From the NCBI GenBank assembly GCA_963770895.1, contig CAVYRF010000002.1, positions 5,088,001 to 5,152,000 on the forward strand: DNA of 64,000 bases. The letters run 5' to 3'. This document shows, piece by piece, positions 1 to 64,000 of the stretch. Every line of letters begins with the position of its first letter. Position 1 is the first letter of the stretch. Both the position numbers and the translations under genes were made by a program. This DNA is from an uncultured Acidobacteriota bacterium (GTDB taxonomy: Bacteria; Acidobacteriota; Thermoanaerobaculia; Multivoradales; UBA5704). Below the pieces are notes generated by a model. That model was given only the letters and a program-made list of their open reading frames with translations, was not told where the DNA came from and did no database searches.

Positions 1-134
1 CGGTGCTGGCGCCTGTGCCGCGGTGCCGCGGCCTTCGTCGCCGGTTGGGCCGGTCGCGAGCTGCGCGTCGACTGTAGCGAGAAATAGGCCAGATGTGAAC
101 GATTCATACCGTGCGAATACATGGAGAAAAGATC

Positions 135-1580
135 ATGAGTTCAGCCAAGCCGAGTCGATGCACTCTGCTCCTGGTCGTGGCGCTCCTGTCCTTGCTGATC
201 GCGCCGACGCTCCTGTGGGGCGGTGACCAGGAAAAAGACAAAAAACCTGCGACGTCGCAGCCGGCGCCGTCAGGGGCCCCCAAGTCGGCGGCGCCGGCCG
301 GTCACTCCACGGCGCAACCGGGCGGCTCTGCAGGCGCTCGGCCGGGCGGTCTTTCCGCGCCGACGAAGCTCCCCACCAAGGGGGGGCTTCCTGCAAACGG
401 CAAATCGTCTGGCGCCGCGAGTACGAGGGCGCAGGCGGCGCCACCTAACAGAAAGCCGACCCAGACCGTTCAGCTGCCAGGCGGCCCGGCGTCTGTGTCA
501 CGTCGTCCCAACGGCGCCGTCGCCACGATCCATGCGCACGGCATGACGATCAGCCATCCTCTCCGCGGTCCCAGGACGGTGGTCAAAGAAGTCAACGGCC
601 GTCAGATCGTCGCGACCGGTGGCCGCAGAGGCTACGTCCAGCGAGCATACTTCAGCCGCGACGGCAGGACCTACGTCCAGCGCACCTACGTGGTGCACGG
701 CGTCTCCTACGCCTCGGTCTACCACTCTTACAGCTATCGCGGAGTCGTGTACTACGGCTATGTGCCGGCGTACTACTACAGGCCCGTCTACTACGGTTGG
801 GCCTACGAGCCGTGGGGGGCGCCGGTGGCCTACGGTCCCGCGGCATGGGGCTGGGGCGGTTCCCCCTGGTACGGCTTCTACGGAGCCTATTTCACACCGT
901 ACCCCGCCTATGCCGGCGCCTCCCAGTGGCTTGCGGACTACCTGGTGGCGGCAAATCTCCAGGCCGCCTACGACGCCAGAAGCCAGGTGGACGCAAGCTC
1001 GGCTGCCGGTGGCGCGGCGGCGAGGAACGCGGCGCTGAGCCCCGAGGTCAAGCAGATGATCGCTGAGGAGGTGAGGAACCAGCTGGCCGCGTCGAAGGTG
1101 GCGGCGAGCTCGAAGGCAACGGCAACGAGCGCCGATCAGCAACCGGATGCGCTCAATCCGGCCGAGCGGACCTTCGTGGTGTCCAGCCACCTCGATGTCG
1201 CCACCGCGACCGGGGAGTGCGGCCTGGGCCCCGGCGACGTGCTCATGCGGATCTCGGACGCACCGGACGCCAACCAGAGCGTATCCGCCAGCGTGCAGGG
1301 CAGCAAACAAGCCGATTGCCCGGTCGGAGCCACCGTCTCGGTCGGCCTCCAAGACCTGCAAGAAATGCACAACAGCTTCCGCCAGCAGCTCGACGCGGGG
1401 CTGCAAACCCTGGCCAGCAACGCGGGCAAGGGCGGTCTGCCGCAGGCACCGGACACCACGACGATCGGCAGCGAAGTCGCCGCGCCGACGCCCGACAAGA
1501 ATGCGGCAGATCAGCTCGATAGTGCCGAACAGGAGGCCGAGTCGGTCGACAAAGCAATTCCGGCGTCGGGCGGCCATTAA
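135..1580 (+). CDS. Secreted hypothetical protein with Pro/Ala/Gly-rich N-region and Tyr/Trp/Gly-rich central segment
   Basis: ATG at 135 after GGAGA; signal peptide (CTLLLVVALLSLLIAPTLLWG); Tyr-rich block YVPAYYYRPVYYGWAY; globular C-terminal half. Confidence 0.8.
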   Translation: MSSAKPSRCTLLLVVALLSLLIAPTLLWGGDQEKDKKPATSQPAPSGAPKSAAPAGHSTAQPGGSAGARPGGLSAPTKLPTKGGLPANGKSSGAASTRAQAAPPNRKPTQTVQLPGGPASVSRRPNGAVATIHAHGMTISHPLRGPRTVVKEVNGRQIVATGGRRGYVQRAYFSRDGRTYVQRTYVVHGVSYASVYHSYSYRGVVYYGYVPAYYYRPVYYGWAYEPWGAPVAYGPAAWGWGGSPWYGFYGAYFTPYPAYAGASQWLADYLVAANLQAAYDARSQVDASSAAGGAAARNAALSPEVKQMIAEEVRNQLAASKVAASSKATATSADQQPDALNPAERTFVVSSHLDVATATGECGLGPGDVLMRISDAPDANQSVSASVQGSKQADCPVGATVSVGLQDLQEMHNSFRQQLDAGLQTLASNAGKGGLPQAPDTTTIGSEVAAPTPDKNAADQLDSAEQEAESVDKAIPASGGH

Positions 1581-1610
1581 CCTAGACGTTGCTCCAATGG
1601 AGAATCGACG

Positions 1611-2402
1611 ATGAACCAGGCAACCCGCAGGGCGATCATGATCGCGTGCTGGTTCGCGGTGGCGAAGCTGGCGTGCTCAGCGGCGGCGGCCCAGAGCTCG
1701 GCGCCTCCCTCGACCGCGGAACAGCTGCAGGCCCAATACAAGCCCCTCAAGACGACGAGGGATTCCAGCGGCAATGTTGCGGTCACCGATGGAACCGTGC
1801 TCGTCGTTCGCAAAGCGGGGCTGACGGCGCTGCCCGTCAGCCACCCTCTCAACCCGTGTGCCTCGACCTATGCCGACGGCCGGCTCAAGGCGCCGCGTTT
1901 TGTCTGCCAGCTGGCGATCCAGGCCGCAAGCAGGGGAACCAACGGCCCTCCGACCGTGGACCTGCCGGTGGGACAGAAGGCTTATCCTTCGGCCATCGCG
2001 GTCGACTCCAGACATGAGACGATCAAGTTCGAGCTCGCCGCCTGCGACGTTTGCAGCGGCGCCGACGCCAACTATTTCAAGGCGGAGGTCGACTTTCAGC
2101 TCCCCAAGGGGATGCTCGCCAGCGGCGACATCTCGCAAGTGGAGGACCTGATCGGTCAGGTCCTCTCGATCGACACCAGCGGCGGCGATCAGGCCCAGGC
2201 CCCGCAGGCGGCCCCGGCGCAACCGGCAACCGCCGCGGCAGCACGCGAGCCGGTGAGCATTCAACAGGGCCAGACGATCGGGGACGTCGAGCAGGCTCTT
2301 GGCAAGCCGGTGAAAACGCTCACCGTCGCAAACAAGGTCATCTACGTCTATCCGGATCTGAAGATCACGTTCATGAACGGCAAGGTGACGGACGTGCAGT
2401 AG
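1611..2402 (+). CDS. Secreted hypothetical protein with small C-terminal SmpA/OmlA-like domain
   Basis: GGAGA RBS; signal peptide; C-terminal GQTIGDVEQALGKP...IYVYPDLKITFMNGKVTDVQ; 30 bp downstream of previous gene. Confidence 0.8.
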   Translation: MNQATRRAIMIACWFAVAKLACSAAAAQSSAPPSTAEQLQAQYKPLKTTRDSSGNVAVTDGTVLVVRKAGLTALPVSHPLNPCASTYADGRLKAPRFVCQLAIQAASRGTNGPPTVDLPVGQKAYPSAIAVDSRHETIKFELAACDVCSGADANYFKAEVDFQLPKGMLASGDISQVEDLIGQVLSIDTSGGDQAQAPQAAPAQPATAAAAREPVSIQQGQTIGDVEQALGKPVKTLTVANKVIYVYPDLKITFMNGKVTDVQ

Positions 2403-2484
2403 CGGGACGACGGACGCAGGCGCCCGCCATCTCGGCGTGCGTCTGTGTCCACCCAGGCTTGAGAAGCTCGGGCGGGTTTGCAGC

Positions 2485-4947
2485 TCATTCCGAGCGCAGG
2501 GCTTCGATGGCGTCCACCCTGGCGGCGCGCGCCGCGGGGAGCGCCGATGCGACCATGGCGGCGGCCAGGATGACCGCGGCCGAGAGAAGCAATGTCATCG
2601 CTCCCGGCAGCCGGACATCCGCAATGAAGCTGCCGACCAGGCGTTCGGCGGCCAGTCCGATCAGGAGACCCGCGGCCACGCCCACGATGGCGATGACCAG
2701 ACCCTCCAGCAGCACCTTGGCGAGGATGCCGTGAGGCTGCGCTCCCAGCGCCAGGCGGATGCCGAACTCGCGGGTGCGGCCGCTCACGGAGAAGGCAAGC
2801 ACGCCCGCGACGCCCACCACCGAGATCAGGACAGCCAGACCGGCAAATCCTCCAAAGACGATGGCGTTGAGGCGGTCGGGCGTCAGGACCTCGGCGCGGA
2901 TGTCGTCGAGCGTGCTGGCCTGCTCCACGGGCTGGTCGGCGGCCATCTGGTGGATGATTTGGCTGATGGCGGGGACCAGCGCGTACGGGTCATGGTGGGC
3001 GCGGACGAACAGGCGGCCGTTGAACCCCTCCTGTTCGACGGGTTGATACACCTTCATGCTCGGCAGCGGAATGATGTTCTCGTCGTCAAAGTCCGGCACC
3101 ACGCCGACGATCCGCCGTGGCGTGCCGCTGATGCCGATGAACTTGATGACGCCATCGGTCCACCACAGGTGACGGCCGACGGCGTGGCGCCCCGGGAAGA
3201 GCTGCTGGGCGACGCTGCGGCTGATGATCACCACCTGCTCGGCGCCGTCGCGATCTGAATCCTGGAAATCACGGCCTTCCTGGATCGGCACACCCAGCGT
3301 TTCGAAAAAGCCCGGAGATATCGGGCGGAAGCGGGCGCGCAGGTCCTCCATCCCGTTTTCGCGCCTGGCACCTTCCGCGGCGAAGGCGAGGCTGATGGTG
3401 AGGGCGCGGCCGTCACGCCATGGCACGCCGAAACCGGTGGAGACGCGCTCGACTCCCGGCAAGGCGGCGATCCGCTGCTGCACGTCGCGATAGAACTGCC
3501 GGACCTGTTGCGGCGTCCTGCCGTAGGACATCACCGGCAGGTCCACGGCCAGGACATGCGCGGTTTCGAAGGGCGGTTGCGTCTTCTCCAACGCCATGAG
3601 GGTCCGCAATAGCGCGCCGGCGCCGGCGAGCAGTGAGAACGCGGCAATCACCTGTGCTACGGCAAACAACCGCAGCAGCCGCGTGCTGCCGCCGGTAACG
3701 CGGCCGCCGCCGCCCGCGAGCCCCAACCGGCCAGACACGTCCGCCGACGGCAAGCGCGGGACGAAGGCCAGGAAGACGCCGGCGACCAGCGCCAGCGCAC
3801 CGCCGATCCAAAGCAGATTGGAATCGAGCTTGAGATCGAGCGCGCGCGCCGAGAAGCGCGCCGCATAGCGCGCCAGCACCGAGACCATGGGAGCCGCGAT
3901 GAGCACGCCGGCCAGCGCGCCGCTTGCGGAAAGCACGATTCCCTCCGCCAGGAGAGACCGGCGGAGCGATCCCCGGGTGGCTCCCAACGCCACGCGCACC
4001 GCCAGCTCGGACTCGCGGTGAACGGCCCGCGCCAGGACGAGATTGGCGACGTTCGAGCAGGCGATCACGAACAGCAGGCCGGAGGCGGCCAAGAGCACCC
4101 ATAGGATGGTCTTGGCACGCGCATTGAGCTGGTCATGCAGCCGCGTCACATCGATCTTGTAGCGATCCTGCGGCTTGTAGACATCCGGGTGGGCGCCGAG
4201 CATCGCCGCATACACCGCGCCCAGCTCGGCGCGCGCGGTAACAAGCTCCGCGCCGGGAGCAAGCCGGGCGAAGACCTCGGTCATGCGATGCTCGCGGCCG
4301 GTGACCATGGTGGCGGAAAGGTGATGCGGGCTGGTGACGATGTTGGCGATCAGCTCGGTCTCGGTCGGGTAGGGGACCGATGGCTCCAGGACTCCGACGA
4401 TCACCGCGTTGCGTGCTCCGCCATAGCTTTCGAGCCGGATCGTCTTGCCGAGCACGGCGGGGTCGGAGTGCAACCCGGTCTTCCAGAAGCGATACGTGAG
4501 CACCGCCGCCCCCGCGGCGTTCGGGCCGTCGTCCTGGGGCCCGAGCAGCCGTCCCAGCACCGGGCGCAGGCCCATCACTTCGAAGTAGCTGCCGTCGACC
4601 ACCCCGGCGCGGATTTCGCGGGGCTGGCCCAGCCCCACCAGCCCGATGTCGAGCTCCGAAAAGGTGCCGAGCTTGGTGATGCTCTTGAGCCCCGAGCCGA
4701 TATCGTCGATCTCCGGGATGGAGAAGGCGGCATTGTCGACGCCGATCCCAGGAGCGCTCTGGCGAACGTAGAGCAGACGATCCTCGTCGCGATTGGCCAG
4801 CGGGCGCAGGAGCACACCGCGCACGACACTGAAGATCGCCGCGTTCGCGCCGATGCCCAGGGCCAGGGTGGCGGCGACGGTGATCCACAAGGTGCGGGCC
4901 CGCGCCAGGGAGCGCAGCGCTACTTTCAAATCGCGAAGGAAGGACAT
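2485..4947 (-). CDS. ABC transporter permease, duplicated MacB/FtsX (ADOP-type)
   Basis: N-terminal DLKVALRSL...TLALGIGANAAIFSVV; two FtsX motifs (IACSNVANL...ELAVRVALGA and RTREFGIRLALGA); ends PAARAARVDAIEALRSE; GGAGG before ATG at 4947. Confidence 0.92.
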   Translation of the reverse strand: MSFLRDLKVALRSLARARTLWITVAATLALGIGANAAIFSVVRGVLLRPLANRDEDRLLYVRQSAPGIGVDNAAFSIPEIDDIGSGLKSITKLGTFSELDIGLVGLGQPREIRAGVVDGSYFEVMGLRPVLGRLLGPQDDGPNAAGAAVLTYRFWKTGLHSDPAVLGKTIRLESYGGARNAVIVGVLEPSVPYPTETELIANIVTSPHHLSATMVTGREHRMTEVFARLAPGAELVTARAELGAVYAAMLGAHPDVYKPQDRYKIDVTRLHDQLNARAKTILWVLLAASGLLFVIACSNVANLVLARAVHRESELAVRVALGATRGSLRRSLLAEGIVLSASGALAGVLIAAPMVSVLARYAARFSARALDLKLDSNLLWIGGALALVAGVFLAFVPRLPSADVSGRLGLAGGGGRVTGGSTRLLRLFAVAQVIAAFSLLAGAGALLRTLMALEKTQPPFETAHVLAVDLPVMSYGRTPQQVRQFYRDVQQRIAALPGVERVSTGFGVPWRDGRALTISLAFAAEGARRENGMEDLRARFRPISPGFFETLGVPIQEGRDFQDSDRDGAEQVVIISRSVAQQLFPGRHAVGRHLWWTDGVIKFIGISGTPRRIVGVVPDFDDENIIPLPSMKVYQPVEQEGFNGRLFVRAHHDPYALVPAISQIIHQMAADQPVEQASTLDDIRAEVLTPDRLNAIVFGGFAGLAVLISVVGVAGVLAFSVSGRTREFGIRLALGAQPHGILAKVLLEGLVIAIVGVAAGLLIGLAAERLVGSFIADVRLPGAMTLLLSAAVILAAAMVASALPAARAARVDAIEALRSE

Positions 4948-5149
4948 CCGCGGCCTCCGTTCGTGCCAGTCGCGCCGCCGGCCGGCGAGCTCGGATGACC
5001 CAAAGATCACCGCCGCCTGCTGGTGGCGGATCGGCTCCCTGGTTCCGCTGCTTGGGGCGCCCCCCTATTCTTGACGATGATGCGGCAGGTGTCCAGAGCC
5101 AGCTCGCCGGCCGGTGTCTGTCCAGCGGACTCGCCGGAGCGCCCCGGCC

Positions 5150-5572
5150 CTACTCTTCGAGCGGCTTCGGTGTCGAGCCCCGCGGCTGGTGATAGATGCC
5201 GGCCCAGAAGGGGCCGGTCGCCTGATGAATCGTGTTGACGTCGTGATAGAGGACCGTGCCACGTGTGCATTGCACCGGGGTTCCGTCGTCGGCGATGTCG
5301 TCGAGCTCGCCGGCGAGCGTGATGACGATCTCGCCGTAGATCCCGCCCGGATTGTGGAGGTGGCGGGGCGAGCCCCAGTTCTCGACCGCGGCGACGGCCC
5401 AGATCTCCTTGGTTTCCGGGTTCACGAAGAGCGGCGCCAGGGCTCGCACGCGCCGATTGGCCGGATCGCTTTCGACCTGCCACTTGAGTCCAAGGGGCGC
5501 GAGCTTTTCCATCACCCCCTGCACACTACGGATCGAATCATCAACCTCGAACAGCGCAGCCGGAAAGTTCAT
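5150..5572 (-). CDS. Cupin-fold protein
   Basis: AAAGGAGA RBS; cupin motifs HLH...GEIVITLAGELDD and GTVLYH...IHQA. Confidence 0.7.
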   Translation of the reverse strand: MNFPAALFEVDDSIRSVQGVMEKLAPLGLKWQVESDPANRRVRALAPLFVNPETKEIWAVAAVENWGSPRHLHNPGGIYGEIVITLAGELDDIADDGTPVQCTRGTVLYHDVNTIHQATGPFWAGIYHQPRGSTPKPLEE

Positions 5573-5750
5573 GGTGTGCTCTCCTTTGTAGAGACCTGCA
5601 AGAAGCTCAGAAGAGGCTGGTCAGGCCTCTGCAGCAGCTCCGCGGCGCAAGTGCCCTGGATGGCGGACTTCAGTGATGATCCTTACTCGAAGGCTCTGCT
5701 TGCGCAAGGGCGGTCTGGCCAGAAGCGCGCGGCGGGGGGGCGCTGGCGCC

Positions 5751-6079
5751 TCAGGCCCGCCGGAGCGCCAGGCGCAGGCCGAGCAGGGTCAGGGCCAGCA
5801 CGAACGTGAGCGCCAGGGCGCCCAGGAGGCGGTCCAGGTTTGGGATGCCGGTCCATTGCAGATAGTGGATCCGGTAGAGCAGGTCGATGCGTTCGGTGTC
5901 CCGGCCGCGCTGGCGCAGGCTCAGCCGCAGGGTGCCGCCAGAGGGTAGGTCCTGACCGACAGCGTCTGATACGCCTTCGCATACCCCGGCTTCAGGAAGA
6001 AGACGAAGCCGGTCGCGACCCAGCCCAGGAAGGGGAGCAGCAGAACGATCCCGAGCAAGCGGTGCAGCTTTCTGGTCGT
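5751..6079 (-). pseudogene. PepSY-associated TM protein remnant, frameshifted and internally deleted
   Basis: TRKLHRLLGIVLLLPFLGWVATG (PepSY_TM-like) in one frame; LLYRIHYLQWTG...hydrophobic C-terminus in another frame; junction near 5940; ACG where an ATG is expected. Confidence 0.65.
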
Positions 6080-6348
6080 GCGTCGGGGGTGCCGGCAGCG
6101 CCGCGGGCGCGGCGATCGCGCGCCGGTCCGGCTGGCTGGGTGCGTGGGGGCGCGATCGCATGGGCGGGCGGTCGTCGGAGTGGGGGGAGCGCGGGAAGGG
6201 GCGGGCTGGCGCCGCGGGGATCGCGGCCGGGATTCTAGCCCGGGTGGCGGCGTCCGTCGCGGCGGTATCGGCACTGATCTTGCAGATCAGGCTTCTGGCC
6301 GGTATTGCCAATGTCGCAGGTTGAGGAGAGACCTATGGAGACACGGAC

Positions 6349-7275
6349 ATGAAGATCGATCGCCCTCGCCCCTTGGGCGCCCTGTTGCGCGGGCTTTGCC
6401 CGTTTCTCGTCGTGGCGGCGTTCGCGTTGCCGGCGGTGGCCGTGGCGGCGGCGAGCGAGCTGCCGCCGCTGAACGATCCCGCCAGCTCCGAGCATCACGT
6501 AGGTAAGGTGATCTGGGTTGAGCTGGTGACGCCGGACCTTGCCGGTGCGAAGAAATTCTATTCCGGCCTGTTCGGCTGGACCTTCCGTGACACGCAGGTG
6601 GGCAAGTCGGACTATACCGTCGCGTTGCTCGATGGCGTGCCGGTGGGAGGCCTTTTCGTGCGGCCGCGGCCGGCCGGTGAACAGCTGCGGCCGACCTGGT
6701 TGACGTTCATCGCCGTCAAGGACGTCGAGGCGGCGAAGCGGACCGCGCTGGCGCACGGCGCCAAGGTCGTGTCAGAGCCCAAGAGTCACCCCAAACGCGG
6801 CACCCAGGCGATTCTTACCGATCCCGAAGGGGCTCACTTTGCAGTGCTCGCCTCCAGCAGCGGTGATCCATCCGACTACCTGGCGGCGCCCGGCGAGTGG
6901 ATCTGGAGCTCGCTTCACGTCGGCGACGTCGACAAGGCCGCGGCCTTCTATCAGACGCTTTTCGGCTATGACGTGTTCGACCTGGAAGCGGATGACGGTG
7001 CGGAGCACGTCATCCTGTCGAGCGACGACTACGCTCGTGCCAGCGTGAATGCCTTGCCCTCGGGTTCGAGCCTTCATCCTCACTGGCTCAACTTCGTGCG
7101 CGTCGTGGATACCGGTGCCGCGGCGGCGAAGGTGGTTGCGCTGGGCGGGCGGGTGCTGGTCGAACCGCACCTCGATCGCCATGGCGGCAAGGTGGCCGTG
7201 GTCGCCGATCCGGCGGGAGCCCCCTTCGGTTTGATGGAGTGGTCGGAAGCAGACACCAAGAAGGAGCCGAAATGA
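6349..7275 (+). CDS. VOC (glyoxalase/bleomycin-resistance) family protein, two domains, with signal peptide
   Basis: Two repeats WVEL.TPDLAGAKKFYSGLFGW / WSSL...DVDKAAAFYQTLFGY, each ending DPxGAxF. Confidence 0.9.
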   Translation: MKIDRPRPLGALLRGLCPFLVVAAFALPAVAVAAASELPPLNDPASSEHHVGKVIWVELVTPDLAGAKKFYSGLFGWTFRDTQVGKSDYTVALLDGVPVGGLFVRPRPAGEQLRPTWLTFIAVKDVEAAKRTALAHGAKVVSEPKSHPKRGTQAILTDPEGAHFAVLASSSGDPSDYLAAPGEWIWSSLHVGDVDKAAAFYQTLFGYDVFDLEADDGAEHVILSSDDYARASVNALPSGSSLHPHWLNFVRVVDTGAAAAKVVALGGRVLVEPHLDRHGGKVAVVADPAGAPFGLMEWSEADTKKEPK

Positions 7276-7565
7276 GCATCTCGCTGCGACGTGTGGGTCT
7301 GGGTGTGCTCGGCTGCCTGATGCTGGCGATGGTCGCTGCCTGCGTGGCGTCGGTGGGAGTTGCCGGGGACGACTACTATGACGGCCCAGGGTACGTGGAC
7401 GGAGGGTACGTAGGGACGGGGGTCGTGTACGGCGGCTGGGACCGCTATCACGTGGGACCGCCCCGCGGTGGCGAACGCCGCCACGACGATCGCGCCCACA
7501 GCTATCGGCCGGCGGACCGGTCACACCCCACTCCGTCGATTCCCAATCGCGCGCATCACCACTAA
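7272..7565 (+). CDS. Small putative lipoprotein, Gly/Tyr-rich then Arg/His-rich
   Basis: ATGA overlap with VOC stop; AAGGAG RBS; hydrophobic signal ending VAAC. Confidence 0.7.
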   Translation: MSISLRRVGLGVLGCLMLAMVAACVASVGVAGDDYYDGPGYVDGGYVGTGVVYGGWDRYHVGPPRGGERRHDDRAHSYRPADRSHPTPSIPNRAHHH

Positions 7566-7587
7566 AGAGGCCTTCTGCCCAGCCGCT

Positions 7588-7627
7588 CGCGCGCCCGGCC
7601 CCTGCACCAGGGCCGGGCGCGCGTTTT
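7588..7627 (+). terminator. Rho-independent terminator
   Basis: 13-bp stem CGCGCGCCCGGCC/GGCCGGGCGCGCG followed by TTTT, between convergent genes. Confidence 0.7.
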
Positions 7628-7643
7628 GGCGAGAGTCCGCAGC

Positions 7644-8801
7644 CTACGGAGAGGACGCAGCGGCCGCGGGCGTATTGGGCGCTGCTGGGGGCGCACCTGG
7701 CGCGCCGCCGGGCGGGCCGACAAAAATGTTCTTTGGCAGGCGGACGTGGACGCCGAAGTTGGGCAAGTCGACGAGCTGCGTCACGGCGACGTTGCCGGCG
7801 ATGCTGACCAGCTGATAGGCCTGGTGCCTGGTCAGCTTGCGGGTCGCGGCGACGAAGTCGATCATCTGCTGGATGGCGGCCTTGGTCGCGACCATGAGGT
7901 CCGGGTCGGTGGCCATGGTAATGAAGTCGGTCGGGGTCTCGGCAGCGGGCCAGGTGAGCTTCATGTCCTTGCGGACGGTGAGCTGGATGCGCCCGCGCAG
8001 CGAGGTTTCGATCGCGGTCTGGTCGACCTCGCCGTCGCCTTGCGCGGCATGCCCGTCGCCCACCTCGAACAGGGCGCCGGGCGCGAACACCGGGATCCAC
8101 AGCGTCGCGCCGACGCCCAGCTCCTTGTTGTCGAGATTTCCCGCATGCCGTCCGGGCGGCGTGCTGTTGACGCGTCCCAGCGCCGGCGCCGGTGCCACCC
8201 CCATGCTGCCGAAAAATGGGTGCAGCGGGATCTCGATGCCGGGCGCGAACGTCGCAGTCATGGCGCGCGCGTCGATGGGGATGATGCGCGAGACGGCGCC
8301 GGCGTCGCAGTTGTCGGGCAGGATGCCCCTGCACCCGTTGTAGCCGTAGTCGATGGCAAAATCGAGCGCCAGGATCTTGACTTCGAGCACGTCGCCCGGC
8401 TGCGCGCCTTCGACGTACACCGGGCCGGTGAGGATGTGCCCACCCGGACCGCGGCGGTCGCCGGTGACGCCGGCGACGATCGCCTTGAGCGACGCCTGAA
8501 TCTTTGCCTCAGGCACGCCGGCGCGGGCCAGGCCGGCGGGAGTGTTGGTCAGCAGCGTGTCGACGTCGATGATGTCGCCCGACGCGATGCGCAGCGCCGG
8601 TGTCGCCTCGGACCAATAGTAGCCGTAGGCGACGGTCGCCGGCGTCGCTTCCAGGCGGTGCGTCCGCGCTGGCGGCGCCGACTTGCCGGCCGCGCCGGTA
8701 GCTCCGCCAGCGGTTGGCGCGGCTGCTGGGGCTGCCGCCGCGGACGCGGCAAGCGTGGCGATCAAAACGACGGACGCGGTGGCGACGGCGCAGGTTCGCA
8801 T
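7644..8801 (-). CDS. Acetamidase/formamidase family protein, secreted
   Basis: GHILTGPVYVEGAQPGDVLEV, GNLDNKEL, GDGHAAQGDGEV motifs; signal peptide. Confidence 0.92.
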   Translation of the reverse strand: MRTCAVATASVVLIATLAASAAAAPAAAPTAGGATGAAGKSAPPARTHRLEATPATVAYGYYWSEATPALRIASGDIIDVDTLLTNTPAGLARAGVPEAKIQASLKAIVAGVTGDRRGPGGHILTGPVYVEGAQPGDVLEVKILALDFAIDYGYNGCRGILPDNCDAGAVSRIIPIDARAMTATFAPGIEIPLHPFFGSMGVAPAPALGRVNSTPPGRHAGNLDNKELGVGATLWIPVFAPGALFEVGDGHAAQGDGEVDQTAIETSLRGRIQLTVRKDMKLTWPAAETPTDFITMATDPDLMVATKAAIQQMIDFVAATRKLTRHQAYQLVSIAGNVAVTQLVDLPNFGVHVRLPKNIFVGPPGGAPGAPPAAPNTPAAAASSP

Positions 8802-8991
8802 GATGTCGCACACGCTACCATACGCCTTGGGAACCCCTGAACCGTCAGGGTACCCTCAACCGTACCTACGAGGACGGGGTGCGCTCCGCGCCGGTGCTCG
8901 GTGGCGGTAGAATGCGGCCACGGGCACGTCGACGACGCGTCGCGGAAGGTCTTGCCTGCCCCTTTGACCCCTGCCAAGGAGAGCTTGTCTG

Positions 8992-11037
8992 ATGTCTGAT
9001 GCTGCTGCTTCCAGTCCCGGACGCGACTTTATCCGCGACATGATCGACCGCGACCGGGCTGCCGGTGTGCATGGCGGCAGGGTGGTGACCCGGTTTCCGC
9101 CGGAGCCCAACGGATATCTTCATATCGGTCATGCCAAGGCGATCTGCCTCAATTTCGGCTTGGCGGTGGAGTATGGGGGCAGGTGCAATCTGCGGCTTGA
9201 CGACACCAACCCTGCAACGGAAGAACGGGAGTACGTCGAGAGCATCCAGCAGGGTGTGCACTGGCTGGGCTTCGACTGGGGCAGGAACTTTTTTCACGCT
9301 TCGGACTACTTCGAGCAGCTGTACGACTTTGGCGTGCAGCTGATCCGCCTGGGCAAGGCCTACGTGTGCAGCCTGAGCGAAGAAGAGATCCGCGCCTACC
9401 GGGGCACGGTGACGGAAGCGGGACGCAACAGCCCGGACCGCGATCGCAGCGTGGCGGAAAACCTGGACCTGTTCGCGCGCATGCGGGCCGGGGAGTTCGC
9501 CGACGGTGCCTGCGTGCTGCGCGGCAAGATCGACATGGCGGCGGCCAACATGAAGATGCGGGACCCGGTGCTGTACCGCATCAAGCACGCCTCCCACTAC
9601 CACCGCGGCGATGCGTGGTGCATCTACCCGATGTACGACTTTGCCCATCCGCTGTCGGACGCGATCGAAGGCGTCACCCACTCGCTGTGCACGCTGGAGT
9701 TCGAGAACAATCGGGACGTCTACGATTGGCTGGTCGATGCGCTGGGTTTCCCCGACCCGCCGCGGCAGACGGAGTTCGCCCGCTTGAACCTCACCTATAC
9801 GGTGATGAGCAAGCGCAAGCTGTTGGAGCTGGTGCAGCGCAAGCTGGTGAACGGCTGGGACGACCCGCGCCTGCCGACCCTGGCCGGGCTGCGCCGTCGC
9901 GGCTTCACCGCCGCGGCGCTGCGCGATTTCTGCGAGCGGATCGGCGTCGCCAAGGCCAACAGCACGGTGGACGTGACGCTGCTGGAGCACTGCCAGCGCG
10001 AGGCCCTCAATCCCCAGGCTCCCCGCGTGCTGTGCGTGCTGCGGCCGCTCAAGCTGGTGATCGATAACTATCCCGACGATCAGAGCGAGCAGATCGAAGC
10101 TCCTTTCTATCCGCACGACGTGCCCAAGGAGGGCAGCCGCTCCGTGCCGTTTTCGCGCGTCTTGTATATCGAGCAGGACGACTTTGCGGAGGTGCCGCCG
10201 AAGGGTTTCCATCGCCTTTCGCCCGGCCGCGAGGTGCGCCTGCGCTACGCCTACCTGATCCGCTGCGTCGACGTCGTCAAGGACCCGGCGAGCGGCCAGG
10301 TCGTCGAGGTCCACTGCACCTACGACCCTGCCACCCGCGGCGGCTCGGCTCCGGACGGCCGCAAGGTGCCGGGCACTTTGCATTGGGTTTCCGCCGCCCA
10401 TGGGGTGCCGGTGGAAGTGCGGATCTTCGATCGCCTTTTCCGCGTCGAGCGGCCCGACCTGGAGGAGAACTTCGAAGACTGCCTGAACCCGCGATCGCTC
10501 GAAACGCTCAGCGATTGCCGCATCGAGCCCGCGGCGGCGGACCCGGCGCTGGGAGAATGGTTGCAGTTCGAGCGCCAGGGGTATTTCTTTCGCGATCCTG
10601 TCGATGCGCGCGCCGACCACCTGGTGTTCAACCGCGTCGTGCCGCTGCGCGACTCGTGGGCGCAGGAAGCGCAGAAGCAGGCGTCTGGCGCCCCCGCCGT
10701 GCAGGGCGCGCACCGGGAGCCCGTGCCGCCGAAGGCGTCGATGGCGGCGACGGCGGCCATGGCGGCGAAGCCGGCGAAGGTGCAGGAAGCCAAGGTCGCC
10801 GAGCCGCTGGGGGCGGAGGACCTGGCGCTGCTCGCCGAGGCGCGCCCGACGCTGCTGCCGATCGTGCACGACGTGCTTGCCGCGCATCCCGCCGAAGTGG
10901 ACCGCTACCGCAAGGGCAAGACAGGGATCCTCGGGTTCCTGGTCGCCCAGGTGATGAAGCGGGCAGGGGAGAGCGGCGGCAGGGCCAACCCCAAACTGGT
11001 CAACGCGATCCTCACCGAGGAGCTGGGCGCCTCGTAA
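8992..11037 (+). CDS. glnS: Glutamine--tRNA ligase with C-terminal GatB/YqeY-like tail
   Basis: [17 protein letters not shown] (HIGH), [13 protein letters not shown]; tail [18 protein letters not shown]...RANPKLVN; AAGGAG RBS. Confidence 0.97.
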
Positions 11038-11113
11038 ACCTCCGCGGCCTGCGACGCTTTCGGCCTGCCTGCCGCCGCTGCCGTTGAGACGGCGGCGCGA
11101 AGGGCCGCGGTCG

Positions 11114-11500
11114 CTATTTGTTGATGTCGATCTTCCAGCGCCTTTCTTCTTTGATCAATTGATCGGTCTCGCGCTCGCTGGTGCCGTTGCCCAGCGCCAG
11201 CACCGCTACCAGCTTGCACTTGTCGCCATTCACATTGACATCAGTGAAAGTGATCGAGGCAATCCCGCCGCTTTTCTCGATCTTCGTCTGCAGCTCGGTG
11301 AGGGCAGCCTTGAGCTTGTCTTTGCCAAGAGTCAGCACGCGCGCGGCGAGCAGGCCCTCGGCTTCCTCGAAGTTCCCTGCAGCCGCCGAGCGATAGAAGC
11401 GTTCGACGGTTGATTGGGGAGTATCGAACAAGGCGCAGCTCTGGCAGAGCAGCACGATTGCTAAGGCGGCAACGCTCTTTAGATAGTTCATGGCAGTCAT
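11114..11500 (-). CDS. Small lipoprotein, NTF2-like (DUF4878-like)
   Basis: Signal peptide with CQSC lipobox-like Cys; TPQSTVERFY...GNFEEA...LIKEERRWKI; ATGA overlap with upstream gene. Confidence 0.8.
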   Translation of the reverse strand: MTAMNYLKSVAALAIVLLCQSCALFDTPQSTVERFYRSAAAGNFEEAEGLLAARVLTLGKDKLKAALTELQTKIEKSGGIASITFTDVNVNGDKCKLVAVLALGNGTSERETDQLIKEERRWKIDINK

Positions 11501-12267
11501 TCCTGTTCCTGAAAGAAGGCGACCAATCGGAGGTGTGGGCTCTGGCTCAGCCGGCTGGGCAGGAGGACCGGACCACTGAGGCCGGGCAGGGGCAGGCGGT
11601 CGAAATGGCCGTCGACCAGGTCGACGCCAGCGGTCTTGAATGCTCGCCAGGCCAGCTCGGTGCAGTACAGCCGAGAATCGGAAGTCAGATCGAAGGCGCT
11701 GTCAAACGGCACCTGCCGCATTGCATAGGCGAGAGCCGCGGCGCTTGCCCGCGCGGGCGCATCGCCACTGCCGCGCAGGCGATACAGACCCGCCGCGCGC
11801 GCCACCAGCGGCGCCAGGAAGGCCGAAAGGGGCTCGACACGAGCCCCACCGCCCAAGCCCGCGTCGTCGTCTTCGGGAGGTAGCGTATGGATCACATAGG
11901 GCGTGCCGTCTGACCGCCATATGATGCCAACGTGCGAATAGTTGCCGCCGTCCTCGGATGCCAGGACCAGGCTGCTCACCAGGTCCCGGCCGCGGCGAAA
12001 GACAAGATCCCCGGTCGCAAAGGCATTCGGGTCGTACTGCACTCCCTGCCGGCCTGACCGGCCAGGGCGATCCTTACGGCTGGAGCCGGACGCCAGCAGG
12101 AGCGTCGCGGCCGCCGCCAAAGTCGCCAGCACGGCCAGGATCAGGATTTCCGTGGTGGCCGGCCTGTGCAACCTGCCTGCCCAAGCAGGCACGCCAGGGT
12201 GGCTGGCGCGGCGCTGCGGATGAGGACAGGGAGCAGCAGCAGCCTGTGGCAACTCAGGCCGGGTCAT
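11497..12267 (-). CDS. Permuted papain-like NlpC/P60 enzyme (YiiX/YebB-like)
   Basis: GDLVFRRG, YSHVGI, VIHT, FDSAFDL...LYCTELAWRAF (His before Cys = permuted); N-terminal TM anchor; start uncertain. Confidence 0.88.
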   Translation of the reverse strand: MTRPELPQAAAAPCPHPQRRASHPGVPAWAGRLHRPATTEILILAVLATLAAAATLLLASGSSRKDRPGRSGRQGVQYDPNAFATGDLVFRRGRDLVSSLVLASEDGGNYSHVGIIWRSDGTPYVIHTLPPEDDDAGLGGGARVEPLSAFLAPLVARAAGLYRLRGSGDAPARASAAALAYAMRQVPFDSAFDLTSDSRLYCTELAWRAFKTAGVDLVDGHFDRLPLPGLSGPVLLPSRLSQSPHLRLVAFFQEQE

Positions 12268-13078
12268 TGGACACCAGAACGCATTGACGGGGGTCGCAGC
12301 GGTGGGCGAAGAGTCGCGGGACGCGGGCATCAGCCAGCCCAACGGCAGTGAGCTGTTGGCAGGCCAGCTCGAAGGCCGTTTGTACGCTGCGGCCGTAGCC
12401 AAGGGCGTTGTAGTAGCCGCGCGCGAAGAGGATCGCCGCAAGGTCGCCGATGGCTCCCGACATGCCAATCGAACAGTCGACGTGCTTGGCGATGGCCTCG
12501 GCCAGCCTTGCTGAGTGACAGGCGTTGAGCACAACGGAGCGGATGCCGTGGCCAGCTGACGCGAACAGGCCGGCGAGTGCGGCCATCAGCGGCGCCTCGC
12601 CTTCCGCGTTCTCATCGCTGCCGGTCTTGGCGGCGGTCGCTGCGACATCCCGGCGCCCCATGGCGGGCCTGCCCGCAGCGATCACCAGCGGATCGCTTTC
12701 CAGTGCCAGGCTGGCCGCGCCGCCGTGACCACTGACGTGTACTGCCATCGGCTCGAAGCGCAGCAGGCTCTCGGCCATGTCGGCGGCGGTCACCGCCCAG
12801 CGCTGATCCAGCTCAAACCTGCCGCTGTGGCCGCTGGTGCGGAGCGCGTCGTCCACGGCGCGTGCTTCCTGGTCGATCCTCAGCCGCGAGGTGCCCGACG
12901 GATTGGCGGCCATGAACAGAATGCGGATCGGACGCTGTCCTTGCGCGTCGAGCAGCGTCGGTGCGCGGGGAGCCGACGGGAGGGGTGACTCCATATGCGA
13001 GGCGTGCTGGCTGATGTCGCCAACACGCAACCGTTTACCGGAGATCTGGATGCTCTGGTGGTTCTCGTCCCTGTTCAT
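12254..13078 (-). CDS. Stand-alone CHAT (caspase-like) cysteine protease
   Basis: IRILFMAANP...LRIDQEARAV, catalytic HVSGHG and VVLNACHS, IGM...IGDLAA..FARGYY.AL..G.SV..AF. Confidence 0.9.
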   Translation of the reverse strand: MNRDENHQSIQISGKRLRVGDISQHASHMESPLPSAPRAPTLLDAQGQRPIRILFMAANPSGTSRLRIDQEARAVDDALRTSGHSGRFELDQRWAVTAADMAESLLRFEPMAVHVSGHGGAASLALESDPLVIAAGRPAMGRRDVAATAAKTGSDENAEGEAPLMAALAGLFASAGHGIRSVVLNACHSARLAEAIAKHVDCSIGMSGAIGDLAAILFARGYYNALGYGRSVQTAFELACQQLTAVGLADARVPRLFAHRCDPRQCVLVSNDPA

Positions 13079-13953
13079 GGGCGTGCACCACTGGAAACGA
13101 CAGCCGACTGCCCGATCGGACCGAAGACATTGCGCGAACCTTTGATATTCATGTTCTGGGTGTTGTTGTTGGTGATGCAGAAATTAAATACTTGCCGCAA
13201 CGTTTCCGAGAGCATGCCATCTTCGGCGAGCAGTTTCTCTAGCTCGGTCAGCACCAGGTTCCTGGTGGCGGTGTGGATGCCCTGCAGGTCGATGACATCA
13301 AAGTCGTTCTCCGCGTAGTGACTGATTGCGGCGCAGAGACTGTAGCGGTTGAGCATCCAGGGAATGAGCCAGGCCCATATTGTGAAAGGGCTGAGCAGGG
13401 CGAACTTAACCACGTCCCAATCGCTGAAGCGGCCGCGAATGTAAGCGACATATTGGGCGGCGACAGTGCTCCCGAAGGGCGCAAAATGCAAGAAAAAAGT
13501 CAGCCTGCTGTCGTAGGGCGAGCGGATCAGGATACGCAGGAACTCTCTGGCCTGTTGCGTTTTCTGCTCTGTGATCGAAAGCGGCGCCAGAACCTGAGCG
13601 TGGTCGTCCGGCAGCTTGACCAGTAGACGCGAGGCGAGCCGCTGCCGCAGATCGGCAGCAAAGCTCCGCGTCTGCTCGCGGCTCCAGTCTGGCTTGATCG
13701 GAATGGGAACGGAGATGTCTTCAATCGCACTGCCATAGCGATAGAAAAGACCCTCGCCCCAGAAGTGATCATCCCCCTTGGTCTCGCGCTCTTTGTCGAG
13801 CTGCACCAGGTACACCGACAAACCCATCACGCTGGCGAGAACGATGAAACCCAGCCATTTTTCCGCGGAGAGGACTGCGAGGTAACACATCGATACCAGA
13901 AGCCACTTCAGGGGTTGTCCGATCCACCGGAGTTTTAGCAGCAGGTAGTCCAT
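13075..13953 (-). CDS. Hypothetical membrane protein with Asn/Gly-rich C-terminal tail
   Basis: AGGAG RBS before ATG at 13953; N-terminal hydrophobic segments, a second hydrophobic segment (VVKFALLSPFTIWAWLIPWML); tail ITNNNTQNMNIKGSRNVFGPIGQ; ATGA overlap with CHAT gene. Confidence 0.8.
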   Translation of the reverse strand: MDYLLLKLRWIGQPLKWLLVSMCYLAVLSAEKWLGFIVLASVMGLSVYLVQLDKERETKGDDHFWGEGLFYRYGSAIEDISVPIPIKPDWSREQTRSFAADLRQRLASRLLVKLPDDHAQVLAPLSITEQKTQQAREFLRILIRSPYDSRLTFFLHFAPFGSTVAAQYVAYIRGRFSDWDVVKFALLSPFTIWAWLIPWMLNRYSLCAAISHYAENDFDVIDLQGIHTATRNLVLTELEKLLAEDGMLSETLRQVFNFCITNNNTQNMNIKGSRNVFGPIGQSAVVSSGARP

Positions 13954-14171
13954 GGTTTTCCTCCTTTGGCGAGAGATCCTCGCCGCCGCGGTAAGGTCAT
14001 CGCGAGACGACCAGCGCATCCGGCGTCTCCATGGGAAGACACCGGCTGGCGCGGTGAGGGTGAGTTGCCAGAGAAGGCGGCGGCCTGCCGCTCCTCGCGG
14101 TGAGGAGCGCGGCTGCGCGCACATGGCGGCTTGCGACTTGCATAGGACGTGCGCGGCCCCGCGGCCGGACT

Positions 14172-16892
14172 ATGCCCGAACCGATTGTCGCCACGTATCG
14201 TGTGCAGCTGCGCGCCGAGTTTGGGTTTGCGGCGGCGGCGACGGTGGTGCCGTACCTGGCGGCGCTCGGCGTGAGCCATCTGTACTGCTCGCCGTACCTG
14301 CAGGCGGCGGCCGGCAGCGCCCATGGCTACGACGTGGTCGATCCGACGCAGGTGAACCAGGAGCTGGGGGGCGAGGAGGGGCGGCAGCGCCTGGTGGCGG
14401 CGCTGGCGGCCGGCGGCCTGGGGCAGCTGCTCGACATCGTGCCCAACCACATGGCGATTGCCGATCGCGGCAACCGGTGGTGGTGGGACGTGCTGGAAAA
14501 TGGCCGGGCCAGCCGCTATGCCGGGTATTTCGACGTGGATTGGGATTCGCCGGAGGCGCGGCTGCGCGACACGGTGCTGCTGCCGATCCTGGGGGATCAC
14601 TACGGCCGGGTCCTGGAGGCCGGCGAGCTGCGCCTGGTGTGGCGCGGTGCGGCCTTCGAGGTGCACTACCACGAGCACCGCATGCCCGTCGCCCCGCGCT
14701 CCCTCGACGGGCTGCTCGCCGCGGCGGCGGCGCACTGCGGCTCGGCGGACCTGGCGTTTATCGCCGACGCCTATGGCCGCCTGCCGGAGGCCACGGCGAC
14801 CGATCGGGTGAGCGTGGCGCGCCGTCACCGCGACAAGGAGGTTCTGGGGGGGCAGCTCGGGCGGCTCGCGGCGGAGCGGGCCGAGGTGGCGGCGGCGATC
14901 GAGGCGGAGGTGGCGGCGACCAACGCCGACCCCGACCGGCTGGACGCGCTGCTGCAGAACCAGAACTACCGCCCGGCCTGCTGGCGCATGGCGGGTCGCG
15001 AGCTCGACTACCGGCGGTTTTTTGACGTGCCGACCCTGGTCGGCCTGCATGCCGAAGACGAGCGGGTGTTCGCCGATACCCACGCGCTGCCGCTGGCCTG
15101 GCTGGCGCGCGGCGAGCTGGACGGTCTGCGGGTGGACCACCCGGACGGCCTGTACGATCCGGGGCAGTACTTCGATCGGCTGCGCCGCGCCGCGCCGGCG
15201 GCCTGGATCCTTGCCGAGAAGATCCTGCAGCCGGGCGAAACCTTGCCCGAGGATTGGCCGATCGACGGCACCACCGGCTACGACTTCCTGAACCTTGCCG
15301 GCGGGCTGCTGGTCGATCCGGCGGGGGAGGAGCCGCTGCTGGCGCTCTGCGCCCAGGTGACCGGCGGTGACGAGAGCTGGCCGGCCCTGGCCGTCGCCAG
15401 CAAGCTCCAGGCCATGGACCAGCTGCTGGCCGCGGACGTCAACCGCCTGGCCGAGCTGTTCGTGGCGGTGTGCGAGCGCCACCGGCGTCACCGCGACCAC
15501 ACCCGCCACGATCTGCGCGAGACCATCCGCGAGGTGGCGGCGTGCATGGCGGTCTACCGGACCTACGTGCGGGCGGCGACGGGAGAGATCCGCGAGGCCG
15601 ACCAGCGGACGATCGCGGCGGCGGTGGAGGCCGCGCGGCGGCGGCGCCCCGACCTGCCGGCCGACCTGCTGGATTTCTTCCGCGGCGTCCTGGCGCTCGA
15701 GCCGCGCGGCAAGGCGGAGGGCGAGCTGGCGATGCGGTTCCAGCAGCTGAGCGCGCCGGTCATGGCCAAGGGGGTCGAGGACACAGCCTTCTACAACTTC
15801 CACCGTTTGAGCTCGCTGTGCGAGGTGGGCGGCGATCCGAGCCGCTTCGGCGTCTCGCCGGAGGAGTTCCACCGCGCCTGCGCCGCCACTCAGGCGCGCT
15901 GGCCGCGCACCTTGCTGGCCAGCTCGACCCACGACACCAAACGCGGCGAGGACGTGCGCGCGCGCCTGGCGCTGCTGTCCGAGATACCCGACCGCTGGCG
16001 GGCCGCCGTCAGCCGCTGGTTCGCCCTGGGCTCCCGCCACCGCCGGCCGGGGCCGGTGCCCGACGCCGGCACCGAGTACCTGTTCTACCAGACGCTGGTC
16101 GGAGCGTGGCCGCTGACGGTCGGGCGCGCTACGGCGTTCATGGAAAAGGCGATCCGCGAGGCAAAGGCCCACACTTCCTGGACGCAGCCGCAGGCGGCCT
16201 ACGAGGAGGGGGTGCGCGCCTTCGTGGCCGGCGCTCTTGCCGACGCCGAGCTGGGCGCCGAAGTCGCGGCCTTCGTCGGGCCGCTGCAGGTGCCGGGATG
16301 GGTCAACGGCCTTGCCCAGACGCTGCTCAAGCTGACGGCGCCGGGCATCCCCGACTTCTACCAGGGGAGCGAGCTGTGGAACCTCTCCCTGGTGGATCCG
16401 GACAACCGCCGGGAGATCGACTACGACGCGCGCCGGCGCCTCCTGGCCGAGCTCGAGCAGCTGGACGGCGGCGAGGGCGCGGGCGGCCCCGCCGGCCCCG
16501 CCGCTCAGCCTGGCGAGCGGGCCGGCGCCATCGACACCGCGGCGATGCTGGCGCGCCTGCCGGAGGGGCTGCCCAAGCTCTGGCTGATCCGCCAGGGTCT
16601 GGGCCTGCGCCGCAGCCGGCCCGCCGCCTTCGGCTCCCAGGGCGCCTACCGCCCGATCGTGGCGCGCGGGTCTCGCGCCCAGCACGCCGTCGCCCTGGAA
16701 CGCGGCGGCGAGGTGGTGGCCGTCGCCCCTCGCCTGGTGTTGGGGCTGGGCGACGACTGGGCGGACACCACCCTGTCGCTTGCCGCGGGCGGCTGGCACA
16801 ACGTGCTCACCGGCGAACAGCTGGCGGGCGGCGACCGTCCGCTCGCCGAGCTGCTGGCCCGCTTTCCGGTCGCCCTGCTGGCCCGCCAGTGA
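14172..16892 (+). CDS. treY: Malto-oligosyltrehalose synthase (GH13)
   Basis: ATYRVQL, GSAHGYDVVD, LDIVPNHMA, DGLRVDHPDGL, EKIL, MAKGVEDTAFY, STHDTKRGEDVRAR, LVDPDNRR. Confidence 0.96.
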   Translation: MPEPIVATYRVQLRAEFGFAAAATVVPYLAALGVSHLYCSPYLQAAAGSAHGYDVVDPTQVNQELGGEEGRQRLVAALAAGGLGQLLDIVPNHMAIADRGNRWWWDVLENGRASRYAGYFDVDWDSPEARLRDTVLLPILGDHYGRVLEAGELRLVWRGAAFEVHYHEHRMPVAPRSLDGLLAAAAAHCGSADLAFIADAYGRLPEATATDRVSVARRHRDKEVLGGQLGRLAAERAEVAAAIEAEVAATNADPDRLDALLQNQNYRPACWRMAGRELDYRRFFDVPTLVGLHAEDERVFADTHALPLAWLARGELDGLRVDHPDGLYDPGQYFDRLRRAAPAAWILAEKILQPGETLPEDWPIDGTTGYDFLNLAGGLLVDPAGEEPLLALCAQVTGGDESWPALAVASKLQAMDQLLAADVNRLAELFVAVCERHRRHRDHTRHDLRETIREVAACMAVYRTYVRAATGEIREADQRTIAAAVEAARRRRPDLPADLLDFFRGVLALEPRGKAEGELAMRFQQLSAPVMAKGVEDTAFYNFHRLSSLCEVGGDPSRFGVSPEEFHRACAATQARWPRTLLASSTHDTKRGEDVRARLALLSEIPDRWRAAVSRWFALGSRHRRPGPVPDAGTEYLFYQTLVGAWPLTVGRATAFMEKAIREAKAHTSWTQPQAAYEEGVRAFVAGALADAELGAEVAAFVGPLQVPGWVNGLAQTLLKLTAPGIPDFYQGSELWNLSLVDPDNRREIDYDARRRLLAELEQLDGGEGAGGPAGPAAQPGERAGAIDTAAMLARLPEGLPKLWLIRQGLGLRRSRPAAFGSQGAYRPIVARGSRAQHAVALERGGEVVAVAPRLVLGLGDDWADTTLSLAAGGWHNVLTGEQLAGGDRPLAELLARFPVALLARQ

Positions 16893-16932
16893 CCTAGTGT
16901 CCTCGCGGCCAGGTGGTGGCCGGAGCCGCCGG

Positions 16933-17313
16933 TCAGGGCATGGCGGCGAAGGCGGCGACGGCGACGGCGACAAAGACCGGCCACGCCAGGTGGCGGCCGC
17001 GCGAAGCCGCGAGGATCACCAGGCCGGTGACCAGGCAGCCGGCGGCGAGGGTGCCCAGGACCAGGCGCACCGCCGGTGAGGCCGGCGCCGGCGCCAGCAC
17101 GACGAAGAGGGCGGCGAACGTCCACCACGCGATCGAGGTCAGGTGCCAGGCGAAGCGCAGGGCCTGGCGCGCGAAGGCGCTGGTGCTCAGCATGCCGCGG
17201 CGCGTGGCGGGGGCGAGCAGGGGACCCAGCAGAATGCGTTCGCCCAACCAGGAATGGGCGATGCCCAAGGCGGCGGTCAGCGCGGCGGCGGTCAGCAGGA
17301 GAGTTGAGTGCAT
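16933..17313 (-). CDS. Small four-TM membrane protein
   Basis: GGAGG RBS; AHSWLGERILL, RFAWHLTSIAWW; divergent from tetR. Confidence 0.8.
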   Translation of the reverse strand: MHSTLLLTAAALTAALGIAHSWLGERILLGPLLAPATRRGMLSTSAFARQALRFAWHLTSIAWWTFAALFVVLAPAPASPAVRLVLGTLAAGCLVTGLVILAASRGRHLAWPVFVAVAVAAFAAMP

Positions 17314-17332
17314 GGCGTTTCCTCCGTAGCGT

Positions 17333-17487
17333 CCATACGGTTGCGTATGGAAGAGCGCACCTTGAGCCTAGTCCTGCCGCTCCGCCGTGTCAATACGCTG
17401 GCGTATGGTGTGCGCCAGGGCGGGCCTGCCCTGGCCGTTGCCGGGACCTGGCGCCAGCTTGCTCTTGCCTGTACGCTGGCGTATGGT
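17333..17487. promoter_or_regulatory. Divergent sigma70-type promoters with three palindromic TetR operators (consensus CCATACG-N4-CGTATGG)
   Basis: Operators at 17333-17350 (perfect), 17391-17408 and 17469-17486; minus-strand TTGACA(17393-17388)-17-TAGGCT; plus-strand TTGCTC(17459)-17-TATGGT just before tetR ATG. Confidence 0.75.
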
Positions 17488-17495
17488 TGGGTGGG

Positions 17496-18038
17496 ATGAC
17501 CGAGCGGCTGGGACACGGCGACTGGGTGGTGGAAGGCCTTCGCCTGCTGGTCGAGCGCGGCGTCGAGGCGGTGCGCGTCGAGCCGCTGGCGAAGCGGTTG
17601 GGCATCACCAAGGGCAGCTTCTACTGGCATTTCGGCGACCGCGCGGCACTGCTCGCGGCGATGCTCGCGGAGTGGGAGCGGCGCGCCACCCTGGCCATCA
17701 TCGCCGAGGTGGATGCGTCCGGCGGCGGCGCGGCCGAGCGCCTGTTGATGCTGGTTCGCCTGGCGCTGGCCGCGGACGGCCGGCTCGACCGCCGGGTGCG
17801 CGCCTGGGCGACCAACGATCCCGCCGCCGCCGATGTGCTGCGGCGGGTCGACCGGCGCCGCGTCGGCTACCTGCGGCGCCTCTTCGTCCAGCTCGGCTTC
17901 GCCAGCCCGCAGGCCGGGGTGCGCGCCCAGCTCACCTACAGCGCCCTGGTCGGCGGTTTCGAGCTGGGCTTCCGCCTTGCCGGCCGCAACCGCGACCGCG
18001 CCGCGGACCTGTACCGCCACGTCCTGACCTGCCGCTGA
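17496..18038 (+). CDS. TetR/AcrR family regulator
   Basis: WVVEGLRLLVERGVEAVRVEPLAKRLGITKGSFYWHF helix-turn-helix. Confidence 0.93.
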   Translation: MTERLGHGDWVVEGLRLLVERGVEAVRVEPLAKRLGITKGSFYWHFGDRAALLAAMLAEWERRATLAIIAEVDASGGGAAERLLMLVRLALAADGRLDRRVRAWATNDPAAADVLRRVDRRRVGYLRRLFVQLGFASPQAGVRAQLTYSALVGGFELGFRLAGRNRDRAADLYRHVLTCR

Positions 18039-18117
18039 GCGGCGCGGCCTGATACAGGTTGGTCCTGACGCTCGTCCTCGGCACGCTGGCGGCGATCCGT
18101 GTGATCTACTCTGCGCC

Positions 18118-19533
18118 GTGATGCGAGCGCGGCGTTTTCTGGCGGTGGCGGGCGTTGCCTGGGTGGGCTTTTTGAGCGGCACCGGCGTCTGCGTTGCCGC
18201 CGATGGCCCGGTGCAGGCCGCCCAGCAGGCCGATCCGCCGGTGCCGGCGGCCGGCGACAAGCCTGGTTCCCAGGAGCTGCCCGACTGGGTGCCGCGCCTG
18301 CTCGGCGCGCAGTTCACCTATATCGGCCAGCGGCTGCTGGCGTTTCCCGCCGCGTACTCGGGGCCGAACAGCCTGAAGAGCACCGGCGACCAGCAGGCGA
18401 CCGACACCTATGGGTTGTACTTCGGCTCGCGGCTGACGCGGCGGCTGCAGGCCTATTTCGACGCCGAGATGGCGCGCGGCCACGCGATCAGCAAGGCCAC
18501 CGGGCTGGCCGGCCTGACCAACGGCGACGTGATCCGCCAGGGGACGGTGAACCTGGGGATGGGGCCGTACATCGCGCGCGCCTATTTGCGCTACCTGGTG
18601 CCGCTCGGCGGCGACACCGCGCCGGTCGAGCGCGGCATGGATCACTTCGCGGGCCTGGAGCCGACGACGCGCCTGGAGTGGAAGGCCGGCAAGTTCGCCC
18701 TGACCGACGACTTCGACCAGAACCGCTACGCCAACACGACCCGCAGCCAGTTCATGAACTGGAGCCTGTTCAACGACACCGCCTGGGACTACGCCGCCGA
18801 CACCCGCGGCTACACGTTCGGCGTGCTGGCAGCCTGGGTGCATCCGACCTGGACGCTGCGCGCCGCGTCGGCGCAGATGCCGACGATGGCCAACGGCAAC
18901 GTGTTCGACCCCAAAGTCGGCGAGGCGCGCGGCGACAACCTGGAGCTGCAGCTGGGCCCCTGGCGGGAGGCGACGATCGTGCGCCTGCTGGCGTACGAGA
19001 ACCACGGCCGCATGGGGATCTACCGCGACGCGATCGACCAGGCGCTGGCGGCGGGCGGCGTTCCCGACATCGTCGCCGACGACAGGGAGGGGCGCCGCAA
19101 ATATGGGTTCGGCGTCAACGTGGAGCAGCCGCTTGCCGACAAGGGCGAAACCGGCGTCTTTCTGCGCCTGGGTTGGAACGATGGCCACACCGAGGACTTC
19201 GTGTTCACCGAGGCCGACCGCATGGCGAGCGGCGGCGTGCAGGTCGCCGGCAACACCTGGGGGCGCGCCGAGGACCGCGTGGGTCTGGGCCTGACGCTGC
19301 ACGGCCTGTCGCCCGATCACCGCGACTACCTGGCCGCGGGCGGCCTGGGATTCCTGCTCGGCGACGGCGCCCTGCACTACGGCCTGGAGGAGATCCTGGA
19401 GCTGTACTACCGCTTCCAGCTGGGCAAGTACTGGCAGGTGAGCCCCGACGCGCAGTACATCCGCGATCCGGGCTACAACCAGGACCGCGGCCCCGCGACC
19501 GTCCTCAGCCTGCGGGCCAACTTCCACTGGTAG
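18118..19533 (+). CDS. Outer-membrane porin, OprB/carbohydrate-porin superfamily (high-affinity Mn porin-like)
   Basis: Signal peptide; GKFALTDDFDQNRYA, FMNWSL, WDYAADTRGYTFG, SPDAQYIRDPGYNQDRGP; terminal aromatic residue. Confidence 0.85.
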   Translation: MMRARRFLAVAGVAWVGFLSGTGVCVAADGPVQAAQQADPPVPAAGDKPGSQELPDWVPRLLGAQFTYIGQRLLAFPAAYSGPNSLKSTGDQQATDTYGLYFGSRLTRRLQAYFDAEMARGHAISKATGLAGLTNGDVIRQGTVNLGMGPYIARAYLRYLVPLGGDTAPVERGMDHFAGLEPTTRLEWKAGKFALTDDFDQNRYANTTRSQFMNWSLFNDTAWDYAADTRGYTFGVLAAWVHPTWTLRAASAQMPTMANGNVFDPKVGEARGDNLELQLGPWREATIVRLLAYENHGRMGIYRDAIDQALAAGGVPDIVADDREGRRKYGFGVNVEQPLADKGETGVFLRLGWNDGHTEDFVFTEADRMASGGVQVAGNTWGRAEDRVGLGLTLHGLSPDHRDYLAAGGLGFLLGDGALHYGLEEILELYYRFQLGKYWQVSPDAQYIRDPGYNQDRGPATVLSLRANFHW

Positions 19534-19623
19534 GCCGTCGCCGCCCGGCCGCCAGGTTCAAGGATTCTTGAGACGCTTTTTCCAAGGTCATTGACACAGC
19601 TTACACAAATATTTGCATTTTTA

Positions 19624-19652
19624 TTGACAATAACTTTAGCGCAGCTTACTCT
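19624..19652 (+). promoter_or_regulatory. Sigma70-like promoter in AT-rich patch
   Basis: TTGACA(19624-19629)-17 bp-TACTCT(19647-19652); second TTGACA at 19591; AT-rich upstream tract. Confidence 0.65.
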
Positions 19653-19756
19653 TCACGTTCGGGCGTGCCGGGGTGCGAGGGCCGGGGGATGCGGCGCATG
19701 GGGTGCCGTGACGCGGGCCTTCACGCCGCGGCGCGACCGTTCATAGGAGAGCTGCA

Positions 19757-20470
19757 ATGAAAAATCTCATGGGGGCATTTGCAATCCTGGCGATGGTGCT
19801 GGGTGGCGCGTCGGCAGCGCAGGCCACGACGTGCAACATCGATCTGCGCAACACGGGTACCCAGACGGCCTATGACCTGGCGCTGATCCTGCCGGGGACC
19901 AGGACCGTCAACCAGTGGTACAACGGCGGCTGCAACAACGACATTTTCAGCACCGCCACGTACACGCAGACCGGAGGCAACACGATTCTGCATTGGACCA
20001 ATCCGCAGACGCCGATCGTGCCCGACCCGACCGGCACGTTGCCGCAGGTCCACGTCGGCTGGACCACCACCGACAACTACTGCCCGCCGACGATCGTCGG
20101 CTACTGGACCGATCAAAATGGCAATCAGATCTCCGGCAGCTTCGTCGCCACCGTGGTCGATCACCTGACCGGCACCGCCGTCTCCATTCCGAACGGCCTG
20201 AGCGTTCCCATCACCATCTCGAACGTGCGCTACGGCGTCTTTTCGGCGCCGGTGTCGCTGCCGGAGCTGAACGCCTGCAACCAGACGGTGGTCGGCAACC
20301 TGAAGACCATCTATAGCGGCTCGATCGTGCTCAATCCGGGCGCCGCCCTGACCCTCCCCGTCCCGACCTGCTATGAGTGCCCCGTCGTGGTCAACTACAA
20401 CAGCTCGGCCAGCGCCTCCGACGCGGTAACCGGCAACTGGATCGGCGACACGACGCCCGCGGCGCCGTAG
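19757..20470 (+). CDS. Secreted Thr/Asn/Cys-rich beta-rich hypothetical protein
   Basis: AGGAGAG RBS; signal peptide ending SAAQA; own promoter and terminator. Confidence 0.8.
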   Translation: MKNLMGAFAILAMVLGGASAAQATTCNIDLRNTGTQTAYDLALILPGTRTVNQWYNGGCNNDIFSTATYTQTGGNTILHWTNPQTPIVPDPTGTLPQVHVGWTTTDNYCPPTIVGYWTDQNGNQISGSFVATVVDHLTGTAVSIPNGLSVPITISNVRYGVFSAPVSLPELNACNQTVVGNLKTIYSGSIVLNPGAALTLPVPTCYECPVVVNYNSSASASDAVTGNWIGDTTPAAP

Positions 20471-20509
20471 TTGATTCCGCATCGCCACTCCTGCCTGACA
20501 CGTTGACCG

Positions 20510-20548
20510 CGAAGGGGTGACGCGCCGCATCGGCGCGTCACCCCTTCG
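20510..20548 (+). terminator. Perfect 18-bp inverted repeat, probable terminator
   Basis: CGAAGGGGTGACGCGCCG-CAT-CGGCGCGTCACCCCTTCG, 40 bp after stop codon. Confidence 0.75.
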
Positions 20549-20694
20549 TTCGGGTCGTCCATGCCCCCCGGCTCCAGCGGTTCGGCGCGTTGCTGGACCA
20601 GCGAACGCCTTGTTGCGGTAGCATATCGGCCGCTGGTTGCAGCCTGGTTCAGGGGCCTGGTTCAGGAACGTTCGCGTCGCTCAGGAGAGTCTGC

Positions 20695-22326
20695 ATGAAA
20701 AAAGGCGCTGGTTGGTCGTCGGCTCTGTTCACCCTGGTTCTCTTCATCGGTTCGTGGGGGTGCCGCAGCGGCATCGCCGCGCAGCTCCAGCTGGGCGACT
20801 CCGGCGCTTCGGGTCCCCTGTCCGCGGTCGCCTCGGCGCAGCCGGCGGTCAGCAGCCCGGGCGTCATCACCTGCTCGCAATTCGCCTCCTCGCTCCGCCG
20901 CGGCACGTATCCGTTTCGCAGCCTGATGCAGCAGTTCTCGGCGACCTATACCGGCGCCAACTCGTTGGGCATCCGCTACCTGGCGGTGCAGCCCGGCCCG
21001 GCAGCCACGGCGTATCCGACCGTGGTGTTTTTCAACGGCACGTCGCAGATCGCCCCGGACTGGCCGGCGCAGATGCTGGTGTCGACCGGCAGCGCGCTGT
21101 GCAACCACGCGGCGCTGGTGTTTTTTGACTATCCGGGCGTCGGCGGCACCACCTATCCCGGCGACACGGCGTTCACCTTCGACAACGTCTCCGCGACCGT
21201 CTACGACCTGCTTGCCTCGCTCAAATCCAGCCACGCTCTGAACGTCACCGTCGTGGACCCGGCCGGCTGGTCGCTGGGCACGGCCGCGGCGATCAAGTTC
21301 GGCGTGCTGGCAGCCCACAACGACAGCTTCAAGGCCAGCGGCATGTCGATCGGCTCGTTTTTCCTGGTTGCGGTAAAACCCGGCGGCGATCTGCATTCGT
21401 CCAGCACCGTCGCGCCGCAGAGCTGCGGCGCGATCAAGTCGGCGGCGGCGGACGACGACGCCACCGCCACCGCCGCCGCCACGTCGCCGGCGGCGCCGGA
21501 TGCGCGGGCCGGCGCCACCACCTACTACCCGGCGACGGGTGCCCAGGCGATGTGCGCCACGTCGGTCTTGAGCCAGCTGCTGGTCAAGTCGACCTACGAC
21601 GCCGCGCTGGACATCAAGAACGAGTTCGCCAGGCTGACGTTCCCCTATGTGGACGTGGTGCCGTCGGGCAAGCCGCAGACGCCCTACGGCGCGGGCGATC
21701 CCCCCACGGTCTGCGCCACGTCGCTCTCCGGCCTGGACGTGGAGGCGCTCTGCAACCTGCAGACCGCCAAGCCTATCGAGACGCAGTGCGTCGCCAGCGC
21801 GACTTCGGTGTGCGGCAGCACGCTCGCGCTGCTCGACGCAAACCGCGCGCAGAGCCCCTATGTGGGCGGCATCTCCTACGACGACTACCTCGGCGAACGG
21901 GAGATGATCTTCACCTTCGATTACGCCTCGTGCTCGTCGGCTTCGGCGACGTCCTGGCAGTCGATCGGTTGCCAATTCAATCCCAACCAGACGGGCAACC
22001 AGCTGTACGACCCCGAGCTGATCGTCGACGGCTCTCCCTGCCAGACGGTGCTGACGACGTCCGCCAACGCCTCGCCGGCAATCCAGGGCTGCCCCGGCCT
22101 GACCGGCTCGGTCAAGGGCGCCAAGTTCTACGTCTGGAACGGCGAGGAAGACCTGCTGATCCGGCCCGATTACGGGCAGGTGCTGTGCACCTGGCTCAGC
22201 AACCACGATTTTCCCTGCACCTACCGCACGTTCCCCAATGCCGGCCACGGCGTCCTCTTCACCTGGGCGACGACCATGTACCCGCAGCTGGCCGCGGCGA
22301 TCGCGGCAAGCGTCAGCGCCAGGTAG
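20695..22326 (+). CDS. Exported Cys-rich alpha/beta-hydrolase
   Basis: AGGAGAG RBS; signal with possible lipobox (SWGC); FDYPGVG, GWSLG nucleophile elbow, GEEDLLI, AGHGV. Confidence 0.8.
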   Translation: MKKGAGWSSALFTLVLFIGSWGCRSGIAAQLQLGDSGASGPLSAVASAQPAVSSPGVITCSQFASSLRRGTYPFRSLMQQFSATYTGANSLGIRYLAVQPGPAATAYPTVVFFNGTSQIAPDWPAQMLVSTGSALCNHAALVFFDYPGVGGTTYPGDTAFTFDNVSATVYDLLASLKSSHALNVTVVDPAGWSLGTAAAIKFGVLAAHNDSFKASGMSIGSFFLVAVKPGGDLHSSSTVAPQSCGAIKSAAADDDATATAAATSPAAPDARAGATTYYPATGAQAMCATSVLSQLLVKSTYDAALDIKNEFARLTFPYVDVVPSGKPQTPYGAGDPPTVCATSLSGLDVEALCNLQTAKPIETQCVASATSVCGSTLALLDANRAQSPYVGGISYDDYLGEREMIFTFDYASCSSASATSWQSIGCQFNPNQTGNQLYDPELIVDGSPCQTVLTTSANASPAIQGCPGLTGSVKGAKFYVWNGEEDLLIRPDYGQVLCTWLSNHDFPCTYRTFPNAGHGVLFTWATTMYPQLAAAIAASVSAR

Positions 22327-22517
22327 CGTCGAGCGCGGGCCGCCGCCGCGCGACGTCGCGTTTGCCGCAGCCGCGGCATCGTTGCACCGCGGGCCGCCGC
22401 CGGGCCGGCCGGCGGCGGTCGCGCGCGGTGGAACCGGCGCGGGGGGCCAGCCGTGTCGCCGGTGGGCGACGGTTTGCATAGGTCATGCGTAGGAGGGCGT
22501 AAGAGGAGGTGCACCCC

Positions 22518-23156
22518 ATGCGAGAGAATGGTTTTTCCACTGCCTTGCGACGGCTTTGCCGATGCGGACGTTCGATCGCGCTCAACCTGGCGGCAGCCGC
22601 GGCATTGGCCGCCGCGATGCTGCCTTTGGCGCTTCCCGCCGCGGCTGCCGAGCCGCCGCCGCAGAAGGCCCTGCTGCGGATCCACCTCACCAGCTACGCG
22701 AACATCCAGGTCTTCAACGAGGTGGACTGGGACGTGCTCATCTCGACGACCGGTCAGGTGCAGGGATACACCACCTGTGGGTGCGAGGAATGCGAAGGTC
22801 TCTGGATCACCGTCGCCAAGACGGCCCAGCTGTCGCCCTCCCAGCTGAGCACGCTCCAGGCAGCCTTGGCAAACAACGCCATTGGCGTGCAACCCAGCTG
22901 CAGCTACCTTGACGGGCTGCTTCCTGGTGACAGCGGCACGTATCAGCTGCAATGGTACGGGCACACCACGCGCGAGAACATCATCACGATGTCCCTCGGC
23001 CTCGCCGTCACCCCTCCCGCCTGCAGCGCACAGGAGCTCGACCTGTTCAAGACCATCGACGATCTGGTGATCAACGTCCTGGGCTTCCCACCGACTCTCG
23101 CGCCCGAGACGGTGACCTCAGGGGGCAACGCCTGCGGCGCGATTCAGGGAAACTGA
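22518..23156 (+). CDS. Secreted hypothetical protein with CGCEEC motif
   Basis: GAGGAGG RBS; Ala-rich signal peptide; several Cys. Confidence 0.7.
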   Translation: MRENGFSTALRRLCRCGRSIALNLAAAAALAAAMLPLALPAAAAEPPPQKALLRIHLTSYANIQVFNEVDWDVLISTTGQVQGYTTCGCEECEGLWITVAKTAQLSPSQLSTLQAALANNAIGVQPSCSYLDGLLPGDSGTYQLQWYGHTTRENIITMSLGLAVTPPACSAQELDLFKTIDDLVINVLGFPPTLAPETVTSGGNACGAIQGN

Positions 23157-23354
23157 GCCGCGCCGTGCCAGGAGCGGCGCAGGGGCATCGGCAGATTGGA
23201 GGCGTGCCCGTACACCTGCTCCGGTGGCCGCGAGGACACCGGGCGCCTCCTGGTGGCGGCGGCTTGCGCCGGGCGGTCGGCGGACACTAAGCTGCGCGGG
23301 ATGTTGGCGAGGGTTTTGAGGGAGCTGGCGATCGAGCGGGGGCGGTGCGGCGCG

Positions 23355-24110
23355 ATGGCTGCTTTGGCGCTGGTGTTGCTGGCGGCGGCGGGCGCGGGTG
23401 GGTGCGCGGCGCGCTGGCAGCCGGCGCCGGTGCCGATGCGGACGCTGGCGCTGCCGACGGGGCTGGCGTCTTCGCGTTGCCTGGTGGTCCTGCTGCCGGG
23501 GCTGAGCGGCAGCCCCGAGAACTTTGCCTATGCCAACTTTGCGGCGGTGGCGGCCGCCGGCGGGTTGTCGGCGGATCTGCTGGCCGCCGATGCCAGGCTG
23601 GCCTACTACTATCACCGGCACGACATCGTGGAGCGGCTCCACGACGATGTGATCGCACCGGCGCGCGCCCGCGGTTATCAGCAGATCTGGCTGGTCGGGG
23701 TCTCGATGGGGGCCAGCAGCTCGCTGCTGTACATCGACGAGCATCCGGGAGAGATCGCCGGCCTGTTCATGATCGCTCCCTACCTGGGCGAGCGGCAGAT
23801 CCTGGACGAAGTGGCCGCGGCCGGCGGTGTGGCGCGCTATGCACCGCCGGTGCCTCTCCAGCAGGCCGACTTTCAGCATCGCCTGTGGCGGGCCCTGGAG
23901 CGGTCGCTGCCGGGCGGCGACCGCCCCATCCCGCTGTACGTCGGCTACGGCGACAGCGATCGCTTCGTGCGCTCCGATCGCATGGTGGCCGACGCGCTGC
24001 CGGCCGGCCACGTGTTCACCACGCCGGGCGGCCACGGCTGGGTCACCTGGAAGCGCATCTGGCGCAAGTTCGTCGCGAGCGGCGCCCTGCCGCGCACCGG
24101 TCGCGCCTGA
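23355..24110 (+). CDS. Alpha/beta-hydrolase lipoprotein
   Basis: Lipobox AGGC; LVVLLPG, GVSMG, GDSDRF, GGHGW; start could be 23301. Confidence 0.85.
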   Translation: MAALALVLLAAAGAGGCAARWQPAPVPMRTLALPTGLASSRCLVVLLPGLSGSPENFAYANFAAVAAAGGLSADLLAADARLAYYYHRHDIVERLHDDVIAPARARGYQQIWLVGVSMGASSSLLYIDEHPGEIAGLFMIAPYLGERQILDEVAAAGGVARYAPPVPLQQADFQHRLWRALERSLPGGDRPIPLYVGYGDSDRFVRSDRMVADALPAGHVFTTPGGHGWVTWKRIWRKFVASGALPRTGRA

Positions 24111-24125
24111 TTCATTCCCCTGCGA

Positions 24126-26940
24126 CTAATCACAGGGTAGCGCGGCGGTGTCTTGCACCGGCTTCGCCGCGGTCTGGTCGGGGTTGGTGTAGGTCTTCAC
24201 CTGGTTGGTCTGGGTGTCGGTGACGGTGACGGTGAAGCCGACGTTGGTGCCGGCGGCGTAGAAAATCCAGTAGCGGTTGTTGACCGCGCAGGCGTCGAGC
24301 ACCTTGACCAGCATCTCGGGGTTGTCGGCGGCGAAGAACCACAGCAGGCCGCCCTGCGCGACGCCCAGGCTCTGCAGGCCGATCGCCTGTCCGGACCCCT
24401 CGCTGCCGCCGCCCTGGGCGGTGTGGTAGTGGGCCTTGACGGCAAAGCGTCCGTTGATGCAGAGCGAGGTGGACGTCGCCGTGCAACCCGCCTCCTGGAC
24501 CGGCGGCGGTGCCGCCGCGCCTGCCGCCGACGCCGCCAGCGCCGCCGGCAGGCGTGCGGGTGGGGCCGGCGCGGCTGGCGGGGCGGCCGGCGCGACGTCG
24601 CCGTCGAAGCAGCCGAAGGCGGCGGTGTCCTGCACGGGCAGCGCCGCCGTGCCGTCTGGATTGGAGTAGATCTTGCTGCGGCCGGTGTGGGAATCGATGA
24701 CCTGCACGGTGAAACCGACGTTGGTGGTGGCGGAGGAGAAGACCCAGAACTGCTGGTTGACGGCGCAGCCGTTGAGCACCTTGAGCAGCATTTCCGGGTT
24801 GGTGGCGTCGAAAAACCAGAACAGGCCGCCGTGGGACACACCCACGCTGGCGAGCGAGATCGCCTGGCCGTCGCCGGCATGACCGCCGCCTTCGCTGGTG
24901 CTGAAGATGGACTTCACCTGCCAGCGCCCGTCGCCCGGCTGATCGTCCAGGCAGAGGGTGGTGGCGCCGGGCGTGCAGCGGCTGTTGAAGATGTACAGCG
25001 CTCCCTGTTGAGACCTTCCCGCGACGGTGGCGAAGATGGCACCCGCGACGACGGTCGAGCCGTCGCCGCTCAGCGCTATCTGGCCCATTTCGTCGCCCGA
25101 CTGGCCGTCCGCCGCGGTCAGCTTCGCCGCCTGGGTCTGGTCGGTCCAGGCCGGTCCGGAGCGCTCGAAGACGTAGGCGGCGCCCTGGCTGGTGTGGCCC
25201 GCGACGGTGGCGAAGCGGGTGGCGCCCACGACCGTCGCGCTGTCGTCGCTGACTCCCAGGGATTCGCCGAAGAGGTCGTCCGCGGCGCCGTCGGATTGCG
25301 TCAGCTTGGCGGTCTGGGTGCCGTTGGACCAGGCGCTGCCGGGCCGCGTGAACACATACGCCGCGCCTTGCGAGCCGTTGCTGCCGACCTGGGCGCCGGC
25401 AGCTCCCGCCACGATGGTCGTGCCGTCGCCGCTCATCGCCAGGCCGAAGCCCAGCTGATCGTCGGCGGCGCCATCGGCGGCGGTCAGCTTGGCGGTCTGC
25501 GTCGCGTTCAGCCAGGCGCCGGCAGGTCTGGCAAACACGTAGACCGCCCCCTGCGAGATGTGGCCATCGATGCTTGCATCGGCGCTGGCCGCGATGGTGG
25601 CGCCGTCGGCGCTGATGGCGTTGGCGACGCCCAGCCCGTCTTCCGCCACGCCGTCGGCGGCGGTCAGCTTGGCGGTCTGGGTGCTGTTCGTCCACAGGGT
25701 GCCGGGGCGGCTGAAGACATAGGCGGCGCCCTGCTCCTGGTGGCCGTCGACGGTGGCTGCGAAGGTGGACGCCACGACGGTGGCGCCGTCGCCGCTGACC
25801 GAGACGGCCCGCAGGTTGTCCCCGGCGGCGCCGTCCGAGGCGACCAGCTTTGCCTGTTGCGTCTGGCTCGCCCAGGCCTGGCCCGACCGCGCGAACACGT
25901 ACACGGCGCCCTGCTCGGAGTTGCTGCCGACCTTGGCATAGAGGGCGGCGGCGACGATCGTCGAGCCGTCGGCGCTGATCGCGACGCCGTGCGGGAAATA
26001 GCCCAGCATGTCGTCCGCGGCGCCGTCGGCGGCGGTCAGCTTGGCGGTCTGGGTGGCATTCGCCCAGCCCGCGGCCGGCCGCGAGAAGACGTACACCGCG
26101 CCGGCGGACCCGTGCCCCAGGACGTTGGCGCCGGGCGAGCCCGCCACGACGGTCGCGCCGTCGTCGCTGATGGCGACGGAGGAGCCGAGGCTGTCCATGG
26201 CGGCTCCGTCCGAGGCCAGTAGCTTTGCCACCTGCACGAAGGGGTCGACGGTGAGCGGATAGGTCGCGCCATCGTCCTCTACGCGCAGGACCAGCTGCCG
26301 CCCCTGCAGATCGAAGCGGGCTGCGAGCTGGCGGCCGCGCGCGTCGTACGCCGCCAGGCCGCTGTAGCGGAGGACCTGGCCGCCGGATGCCGCGGCCAGC
26401 AGGATGCCGCGCCCATCTGCTGCCAGCGAGGCGCGCAGGTCGCCGGTCGAGGCCATCGACAGCAGCAGGTCGCCCCGGCCGGCGGGGCGGCGGCGGAGGG
26501 TCCAGCCCTGTTCGAGCCCTGAGGGGCCGTTGACGAACCACGCTTCGACGTCCCGGCCGGCGAAGGTGACGCGGTTGGCCGCGGGGGTGCGGGCCGCGGA
26601 CCGCATCGCGGTGCGCCCCGCGCCGGCGCGGCGCCCGACCGCCGCCGCCGACAGCGCCCAGCGGTGTCCGCCCGCCGACACCTGGACGCCGCCGTCCAGG
26701 ATCTGCGCCGTGGCGCCGCCGGCGATGGCAGCCTGGCAACCGCCGGCGTGCGGGATCAGGGCGTAGGCGGCATCGTCGCTGCCCAAGGTGGACGACATCA
26801 GCGCGTGCAGCGCCGGCGATGCGGGGAGCGCCGGCGCCCAGGGCACCGCACAGCATCCATGCGACGGCCGCTGCGCAGATGCGGAGCGGCGCGCCTGTGG
26901 CCGGGTGCGCGGCGGCTGCGGGCGTCGGCGGGTGGGGCAT
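24126..26940 (-). CDS. FG-GAP (integrin-alpha-like) seven-bladed propeller surface protein with two C-terminal Cys-bounded domains; apparent 1-nt frameshift after the signal peptide
   Basis: Seven AKL.A.DG...D..G..VAIS.DG.TVV.G...GAVYVF repeats; AGAAAGGA RBS, ATG 26940 and signal peptide lie out of frame with the body; shift near 26823-26826. Confidence 0.8.
24985..26236 (-). repeat. Seven intragenic ~180-bp FG-GAP repeats
   Basis: Recurring GGCGGTCAGCTTGGCGGTCTG-like DNA at ~180-bp spacing; coding. Confidence 0.85.
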
Positions 26941-26988
26941 GGCGATGTTCCTTTCTGGTGAACCTGGGCCAGCGTGGGGACCGGGCAG

Positions 26989-27157
26989 CCCTGGTGCCCC
27001 GCACGGTTCATTCGCATGGTATTCGCTTGCCCTCCGGCCCCCTGGCTGCGTTTCGCCTCCTCGACATAGGTTCAACTATGCCTGCGTCGGCGCGCCTTGC
27101 CAGAGGACCGGATTGCGGCGCGACTACCATGCGAATGAACCGTGCGGTGCCCCAGGG
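26989..27157. repeat. 169-bp degenerate palindrome with 33-bp terminal inverted repeats (31/33)
   Basis: 26989-27021 vs 27125-27157 (TACCATGCGAATGAACCGTGCGG...); inner 12/14 match; central CATAG-N6-CTATG. Confidence 0.9.
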
Positions 27158-27336
27158 GCATACGCATTTCTAATCTGAACATACATATTGCCAAGTTGCT
27201 ATGGCATCGGGATGCGGTCCCCCCGTAGCGCCCATGCCTTCGCCCCCGGGCGGCAAAGCGGCCCGGCGGCGCCATGCTAAGCTGGTCCACACGACCAAAG
27301 GAACTTGACTCCGCCTGTAGGCGAGTCGGCCCCACG

Positions 27337-30300
27337 ATGCAAGGGTGCTTCGAAGGAATGGCGGTCCTCGGCCTGATGGCCTATGGACTGTGGGTGGGCA
27401 CCAGGCTGCGCGACGTGATGCGCGGCCTGGAGGAGGAGCGAGCCGCCCGGCTGGCTCTGGAGCGGCGCCTGCTGGCGATGGCGGCGCAGCTCGAGGCGGC
27501 CGGCCCCGCGCCGGCGGCAGACGCCGTGGCGGCGGCAGTGGCCGCGCCGGTGGCGGCAGCGGCAGGCGCCGTGGCAGCGCCGGCAGCGGCAGCGGCACCG
27601 GTAGCGGCTCCAGCGGCGGCAGCGCCCGCACCGACCGCCGCTCCCGCGGTCAAGGTCACGTCGGCGGCCGCGGCGGCCGCCGCTGCGGTGCGGGTGATGG
27701 CGCCGGCCGCGGTGGCGCCGGCGCGGATGGACGGTGCCGCGCAACAAACTGCCGCAGCGGTGCCGGGTGCCCCCACGCCGGTGGTGGTGCCGCCTGCCGC
27801 GACTCCCCTCCCGGCTGCGCCTGTCGTAGCAACGGCGATCCCACCCGAGGTTGCAGCTGCGTCTGCCGCTGCTGCTGCCGTCGATATCAAACCGGACCTG
27901 GCGGCCGTGAGGGCGGCGGTGGGGCAGGCCGCGGTGGGCGCTGCCGCTGGCCGCGAGGCAAGTCCGGCGACGACGGCGGAGGCGGCCAGCGCAACGGCGA
28001 CGCCGGTGCAGCCGGCATCCATCGGCGCCACGGGGGCCGGCGACTCGGCAGGGCGTGACGGGCGTCCGGGAAGGCCGACGGGAGGCGCCGGGAGCCCGCC
28101 GGCCCAGCGCGAGCGGTTCGATTGGGAGAGCTTCATCGGGGTGAAGTTGTTTTCCTGGGCCGCCGGGGTGCTGCTGGCGGTGTCGGCGGTTTTCTTTCTG
28201 CGCTACTCGATCGACCATGGATTTCTGACCACGCCGGTGCGGCTGGCGTTGGGTCTGGCGCTGGGAGCCGGGCTGCTGGTGGTCTGCGAGCTGCGGGTGG
28301 CGCGCAAGTACGCGGTGACGGCGAACGCGCTGGATGCGGCGGGGATCGTGATCCTGTTCGCGACGCTGTTCGCGGCGCATGCGCTGTGGCACCTGCTGGC
28401 AGCGCCGGCGGCGTTTGGGCTGATGATCCTGGTGACGGTGCTGGCGGTGGCGCTGGCGGTGCACCACGACTCGCTGTTCATCGCGCTGCTGGGCCTGTTC
28501 GGAGGATTCGCCACGCCGGTTTTGCTGTCGGCGGGGCAGGACCGGCCGCTGTCGCTGTTCGGCTACCTGCTGCTGCTCAACGCCGGGCTGGCGTGGGTGG
28601 CGCTGCGCCGGTCGTGGCCGTGGCTTTCGGTGCTGGCTCTGGTTTTCACCACGCTCTATCAGTGGACGTGGGTGGCGCGGTTCCTGAGCGCCGACAAGCT
28701 GCCGCTGGCGCTCGGCATCTTCCTGGTGTTCCCGCTGGTGGGGCTGACGGTGGCGGCGCGCGCGCGCCGGATCGCCGGTGGGGCCGGCGGCGGCGCCTCG
28801 ATCGTCGAGCGCTCGGCGGCGGTGGCGGCGACGATGCCGCTGGCGTTCGCCCTCTATGCGATGTCGGTGCGCGCCTACGGAGCGCATTTCGGGCTGCTGT
28901 TCGGGTTCCTGCTGCTGCTCGACGTCGCGCTCGCCGCGGTGGCGGCCTGGCGCGGCCCGCACCTGCTGCACGAGCTGGGCGCCGGCGCCACCCTGGTGGG
29001 CCTGGTGGTGTGGCTGAGCAGCTCGTACCGGTCGACGGCGTGGCCGGGGATCCTGATCTTTGTGTCGCTGTTCGTGCTGTTCTACCTGGCCGCGCCGGGC
29101 CTGGCGCGCCGGCTGGGGCGGCCGCTGGGCGATGCGGGGCGCCGGGCGGCGCTGGTGGCGCCGTGCTTTCTTTTGGCCCTGCCGGTGTTGGTGCACCTGG
29201 AGCCGGCGGCGGCGGCGCCCGGTCTGACGTTCGGCGTGCTGTTTGCCCTGATGGCCGCGGTGGCTGCCTATGCGCTCATCGAGCGGCACGGCGCGCCGCA
29301 CTTTATCGCCGCGTTCTTTGCCATCGCCGCCCAGGCGGTGTGGGCCGCCGAGCACCTGACGCCCCAGCGGCTGCTCGCGGGCATCGCCATCTTCGCGGTG
29401 TTCGGCCTGTTCTTTGCCGGCGTGCCGGTGTTGGCGCGACGGCTCGGACGCACGCTGGCGCCGCGCCAGGGCGGGGCGATCGTCCTGCTGTGCAGCCTGG
29501 CGCTGTTGTTCTTCCTGACCGCCGGCACGGTGGCGCCGGCGGCGCTGTGGGGCTTCGCGCTGCTGCTGGTGATCCTGCAGGCGGGGCTGATCGTCGAGGC
29601 GGCACAGATCCGCCAGCCCATGCTGGCGCTGGTCGGCACCGTGCTGTCGTGGATCCTGATCGGCATCTGGTGGTCGGCGGTGCCGCTCGCCGCGAGCCTG
29701 GTGCCGGCGCTGGCGTTGGTCGCCGGGTTCACGGTCTTCGGCCTGGGCGGCAGCGTCTGGCTGGCCCGCAAGGGCCGCGACCAGCACGACGCGGCGACCG
29801 CCGACCTGGCGGGCAACGGCGCCTACCTGGCGCTGGTCGGCCACGTCTTCATGCTGTTTGTCGCCAGCCAGCAGCAGCTGGCGCTGCCGCCCTGGCCGCT
29901 GCTCGGCGCGCTGGCGCTGCTCGACCTGGCGATCGGCGTGGCGGCGCTCTGGATGCGCCGCGCCGCGCTGTGGATCGCCGCCCTGGTCGTCTCCGACGCC
30001 ATCGTCGTGGTGTGGCTGCATCAGGCCGGCAGCGCGCCCTGGCCCGGGGTGGCGCTGGCCGCGAGCGCCACCGTGTCGGCCCTGGGCCTGGTGTGGATCG
30101 CGTTCGCCCGCCGCGTCGCGGGCGCCGCCGCCGGCGCACACGGTGCCCAGGGCGCCGGCAGCGTCCCCGGCGTCGCCGTGGCCTCCGATGGCGCCGTGGT
30201 CTCCGATGGCGCCGCCAACCCCCGAGCCTGGTCGAGCGGTTTTGCCGAGGGCGCGTCGGCGGTGCTGTTTCTGGGCCAGCTGGTCGCCGCGGCGACGACG

Positions 30301-31503
30301 GTCGGCGTGGCGGCGCCGTCGCTGGGCGCGGCGATCGTGGTGCAGGTCGCATCGCTCGTGGCGATCCTGGCGCTGGCAGGTGCCGCCGGTTGGCCGCCAC
30401 CGGCGCCCCTGTCGGTGGCCACGACAGCCGTCGCCGTGGGCGCCTGGCACGCCGGCGGCGCGCCGGTGGGCGCCGGGCATCCGTGGTGGACCGACCTGGT
30501 GTTCGCGGTTGCCCTCTACGTTCCCTACCTGCTCTACCCGGTGCTCCTGGGGGAGCGTGCGCGGCGGCTGCGCTCCCCCCACCTGGCGGCGGTGCTGGCG
30601 AGCGTGCCGTTCTTCCTGTTTGCCCGCGTCGCCCTGATCGAAGGCGGTTGGGGGGCCTGGATCGGCGTCCTGCCGGTGGCGCAGGCGCTCGCCCTCGGCG
30701 GTCTGCTGGCGACGGTGCGCCACATGGAGGCGGCGGTGCCGCCGGCGGAGCGCGATCGCGGCCGGCTGGCGCTGATCGCCGGCGCGATCCTGGCCATGCT
30801 GACGGTGGCGATCCCGCTGCAGCTGGACCGCGAGTGGATCACCATCGGCTGGGCCTTGCTGGCCGCGGCGCTCGCCTGGCTGTACACGCGCATCCCGCAT
30901 CGCGGTCTGCTGCTGTGGACGGCGGGCCTGCTGGCCGCGGTGTTCCTGCGCCTGGCCGTCAACCCGTCGGTGCTGGCGTACCATGCGCGCAGCGGCCTGC
31001 CGGTGTGGAACTGGTACCTGTACACCTACCTGGTCCCCGCCGTCGCCTTCTTCGTCGCCGCGCGGTTCCTGATCCGCGGCGGCGACCCCCGCCTGCCGGC
31101 ATTCGGGCGCCTGTCGGCGCTGGCCTCGGGCGCCGCGGTCGTGCTGCTGTTCCTGCTGGTCAACATCGAGATCGCCGACTACTTCTCGACCGGCGTCACC
31201 GTGACCTTTGGCTTCCTGGGCGGCAAGGTCGGCCTGGCGGAGAACCTGTCGTACACGCTGGGGTGGGGAATCTTCGCGATCTGCCTGCTGGTGGCGGGCA
31301 TCGCCCTGCGCAGCCGCCCGGCGCGCATCGCCGCGATCGCGCTGCTGCTGGCGGCGTCGCTCAAAGGATTCCTGCTCGACATGTCGCAGCTGGGCGGGCT
31401 GTACCGCGTCGGATCGTTTGCCGGCCTGGCGGTCTGCCTGGCCCTGGTCGCGGTGCTGCTGCAGAAGTTCGTGCTGGCGCAGCGCGACCAGGAGGCCCCT
31501 TGA
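27337..31503 (+). CDS. DUF2339-like large polytopic membrane protein
   Basis: Ala/Pro linker then WESFIGVKLFSWAAG...FFLRYSID, GGFATPVL, C-terminal FLLDMSQLGGLYRVGSF; start uncertain. Confidence 0.85.
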   Translation: MQGCFEGMAVLGLMAYGLWVGTRLRDVMRGLEEERAARLALERRLLAMAAQLEAAGPAPAADAVAAAVAAPVAAAAGAVAAPAAAAAPVAAPAAAAPAPTAAPAVKVTSAAAAAAAAVRVMAPAAVAPARMDGAAQQTAAAVPGAPTPVVVPPAATPLPAAPVVATAIPPEVAAASAAAAAVDIKPDLAAVRAAVGQAAVGAAAGREASPATTAEAASATATPVQPASIGATGAGDSAGRDGRPGRPTGGAGSPPAQRERFDWESFIGVKLFSWAAGVLLAVSAVFFLRYSIDHGFLTTPVRLALGLALGAGLLVVCELRVARKYAVTANALDAAGIVILFATLFAAHALWHLLAAPAAFGLMILVTVLAVALAVHHDSLFIALLGLFGGFATPVLLSAGQDRPLSLFGYLLLLNAGLAWVALRRSWPWLSVLALVFTTLYQWTWVARFLSADKLPLALGIFLVFPLVGLTVAARARRIAGGAGGGASIVERSAAVAATMPLAFALYAMSVRAYGAHFGLLFGFLLLLDVALAAVAAWRGPHLLHELGAGATLVGLVVWLSSSYRSTAWPGILIFVSLFVLFYLAAPGLARRLGRPLGDAGRRAALVAPCFLLALPVLVHLEPAAAAPGLTFGVLFALMAAVAAYALIERHGAPHFIAAFFAIAAQAVWAAEHLTPQRLLAGIAIFAVFGLFFAGVPVLARRLGRTLAPRQGGAIVLLCSLALLFFLTAGTVAPAALWGFALLLVILQAGLIVEAAQIRQPMLALVGTVLSWILIGIWWSAVPLAASLVPALALVAGFTVFGLGGSVWLARKGRDQHDAATADLAGNGAYLALVGHVFMLFVASQQQLALPPWPLLGALALLDLAIGVAALWMRRAALWIAALVVSDAIVVVWLHQAGSAPWPGVALAASATVSALGLVWIAFARRVAGAAAGAHGAQGAGSVPGVAVASDGAVVSDGAANPRAWSSGFAEGASAVLFLGQLVAAATTVGVAAPSLGAAIVVQVASLVAILALAGAAGWPPPAPLSVATTAVAVGAWHAGGAPVGAGHPWWTDLVFAVALYVPYLLYPVLLGERARRLRSPHLAAVLASVPFFLFARVALIEGGWGAWIGVLPVAQALALGGLLATVRHMEAAVPPAERDRGRLALIAGAILAMLTVAIPLQLDREWITIGWALLAAALAWLYTRIPHRGLLLWTAGLLAAVFLRLAVNPSVLAYHARSGLPVWNWYLYTYLVPAVAFFVAARFLIRGGDPRLPAFGRLSALASGAAVVLLFLLVNIEIADYFSTGVTVTFGFLGGKVGLAENLSYTLGWGIFAICLLVAGIALRSRPARIAAIALLLAASLKGFLLDMSQLGGLYRVGSFAGLAVCLALVAVLLQKFVLAQRDQEAP

Positions 31504-32579
31504 TCCGCCGCGCCGCCCTGGCGCTCGTCGGCTTGCTGGCGGCACTGCAGGCTCCGGCGGCTCCGGCGGCTCCGGCGGCGATGCAGCCCGGTGCTTCCGC
31601 GGCTGCCGGGTCATCCGCGCCGCCGGCGATGCAGACCGGTTCTTCCGCGGCTGCCGGGTCATCCGCGCCGCCGGCGACCGCGGCCTCCGGCTCAAGCCCG
31701 GAGCTGGCGCCGCTGCCGCCGCCGCAGACGGGGGCGCCGCTGGCGACCGGCATCTTCCGGTTCCGCCGCGGCATCCGCGGCGCGCCACCGGGGGTGGTGG
31801 CGCTGCCGCTGGATGCGGCAGTGTTGGCGCACGCCGCCGCCGACCTGGGCGACCTGCGCATCGTCGACGCCGCCGGGCGCCAGGTGCCCTACATCCTGGA
31901 CCTGCGCGCTGAGCCCGACTGGCTGGCGCTGGGCGCCGTGGCCCGCCAGCCGGCGCAGGACGGCGACGCGCCCGGCTCGACCCGCTACGCCATCCGGCTG
32001 CCCTATACAACCCTGCCGCGGACGCGGCTGGTGCTGACCACGCCGGTGCGGGTCTTCGAGCGCACGGTGCACCTCTGGCAGGCGCCGCCGGCCGGCCGCG
32101 GCCGGACGCCGGACGGGAACGGGGACGGCGGCGCGCGGGAGGTGGCTGTCGCCATCTGGCGGCATGCGGACCCGGCGACATCGGCGCCGCCGTTGGTGCT
32201 CGACCTGCCGGCAGCCGGCGGCGCCTGCCAGCTCACCCTCGACGAGGGAGACAACGCGCCGCTGCCGCTCGATCCGCCGCGCCTGCAGCTGCCCGCCTAT
32301 CAACTGCGCTACGTCCAACCTGCCGGCGGCAGCCTGCGCCTGTTCTACGGCGCGCCGGACCTGGCGGCGCCGCGCTACGACCTGTCGCTGTCCAGCGCCG
32401 CACTGCTGGCGCGCACCGCGCCCGAAGCCACCCTGCTGCCGGAGCCCCACGCGGCCGACGTGCCCGACGCCGACAGGGCGCCGCGCACGGTGTTCTGGGT
32501 CGCCCTGGCCGTGGCGGTGGCGATCCTGCTCGGCTTGCTGGCGCGGCTGCTGCGCGAGCCGGCCCTGGCGCAGCGGTAG
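31500..32579 (+). CDS. DUF3999-like exported protein with C-terminal membrane anchor
   Basis: TTGA overlap with previous stop; DLRIVDAAGRQVPY, GDNAPL, LFYG...APRYDL; C-terminal TM. Confidence 0.8.
   Translation: MIRRAALALVGLLAALQAPAAPAAPAAMQPGASAAAGSSAPPAMQTGSSAAAGSSAPPATAASGSSPELAPLPPPQTGAPLATGIFRFRRGIRGAPPGVVALPLDAAVLAHAAADLGDLRIVDAAGRQVPYILDLRAEPDWLALGAVARQPAQDGDAPGSTRYAIRLPYTTLPRTRLVLTTPVRVFERTVHLWQAPPAGRGRTPDGNGDGGAREVAVAIWRHADPATSAPPLVLDLPAAGGACQLTLDEGDNAPLPLDPPRLQLPAYQLRYVQPAGGSLRLFYGAPDLAAPRYDLSLSSAALLARTAPEATLLPEPHAADVPDADRAPRTVFWVALAVAVAILLGLLARLLREPALAQR
31578..31673 (+). repeat. Intragenic 48-bp tandem duplication
   Basis: Encodes AMQPGASAAAGSSAPP / AMQTGSSAAAGSSAPP. Confidence 0.85.
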
Positions 32580-32665
32580 GGTCAACAGCGGGCTGGGGCA
32601 AGGTCGCGCGCTCCCCGCCCGTCGGCCTGGCACTCCGGCTCGGGGCCGCGGTCTGACTATCACCT

Positions 32666-32790
32666 CTAATCGAAGAGGAGCGCCAGGAGCGCATCCCGGT
32701 CCATGCGATGATGCCGCGCAACGTCGCCGAGCACCGCCGAGAGGGTACCTACGCGAAGGGGACTGTGGCGGGGGATGGTGACGTGATGCA
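32666..32790 (-). pseudogene. 3' fragment of HicA-family toxin
   Basis: HHVTIPRHSPLRVGTLSAVLGDVARH...DALLALLF matches HicA C-terminal half; N-terminal GSH motif and hicB absent. Confidence 0.7.
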
Positions 32791-32952
32791 GAGGGCCTCG
32801 ACGTCCTTGGCCGGGAAGGTGAAGCTGGTGCTGTTGGGGCGGGTCACCCAATAGTCGGTGCCCTTGGGGATCGGTCTGCTTTTTTCGGGCATGACAGCCA
32901 TGGTGATCAGGGCGAGAGCGAGCGCTGCCGAGGCGACATACGATCTGTTCAT
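32749..32952 (-). pseudogene. 5' fragment of a secreted protein joined to the hicA fragment
   Basis: GGAGG RBS, signal peptide MNRSYVASAALALALITMAV, then PIPKGTDYWVT...; reads out of frame into hicA sequence and stops at 67 aa. Confidence 0.55.
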
Positions 32953-33088
32953 GGATTGCTGACCTCCGAGGATTGGAGCATTGCTTGGTGACCGCGCAAG
33001 CCGGCTCACGGCTCCGGCAGGACGGCGATGGGCGGTGGAGGCCTGCCCGGCGGCCCGCGCGCCGCAGTGCCGGCGGTCGCGCAGAGTT

Positions 33089-35584
33089 TCATTCGGCCTC
33101 CCCGGTCAGGGCTTGAGCGAGCGGCAGGCGGACGCCCGGCGCCCGGCGCGGCAGCGCCGCGAGGAGCGCCCCCGAGCTCGCGAGCGTGAGCAGGCAGGCG
33201 CTGAGCAGCGCCAGGCCGACCAGCAGCCCGAGGTGCCGGATGGCGGGCACCTGCGATAGCCCGAGCAGCCCGAAGCCGGCCGAGATCGCCAGCGCGTCGA
33301 TGAGGATCGACGGCCCCGCCGCGGCCGCCGCCACCCGGCCGGCGTGCGGCGCCCCGGCGTTTTCCGCCGCCTCGAAGCGCGAGAAAAAGTGGATGCCGTA
33401 GTCGATGCCGATGCCCAGGGTGACGGCGCAGAACATCGACGTCGCGACGCCGATCGGGATGCCCAGCCAACCCATGACCCCGAACGTCCAGACCACGGCC
33501 GCCGCCGTGGGGGCGATGCAGGCGAGCCCCGCGCGCAGGGAACGGAAGAGGAGCGTGGTGATCAGCAGGTTGCCGGCGACGGCGAGCGCCAGCGAGCTCA
33601 ACTGGGTGCGCACGATCGCCGGGATCATGGCCTGGGAGATGGCGACGTCGCCGGCCAGCTCGACGCGGCCGTGCACCGGGGCCAGCAGCTGGCGTTCGAG
33701 CCGGCGCAGGGCTGCGATCAGCCCGGCCGTCTGCCGGTAGTTGGCCGCCTTGAGCAGCAGGGTGACGACGGTGCGGCTGAATCCGTCGTCGATCAGCTCG
33801 CGGCGGCGGGCCTGGCCGCGGACGTTGCCGATGCGCCGGGTGTAGAGGTAGATCCAGGCGGGGTCGTCGACGATGCGGCGGAAATCTTCGTCGCGGCCGC
33901 CCCAGAGAAACGCCGTGGTTGCGAGCTGGCCGGCCAGGCCGCTGACGCCGCCGACCTCCGGCAGCGCGCGCAGGGAGCGCTCGAAGCGTCCGAGCGCCTC
34001 GACCGCCTGGCCCGCGAGCAGCGGGCCGCTGGCCGCGGGGATGGCCGGGACCTGGTCGGCAGGCGGGTCGAAGGTGACGATCGCGCGCAGCACGTGGGTG
34101 CCGGCGAAGCGCCGGTCGATGCGCTCGGTCGCCTGGCGCAGCGGGTTGCGCGGCGCGAAGTTGGCGATCCAGGAGTCCTGGACCTGGAGCCGGAAGATCC
34201 CCAGGCCGGAGAGCGCGGTGAGCGCGGCAAGCAGCGGCAGGGCCCACCGGGGCCGTGCCCCCAGGGCGGTCGCGCAGCGCGCCAGCAGCGACGGCGGCCG
34301 GCAGGCTGCGGCCGGCGGCCCGGCGGCGGCAATGGCGTGCGGGCGCAGCGCCACCAGCGCCGGCGTGGCGACCACCGCCCAGACCAGGCAGAACAGGGCG
34401 CCGCAGCCGGTGAACAGGCCGAAGCTCGACACCGGCCGGATCGGCGAGGTGAGAAAGGAGAGGAATCCGGCGGCCGTGGCGACCGAGGTGAGAACGATCG
34501 GGCGGCCCAGCTCCGCCAGGGACTGGCGCAGAGCCGCGATCGGCGGCTGGCCGGCGGGGCGGTGGCGATAGCGCCACAGCAGGTGGATCTCGTCGCACAG
34601 ACCCACCGTGGTCAGCAGCACGGGCGTCACGGCGGTCGTCAGGTAGACCGGCTGGCCGCACCAGCCGATGAGGCCGAAGGTGAAGATCAGCGCGGCGCCG
34701 ACCTTGAGCAGGCCCAGGCAGGCCCCCCATGGGCCGCCGCACGTCGCCCACAGGGCCACCGTGATCACCACCAGGGCGAGCGGCAGGAGGAGGGCGAGGT
34801 CGCCCAGGACCTGCTCGCCCAGCAGAGCCTCGGCCGCGGGAGCGCCGACGACCGAGACGCGGTCGGTCGAAGTCTGGTACGGCCGCGCCGTCGCGGCCAC
34901 CCGGTGATAGAGCGCCGCTCGCGTATCGCCGGCACTGCCGGCAGCGGGTGCGCCGCCTCCGCCGGCGGCGCCGCTCCCGCTGACCCCGCCGGCATCGGGC
35001 CGCGGCAGCCCCACCACGATGGCCGCGGCCCGCCGGTCGAACGAAACCAGGGTGCCGGCAAAGAGGTCGACGGCCGCCACGTCGCGGCGCACCTGGGCGA
35101 GCTGCTCGGGGGTGCGTGGCGGTGGATCCAGCAGGCCGCGCGGCATGCCGGTGCCGGGCAGGAAGCTGCCGCCGACCTCGGTCGCCAGGCTCTCCACCGA
35201 CTCCCTGCCGACGCCGGGCAGGGCGGCCAGGGCGTCCGTCAGCCGCCGCAGGCGGTCGAGGCTGTCCGGGTTGAAGATGCCGTCCGGGTGGGCGGATTCG
35301 ATGACGACCAGCAGCGGATCGCGCAAGCCGAAGATCCGGCGGGCGGCGCGGTCGGCGGCGACGGCCGGAGCATCGGGCGGCGCCAGGGCCTGGCCGTCGG
35401 TGTCGAGGCGGAGCCGGAAGAGCCCCGGCGCCATGGCCGCCAGGAGGGCGACCATGAGGGCGAGCGCCGCCCGCGGCCGTCTGGCCGAAGCCCAGCCCAG
35501 GCGCGCCCCCCAGTGGAGCCGTGGCGCGTGCTGCCATCCGCCCTGCCAGCCGGGCGCGGTTCGGGTCGATGAGGTTTTTCCCAC
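33089..35584 (-). CDS. MMPL/RND family transporter
   Basis: Two repeats with GLCDEIHLL and GIGIDYGIHFF, AAGFLSF / AGFGLLGLS; co-oriented downstream of NRPS. Confidence 0.9.
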   Translation of the reverse strand: MGKTSSTRTAPGWQGGWQHAPRLHWGARLGWASARRPRAALALMVALLAAMAPGLFRLRLDTDGQALAPPDAPAVAADRAARRIFGLRDPLLVVIESAHPDGIFNPDSLDRLRRLTDALAALPGVGRESVESLATEVGGSFLPGTGMPRGLLDPPPRTPEQLAQVRRDVAAVDLFAGTLVSFDRRAAAIVVGLPRPDAGGVSGSGAAGGGGAPAAGSAGDTRAALYHRVAATARPYQTSTDRVSVVGAPAAEALLGEQVLGDLALLLPLALVVITVALWATCGGPWGACLGLLKVGAALIFTFGLIGWCGQPVYLTTAVTPVLLTTVGLCDEIHLLWRYRHRPAGQPPIAALRQSLAELGRPIVLTSVATAAGFLSFLTSPIRPVSSFGLFTGCGALFCLVWAVVATPALVALRPHAIAAAGPPAAACRPPSLLARCATALGARPRWALPLLAALTALSGLGIFRLQVQDSWIANFAPRNPLRQATERIDRRFAGTHVLRAIVTFDPPADQVPAIPAASGPLLAGQAVEALGRFERSLRALPEVGGVSGLAGQLATTAFLWGGRDEDFRRIVDDPAWIYLYTRRIGNVRGQARRRELIDDGFSRTVVTLLLKAANYRQTAGLIAALRRLERQLLAPVHGRVELAGDVAISQAMIPAIVRTQLSSLALAVAGNLLITTLLFRSLRAGLACIAPTAAAVVWTFGVMGWLGIPIGVATSMFCAVTLGIGIDYGIHFFSRFEAAENAGAPHAGRVAAAAAGPSILIDALAISAGFGLLGLSQVPAIRHLGLLVGLALLSACLLTLASSGALLAALPRRAPGVRLPLAQALTGEAE

Positions 35585-35674
35585 ACGTATGTAGGCGTTG
35601 CAGAAAGTATGGTGTTACAGGAGCGGCTCACCTGCAGGTGGGGCCGCTGCCGGCGCGCCCGACGCTGAGTATGG

Positions 35675-51130
<15,456 letters not shown>

Positions 51131-51277
51131 GTGGTCCGGGACCTCCGAGGGTAGGACAGAGGGTACCGCACGGACGCGACACCAACCGCGCGCCAGGCGG
51201 CGCCTTTTCGCGGCGTTGCGTCATGCTTCGGGGTCGCCGGGCGCCGGCGGCGGCGCACTGTCTGTTAGGGTTGGGGC

Positions 51278-52690
51278 ATGGCCGACCTGTTGGCGGCGCG
51301 CAGCCAGATGGCGGGGTCGCTGGCGTTCCACATCGTGTTTGCGGTGGCGGGGATGGCCATGCCGCTGATGATGGTGGCGGCGGAGGCGTGGTGGCTGCGC
51401 TCCGGCGATCCGCTGCTGCTCGACCTGACGCGGCGGTGGGCCAGGGGGACGGCGATCCTGTTCGCGGTGGGGGCGGTGTCCGGCACCGTGCTGTCGTTCG
51501 AGCTGGGCCTGCTGTGGCCGCGGTTCATGGAGCTGGCGGGACCGGTGATCGGGATGCCGTTTTCGCTGGAGGGCACGGCCTTCTTCACCGAGGCGATCTT
51601 CCTGGGCATCTACCTGTACGGTTGGGGGCGGGTGCCGCGGCGGGCGCACCTGGCCGCCGGGGTGATGGTGGCGCTGTCGGGGCTGGCGTCGGCGGCGTTC
51701 GTGGTGTGCGCCAACGCCTGGATGAACACCCCCGTCGGCTTCCGCCTGGCGACGGCGGGGGCGGCGCCGGGCGCCGGGCCGGTCTTTGCCGGCATCGACC
51801 CGCTGCGCGCCATGGTGAGCCCGGCGGCGATGCCGCAGGCGGCGCACATGGTCCTGGCGGCGTATGCCGCGGTGGGGATGGGCGTCGCCGGCTTGCACGC
51901 CGCGGTCCTGCTGCGCCACCCCGGCGACCGCTTCCACGCCGCGGCGCTGGCGGTGGCGCTATGGGTCGGCGCCCCCGCCGCGCTGTTGCAGCCGCTGTCG
52001 GGCGATGCGCTGGGCCAGATGCTGGGGGCGCGGCAGCCGGTCAAGCTGGCGGCGATGGAGGGCCAGTGGCAGACCCAGGCGGGGGCGCCGCTGCGCCTCG
52101 GCGGCTGGCCGGACGAGGCGCACCACCGGACGCGCGGCGCCCTGGAGATCCCGCACGGCCTGTCGCTGCTCGCCTACCACGACCCGGACGCCGTGGTGCG
52201 CGGCCTCGACGACGTGGCGCCGGCGGACCGCCCGCCGGTCGCCGCGGTGCACCTGTCGTTCCAGGCGATGGTGGGGCTGGGATCGGCGATGGCGGCGATC
52301 GCCGCCGCGGCCCTGGGGCGCGGCTTCCTTTTGGCGCGGCGCCGGCGGCGGCAGGGGCGGGGCGGCGGCCTTTGGCAGCTGCCGCAGGAGCGGTGGCTGC
52401 TGTGGCCGCTGGCGGTCGCGGCGCCGTTCGGCCTGCTGGCGATCGAAGCCGGCTGGATGGTCACCGAGCTGGGGCGCCAGCCGTGGATCGTGCAGGGGCT
52501 GCTGCGCACGCGCGACGCGGTGACGCCGATGCCGGGCCTGGCGGTGCCCTTCGCGGCCGTCATGACGATCTACCTGTCGCTGGGCGGTGTGGTGGCGGTC
52601 CTGCTGCGGCGGCACGTGCGCGCGACCATGCCCGCCGCGCAGGCACAGGCCGGTCGCGGCGCCGGCGCGCCGCCGGCCGCGGGACATTGA
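51278..52690 (+). CDS. cydA: Cytochrome bd ubiquinol oxidase subunit I (short Q-loop)
   Basis: FHIVF, FAVGAVSG, EGTAFFTEAIFLG, QPVKLAAMEG, GWMVTELGRQPW. Confidence 0.95.
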   Translation: MADLLAARSQMAGSLAFHIVFAVAGMAMPLMMVAAEAWWLRSGDPLLLDLTRRWARGTAILFAVGAVSGTVLSFELGLLWPRFMELAGPVIGMPFSLEGTAFFTEAIFLGIYLYGWGRVPRRAHLAAGVMVALSGLASAAFVVCANAWMNTPVGFRLATAGAAPGAGPVFAGIDPLRAMVSPAAMPQAAHMVLAAYAAVGMGVAGLHAAVLLRHPGDRFHAAALAVALWVGAPAALLQPLSGDALGQMLGARQPVKLAAMEGQWQTQAGAPLRLGGWPDEAHHRTRGALEIPHGLSLLAYHDPDAVVRGLDDVAPADRPPVAAVHLSFQAMVGLGSAMAAIAAAALGRGFLLARRRRRQGRGGGLWQLPQERWLLWPLAVAAPFGLLAIEAGWMVTELGRQPWIVQGLLRTRDAVTPMPGLAVPFAAVMTIYLSLGGVVAVLLRRHVRATMPAAQAQAGRGAGAPPAAGH

Positions 52691-52706
52691 GTCGGGCGGC
52701 GCACGC

Positions 52707-53732
52707 ATGCTGGTCATCGCTTCGGCCCTGGTGATCGTCGCGGCCCTCACGCTGTACGCGGTGACCGGCGGCGCCGACTACGGCGGCGGGGTGTGGGACC
52801 TGCTGGCGCGCGGGCCGCGCGCCGGCCGCCAGCGCCAGCTGATCGCCCATGCGATCGCGCCGATCTGGGAGGCGCAGCACGTCTGGCTGATCCTGGCGGT
52901 GGTGGCGCTGTTCACCACCTTCCCCAAGGCGTTCGCGCGGCTGACGACGGTGCTGCACGTGCCGCTGCTGCTGATGCTGCTGGGGGTCGTGGCGCGCGGC
53001 GCCGCCTTCAGCATCCGCTCCTACGGCCAGCCCGAGGCGGGCGGCGGCGAGCCGCGGGCGGGCCTGGCCGGACGCGTCTTCGCGGTGGCCAGCCTGCTGA
53101 CGCCGTTTCTGCTCGGCACGACGCTCGGCGACGTCGCCGCCGGCCGCGCCGCGGCCCCCGGCCCGCAAACCGACTACCTGGCCGGCTGGGCGGGCGTGTT
53201 CCCGTTCGCGGTAGGCCTGTTCGCGGTGGCGCTGTTCGCCTTCCTTGCGGCGGTCTACCTGTGCGCCGACGCGGCCCGCGCCGGCGGCGGCCTGGCGGAT
53301 GACTTTCGCCGGCGCGGCCTGGCGACGGGAGTGCTGCTGGCGCCGATCGCGGCGCTGGTCCTGGCGGCGGCGGGCCGCGAGGCGCCCGGCCTGCTGCACG
53401 ACCTGACGCGCACCCCTTGGTCCTGGGGGTTGCACGCCGCCACCGGCGCCGCCGCGGTGGGTGCGCTGGCCGCCCTGTGGCGGCGGCGCTACGGCGCGGC
53501 GCGGGCGTGCGCCGCGACGCAGGTCTGCCTGATTCTGTGGGGCTGGGCGCTGGCGCAGTACCCCTACCTGGTGATGCCGGACCTCACCCTGTCCAACGCC
53601 GCGGCGCCGGCGGTCACCCTGCGCCTGTTCCTGGGCGCGGTGGCGCTGGGGGGCGTCGTGCTGCTGCCCAGCTTTCTGTATATGTACCGCGTCTTCGGCA
53701 AGCTCGCCGGCGGCGCGCCCGATCGTCCGTAA
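52707..53732 (+). CDS. cydB: Cytochrome bd ubiquinol oxidase subunit II
   Basis: GGADYGGG, IAPIWEAQHVWLI, RGAAF, YMYRVF; follows cydA. Confidence 0.93.
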   Translation: MLVIASALVIVAALTLYAVTGGADYGGGVWDLLARGPRAGRQRQLIAHAIAPIWEAQHVWLILAVVALFTTFPKAFARLTTVLHVPLLLMLLGVVARGAAFSIRSYGQPEAGGGEPRAGLAGRVFAVASLLTPFLLGTTLGDVAAGRAAAPGPQTDYLAGWAGVFPFAVGLFAVALFAFLAAVYLCADAARAGGGLADDFRRRGLATGVLLAPIAALVLAAAGREAPGLLHDLTRTPWSWGLHAATGAAAVGALAALWRRRYGAARACAATQVCLILWGWALAQYPYLVMPDLTLSNAAAPAVTLRLFLGAVALGGVVLLPSFLYMYRVFGKLAGGAPDRP

Positions 53733-53736
53733 GGAG

Positions 53737-54939
53737 TCAGAATTCCCCGGTGGCGCCGCCGCCGCCGGAGCGCCCACCCTGGCCGCTGAAGCCGCCATCG
53801 CCGCCGGGCGGGGCGGCCGGCGCCGGCGCGAAGGCCAGCGCCGCGGCACCGGCTTCCAGGAGGCGCTCGCGCGCGGCGGAGCCGAACAGCGGCGCGGCGG
53901 TGAAGCCGCCCCGTTCGTCGCCGGGGCCGGTTTCCAGGTAGCGCTGCAAGCCCAGCGCGACGGCCAGCAGCAGCACCCCGCCGAGCGTCACCATCGCCCA
54001 CAGCGGCAGGACGTGGACGTAGGTGCGCACGGTGACGAGCGCCACGACCGCGGTGACGGCGCCGGCGACGAGCAGCGGCATGCGGCGGCGGCGCACGCCC
54101 AGGACCAGGAGCGCCACGGGCAGCAGCGCGGTCGCCGCGGCGGCGCACCAGAACAGCGGCGAGCCGTCCCACTCCCCGATGGCGCCGGTGAAGTTGCGGC
54201 GTTCACCCAGCTCTTCGATCCACTGGTCGCGCCAGGAGGTGACGTGGACCGCCGCGTAGAGCGCCACCAGAGATGTCACCAGCGCCACGGCGCACGAGCC
54301 GCGGTGGGCCGGCGGCAGGCGCGGCGATTCGGCGCCGCGCGCCAGCAGCGGCGCCGCCGCCAGCGGCAGCACGATCCACAGCAGGCGCCCGTACGGCAGC
54401 CAGGCGGTCGACAGGATCAGCGCCGCGGTGGCGATGCCGGCGTAGACCGGGTAGCCCCAGCGCCAGGCGGCGCCGGCGCACAGGACCGCGGCCACCACCA
54501 GGCCGTACGCCGGCAGCGACCGCATGGGAATGTCGCCGCGGTGGTCGAGCGCCCAGAGCAGCGCCGTGCCCAGGCCGACCAGGGCCAGGAGCGACGTGGC
54601 GGCTTCGATGCCTCCCTGGCGGCGGCGCCGGGAGATCTGCAAATAGTCGGTGGCGACGAACAGCGCGCCGCCGGCGAGCCCGGCCAGGGTCGGCAGCGCG
54701 GCGGATTGCTGCAACGAGGCGAGCGGCAGCGCGAACATCCCCCACGCGGCGCAGACCGCCAACGTGGTGAAGACGAACAGCAGGATGCGGAAGACCGGCC
54801 CCACTCGCACGCAGTCGTCGGCAAAGCGGCGCTCGATCTCGGCCAGCGCCGCGGCGTCGATGGCGCCCGCCTTGAGCCACGAGCGGGCGGCATCGCGCAC
54901 CTGCTGCCGGCGGTCGGCAGCGGCGACGCCGGCGTTCAT
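53737..54939 (-). CDS. Polytopic membrane protein, partner of DUF2157-like gene
   Basis: ATGA overlap; W..AGAID N-terminus; many TM helices; C-terminal FSGQGGRSGGGGATGEF. Confidence 0.8.
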   Translation of the reverse strand: MNAGVAAADRRQQVRDAARSWLKAGAIDAAALAEIERRFADDCVRVGPVFRILLFVFTTLAVCAAWGMFALPLASLQQSAALPTLAGLAGGALFVATDYLQISRRRRQGGIEAATSLLALVGLGTALLWALDHRGDIPMRSLPAYGLVVAAVLCAGAAWRWGYPVYAGIATAALILSTAWLPYGRLLWIVLPLAAAPLLARGAESPRLPPAHRGSCAVALVTSLVALYAAVHVTSWRDQWIEELGERRNFTGAIGEWDGSPLFWCAAAATALLPVALLVLGVRRRRMPLLVAGAVTAVVALVTVRTYVHVLPLWAMVTLGGVLLLAVALGLQRYLETGPGDERGGFTAAPLFGSAARERLLEAGAAALAFAPAPAAPPGGDGGFSGQGGRSGGGGATGEF

Positions 54940-55895
54940 GCCGGCACCTTCAGCTGGCGGTGCGCCAGGAGCAGCGCCACGACCACGCCGACGCTCCAGA
55001 AGCTGACGATGAAGCATCCCAGGGCCGGGGCCCAGGGGCCGGACAGCAGCAGGCGCAGGGCGCCGGCGCTGCAGCCCAGGACGCCAAAGGCGAACAGCGG
55101 GAACCGCCGGCGCCGCCAGGCGCCGGCGGCGAGCGCGATCGAGACCGCCACCAGCGCCGCGGCGTGGACGGCGCCGTGGTCGCTGAACATTCCGCTGGCC
55201 ACGCCGGTCAAGATCAGCAGCCAGCCCAGGTAGACCGCCGCCGGTTCGAAGTGCGCCTTGCGGCGGGTGAGGGCCATGGCCAGCCCGAGCAGCGCGAACA
55301 GCACGCCGCAGGCGATGGCATTGCCGCGCAGGGCGGGCACCCAGGCGTCGCCCGGTCCGCTGAGGATGTTGCCGATGGCGAGGCCGCGCCAGGCGGCAAA
55401 GGTGGAGAGCGCGAGCGAAAAGACCACCGCCGAATCGAAACGCACCGCGGTGGCGCCGGCCAGCGCCGCGACGATCAGCAGGTGCCAGGGGCGGTGGTCG
55501 CCCGGCGCCACCAGGTTGGCCTCGACCAGGCCCAGGTCGGTGGCGGCCAGCAGGACGCCGAGCAGCAGGATGTAGTCGAAGGCCAGGTTGGGCGAGGCGA
55601 CCTGGCCCCAGGCGAAGGGCGGCGCTTTGCGCGCCACCCAGACGAACACCGCGGCGGTGGCAAGGCCCAGCGCCACGATGATGGCGAGCGGGCCGATCTG
55701 CTGGAGGTGCTGCTGGACAAAAATGCCGACGCCGCCGGTGATCAGCAGGACCGCCAGGTAGAGCAGGCCGCGCAGCTCGGCGCGCACCGACAGCAGCTCG
55801 CCCCTGGCGACGCGCAGCAGCCGCGCCGCCGGTTGGGCCGGCAGCACGCCGCCGGCAACCAGGTCGGGGATCGCGCCGGCGACGTCCGGGTTCAT
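54936..55895 (-). CDS. DUF2157-like membrane protein
   Basis: LSVRAELRGLLYLAVLLITGGVG, FDYILLLG, SLALSTFAAW.G. Confidence 0.8.
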   Translation of the reverse strand: MNPDVAGAIPDLVAGGVLPAQPAARLLRVARGELLSVRAELRGLLYLAVLLITGGVGIFVQQHLQQIGPLAIIVALGLATAAVFVWVARKAPPFAWGQVASPNLAFDYILLLGVLLAATDLGLVEANLVAPGDHRPWHLLIVAALAGATAVRFDSAVVFSLALSTFAAWRGLAIGNILSGPGDAWVPALRGNAIACGVLFALLGLAMALTRRKAHFEPAAVYLGWLLILTGVASGMFSDHGAVHAAALVAVSIALAAGAWRRRRFPLFAFGVLGCSAGALRLLLSGPWAPALGCFIVSFWSVGVVVALLLAHRQLKVPA

Positions 55896-55931
55896 CGGCG
55901 CACCGCGGCGGCGAGGCCGCGCCGGCGGAGG

Positions 55932-56234
55932 CTATCCAGGCAGCTTGGCCGCGAGGACATCGATCTGCTGGATCGAAGGGGGCTCCGCCAGGAGGTCGGG
56001 GGCGTTGGCCATCAGCGCCGCGGCGACCTTGCCGGACAGGTGGGCCTGGCGCCCGGCGTCGTCAGGGAACGCGTCGAAGATGCCGAACGTGTCCGGCCCC
56101 AACTTGATCGCGAACCAGGCGATGGTCGCCGGCTCCGCGTCCACCAGCGGCAGCGCGCCGCTGAGGAAGTTTGCGACCTGGTCTTCTTTGCCCGGCTTTG
56201 CCTTCAACAGCACCCACAGCGCTACCTTGACCAT
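55932..56234 (-). CDS. ABM (antibiotic biosynthesis monooxygenase)-like protein
   Basis: LKAKPGKE, EPATIAWFA, FGIFDAFPDDAGRQAHL. Confidence 0.9.
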   Translation of the reverse strand: MVKVALWVLLKAKPGKEDQVANFLSGALPLVDAEPATIAWFAIKLGPDTFGIFDAFPDDAGRQAHLSGKVAAALMANAPDLLAEPPSIQQIDVLAAKLPG

Positions 56235-56394
56235 CGGAACACCCCTTTCGACTCTGCTCTGTGCTCAGCCTTGCCGTACCGCAGCCCCGCTCTCTGGGCT
56301 CTCCAGCATATACCGGCAGGGGCGGCGCCCCGGCGGCCGGCGGGAACGCTGGTATCCTGCGCTGCAAGCCAGCACGCAAGCGAGGTCGGTGGCC

Positions 56395-58080
56395 ATGGCG
56401 AAGAGGCGGAACAAGGAGACGGCGCCGGAGCGCGGAGCGGCACCGCGGCGGGATCGCGGCACGCCGGCGGGCGGCGGTGCCGCGGCGCCGGCGGCGACGA
56501 CGACTTTGCCGCCCCAGGATGCCGCGGCGGACCGCTGGTGGTTGGTGTGGACGGGGCTGGCGGTCTTGGCGGTCGTCGCCTTTTACTCTTCGGTGCGGGC
56601 GGCGTCGCCGGCCCCCTGGTCGTACGACGAATATTTCCATCTGGGGCTGGCGCGCGAGCTGCGGGCGCACTTCCCGCTGCGGTCGTTCCCCTGGACGCCG
56701 TTCTCGCTGGTGTCCGAGCACTTCGCCGACGGCACGCCGCTGTTCCACCTGGCGCTGCTGCCGCTGGCCGGCCTGTCGATCGAAAGCGCGGGCCTGGCGG
56801 GGGTGGTGCTGGGACAGCTGTTCGTGCTGGTCTGCATGGGGGTCGCCCTGCGCCGGCTGCGCGTCCGCCACGCCTGGGTGTACATCCTGGGGGTCGCGAC
56901 GCTGGGATCGATGTTCGGCATGCGCTTCGACATGTGCCGGCCGCACCTGCTGCTGATCGGGTTTTCGCTGCTGTTCATCGGCCTGCTGGTGACCGGTGCG
57001 CGAGCGTGGGTGCTGGCGCTGGTGACGGCGCTGTTCGGGCTCGCCCATGCCGGCGGCTGGATCGCGGTCTTCTACACCGCGGCGTGGGGCGTCGCCGGGC
57101 TGCTGGCTCGCGAACCCGGCGCCGCTGCCGTTGGCGGTGCCGCCGGCGGTGGGCGCGGTGGTGGCAGCGGCGGTGGCGGTGGCGGCGGGCGGCTGCTGTG
57201 GCGTCCGGTGCTGTGGGTGGCCGCCGGGTGGTTCGCCGGCCAGCTGCTCAATCCCAACGTCCCCTACAACCTGCGGCTGATGGCGCTGGTCAACGTGGTG
57301 GTGCCGTTCGAAGCCAGTCCGGCGGGCAACTCGGCGCTGCGTTCGCAGATCGGCGAGGAGCTGACGCCGCCGGGGCTGGCCATCCTGGCCGAGCAGTGGC
57401 CGATCTTCCTGGCGCCGCTCGCGGTGGCGCTGACGCTGTGGCTGCGGCCGCGGCTGCGCACCCGCGCCACGCTGGCGACGGCGCTGATCGCCCTGGCGTT
57501 TCTGGTCCTGGGGTCGCTGCTGCTGCGCCGCATGCTGGAGCTGGGCGCGCCGCTGGCCCTGCTGGCGCTGGCGGCGCTGGCCGCCGAGCGGCGGCGCCAG
57601 GGACTGCCCGGCGTGCTGGGCGAGTGGACGGCGTGGGCGGCGGCCGGGGCGCTGCTGGTCGGAGCGCTGTGGACCTCGGCGACCCTGCGCTCGTACGGTT
57701 TCGGCAAGGTGTCGGCGCCGCAGGAGATGGCGCGCTGGCTGGGAGAGCACGGACGGCAGGGCGAGCGGGTGTTCACCGCGCAGTGGGGCGACGCGGCGCC
57801 GCTGTTCTACTCGGCGCCGCAGCTGCAGTCGCTGGTGGCGCTCGATCCGACGCTTTTCTTCGCCAAGGATCCGCGGCTGTTCGACGAATACGTCGACGTG
57901 GTGCAGGGGCGCCGTCCCGACGCCGCGCGCGTCGTCCGCGAGCGCTTCGGCGCCCGCTGGGTGACGCTGTGGCGGGTGCCGGTCTACGAGCGCTTCGCCC
58001 AACAGCTGGTCGCTTCCCCCGGCGTGCGCGTGGTGTATAACGACGCCAACTACCTGATCGCCGACCTGAAGGCCCCCTGA
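56395..58080 (+). CDS. Polytopic membrane protein, GT-C glycosyltransferase-like
   Basis: Acidic DEYFH motif after TM1, RPH motif, ~11 TM, periplasmic C-terminal domain. Confidence 0.65.
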   Translation: MAKRRNKETAPERGAAPRRDRGTPAGGGAAAPAATTTLPPQDAAADRWWLVWTGLAVLAVVAFYSSVRAASPAPWSYDEYFHLGLARELRAHFPLRSFPWTPFSLVSEHFADGTPLFHLALLPLAGLSIESAGLAGVVLGQLFVLVCMGVALRRLRVRHAWVYILGVATLGSMFGMRFDMCRPHLLLIGFSLLFIGLLVTGARAWVLALVTALFGLAHAGGWIAVFYTAAWGVAGLLAREPGAAAVGGAAGGGRGGGSGGGGGGGRLLWRPVLWVAAGWFAGQLLNPNVPYNLRLMALVNVVVPFEASPAGNSALRSQIGEELTPPGLAILAEQWPIFLAPLAVALTLWLRPRLRTRATLATALIALAFLVLGSLLLRRMLELGAPLALLALAALAAERRRQGLPGVLGEWTAWAAAGALLVGALWTSATLRSYGFGKVSAPQEMARWLGEHGRQGERVFTAQWGDAAPLFYSAPQLQSLVALDPTLFFAKDPRLFDEYVDVVQGRRPDAARVVRERFGARWVTLWRVPVYERFAQQLVASPGVRVVYNDANYLIADLKAP

Positions 58081-58138
58081 GGGGGCGCCGCCAGCGGCGG
58101 CTTGCGGGCCCGAGCGGCCCGCAAAGGAGAGTCCCCAC

Positions 58139-60367
58139 ATGAGTGCGACGCGTGCAAGGCGGTTGCGGATCGGTCTGGCCGTGGCTCTGGCGAGCGGCGC
58201 CGGGGTCTTGTCGCTGGCGGCGGCGGCGCCGCGGGCGGCGTGCGCGGCGGGTTTCACCCTGGAGCAGGTGACCGGCGCTCCCTTTTCGTCCGAGCTGGTG
58301 ACCGCCCGGCAGGGGGAGCGCCTGGCATGGGTGGTGGACCTGCGCGGTGAGCGCAACGTCTGGGTGGCGGACGGGCCGGCCTTCGCGCCGCGCCAGGTGA
58401 CCCACTATCACGGCGACGAGGGGCAGCCGATCGCCAGCCTGCGTCTCACCCCGGACGGTTGGACGGTGGTGTACGCCCGCGGCACCGAGGTTTCCGAAGG
58501 CGGCGACTCGGCCAACCCGGCCAGCCGCGCCGACGCTCCCAAGCAGCAGGTGTGGGCGGTCGACGTGGACGCCGGCGCCGCGGGCAAGGCGGAGCCGCGG
58601 CTGTTGGGCGACATGGGGTGCGCCGTCGAGGAGTGCGAGGACATCCAGATCTCGCCCGACGGCCGCTTGGGCGTCTGGGCGGCGCGCCACCGCCTGTGGC
58701 TGGCGCCGGTCGCGGGCGGCGCCGTGCCGCGGCCGCTGCTCGGCCTGGCCGGCGACAGCGACCAGCCGCGCTGGTCGCCGGACGGCAAGCGCGTCGCCTT
58801 CCGGCTCACCCGCCGCGACCACAGCTACGTGGTGGTCTACGACCTGGCCAGCGAGGAGGTGCGCTACGTCGCGCCCAGCGTCGACCGCGACCAGCTGCCG
58901 CGCTGGTCTCCCGACGGCCGGCGGCTGGCGTTTCTGCGCCTGCCGGCGGTGCCCACCCGCGTGCCGCTGATCCCCGAGCGGCCGCAGCCGTGGAGCGTCT
59001 GGGTGGGCGACCCCGCGACCGGCACCGCGCGCCAGGTGTGGCAGAGCGGCGCCGGCCGCGAGGGGTCGCTGCCGATCTTCGCCGAAGCGTCGTTTCACTA
59101 CGGCGCGGGCGACCGCATCGTCTTCGCTTCCGAGGACAACGAGGGCGGCCGCAGCCACCTGTATTCGATCGCCGCGAGCGGCGGCGCGCCGCTGCTGCTG
59201 ACGCCGGGCGACTACGACGTGGAAGCGGCGGCGCTGTCGGCGGACGGCGCCAGCGTCCTGTACGCGGCCAACGAGCACCAGGGCGATCCGGCCGACGAGG
59301 ACCGGCGCCACCTGTACCGCGTCGGCATCGCGGGCGGGGTGGCGGCAGGGACGGCAGGCGCCGGCGCCGCCGCGCCGCAGCCGCTCAGCTCCGGCCGCGG
59401 CATCGAATGGTCGCCGCGCGAAACCGGCGACGGCAAGGTCGTGGTCTGCCTGGGCGCGGGCGTCGCCGAGCCCGCCCTGCCGTATCGCCTGGGCCCCGGC
59501 GGCCGCCAGCCGCTGGCCGCCGCCCTGATCCCGCGCGACTTTCCCGCCGCCGACCTGGTCGAGCCGCGCCAGGTGATCTGGAAGAGCGGCGACGGCACGG
59601 TGCTGCACGGCCAGCTCTTCGTGCCGAAGGGCGCGCCGGCGGGCGGCCACTCCATGCCGGCGATGATCTACACCCACGGCGGGCCGCCGCGGCAGATGCT
59701 GCTGGGTTTCCACTACATGTTCTATTACAACAACGCCTACGCGATGAACCAGTACCTGGCGAGCCGCGGCTACGTGGTGCTGTCGGTCAACTATCGCCTG
59801 GGCATCATGTACGGCCGCGACTTCCGCACCCCGCCGCACGCCGGCTGGCGCGGCGCCGCCGAATACGGCGACGTCCTGGCCGGCGCCCGCTACCTGCAGG
59901 CGCTGCCGCAGGTCGATGCCAAGCGCATCGGCTTGTGGGGCGGCTCCTACGGCGGCTACCTGACCGCGCTGGGCCTGGGCCGCAACTCCGACATCTTTGC
60001 CGCCGGCGTCGACTTTCACGGCGTCCACGACTGGTCGGTGTTCCTGCCGCGCTGGGAAGAAACCTCCGCCGAATCCGCGCCGGACGCGCGCGAGGCGATC
60101 CGCCTGGCCCAGGACTCTTCGCCCGTCACGGCGGTCGACACCTGGCGCTCGCCGGTCCTGCTGATCCATGGCGACGACGACCGCAACGTCCCCTTCGCCC
60201 AGACCCGCGACCTGGTCGCCCGCCTGCGCGCCCGCCAGGTCCCCCTCGAAGAGCTGATCCTCCCCGACGAGATCCACGACCTGCTGCGCTGGCAGGATTG
60301 GGTGCGCGCCTACCAGGCCGCCGCCGACTTCCTGGACCGCTATCTGAAGCCCGCCGCCGGGAAGTAG
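58139..60367 (+). CDS. S9 family (prolyl oligopeptidase/DPP-like) secreted peptidase
   Basis: WSPDG propeller repeats, HGGP, GGSYGG, HGDDDRNV, DEIH; AAAGGAG RBS. Confidence 0.93.
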   Translation: MSATRARRLRIGLAVALASGAGVLSLAAAAPRAACAAGFTLEQVTGAPFSSELVTARQGERLAWVVDLRGERNVWVADGPAFAPRQVTHYHGDEGQPIASLRLTPDGWTVVYARGTEVSEGGDSANPASRADAPKQQVWAVDVDAGAAGKAEPRLLGDMGCAVEECEDIQISPDGRLGVWAARHRLWLAPVAGGAVPRPLLGLAGDSDQPRWSPDGKRVAFRLTRRDHSYVVVYDLASEEVRYVAPSVDRDQLPRWSPDGRRLAFLRLPAVPTRVPLIPERPQPWSVWVGDPATGTARQVWQSGAGREGSLPIFAEASFHYGAGDRIVFASEDNEGGRSHLYSIAASGGAPLLLTPGDYDVEAAALSADGASVLYAANEHQGDPADEDRRHLYRVGIAGGVAAGTAGAGAAAPQPLSSGRGIEWSPRETGDGKVVVCLGAGVAEPALPYRLGPGGRQPLAAALIPRDFPAADLVEPRQVIWKSGDGTVLHGQLFVPKGAPAGGHSMPAMIYTHGGPPRQMLLGFHYMFYYNNAYAMNQYLASRGYVVLSVNYRLGIMYGRDFRTPPHAGWRGAAEYGDVLAGARYLQALPQVDAKRIGLWGGSYGGYLTALGLGRNSDIFAAGVDFHGVHDWSVFLPRWEETSAESAPDAREAIRLAQDSSPVTAVDTWRSPVLLIHGDDDRNVPFAQTRDLVARLRARQVPLEELILPDEIHDLLRWQDWVRAYQAAADFLDRYLKPAAGK

Positions 60368-60452
60368 ACGGCGGGCAAAGGTGCCGCGTATATGGGGCAG
60401 CAGGTTTGCTGCTCGCGGGTGCGGTGCGAAACAGAAGCGAAAGGAAGCATGG

Positions 60453-62705
60453 ATGTCGATGAACGTGCGTCGGGTTCTTTGCACAGCGTTGATCGTGGCG
60501 GTCTTGGCAGGCGTGGCGGCGGTGCCGGCCGCCTTTGGCCGGAGCGCCGCGGCGCCGGTACTGGCGCCGGGCGGGCGCGTGGTCGACGAGGCGGACCGGC
60601 TGGTTCTTGCCGGCAACGTGCCGTTGCGGGCGCAGGCGGCGCTGCAAGTCGGCCGCACCAATGCGCAGCTGCCGATGGCGCACATGGTGCTGTACCTGCG
60701 GCCGCGGGCGGGCGCCCAGGCGGCGATCGCGGCGCTGCTCGGGGCGCAGCAGGATCCCAGGTCGCCGCAGTACCACCAGTGGCTGACTCCCGATCAGTTC
60801 GGCGCGCGCTTCGGCCTGGCGGACGCCGACGTGCAGACGGTCGCCGGCTGGCTGGGCAGCCACGGGCTGACGGTCGACCAGGTGGCGCGGGGGCGCGGCT
60901 GGCTGAACTTCAGCGGCACCGTGTCGCAGGTGGAGGAGGCGTTCGCGACCGAGATCCACGACTACCAGGTGGGCGGCGCCGTGCGGCATGCCAATTCGCT
61001 GGACCCGTCGATTCCCCGCGGCCTGTCCGACCTGGTGGGCGGCGTCGTGTCGCTCAACAGCTTTCCGCAGCCGTCGCATCGCGCGGCGGTCAAGCTGCTG
61101 GGCAAAACCGTGCCGCGGTTCGACGCCGGGGACGACAGCCACTACCTGGCGCCGGCCGACTTTGCCACCATCTACGACGTTGACGCGCCTTACGCCAAGG
61201 GCCTGACCGGCGCCGGGCAGACGATCGCCATCGTCGCGCGCAGCGACATCAACCTGTCGGACGTGCAGCTGTTCCGCAGCTCCTTCGGCCTGCCGGCCAA
61301 CGATCCGGTGTTCGTCCATAACGGCCCGGCGCCGGGCATCCTGTCGGGCGACGAAAGCGAGTCGGACCTGGATACGGAATGGGCGGGGGCGGTGGCGCCC
61401 AAGGCGACGGTCAAGCTGGTGATCTCGGCGTCGACGGAGGCCAGCGACGGCGTTCTGCTGTCCACCCAGTACATCGTCGATCAGAACCTGGCGCCGGTCT
61501 TCAGCACCAGCTACGGCCTGTGCGAGGCCGACACCGGCACCAGCGGCATCGCGTTTTACGACACCTTGCTGGCGCAGGCGGCGACGCAGGGGATCACGGC
61601 GTTTGCGGCGGCGGGCGATTCGGGCGCCTCCGATTGCAGCGATCCCGACAGCGGCAGGGGGAGCGGGCGTGCGGTCGACATGCCGTGCTCGTCGCCCAAC
61701 AACACCTGCGTCGGCGGCTCGGAGTTCCAGGACAGCGCCAACCCGGGTGCCTACTGGGCTGCCAGCAACAATTCGACCACCGGCGCTTCGGCGCTGGGCT
61801 ACATCCCCGAGGCGGTGTGGAACGAAAGTGGCGCGGTGAGCGGCGGCAGCGGTCTGTGGGCGAGCGGCGGCGGCGTCAGCTCGGCCTTCACCAAGCCGTC
61901 GTGGCAGGCGGCACCGGGGGTGCCGGCCGACGGCATGCGCGACGTGCCCGACGTGGCGCTCAACGCGGCGGGACACGACGGCTACCTGGCCTACCAGGAC
62001 GGCAACCTGGTGGCGTTCAGCGGCACGTCCTGCACGGCGCCGACCTTTGCCGGCCTGATGGCGCTGGTGCTGCAGCAGAGCGGCGCGCGCCAGGGCAACA
62101 TCAACCCGACCCTCTACCAGCTGGCGACGACGCAGTACGGCGGCGGCGCGAACGTGGTGTTCCACGACGTCAAGACCGGCAACAACAGCGTCCCCGGCGT
62201 CACCGGCTACACCGCCGGCGCCGCCTACGACACGGTCACCGGCCTGGGGTCGGTCGACGCGGCGCAGCTGCTGGCGCAGTGGCCGGGCTCGGGCTCCGGG
62301 AGCGGCGGCGGTACTGGCGGCACGGGCGGCACGGGCGGCACGACGACGCCGGCGCCCTGCGTTCCGAGCTCCACCACGCTATGCCTGAGCAACAAGCGCT
62401 TTGCGGTCACCGCCAGCTACAACGCCGGCAGCAGCGGCTCCGGCACGGCGCAGGCGGTGGCGCTGACCGACGACACCGGCTACCTGTGGTTTTTCGATGC
62501 GTCCAACGTCGAAACCGTGGTGAAGGTGCTGGACGGCTGCGCGATCGGCGGTCACTACTGGTTCTTCGCCGGCGGTCTGACCAACGTCAACGTGGTGATC
62601 ATGGTGACGGACAGCCAGACGGGAGCGACGCAGACCTACACCAATCCCCCCAACACGCCGTTCCAGGCGATCCAGGACACGGCGGCGTTCTCGACCTGTC
62701 CCTGA
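60453..62705 (+). CDS. S53 (sedolisin/kumamolisin) peptidase with pro-domain and C-terminal Cys-bounded domain
   Basis: Pro-domain YHQWLTPDQFGARFG, ESDLD, AAGDSG, RDVPDVAL, GTS, YDTVTGLGS; Gly/Thr linker. Confidence 0.94.
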   Translation: MSMNVRRVLCTALIVAVLAGVAAVPAAFGRSAAAPVLAPGGRVVDEADRLVLAGNVPLRAQAALQVGRTNAQLPMAHMVLYLRPRAGAQAAIAALLGAQQDPRSPQYHQWLTPDQFGARFGLADADVQTVAGWLGSHGLTVDQVARGRGWLNFSGTVSQVEEAFATEIHDYQVGGAVRHANSLDPSIPRGLSDLVGGVVSLNSFPQPSHRAAVKLLGKTVPRFDAGDDSHYLAPADFATIYDVDAPYAKGLTGAGQTIAIVARSDINLSDVQLFRSSFGLPANDPVFVHNGPAPGILSGDESESDLDTEWAGAVAPKATVKLVISASTEASDGVLLSTQYIVDQNLAPVFSTSYGLCEADTGTSGIAFYDTLLAQAATQGITAFAAAGDSGASDCSDPDSGRGSGRAVDMPCSSPNNTCVGGSEFQDSANPGAYWAASNNSTTGASALGYIPEAVWNESGAVSGGSGLWASGGGVSSAFTKPSWQAAPGVPADGMRDVPDVALNAAGHDGYLAYQDGNLVAFSGTSCTAPTFAGLMALVLQQSGARQGNINPTLYQLATTQYGGGANVVFHDVKTGNNSVPGVTGYTAGAAYDTVTGLGSVDAAQLLAQWPGSGSGSGGGTGGTGGTGGTTTPAPCVPSSTTLCLSNKRFAVTASYNAGSSGSGTAQAVALTDDTGYLWFFDASNVETVVKVLDGCAIGGHYWFFAGGLTNVNVVIMVTDSQTGATQTYTNPPNTPFQAIQDTAAFSTCP

Positions 62706-62716
62706 CCCGCCGGCAG

Positions 62717-62753
62717 CCGCCTGAGCCGGGTGCTTCCGGCCGGGCTCAGGCGG
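62717..62753. terminator. Hairpin between convergent genes
   Basis: 11-bp stem CCGCCTGAGCC/GGCTCAGGCGG; no strong U-tract. Confidence 0.5.
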
Positions 62754-63633
62754 TTGTGGGTGGGGGGGCTGACGGCAAGGGCTGCAAGGACAGCCTGATG
62801 CGATGCCGCCGGTCGAACACGGCGACGGCGACGGCAAAGGCGACGGTGGCGGCGGCGACCAGCAGGCCCGATTCGCCGACCCAGAGCTTGGCGTTCGGGC
62901 CCGCGGCGGAGCGGTCGAAGGGGCCTTGGATGACGGCGTTCCAGCAGGCGTGCAGGACGATCGACGGCCAGACGCTGCCGGTGCGCAGGCGCAGAATGCC
63001 GATGACGCACGCCATGGCGATGACGGCGACGGCGAAGAGCGCGGCCGAGAGCGCCGGGTAGGGGCCGGCGGCGTACTGGCCGCTCAAGATCAGCGGCAGG
63101 TGCCAGGCCGCCCAGATGAGCCCGCTGGCGAGCAGCGGGTACGGCACGCCGGCGTCGACCAGGCGGGTGAGCATGTAGCCGCGCCAGCCGATCTCCTCGC
63201 CGCCGGCGAAGAGGATGCCCACCAGGGTGTTCACGACCAGCGCCAGGACCAGGTACAGCAGGAACCCCATGTGCGGCGGCCGGTACGCCACCAGTCCGCA
63301 AGCCCACGCCGCACCGTAGGCCGCCGTGCCGACGGCGAGCGGCATCGCCAGCGCCACCAGGATGGCGCGCGCCGTGGCTCGCCCGCCGAGCCGGAACGAC
63401 ACGTCGCCGATCCCTTCGCGCAGCACGCCGCGGGCGACGAACGACGACAGGGCGGGTACCCACATGAGCAGGGGCACCAGCAGCGGGTGCTTGTCGATCG
63501 AGCCGCCGGCGCGCAGCATCAATGCTTCGACCGCCGCCGTCGCCGGGATCAGCACGGCAAAATAGATCGCGAGACCGCGCCGCGCGACCTGCGCTCGTGC
63601 GGCGGTGGGGATGCCCGCGATGGGGGTCGACAT
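62746..63633 (-). CDS. CPBP (Abi/CAAX) intramembrane metalloprotease
   Basis: GEEIGWRG, WAAWH, LHACWN motifs. Confidence 0.92.
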   Translation of the reverse strand: MSTPIAGIPTAARAQVARRGLAIYFAVLIPATAAVEALMLRAGGSIDKHPLLVPLLMWVPALSSFVARGVLREGIGDVSFRLGGRATARAILVALAMPLAVGTAAYGAAWACGLVAYRPPHMGFLLYLVLALVVNTLVGILFAGGEEIGWRGYMLTRLVDAGVPYPLLASGLIWAAWHLPLILSGQYAAGPYPALSAALFAVAVIAMACVIGILRLRTGSVWPSIVLHACWNAVIQGPFDRSAAGPNAKLWVGESGLLVAAATVAFAVAVAVFDRRHRIRLSLQPLPSAPPPTTA

Positions 63634-63651
63634 GGCGGCTGCCGCGACGGG

Positions 63652-64000
63652 CTAGGCGGTGGCGCGGCGGGGCTCGGCGGGCTGGATCTCGTCCAGCTCG
63701 ACGGCGACCAGCTTGGAGACGCCTTTCTCTTCCATGGTGACGCCGTACAGCGAGGCGGCGACCTCCATGGTGAGCTTGTTGTGGGTGATGATGATGAACT
63801 GGGTTTCGCCCGCCATCTCGCGCACCAGGTCGACGAAGCGCTCGGTGTTGACGTCGTCGAGCGGCGCGTCCACTTCGTCCAGGATGCAGAAGGGCGAAGG
63901 CTTGGTGCGGAAGAGGGCGAACAGCAGGGCGATGGCGGTCAGCGCCTTTTCGCCGCCGGACAGCAGCATGAGGTTCTGCTGGCGCTTGCCGGGGGGGCGG
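63652..64000 (-). CDS. smc: Chromosome segregation protein SMC, 3' end (partial)
   Basis: [49 protein letters not shown]. Confidence 0.95.

Follow-up and report, generated by a model that had tools for sequence, protein, structure and literature searches.

One of the questions raised by this locus is how a caspase-like protease that has no sensor of its own could be brought into action, and why it should share a short terminal motif with the membrane protein that is encoded in front of it. The locus lies within the window, by which is meant the whole stretch of 64,000 nucleotides that was analysed, and its features are collected in Table 1. Fungal cell death and bacterial phage defence are both under the control of amyloid-type signalling pairs, and the present gene pair looks like a new, NLR-free version of these. 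The two genes probably constitute a motif-coupled two-component module of the biological-conflict type (defence or regulated cell death), with coupling that would be homotypic and of the beta-arch/amyloid-signalling kind. As far as the accessible parts of the sources go, the proteins linked with bacterial amyloid signalling up to now are NLRs (BASS1-10, bioRxiv 10.1101/2020.01.06.895854) and one TPR-GreA/B-C-PIN sensor (Bab/Agp, bioRxiv 10.1101/2024.11.07.622273). To these the module would add a new motif-carrying family, represented by a membrane protein of ~290 aa without a database model, and, as the smallest partner yet seen, a bare caspase-like protease, for which it has to be asked how signalling can begin when no sensor is present. 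With small proteins and a short motif, the hypothesis is directly testable.

Table 1. Positions of the paired genes, their motifs and the adjoining genes in the window.
Feature	Position	Strand	Details
Membrane-protein gene (gene A)	13075-13953	minus	292 aa, begins MDYLL; ORF and Shine-Dalgarno site
AGGAGG ribosome-binding site	13960-13965	minus	6 nt 5' of the membrane gene's ATG; read from the sequence
CHAT protease gene (gene B)	12254-13078	minus	274 aa: N-terminal motif, low-complexity linker, protease core
C-terminal tail motif QNMNIKGSRNVFGPIGQSA	13102-13158	minus	membrane-protein residues 266-284; motif-HMM 24.4 bits
N-terminal head motif QSIQISGKRLRVGDISQHA	13001-13057	minus	CHAT residues 8-26; motif-HMM 23.3 bits
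Catalytic His118 codon (SGHG)	12725-12727	minus	invariant in 10/10 aligned motif-bearing CHAT proteins
Catalytic Cys187 codon (NACHS)	12518-12520	minus	invariant in 10/10 aligned motif-bearing CHAT proteins
YiiX-like permuted papain-like amidase (Peptidase_C92), hydrophobic N-terminal segment	11497-12267	minus	PF05708 E 1.2e-11; NF007458 E 1.1e-9
DUF4878-like small protein, signal-peptide-like N-terminus	11114-11500	minus	PF12870 E 4.6e-4, 20.9 bits (cut-off 24.1)

Genes A and B overlap at an ATGA (13075-13078), and a longer ORF of 349 aa at gene A is a 5' extension of the 292-aa gene. The tail and head motifs are identical at 8 of 19 residues, are encoded in different frames, and the tail copy is preceded by NNN. 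A sequence-only reading of the locus had reported the coordinates, the overlap, the match, the asparagines and the frames, all of which were exact on re-reading. The best ungapped BLOSUM62 segment between the two termini is somewhat longer, spanning 23 aa with a score of 37; it opens at the NNNT just upstream of the tail motif, and no better segment is found when the two full proteins are compared. Over this extended match 9/23 residues are identical, and the nucleotide identity of 35/69 bears out the earlier statement that the copies have diverged at the DNA level. Composition shuffles, the control suggested along with that statement, are beaten, in that the score is reached in 1/2000, 4/2000 and 5/2000 cases for termini of 40x40, 60x60 and 80x80 aa, respectively. 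Two opposite-strand ORFs across the region (12837-13145 and 12995-13318) were rejected as real genes, since homologues back only the minus-strand genes, and between 10900 and 14400 a scan for promoter-like and terminator-like sites picked up 0 and 1, respectively, where 0.5 and 2.5 were expected.

What is the weight of such a match? By itself it is evidence of only moderate strength, because a 64-kb window holds many gene pairs, and it is among the weakest of the loci found. The window tail has a proline at the position where most motifs have Asp or Asn, and each of the two proteins carries one motif copy without a pseudo-repeat. Pfam searches with the 45-aa tail and the 45-aa head brought up no relevant model, of the RHIM or HET-s type or otherwise. 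Given a shuffling p of ~0.0005-0.0025 for the window pair alone and the many pairs scanned, the match might be put down to chance, or to the relic of an old local duplication, that has no function. Such an explanation is scarcely credible and already contradicted, as the pairing recurs in distant lineages with co-variation and divergent codons, and at the level of sequence it is this comparative evidence that settles the reality of the shared motif.

The comparative set comprises 14 loci that have both a member of the membrane-protein family and readable downstream DNA. In all 14, the next co-directional gene on the same strand has a motif-matched start, with gaps of -4 to +20 nt. The partner is a small CHAT protease in 10/14 loci, whilst the remaining partners are an EAD11 adaptor (one locus), a TCAD2 adaptor (one locus) and an unnamed helical protein of 107-108 aa (two loci), the Pfam matches to EAD11 (E 4.7e-15) and TCAD2 (E 6.6e-7) both scoring above cut-off. 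The motif is independent of the protease, given that its partners include the adaptors and the small helical proteins. That the partner need not be a protease had escaped the sequence-only reading.

The match is also specific to the locus in which it is found. When every tail was scored against every head, the cognate pair was the row maximum in 10/14 cases and the column maximum in 10/14, leaving four of the 14 rows and four of the 14 columns that peak off the diagonal. The diagonal sum of 777 stands against a permutation maximum of 692, and none of 200,000 permutations reached the observed sum, a count that overstates independence because the loci are related to each other. Of the 720 permutations of the first six loci alone, no other did as well as the identity permutation. 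A striking cognate case is provided by locus L018, where the tail QVNNSSFRDVNQ faces the head QINGSSFRDVNQ. The codon is shared at no more than 69 of the 153 identical tail-head residues, and at the nucleotide level identity lies between 44 and 68%; the match is maintained by selection on the protein rather than by recent DNA conversion. The expectation that the two termini would be conserved and co-vary in homologous pairs is thus borne out across the 14 loci.

The upstream protein belongs to an unnamed family of 75 representative clusters. Pfam gives nothing for the protein at E<=1, PADLOC and NCBIfam have no matching model, and beyond three single chance-level matches a Pfam domain was found in 0/38 family members. 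The AlphaFold2 model (pLDDT 89.2, pTM 0.83) predicts an N-terminal helical hairpin, which is the predicted transmembrane part, followed by an alpha+beta domain, a conserved Trp-rich hydrophobic helix (residues 178-200), two further helices and a disordered tail. Foldseek found nothing in the PDB at E<=0.001, and the weak rows for DcrB, SciW and PsbP-like proteins reach only the alpha+beta domain. VIA-align likewise found no clear solved fold, its best Z of 7.8 being within the noise range, and the ESM Atlas holds only unnamed 'hypothetical protein' clusters. A tblastn search with the membrane protein found nothing in plasmids or in phages, and a search of IMG/VR with an alignment of relatives found nothing either. 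With a different alignment no fused 'all-in-one' or longer form was found, which is weak evidence. In the literature searched, no description was found of this membrane family or of an N-terminal-motif CHAT paired with it, although such cases may be listed in the supplements and extended data that accompany the BASS and Bab/Agp papers. The disordered C-terminal tail is rich in N, Q, G, S, I and V in most family members, and the motif in it characterises the membrane-protein family as a whole, an observation that the sequence-only reading did not make.

The downstream protein fits a CHAT peptidase of the caspase-haemoglobinase fold in its profile match, its caspase-like fold and its His-Cys dyad. 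The Pfam CHAT model (PF12770) gives E 1e-4 and 22.3 bits, which is below the 24-bit cut-off, whereas the PADLOC 'chat' model gives E 4.5e-10, and PF12770 is precomputed in 12/12 non-self homologues. The top Foldseek match, and the closest solved structure to the protease core, is the SAVED-CHAT filament 8tl0 (E 5.7e-14, 26% identity), followed by caspases, MALT1 and separase. The core reaches the C-terminus of the protein with no further domain, and in CHAT homologues of the same clade the N-terminal input is provided by different modules (REC and zinc ribbons). The description of the protease as sensor-less is upheld, as there is no sensor domain and the His/Cys dyad is kept. The claim that both motifs lie outside folded domains is matched by the AlphaFold2 models, in which the pLDDT is below 50 for residues 271-292 of the membrane protein (the last ~22, taking in the C-terminal part of the motif) and for residues 1-39 of the CHAT protein, the head motif included.

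As one of the two proteins is a protease whose gene adjoins that of the other, the motif might instead be a CHAT pro-peptide or cleavage site, with the membrane-protein tail as substrate. Enzyme specificity and substrate would likewise co-vary, but the same N-terminal motif also heads the non-protease partners EAD11, TCAD2 and the small helical proteins, and therefore CHAT specificity cannot be what defines it. Bacterial gasdermins are substrates of caspase-like proteases, and yet the membrane protein has no gasdermin Pfam hit and there is no gasdermin chain among the Foldseek and VIA-align matches listed for it. A shared protease recognition site is accordingly a very improbable explanation.

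The nature of the motif itself points towards amyloid-type signalling. Across the family the tail follows the pattern N-x-Q-x-[IV]-x-[IV]-x-G/N-S-x-G-[VL]-x-[IL]-G-x-[VI]-x-Q over ~20 residues, which reads as three putative short strands with glycine arcs between them. Six residues make up 69% of the 614 aligned motif residues (S 14.8, N 14.3, G 11.4, I 9.8, V 9.6 and Q 9.3%), while K (5.0%), L (3.6%) and P (2.4%) are low. BASS motifs are described, in the accessible part of the source, as ~25 aa long, rich in Q, N, G, V and I and poor in K, P and L (bioRxiv 10.1101/2020.01.06.895854). In composition and layout the present motif fits this published description.

For the module reading, the following sequence of events is proposed. 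The membrane protein is the constant part, and the product of the adjoining gene starts with the same motif, such that tail and head motifs could stack as rungs of a cross-beta (beta-arch or beta-solenoid) assembly. Clustering of the motifs of one protein would then template the motifs of the other, and the sensor-less CHAT would polymerise on the membrane-protein tails, become activated by induced proximity and act at the membrane. Activation by polymerisation is proposed by analogy with SAVED-CHAT of type III-B CRISPR/CBASS (PDB 8tl0), the closest solved relative, in which, according to the accessible text, the CHAT domain becomes active as the protein oligomerises to form filaments (Steens et al., bioRxiv 10.1101/2023.06.23.546230). 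Assembly there is driven by cA3 binding at the SAVED domain, whereas the present protease lacks SAVED and its N-terminal motif is put forward as the driver. The gene pairing, the conserved motif, its cognate co-variation, the disorder of both motifs, the intact dyad and the modular partners are observed, and direct binding, its cross-beta nature, activation and the biological role are what we infer; a complex prediction for tail region 214-292 with head 1-50 (score 0.00, mark 0.32, without controls) counts neither way.

The same contact could be imagined without an amyloid, by a docking in which a 1:1 or small-oligomer beta-sheet or hairpin zipper tethers the soluble partner to the membrane protein with neither templating nor a polymer. 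The N/Q/G/S/I/V composition and the strand-arc-strand pattern, which are those described for amyloid signalling motifs, speak against it, as does the fact that the motifs are alike (homotypic) rather than complementary and so suit in-register stacking; moreover, some family members have tails of double length, as in two-rung effectors, and the closest solved CHAT is activated by polymerisation. Co-variation, adjacency and disorder would nevertheless suit any direct heterotypic contact, and the single motif copy per protein in the window, together with the lack of a sensor that would require signal amplification, sits comfortably with a simple tether. Docking of this sort is rather unlikely.

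How does the pair compare with what is known? The closest known kinds are the BASS Bell/NLR pairs, Bab/Agp and the EACC1-caspase pairs, which are compared here from those parts of the publications that were accessible. In the BASS1-10 pairs (Dyrka et al. 2020), as in the window, the motif is found at the C-terminus of the upstream protein and at the N-terminus of a collinear downstream one, with tiny gaps; cognate motifs are alike, as here, and CHAT is a known BASS associate (bioRxiv 10.1101/2020.01.06.895854). The gene-pair features of BASS, namely a shared motif of ~15-25 aa and adjacent collinear genes, are found in 14/14 loci, and the composition agrees over the pooled motif residues. However, the N-terminal-motif protein of BASS is an NLR, whereas here it is a 274-aa CHAT-only protein without NTPase or repeats. 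The C-terminal-motif protein of BASS, as described, has a helical Bell domain of ~100 aa (or a TIR, CHAT, alpha/beta-hydrolase or cyclase domain), and the ~290-aa membrane protein would seem to differ from a Bell domain in its AlphaFold2 architecture. Furthermore, the CHAT published for BASS has a C-terminal motif and is the effector of an NLR, in contrast to the N-terminal motif of the present CHAT.

In Bab/Agp of E. coli ECOR25 (Ibarlosa et al. 2024, bioRxiv 10.1101/2024.11.07.622273) a pair of N- and C-terminal amyloid motifs mediates, by that account, abortive infection without an NLR. Like the window pair it is NLR-free, with adjacent genes and a C-terminal motif on the membrane protein, and in its case the death signal has been proven experimentally. 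NLR-free amyloid signalling is thus not unprecedented. Of the earlier proposal that the locus is an NLR-free module, it is the conserved, tightly coupled pair with a shared terminal motif that stands, whilst being NLR-free does not set it apart. Agp is described as a 1094-aa TPR-GreA/B-C-PIN sensor, in contrast to the bare protease here, and Bab as a helical protein of 109 aa, in contrast to the helical hairpin and alpha+beta domain of the present protein; nor does the window cassette have a phage or defence-island context. The I87-G88-S89-V90-x-Q92 of Bab recalls the [IL]-G-[DN]-V-x-Q of the window family, a comparison made from the text of the paper. The same source, where accessible, reports the BASS11 motif with CHAT, TIR, EAD7, NACHT and NB-ARC (bioRxiv 10.1101/2024.11.07.622273).

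The EACC1-caspase pairs (Kaur et al. 2020, PMC7159879), in the sections that were accessible, resemble the module in having a constant 5' membrane component and a 3' protease of the caspase superfamily. EADs are described there as homotypic adaptor domains of conflict systems (PMC7159879), and the underlying logic, that homotypic adaptors are duplicated in adjacent genes with adjacent copies the closest, is as here (PMC7159879). Moreover, EAD11 or TCAD2, which are domains of EACC1 systems, are fused to the motif in two distant loci of the present set. Yet EACC1 is described as a single conserved transmembrane helix with a patch of small residues, whereas the 292-aa protein has a helical hairpin and an alpha+beta domain and no EACC1 Pfam hit. 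The caspase of EACC1 systems comes with up to 50 alternative C-terminal domains (PMC7159879) whereas the CHAT stands alone, and the coupling element is a disordered strand motif of ~20 aa here, as opposed to a folded alpha-helical EAD. A motif fused to EAD11 or TCAD2 would connect two ways of coupling that have each been described on their own for prokaryotic conflict systems.

Within the module reading, the direction of signalling could run either way. The membrane protein may sense an envelope or membrane event and nucleate the protease, a sub-model that is plausible although we would not count on it. Alternatively, the C-terminal-motif protein could be a membrane executioner to which the N-terminal-motif partner relays a signal, as in Bell/NLR and Bab/Agp, and by that analogy this is conceivable but on the unlikely side. 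The polarity is unusual for amyloid signalling in that the motif on the enzyme is the N-terminal, receptor-side one, and a sensor domain is nowhere apparent. This odd polarity has been counted against the module, along with the weak window match, the kinship of the loci, the housekeeping surroundings and the lack of a fused form. A broader and more tentative idea is that the membrane family is a general 'socket' whose amyloid-type tail plugs into interchangeable heads, either a bare caspase-like protease or the EAD11/TCAD2 adaptors that lead to large conflict systems. Were that true, prion-like templating and EAD-type homotypic adaptors would be wired in series in bacteria, and in the CHAT form amyloid-templated polymerisation at the membrane would directly turn on a caspase-fold protease without an NTPase sensor. 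Bacteria would then possess a minimal equivalent of the caspase activation that is driven by RHIM, DED or CARD.

The genomic setting would suit an accessory element. The module was found in 4/41 relatives and in 1/401 of the phylum sample, and around genome G433 in 6/81 genomes and 1/401 of the sample of that phylum. The pair occurs at different places in related genomes, and this varying position fits, with the patchy distribution, a mobile accessory module. At the glnS loci of four relatives neither the cassette nor treY was found within 1.5 kb. In the window the cassette is flanked by the housekeeping genes glnS and treY, and so no defence island is apparent around it; the one PADLOC model that it matches is the generic 'chat'.

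The neighbourhoods also bear on whether the two termini are read by each other at all. Being terminal, disordered, short and conserved, the motifs might be a common tag read by the same chaperone, localisation or degradation machinery. Lineage-specific co-variation would then need a co-varying third factor, and none is conserved in the neighbourhoods: the C92/DUF4878 gene pair is absent from 3/10 CHAT-type loci and was not seen near any of the four others. A motif-HMM search of this genome found no third carrier of the motif beyond the membrane protein and the CHAT protein. A common tag is hence highly unlikely, and direct coupling of tail and head within the module is preferred.

Finally, the C92 amidase and DUF4878 gene pair, which the sequence-only reading had passed over, usually accompanies the module. 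The C92 gene, which may start at ATG 12267 or TTG 12252, adjoins the pair in 7/10 CHAT-type loci and is present in 5/41 relatives. The DUF4878 homologues are always found together with the C92 gene and have clear lipoboxes (VSAC, AWGC and AMGC). The amidase and lipoprotein that travel with the module may provide an envelope-side input or output.

The tail/head pair, in which the C-terminal motif of a membrane protein is matched by the N-terminal motif of the partner encoded downstream, is a real feature. At the window locus the sequence-only reading proved correct in its coordinates, the ATGA overlap, both peptides and their 8/19 identical residues, the NNN ahead of the tail and the difference in frame. 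The top ungapped segment of the pair, which is also the top segment between the whole proteins, covers 23 aa with a BLOSUM62 score of 37, and the match held up against shuffling, this score being reached in 1/2000 trials with 40-residue termini, 4/2000 with 60 and 5/2000 with 80. Taken alone, and after a scan of the whole window, the match is suggestive of something beyond chance and not decisive. When the 8.16-Mb genome is translated in all six frames, a strict motif regex matches at these two places only. An HMM of the motif, derived from 17 tail and head sequences, gives them 24.4 and 23.3 bits, and the genome has no third carrier: of 91,021 fragments, the one ranked next reaches only 8.6 bits (E 4.2).

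The two genes belong to a set of four tightly packed, co-directional minus-strand genes located between glnS and a treY-like gene. The true start of the membrane gene is the ATG at position 13953, preceded at 6 nt by AGGAGG; a longer ORF of 349 aa extends into the start of the divergent treY gene. GC content across the membrane gene (window 12950-14000) falls to 0.54-0.60, compared with about 0.67-0.71 for CHAT and C92 and about 0.70-0.77 for the flanking DNA.

Coordinates of the genes at the window locus and of the C92-DUF4878 units in the window and in loci (L) of other genomes or metagenomes
Feature	Locus	Position	Strand	Remark
glnS	window	8992-11037	+	flank
DUF4878-like protein	window	11114-11500	-	
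YiiX-like Peptidase_C92 amidase	window	11497 to about 12267	-	
CHAT protease	window	12254-13078	-	
membrane protein	window	13075-13953	-	
treY-like gene	window	14100-16892	+	flank
C92-DUF4878 unit	window	11114-12267	-	
C92-DUF4878 unit	L001	4905-5956		
C92-DUF4878 unit	L013	5427-6507		
C92-DUF4878 unit	L016	308-1434		
C92-DUF4878 unit	L018	2399-3231		
C92-DUF4878 unit	L026	5732-6771		
C92-DUF4878 unit	L027	6161-7414		

A scan of the genome collection gave two loci. The cassette was present in 4/41 relatives of genome G000 (itself included) and in 1/401 genomes of its phylum sample (G000 only), in 6/81 relatives of genome G433 (G433 and G434 included) and in 1/401 of the corresponding phylum sample, and a JGI metagenome scan with a distant subgroup gave four loci. 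The expected conservation of the pair was borne out, in that in 14/14 loci the next same-strand gene, at a gap of -4 to +20 nt, starts with a motif matching the tail. For instance, QKISIKGSPGLSMGNVSQ is paired with QKIRITGSPGLSIGDVSQ in L001 (14/19 identical), TGQQVNNSSFRDVNQ with SGIQINGSSFRDVNQ in L018 (11/15) and NTQNIHIEKSKGVRIGKLKLSS with NIQSINIKKSKNVKIGDLSINS in L007 (12/22), and tail and head of L004 share 16/31 residues. The predicted co-variation was also found: in a 14x14 matrix of tail-by-head scores, 10/14 rows and 10/14 columns peak at the cognate combination, with a mean over these related loci of 55.5 for cognate versus 33.4 for non-cognate combinations. The diagonal sum of 777 compares with a permutation maximum of 692 and was reached in 0/200,000 permutations, the loci being related and the trials not independent; for the first six loci, likewise related, the identity permutation is the single best of 720. 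The proteins, rather than the DNA, preserve the resemblance: only 69/153 identical residue pairs use the same codon, and nucleotide identity is 44-68%. These figures speak against recent gene conversion and in favour of selection on matching.

What, then, are the two proteins? A word-based search gave a single relative of the membrane protein, P0002 (70% identity, tail QNIDIKGSRLRIGPIGQTA), and an exhaustive HMMER search gave 75 family representatives at E≤0.001, 60 of these at ≤1e-10. The window protein has no matching model in Pfam, NCBIfam or PADLOC, and Pfam on 38 family members returned three single chance-level hits and nothing more. The AF2 model (38-row alignment, pLDDT 89.2, pTM 0.83) has two long N-terminal helices, where hydropathy predicts a TM hairpin, an alpha+beta domain at residues 62-173, a Trp-rich hydrophobic helix at 178-200 and two more helices before a tail at 271-292 with pLDDT <50; it has no convincing fold match among solved structures. 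No other part of the family is as conserved as the Trp-rich helix, and P189 and W195 are the only invariant columns. In most full-length members a conserved helix, GLLTEEL.Q.I.NNI.N, precedes an N/Q/G/S/I/V-rich tail. The canonical motif HMM reaches at least 8 bits in 25/76 sequences, always 3-23 residues from the C-terminus, and other members carry variant tails such as NIGG..SQF...V.. or NNSSFRDVNQ; a few have no such tail (fragments, plus P0069, P0078, P0081 and P0085). At least two tail classes besides the canonical one occur in the family (P0029, P0031, P0034, P0039, P0041 and L018), a double-length class, NIGG..SQF....(S)VG.VSQ, which may be two rungs, and a short class, NNS(S/K)FRDV, a multiplicity that recalls the several BASS families.

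The window protease falls just under the Pfam CHAT cut-off (22.3 bits versus 24, E 1e-4). Its assignment is confirmed by PADLOC 'chat' (E 4.5e-10), by PF12770 in 12/12 non-self homologues, by the fold of its AF2 core (residues 50-270), which matches the activated SAVED-CHAT filament 8tl0 best (E 5.7e-14), followed by caspases, MALT1 and separase, and by His118 (SGHG) and Cys187 (NACHS), invariant in 10/10 motif-bearing homologues. The model shows disorder in residues 1-39, which comprise the motif and a P/A/G-rich linker, and also in an insert (127-156). Among the 12 homologues the head motif occurs in P0004 (63% identity) and P0006 (45%), and P0005 (71%) has none as called. Other close homologues (P0007, P0009, P0010, P0011, P0013) carry a response-regulator receiver domain, zinc ribbons or CARDB-like domains in its place; in this clade CHAT therefore behaves as an output domain whose N-terminal modules are exchangeable. 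The N-terminus of P0008 is a different G/N/S-rich stretch.

The small CHAT protease is the partner in ten loci (the window, L001, L002, L004, L005, L006 and L016-L019). In the distant low-GC subgroup the membrane protein is paired instead with a protein of 107-129 aa that carries the motif N-terminally. What follows the motif is EAD11 in L007 (Pfam E 4.7e-15, 55.8 bits, cut-off 26), TCAD2 in L009 (E 6.6e-7, 29.9 bits, cut-off 27) and, in both L008 and L010, an unnamed helical domain. EADs and TCADs are described as adaptor domains of NTP-dependent conflict systems, in which copies from adjacent genes form homotypic pairs and resemble each other most (Kaur et al., PMC7159879). Such partners indicate that the motif works independently of the protease, and the two adaptors appear to place the membrane family in conflict-system biology. 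Reading the motif purely as a cleavage site is excluded, as it heads these non-protease partners. The 107-108-aa partners of L008 (837-1163) and L010 (425-748) match no Pfam family and share a conserved helical C-terminal part ending in AGKTAISALIK. Behind the adaptor, L007 (1274-6252) has an ORF that exceeds 1419 aa and is truncated where the locus ends; its only Pfam match, to VRP1, is weak and sub-threshold (E 0.0018). The 6.2 kb of this locus showed no further copy of EAD11.

The motif has a strand-arc-strand-arc-strand pattern, about one beta-solenoid rung with N and Q at its ends, and its composition agrees with the published BASS description. It is homotypic, disordered in monomer models and positioned as in HET-S/NWD2, Bell/NLR and Bab/Agp. 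By analogy with these pairs we infer that tail and head would template each other into a cross-beta assembly, and that polymerisation would switch the protease on, as in its nearest solved relative, SAVED-CHAT, for which it is described as the on-switch (bioRxiv 10.1101/2023.06.23.546230). That the membrane protein nucleates and the protease executes is favoured by the exchangeable inputs (REC, zinc ribbon) on homologous CHATs; that the membrane protein executes is favoured by its conserved buried hydrophobic helix and by the polarity seen in every known amyloid pair. The module would work like both BASS pairs and the EACC1-caspase system, yet it differs from the former in having no NLR and no recognisable Bell domain, and from the latter in that EACC1 is missing and the protease carries no effector domains at its C-terminus. 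For NLR-free amyloid signalling, Bab/Agp is the one reported experimental precedent (bioRxiv 10.1101/2024.11.07.622273), and CHAT is reported with BASS motifs either in figure-only listings or as an effector with the motif at its C-terminus (bioRxiv 10.1101/2020.01.06.895854; 10.1101/2024.11.07.622273). No account of the membrane family or its pairing was found in the literature on amyloid signalling and conflict systems, whose supplements may list one.

In 7/10 CHAT-type loci the pair has C92 and DUF4878 genes beside it, upstream in L001, L004/L013, L016, L018 and L019 and downstream in the window and L005/L011; they are absent from L002, from 16 kb around L006/L012 and from the 1.5-kb flanks of L017. 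The C92 gene is rare, occurring in 5/41 relatives at E≤1e-10, of which three carry the cassette; the other two, G030 and G025, contain the C92-DUF4878 unit without it. Since this unit also occurs alone and some pairs occur without it, the two are separable two-gene units that are often linked. With a hydrophobic N-terminal segment in C92 and lipoboxes in DUF4878 homologues, both look like envelope proteins. The CHAT gene of G024 (L011 7259-8028) is split into two ORFs, and the membrane, CHAT and C92 genes of G865 (L019 334-3148) are each split or frame-shifted, reflecting either cassette decay or assembly error.
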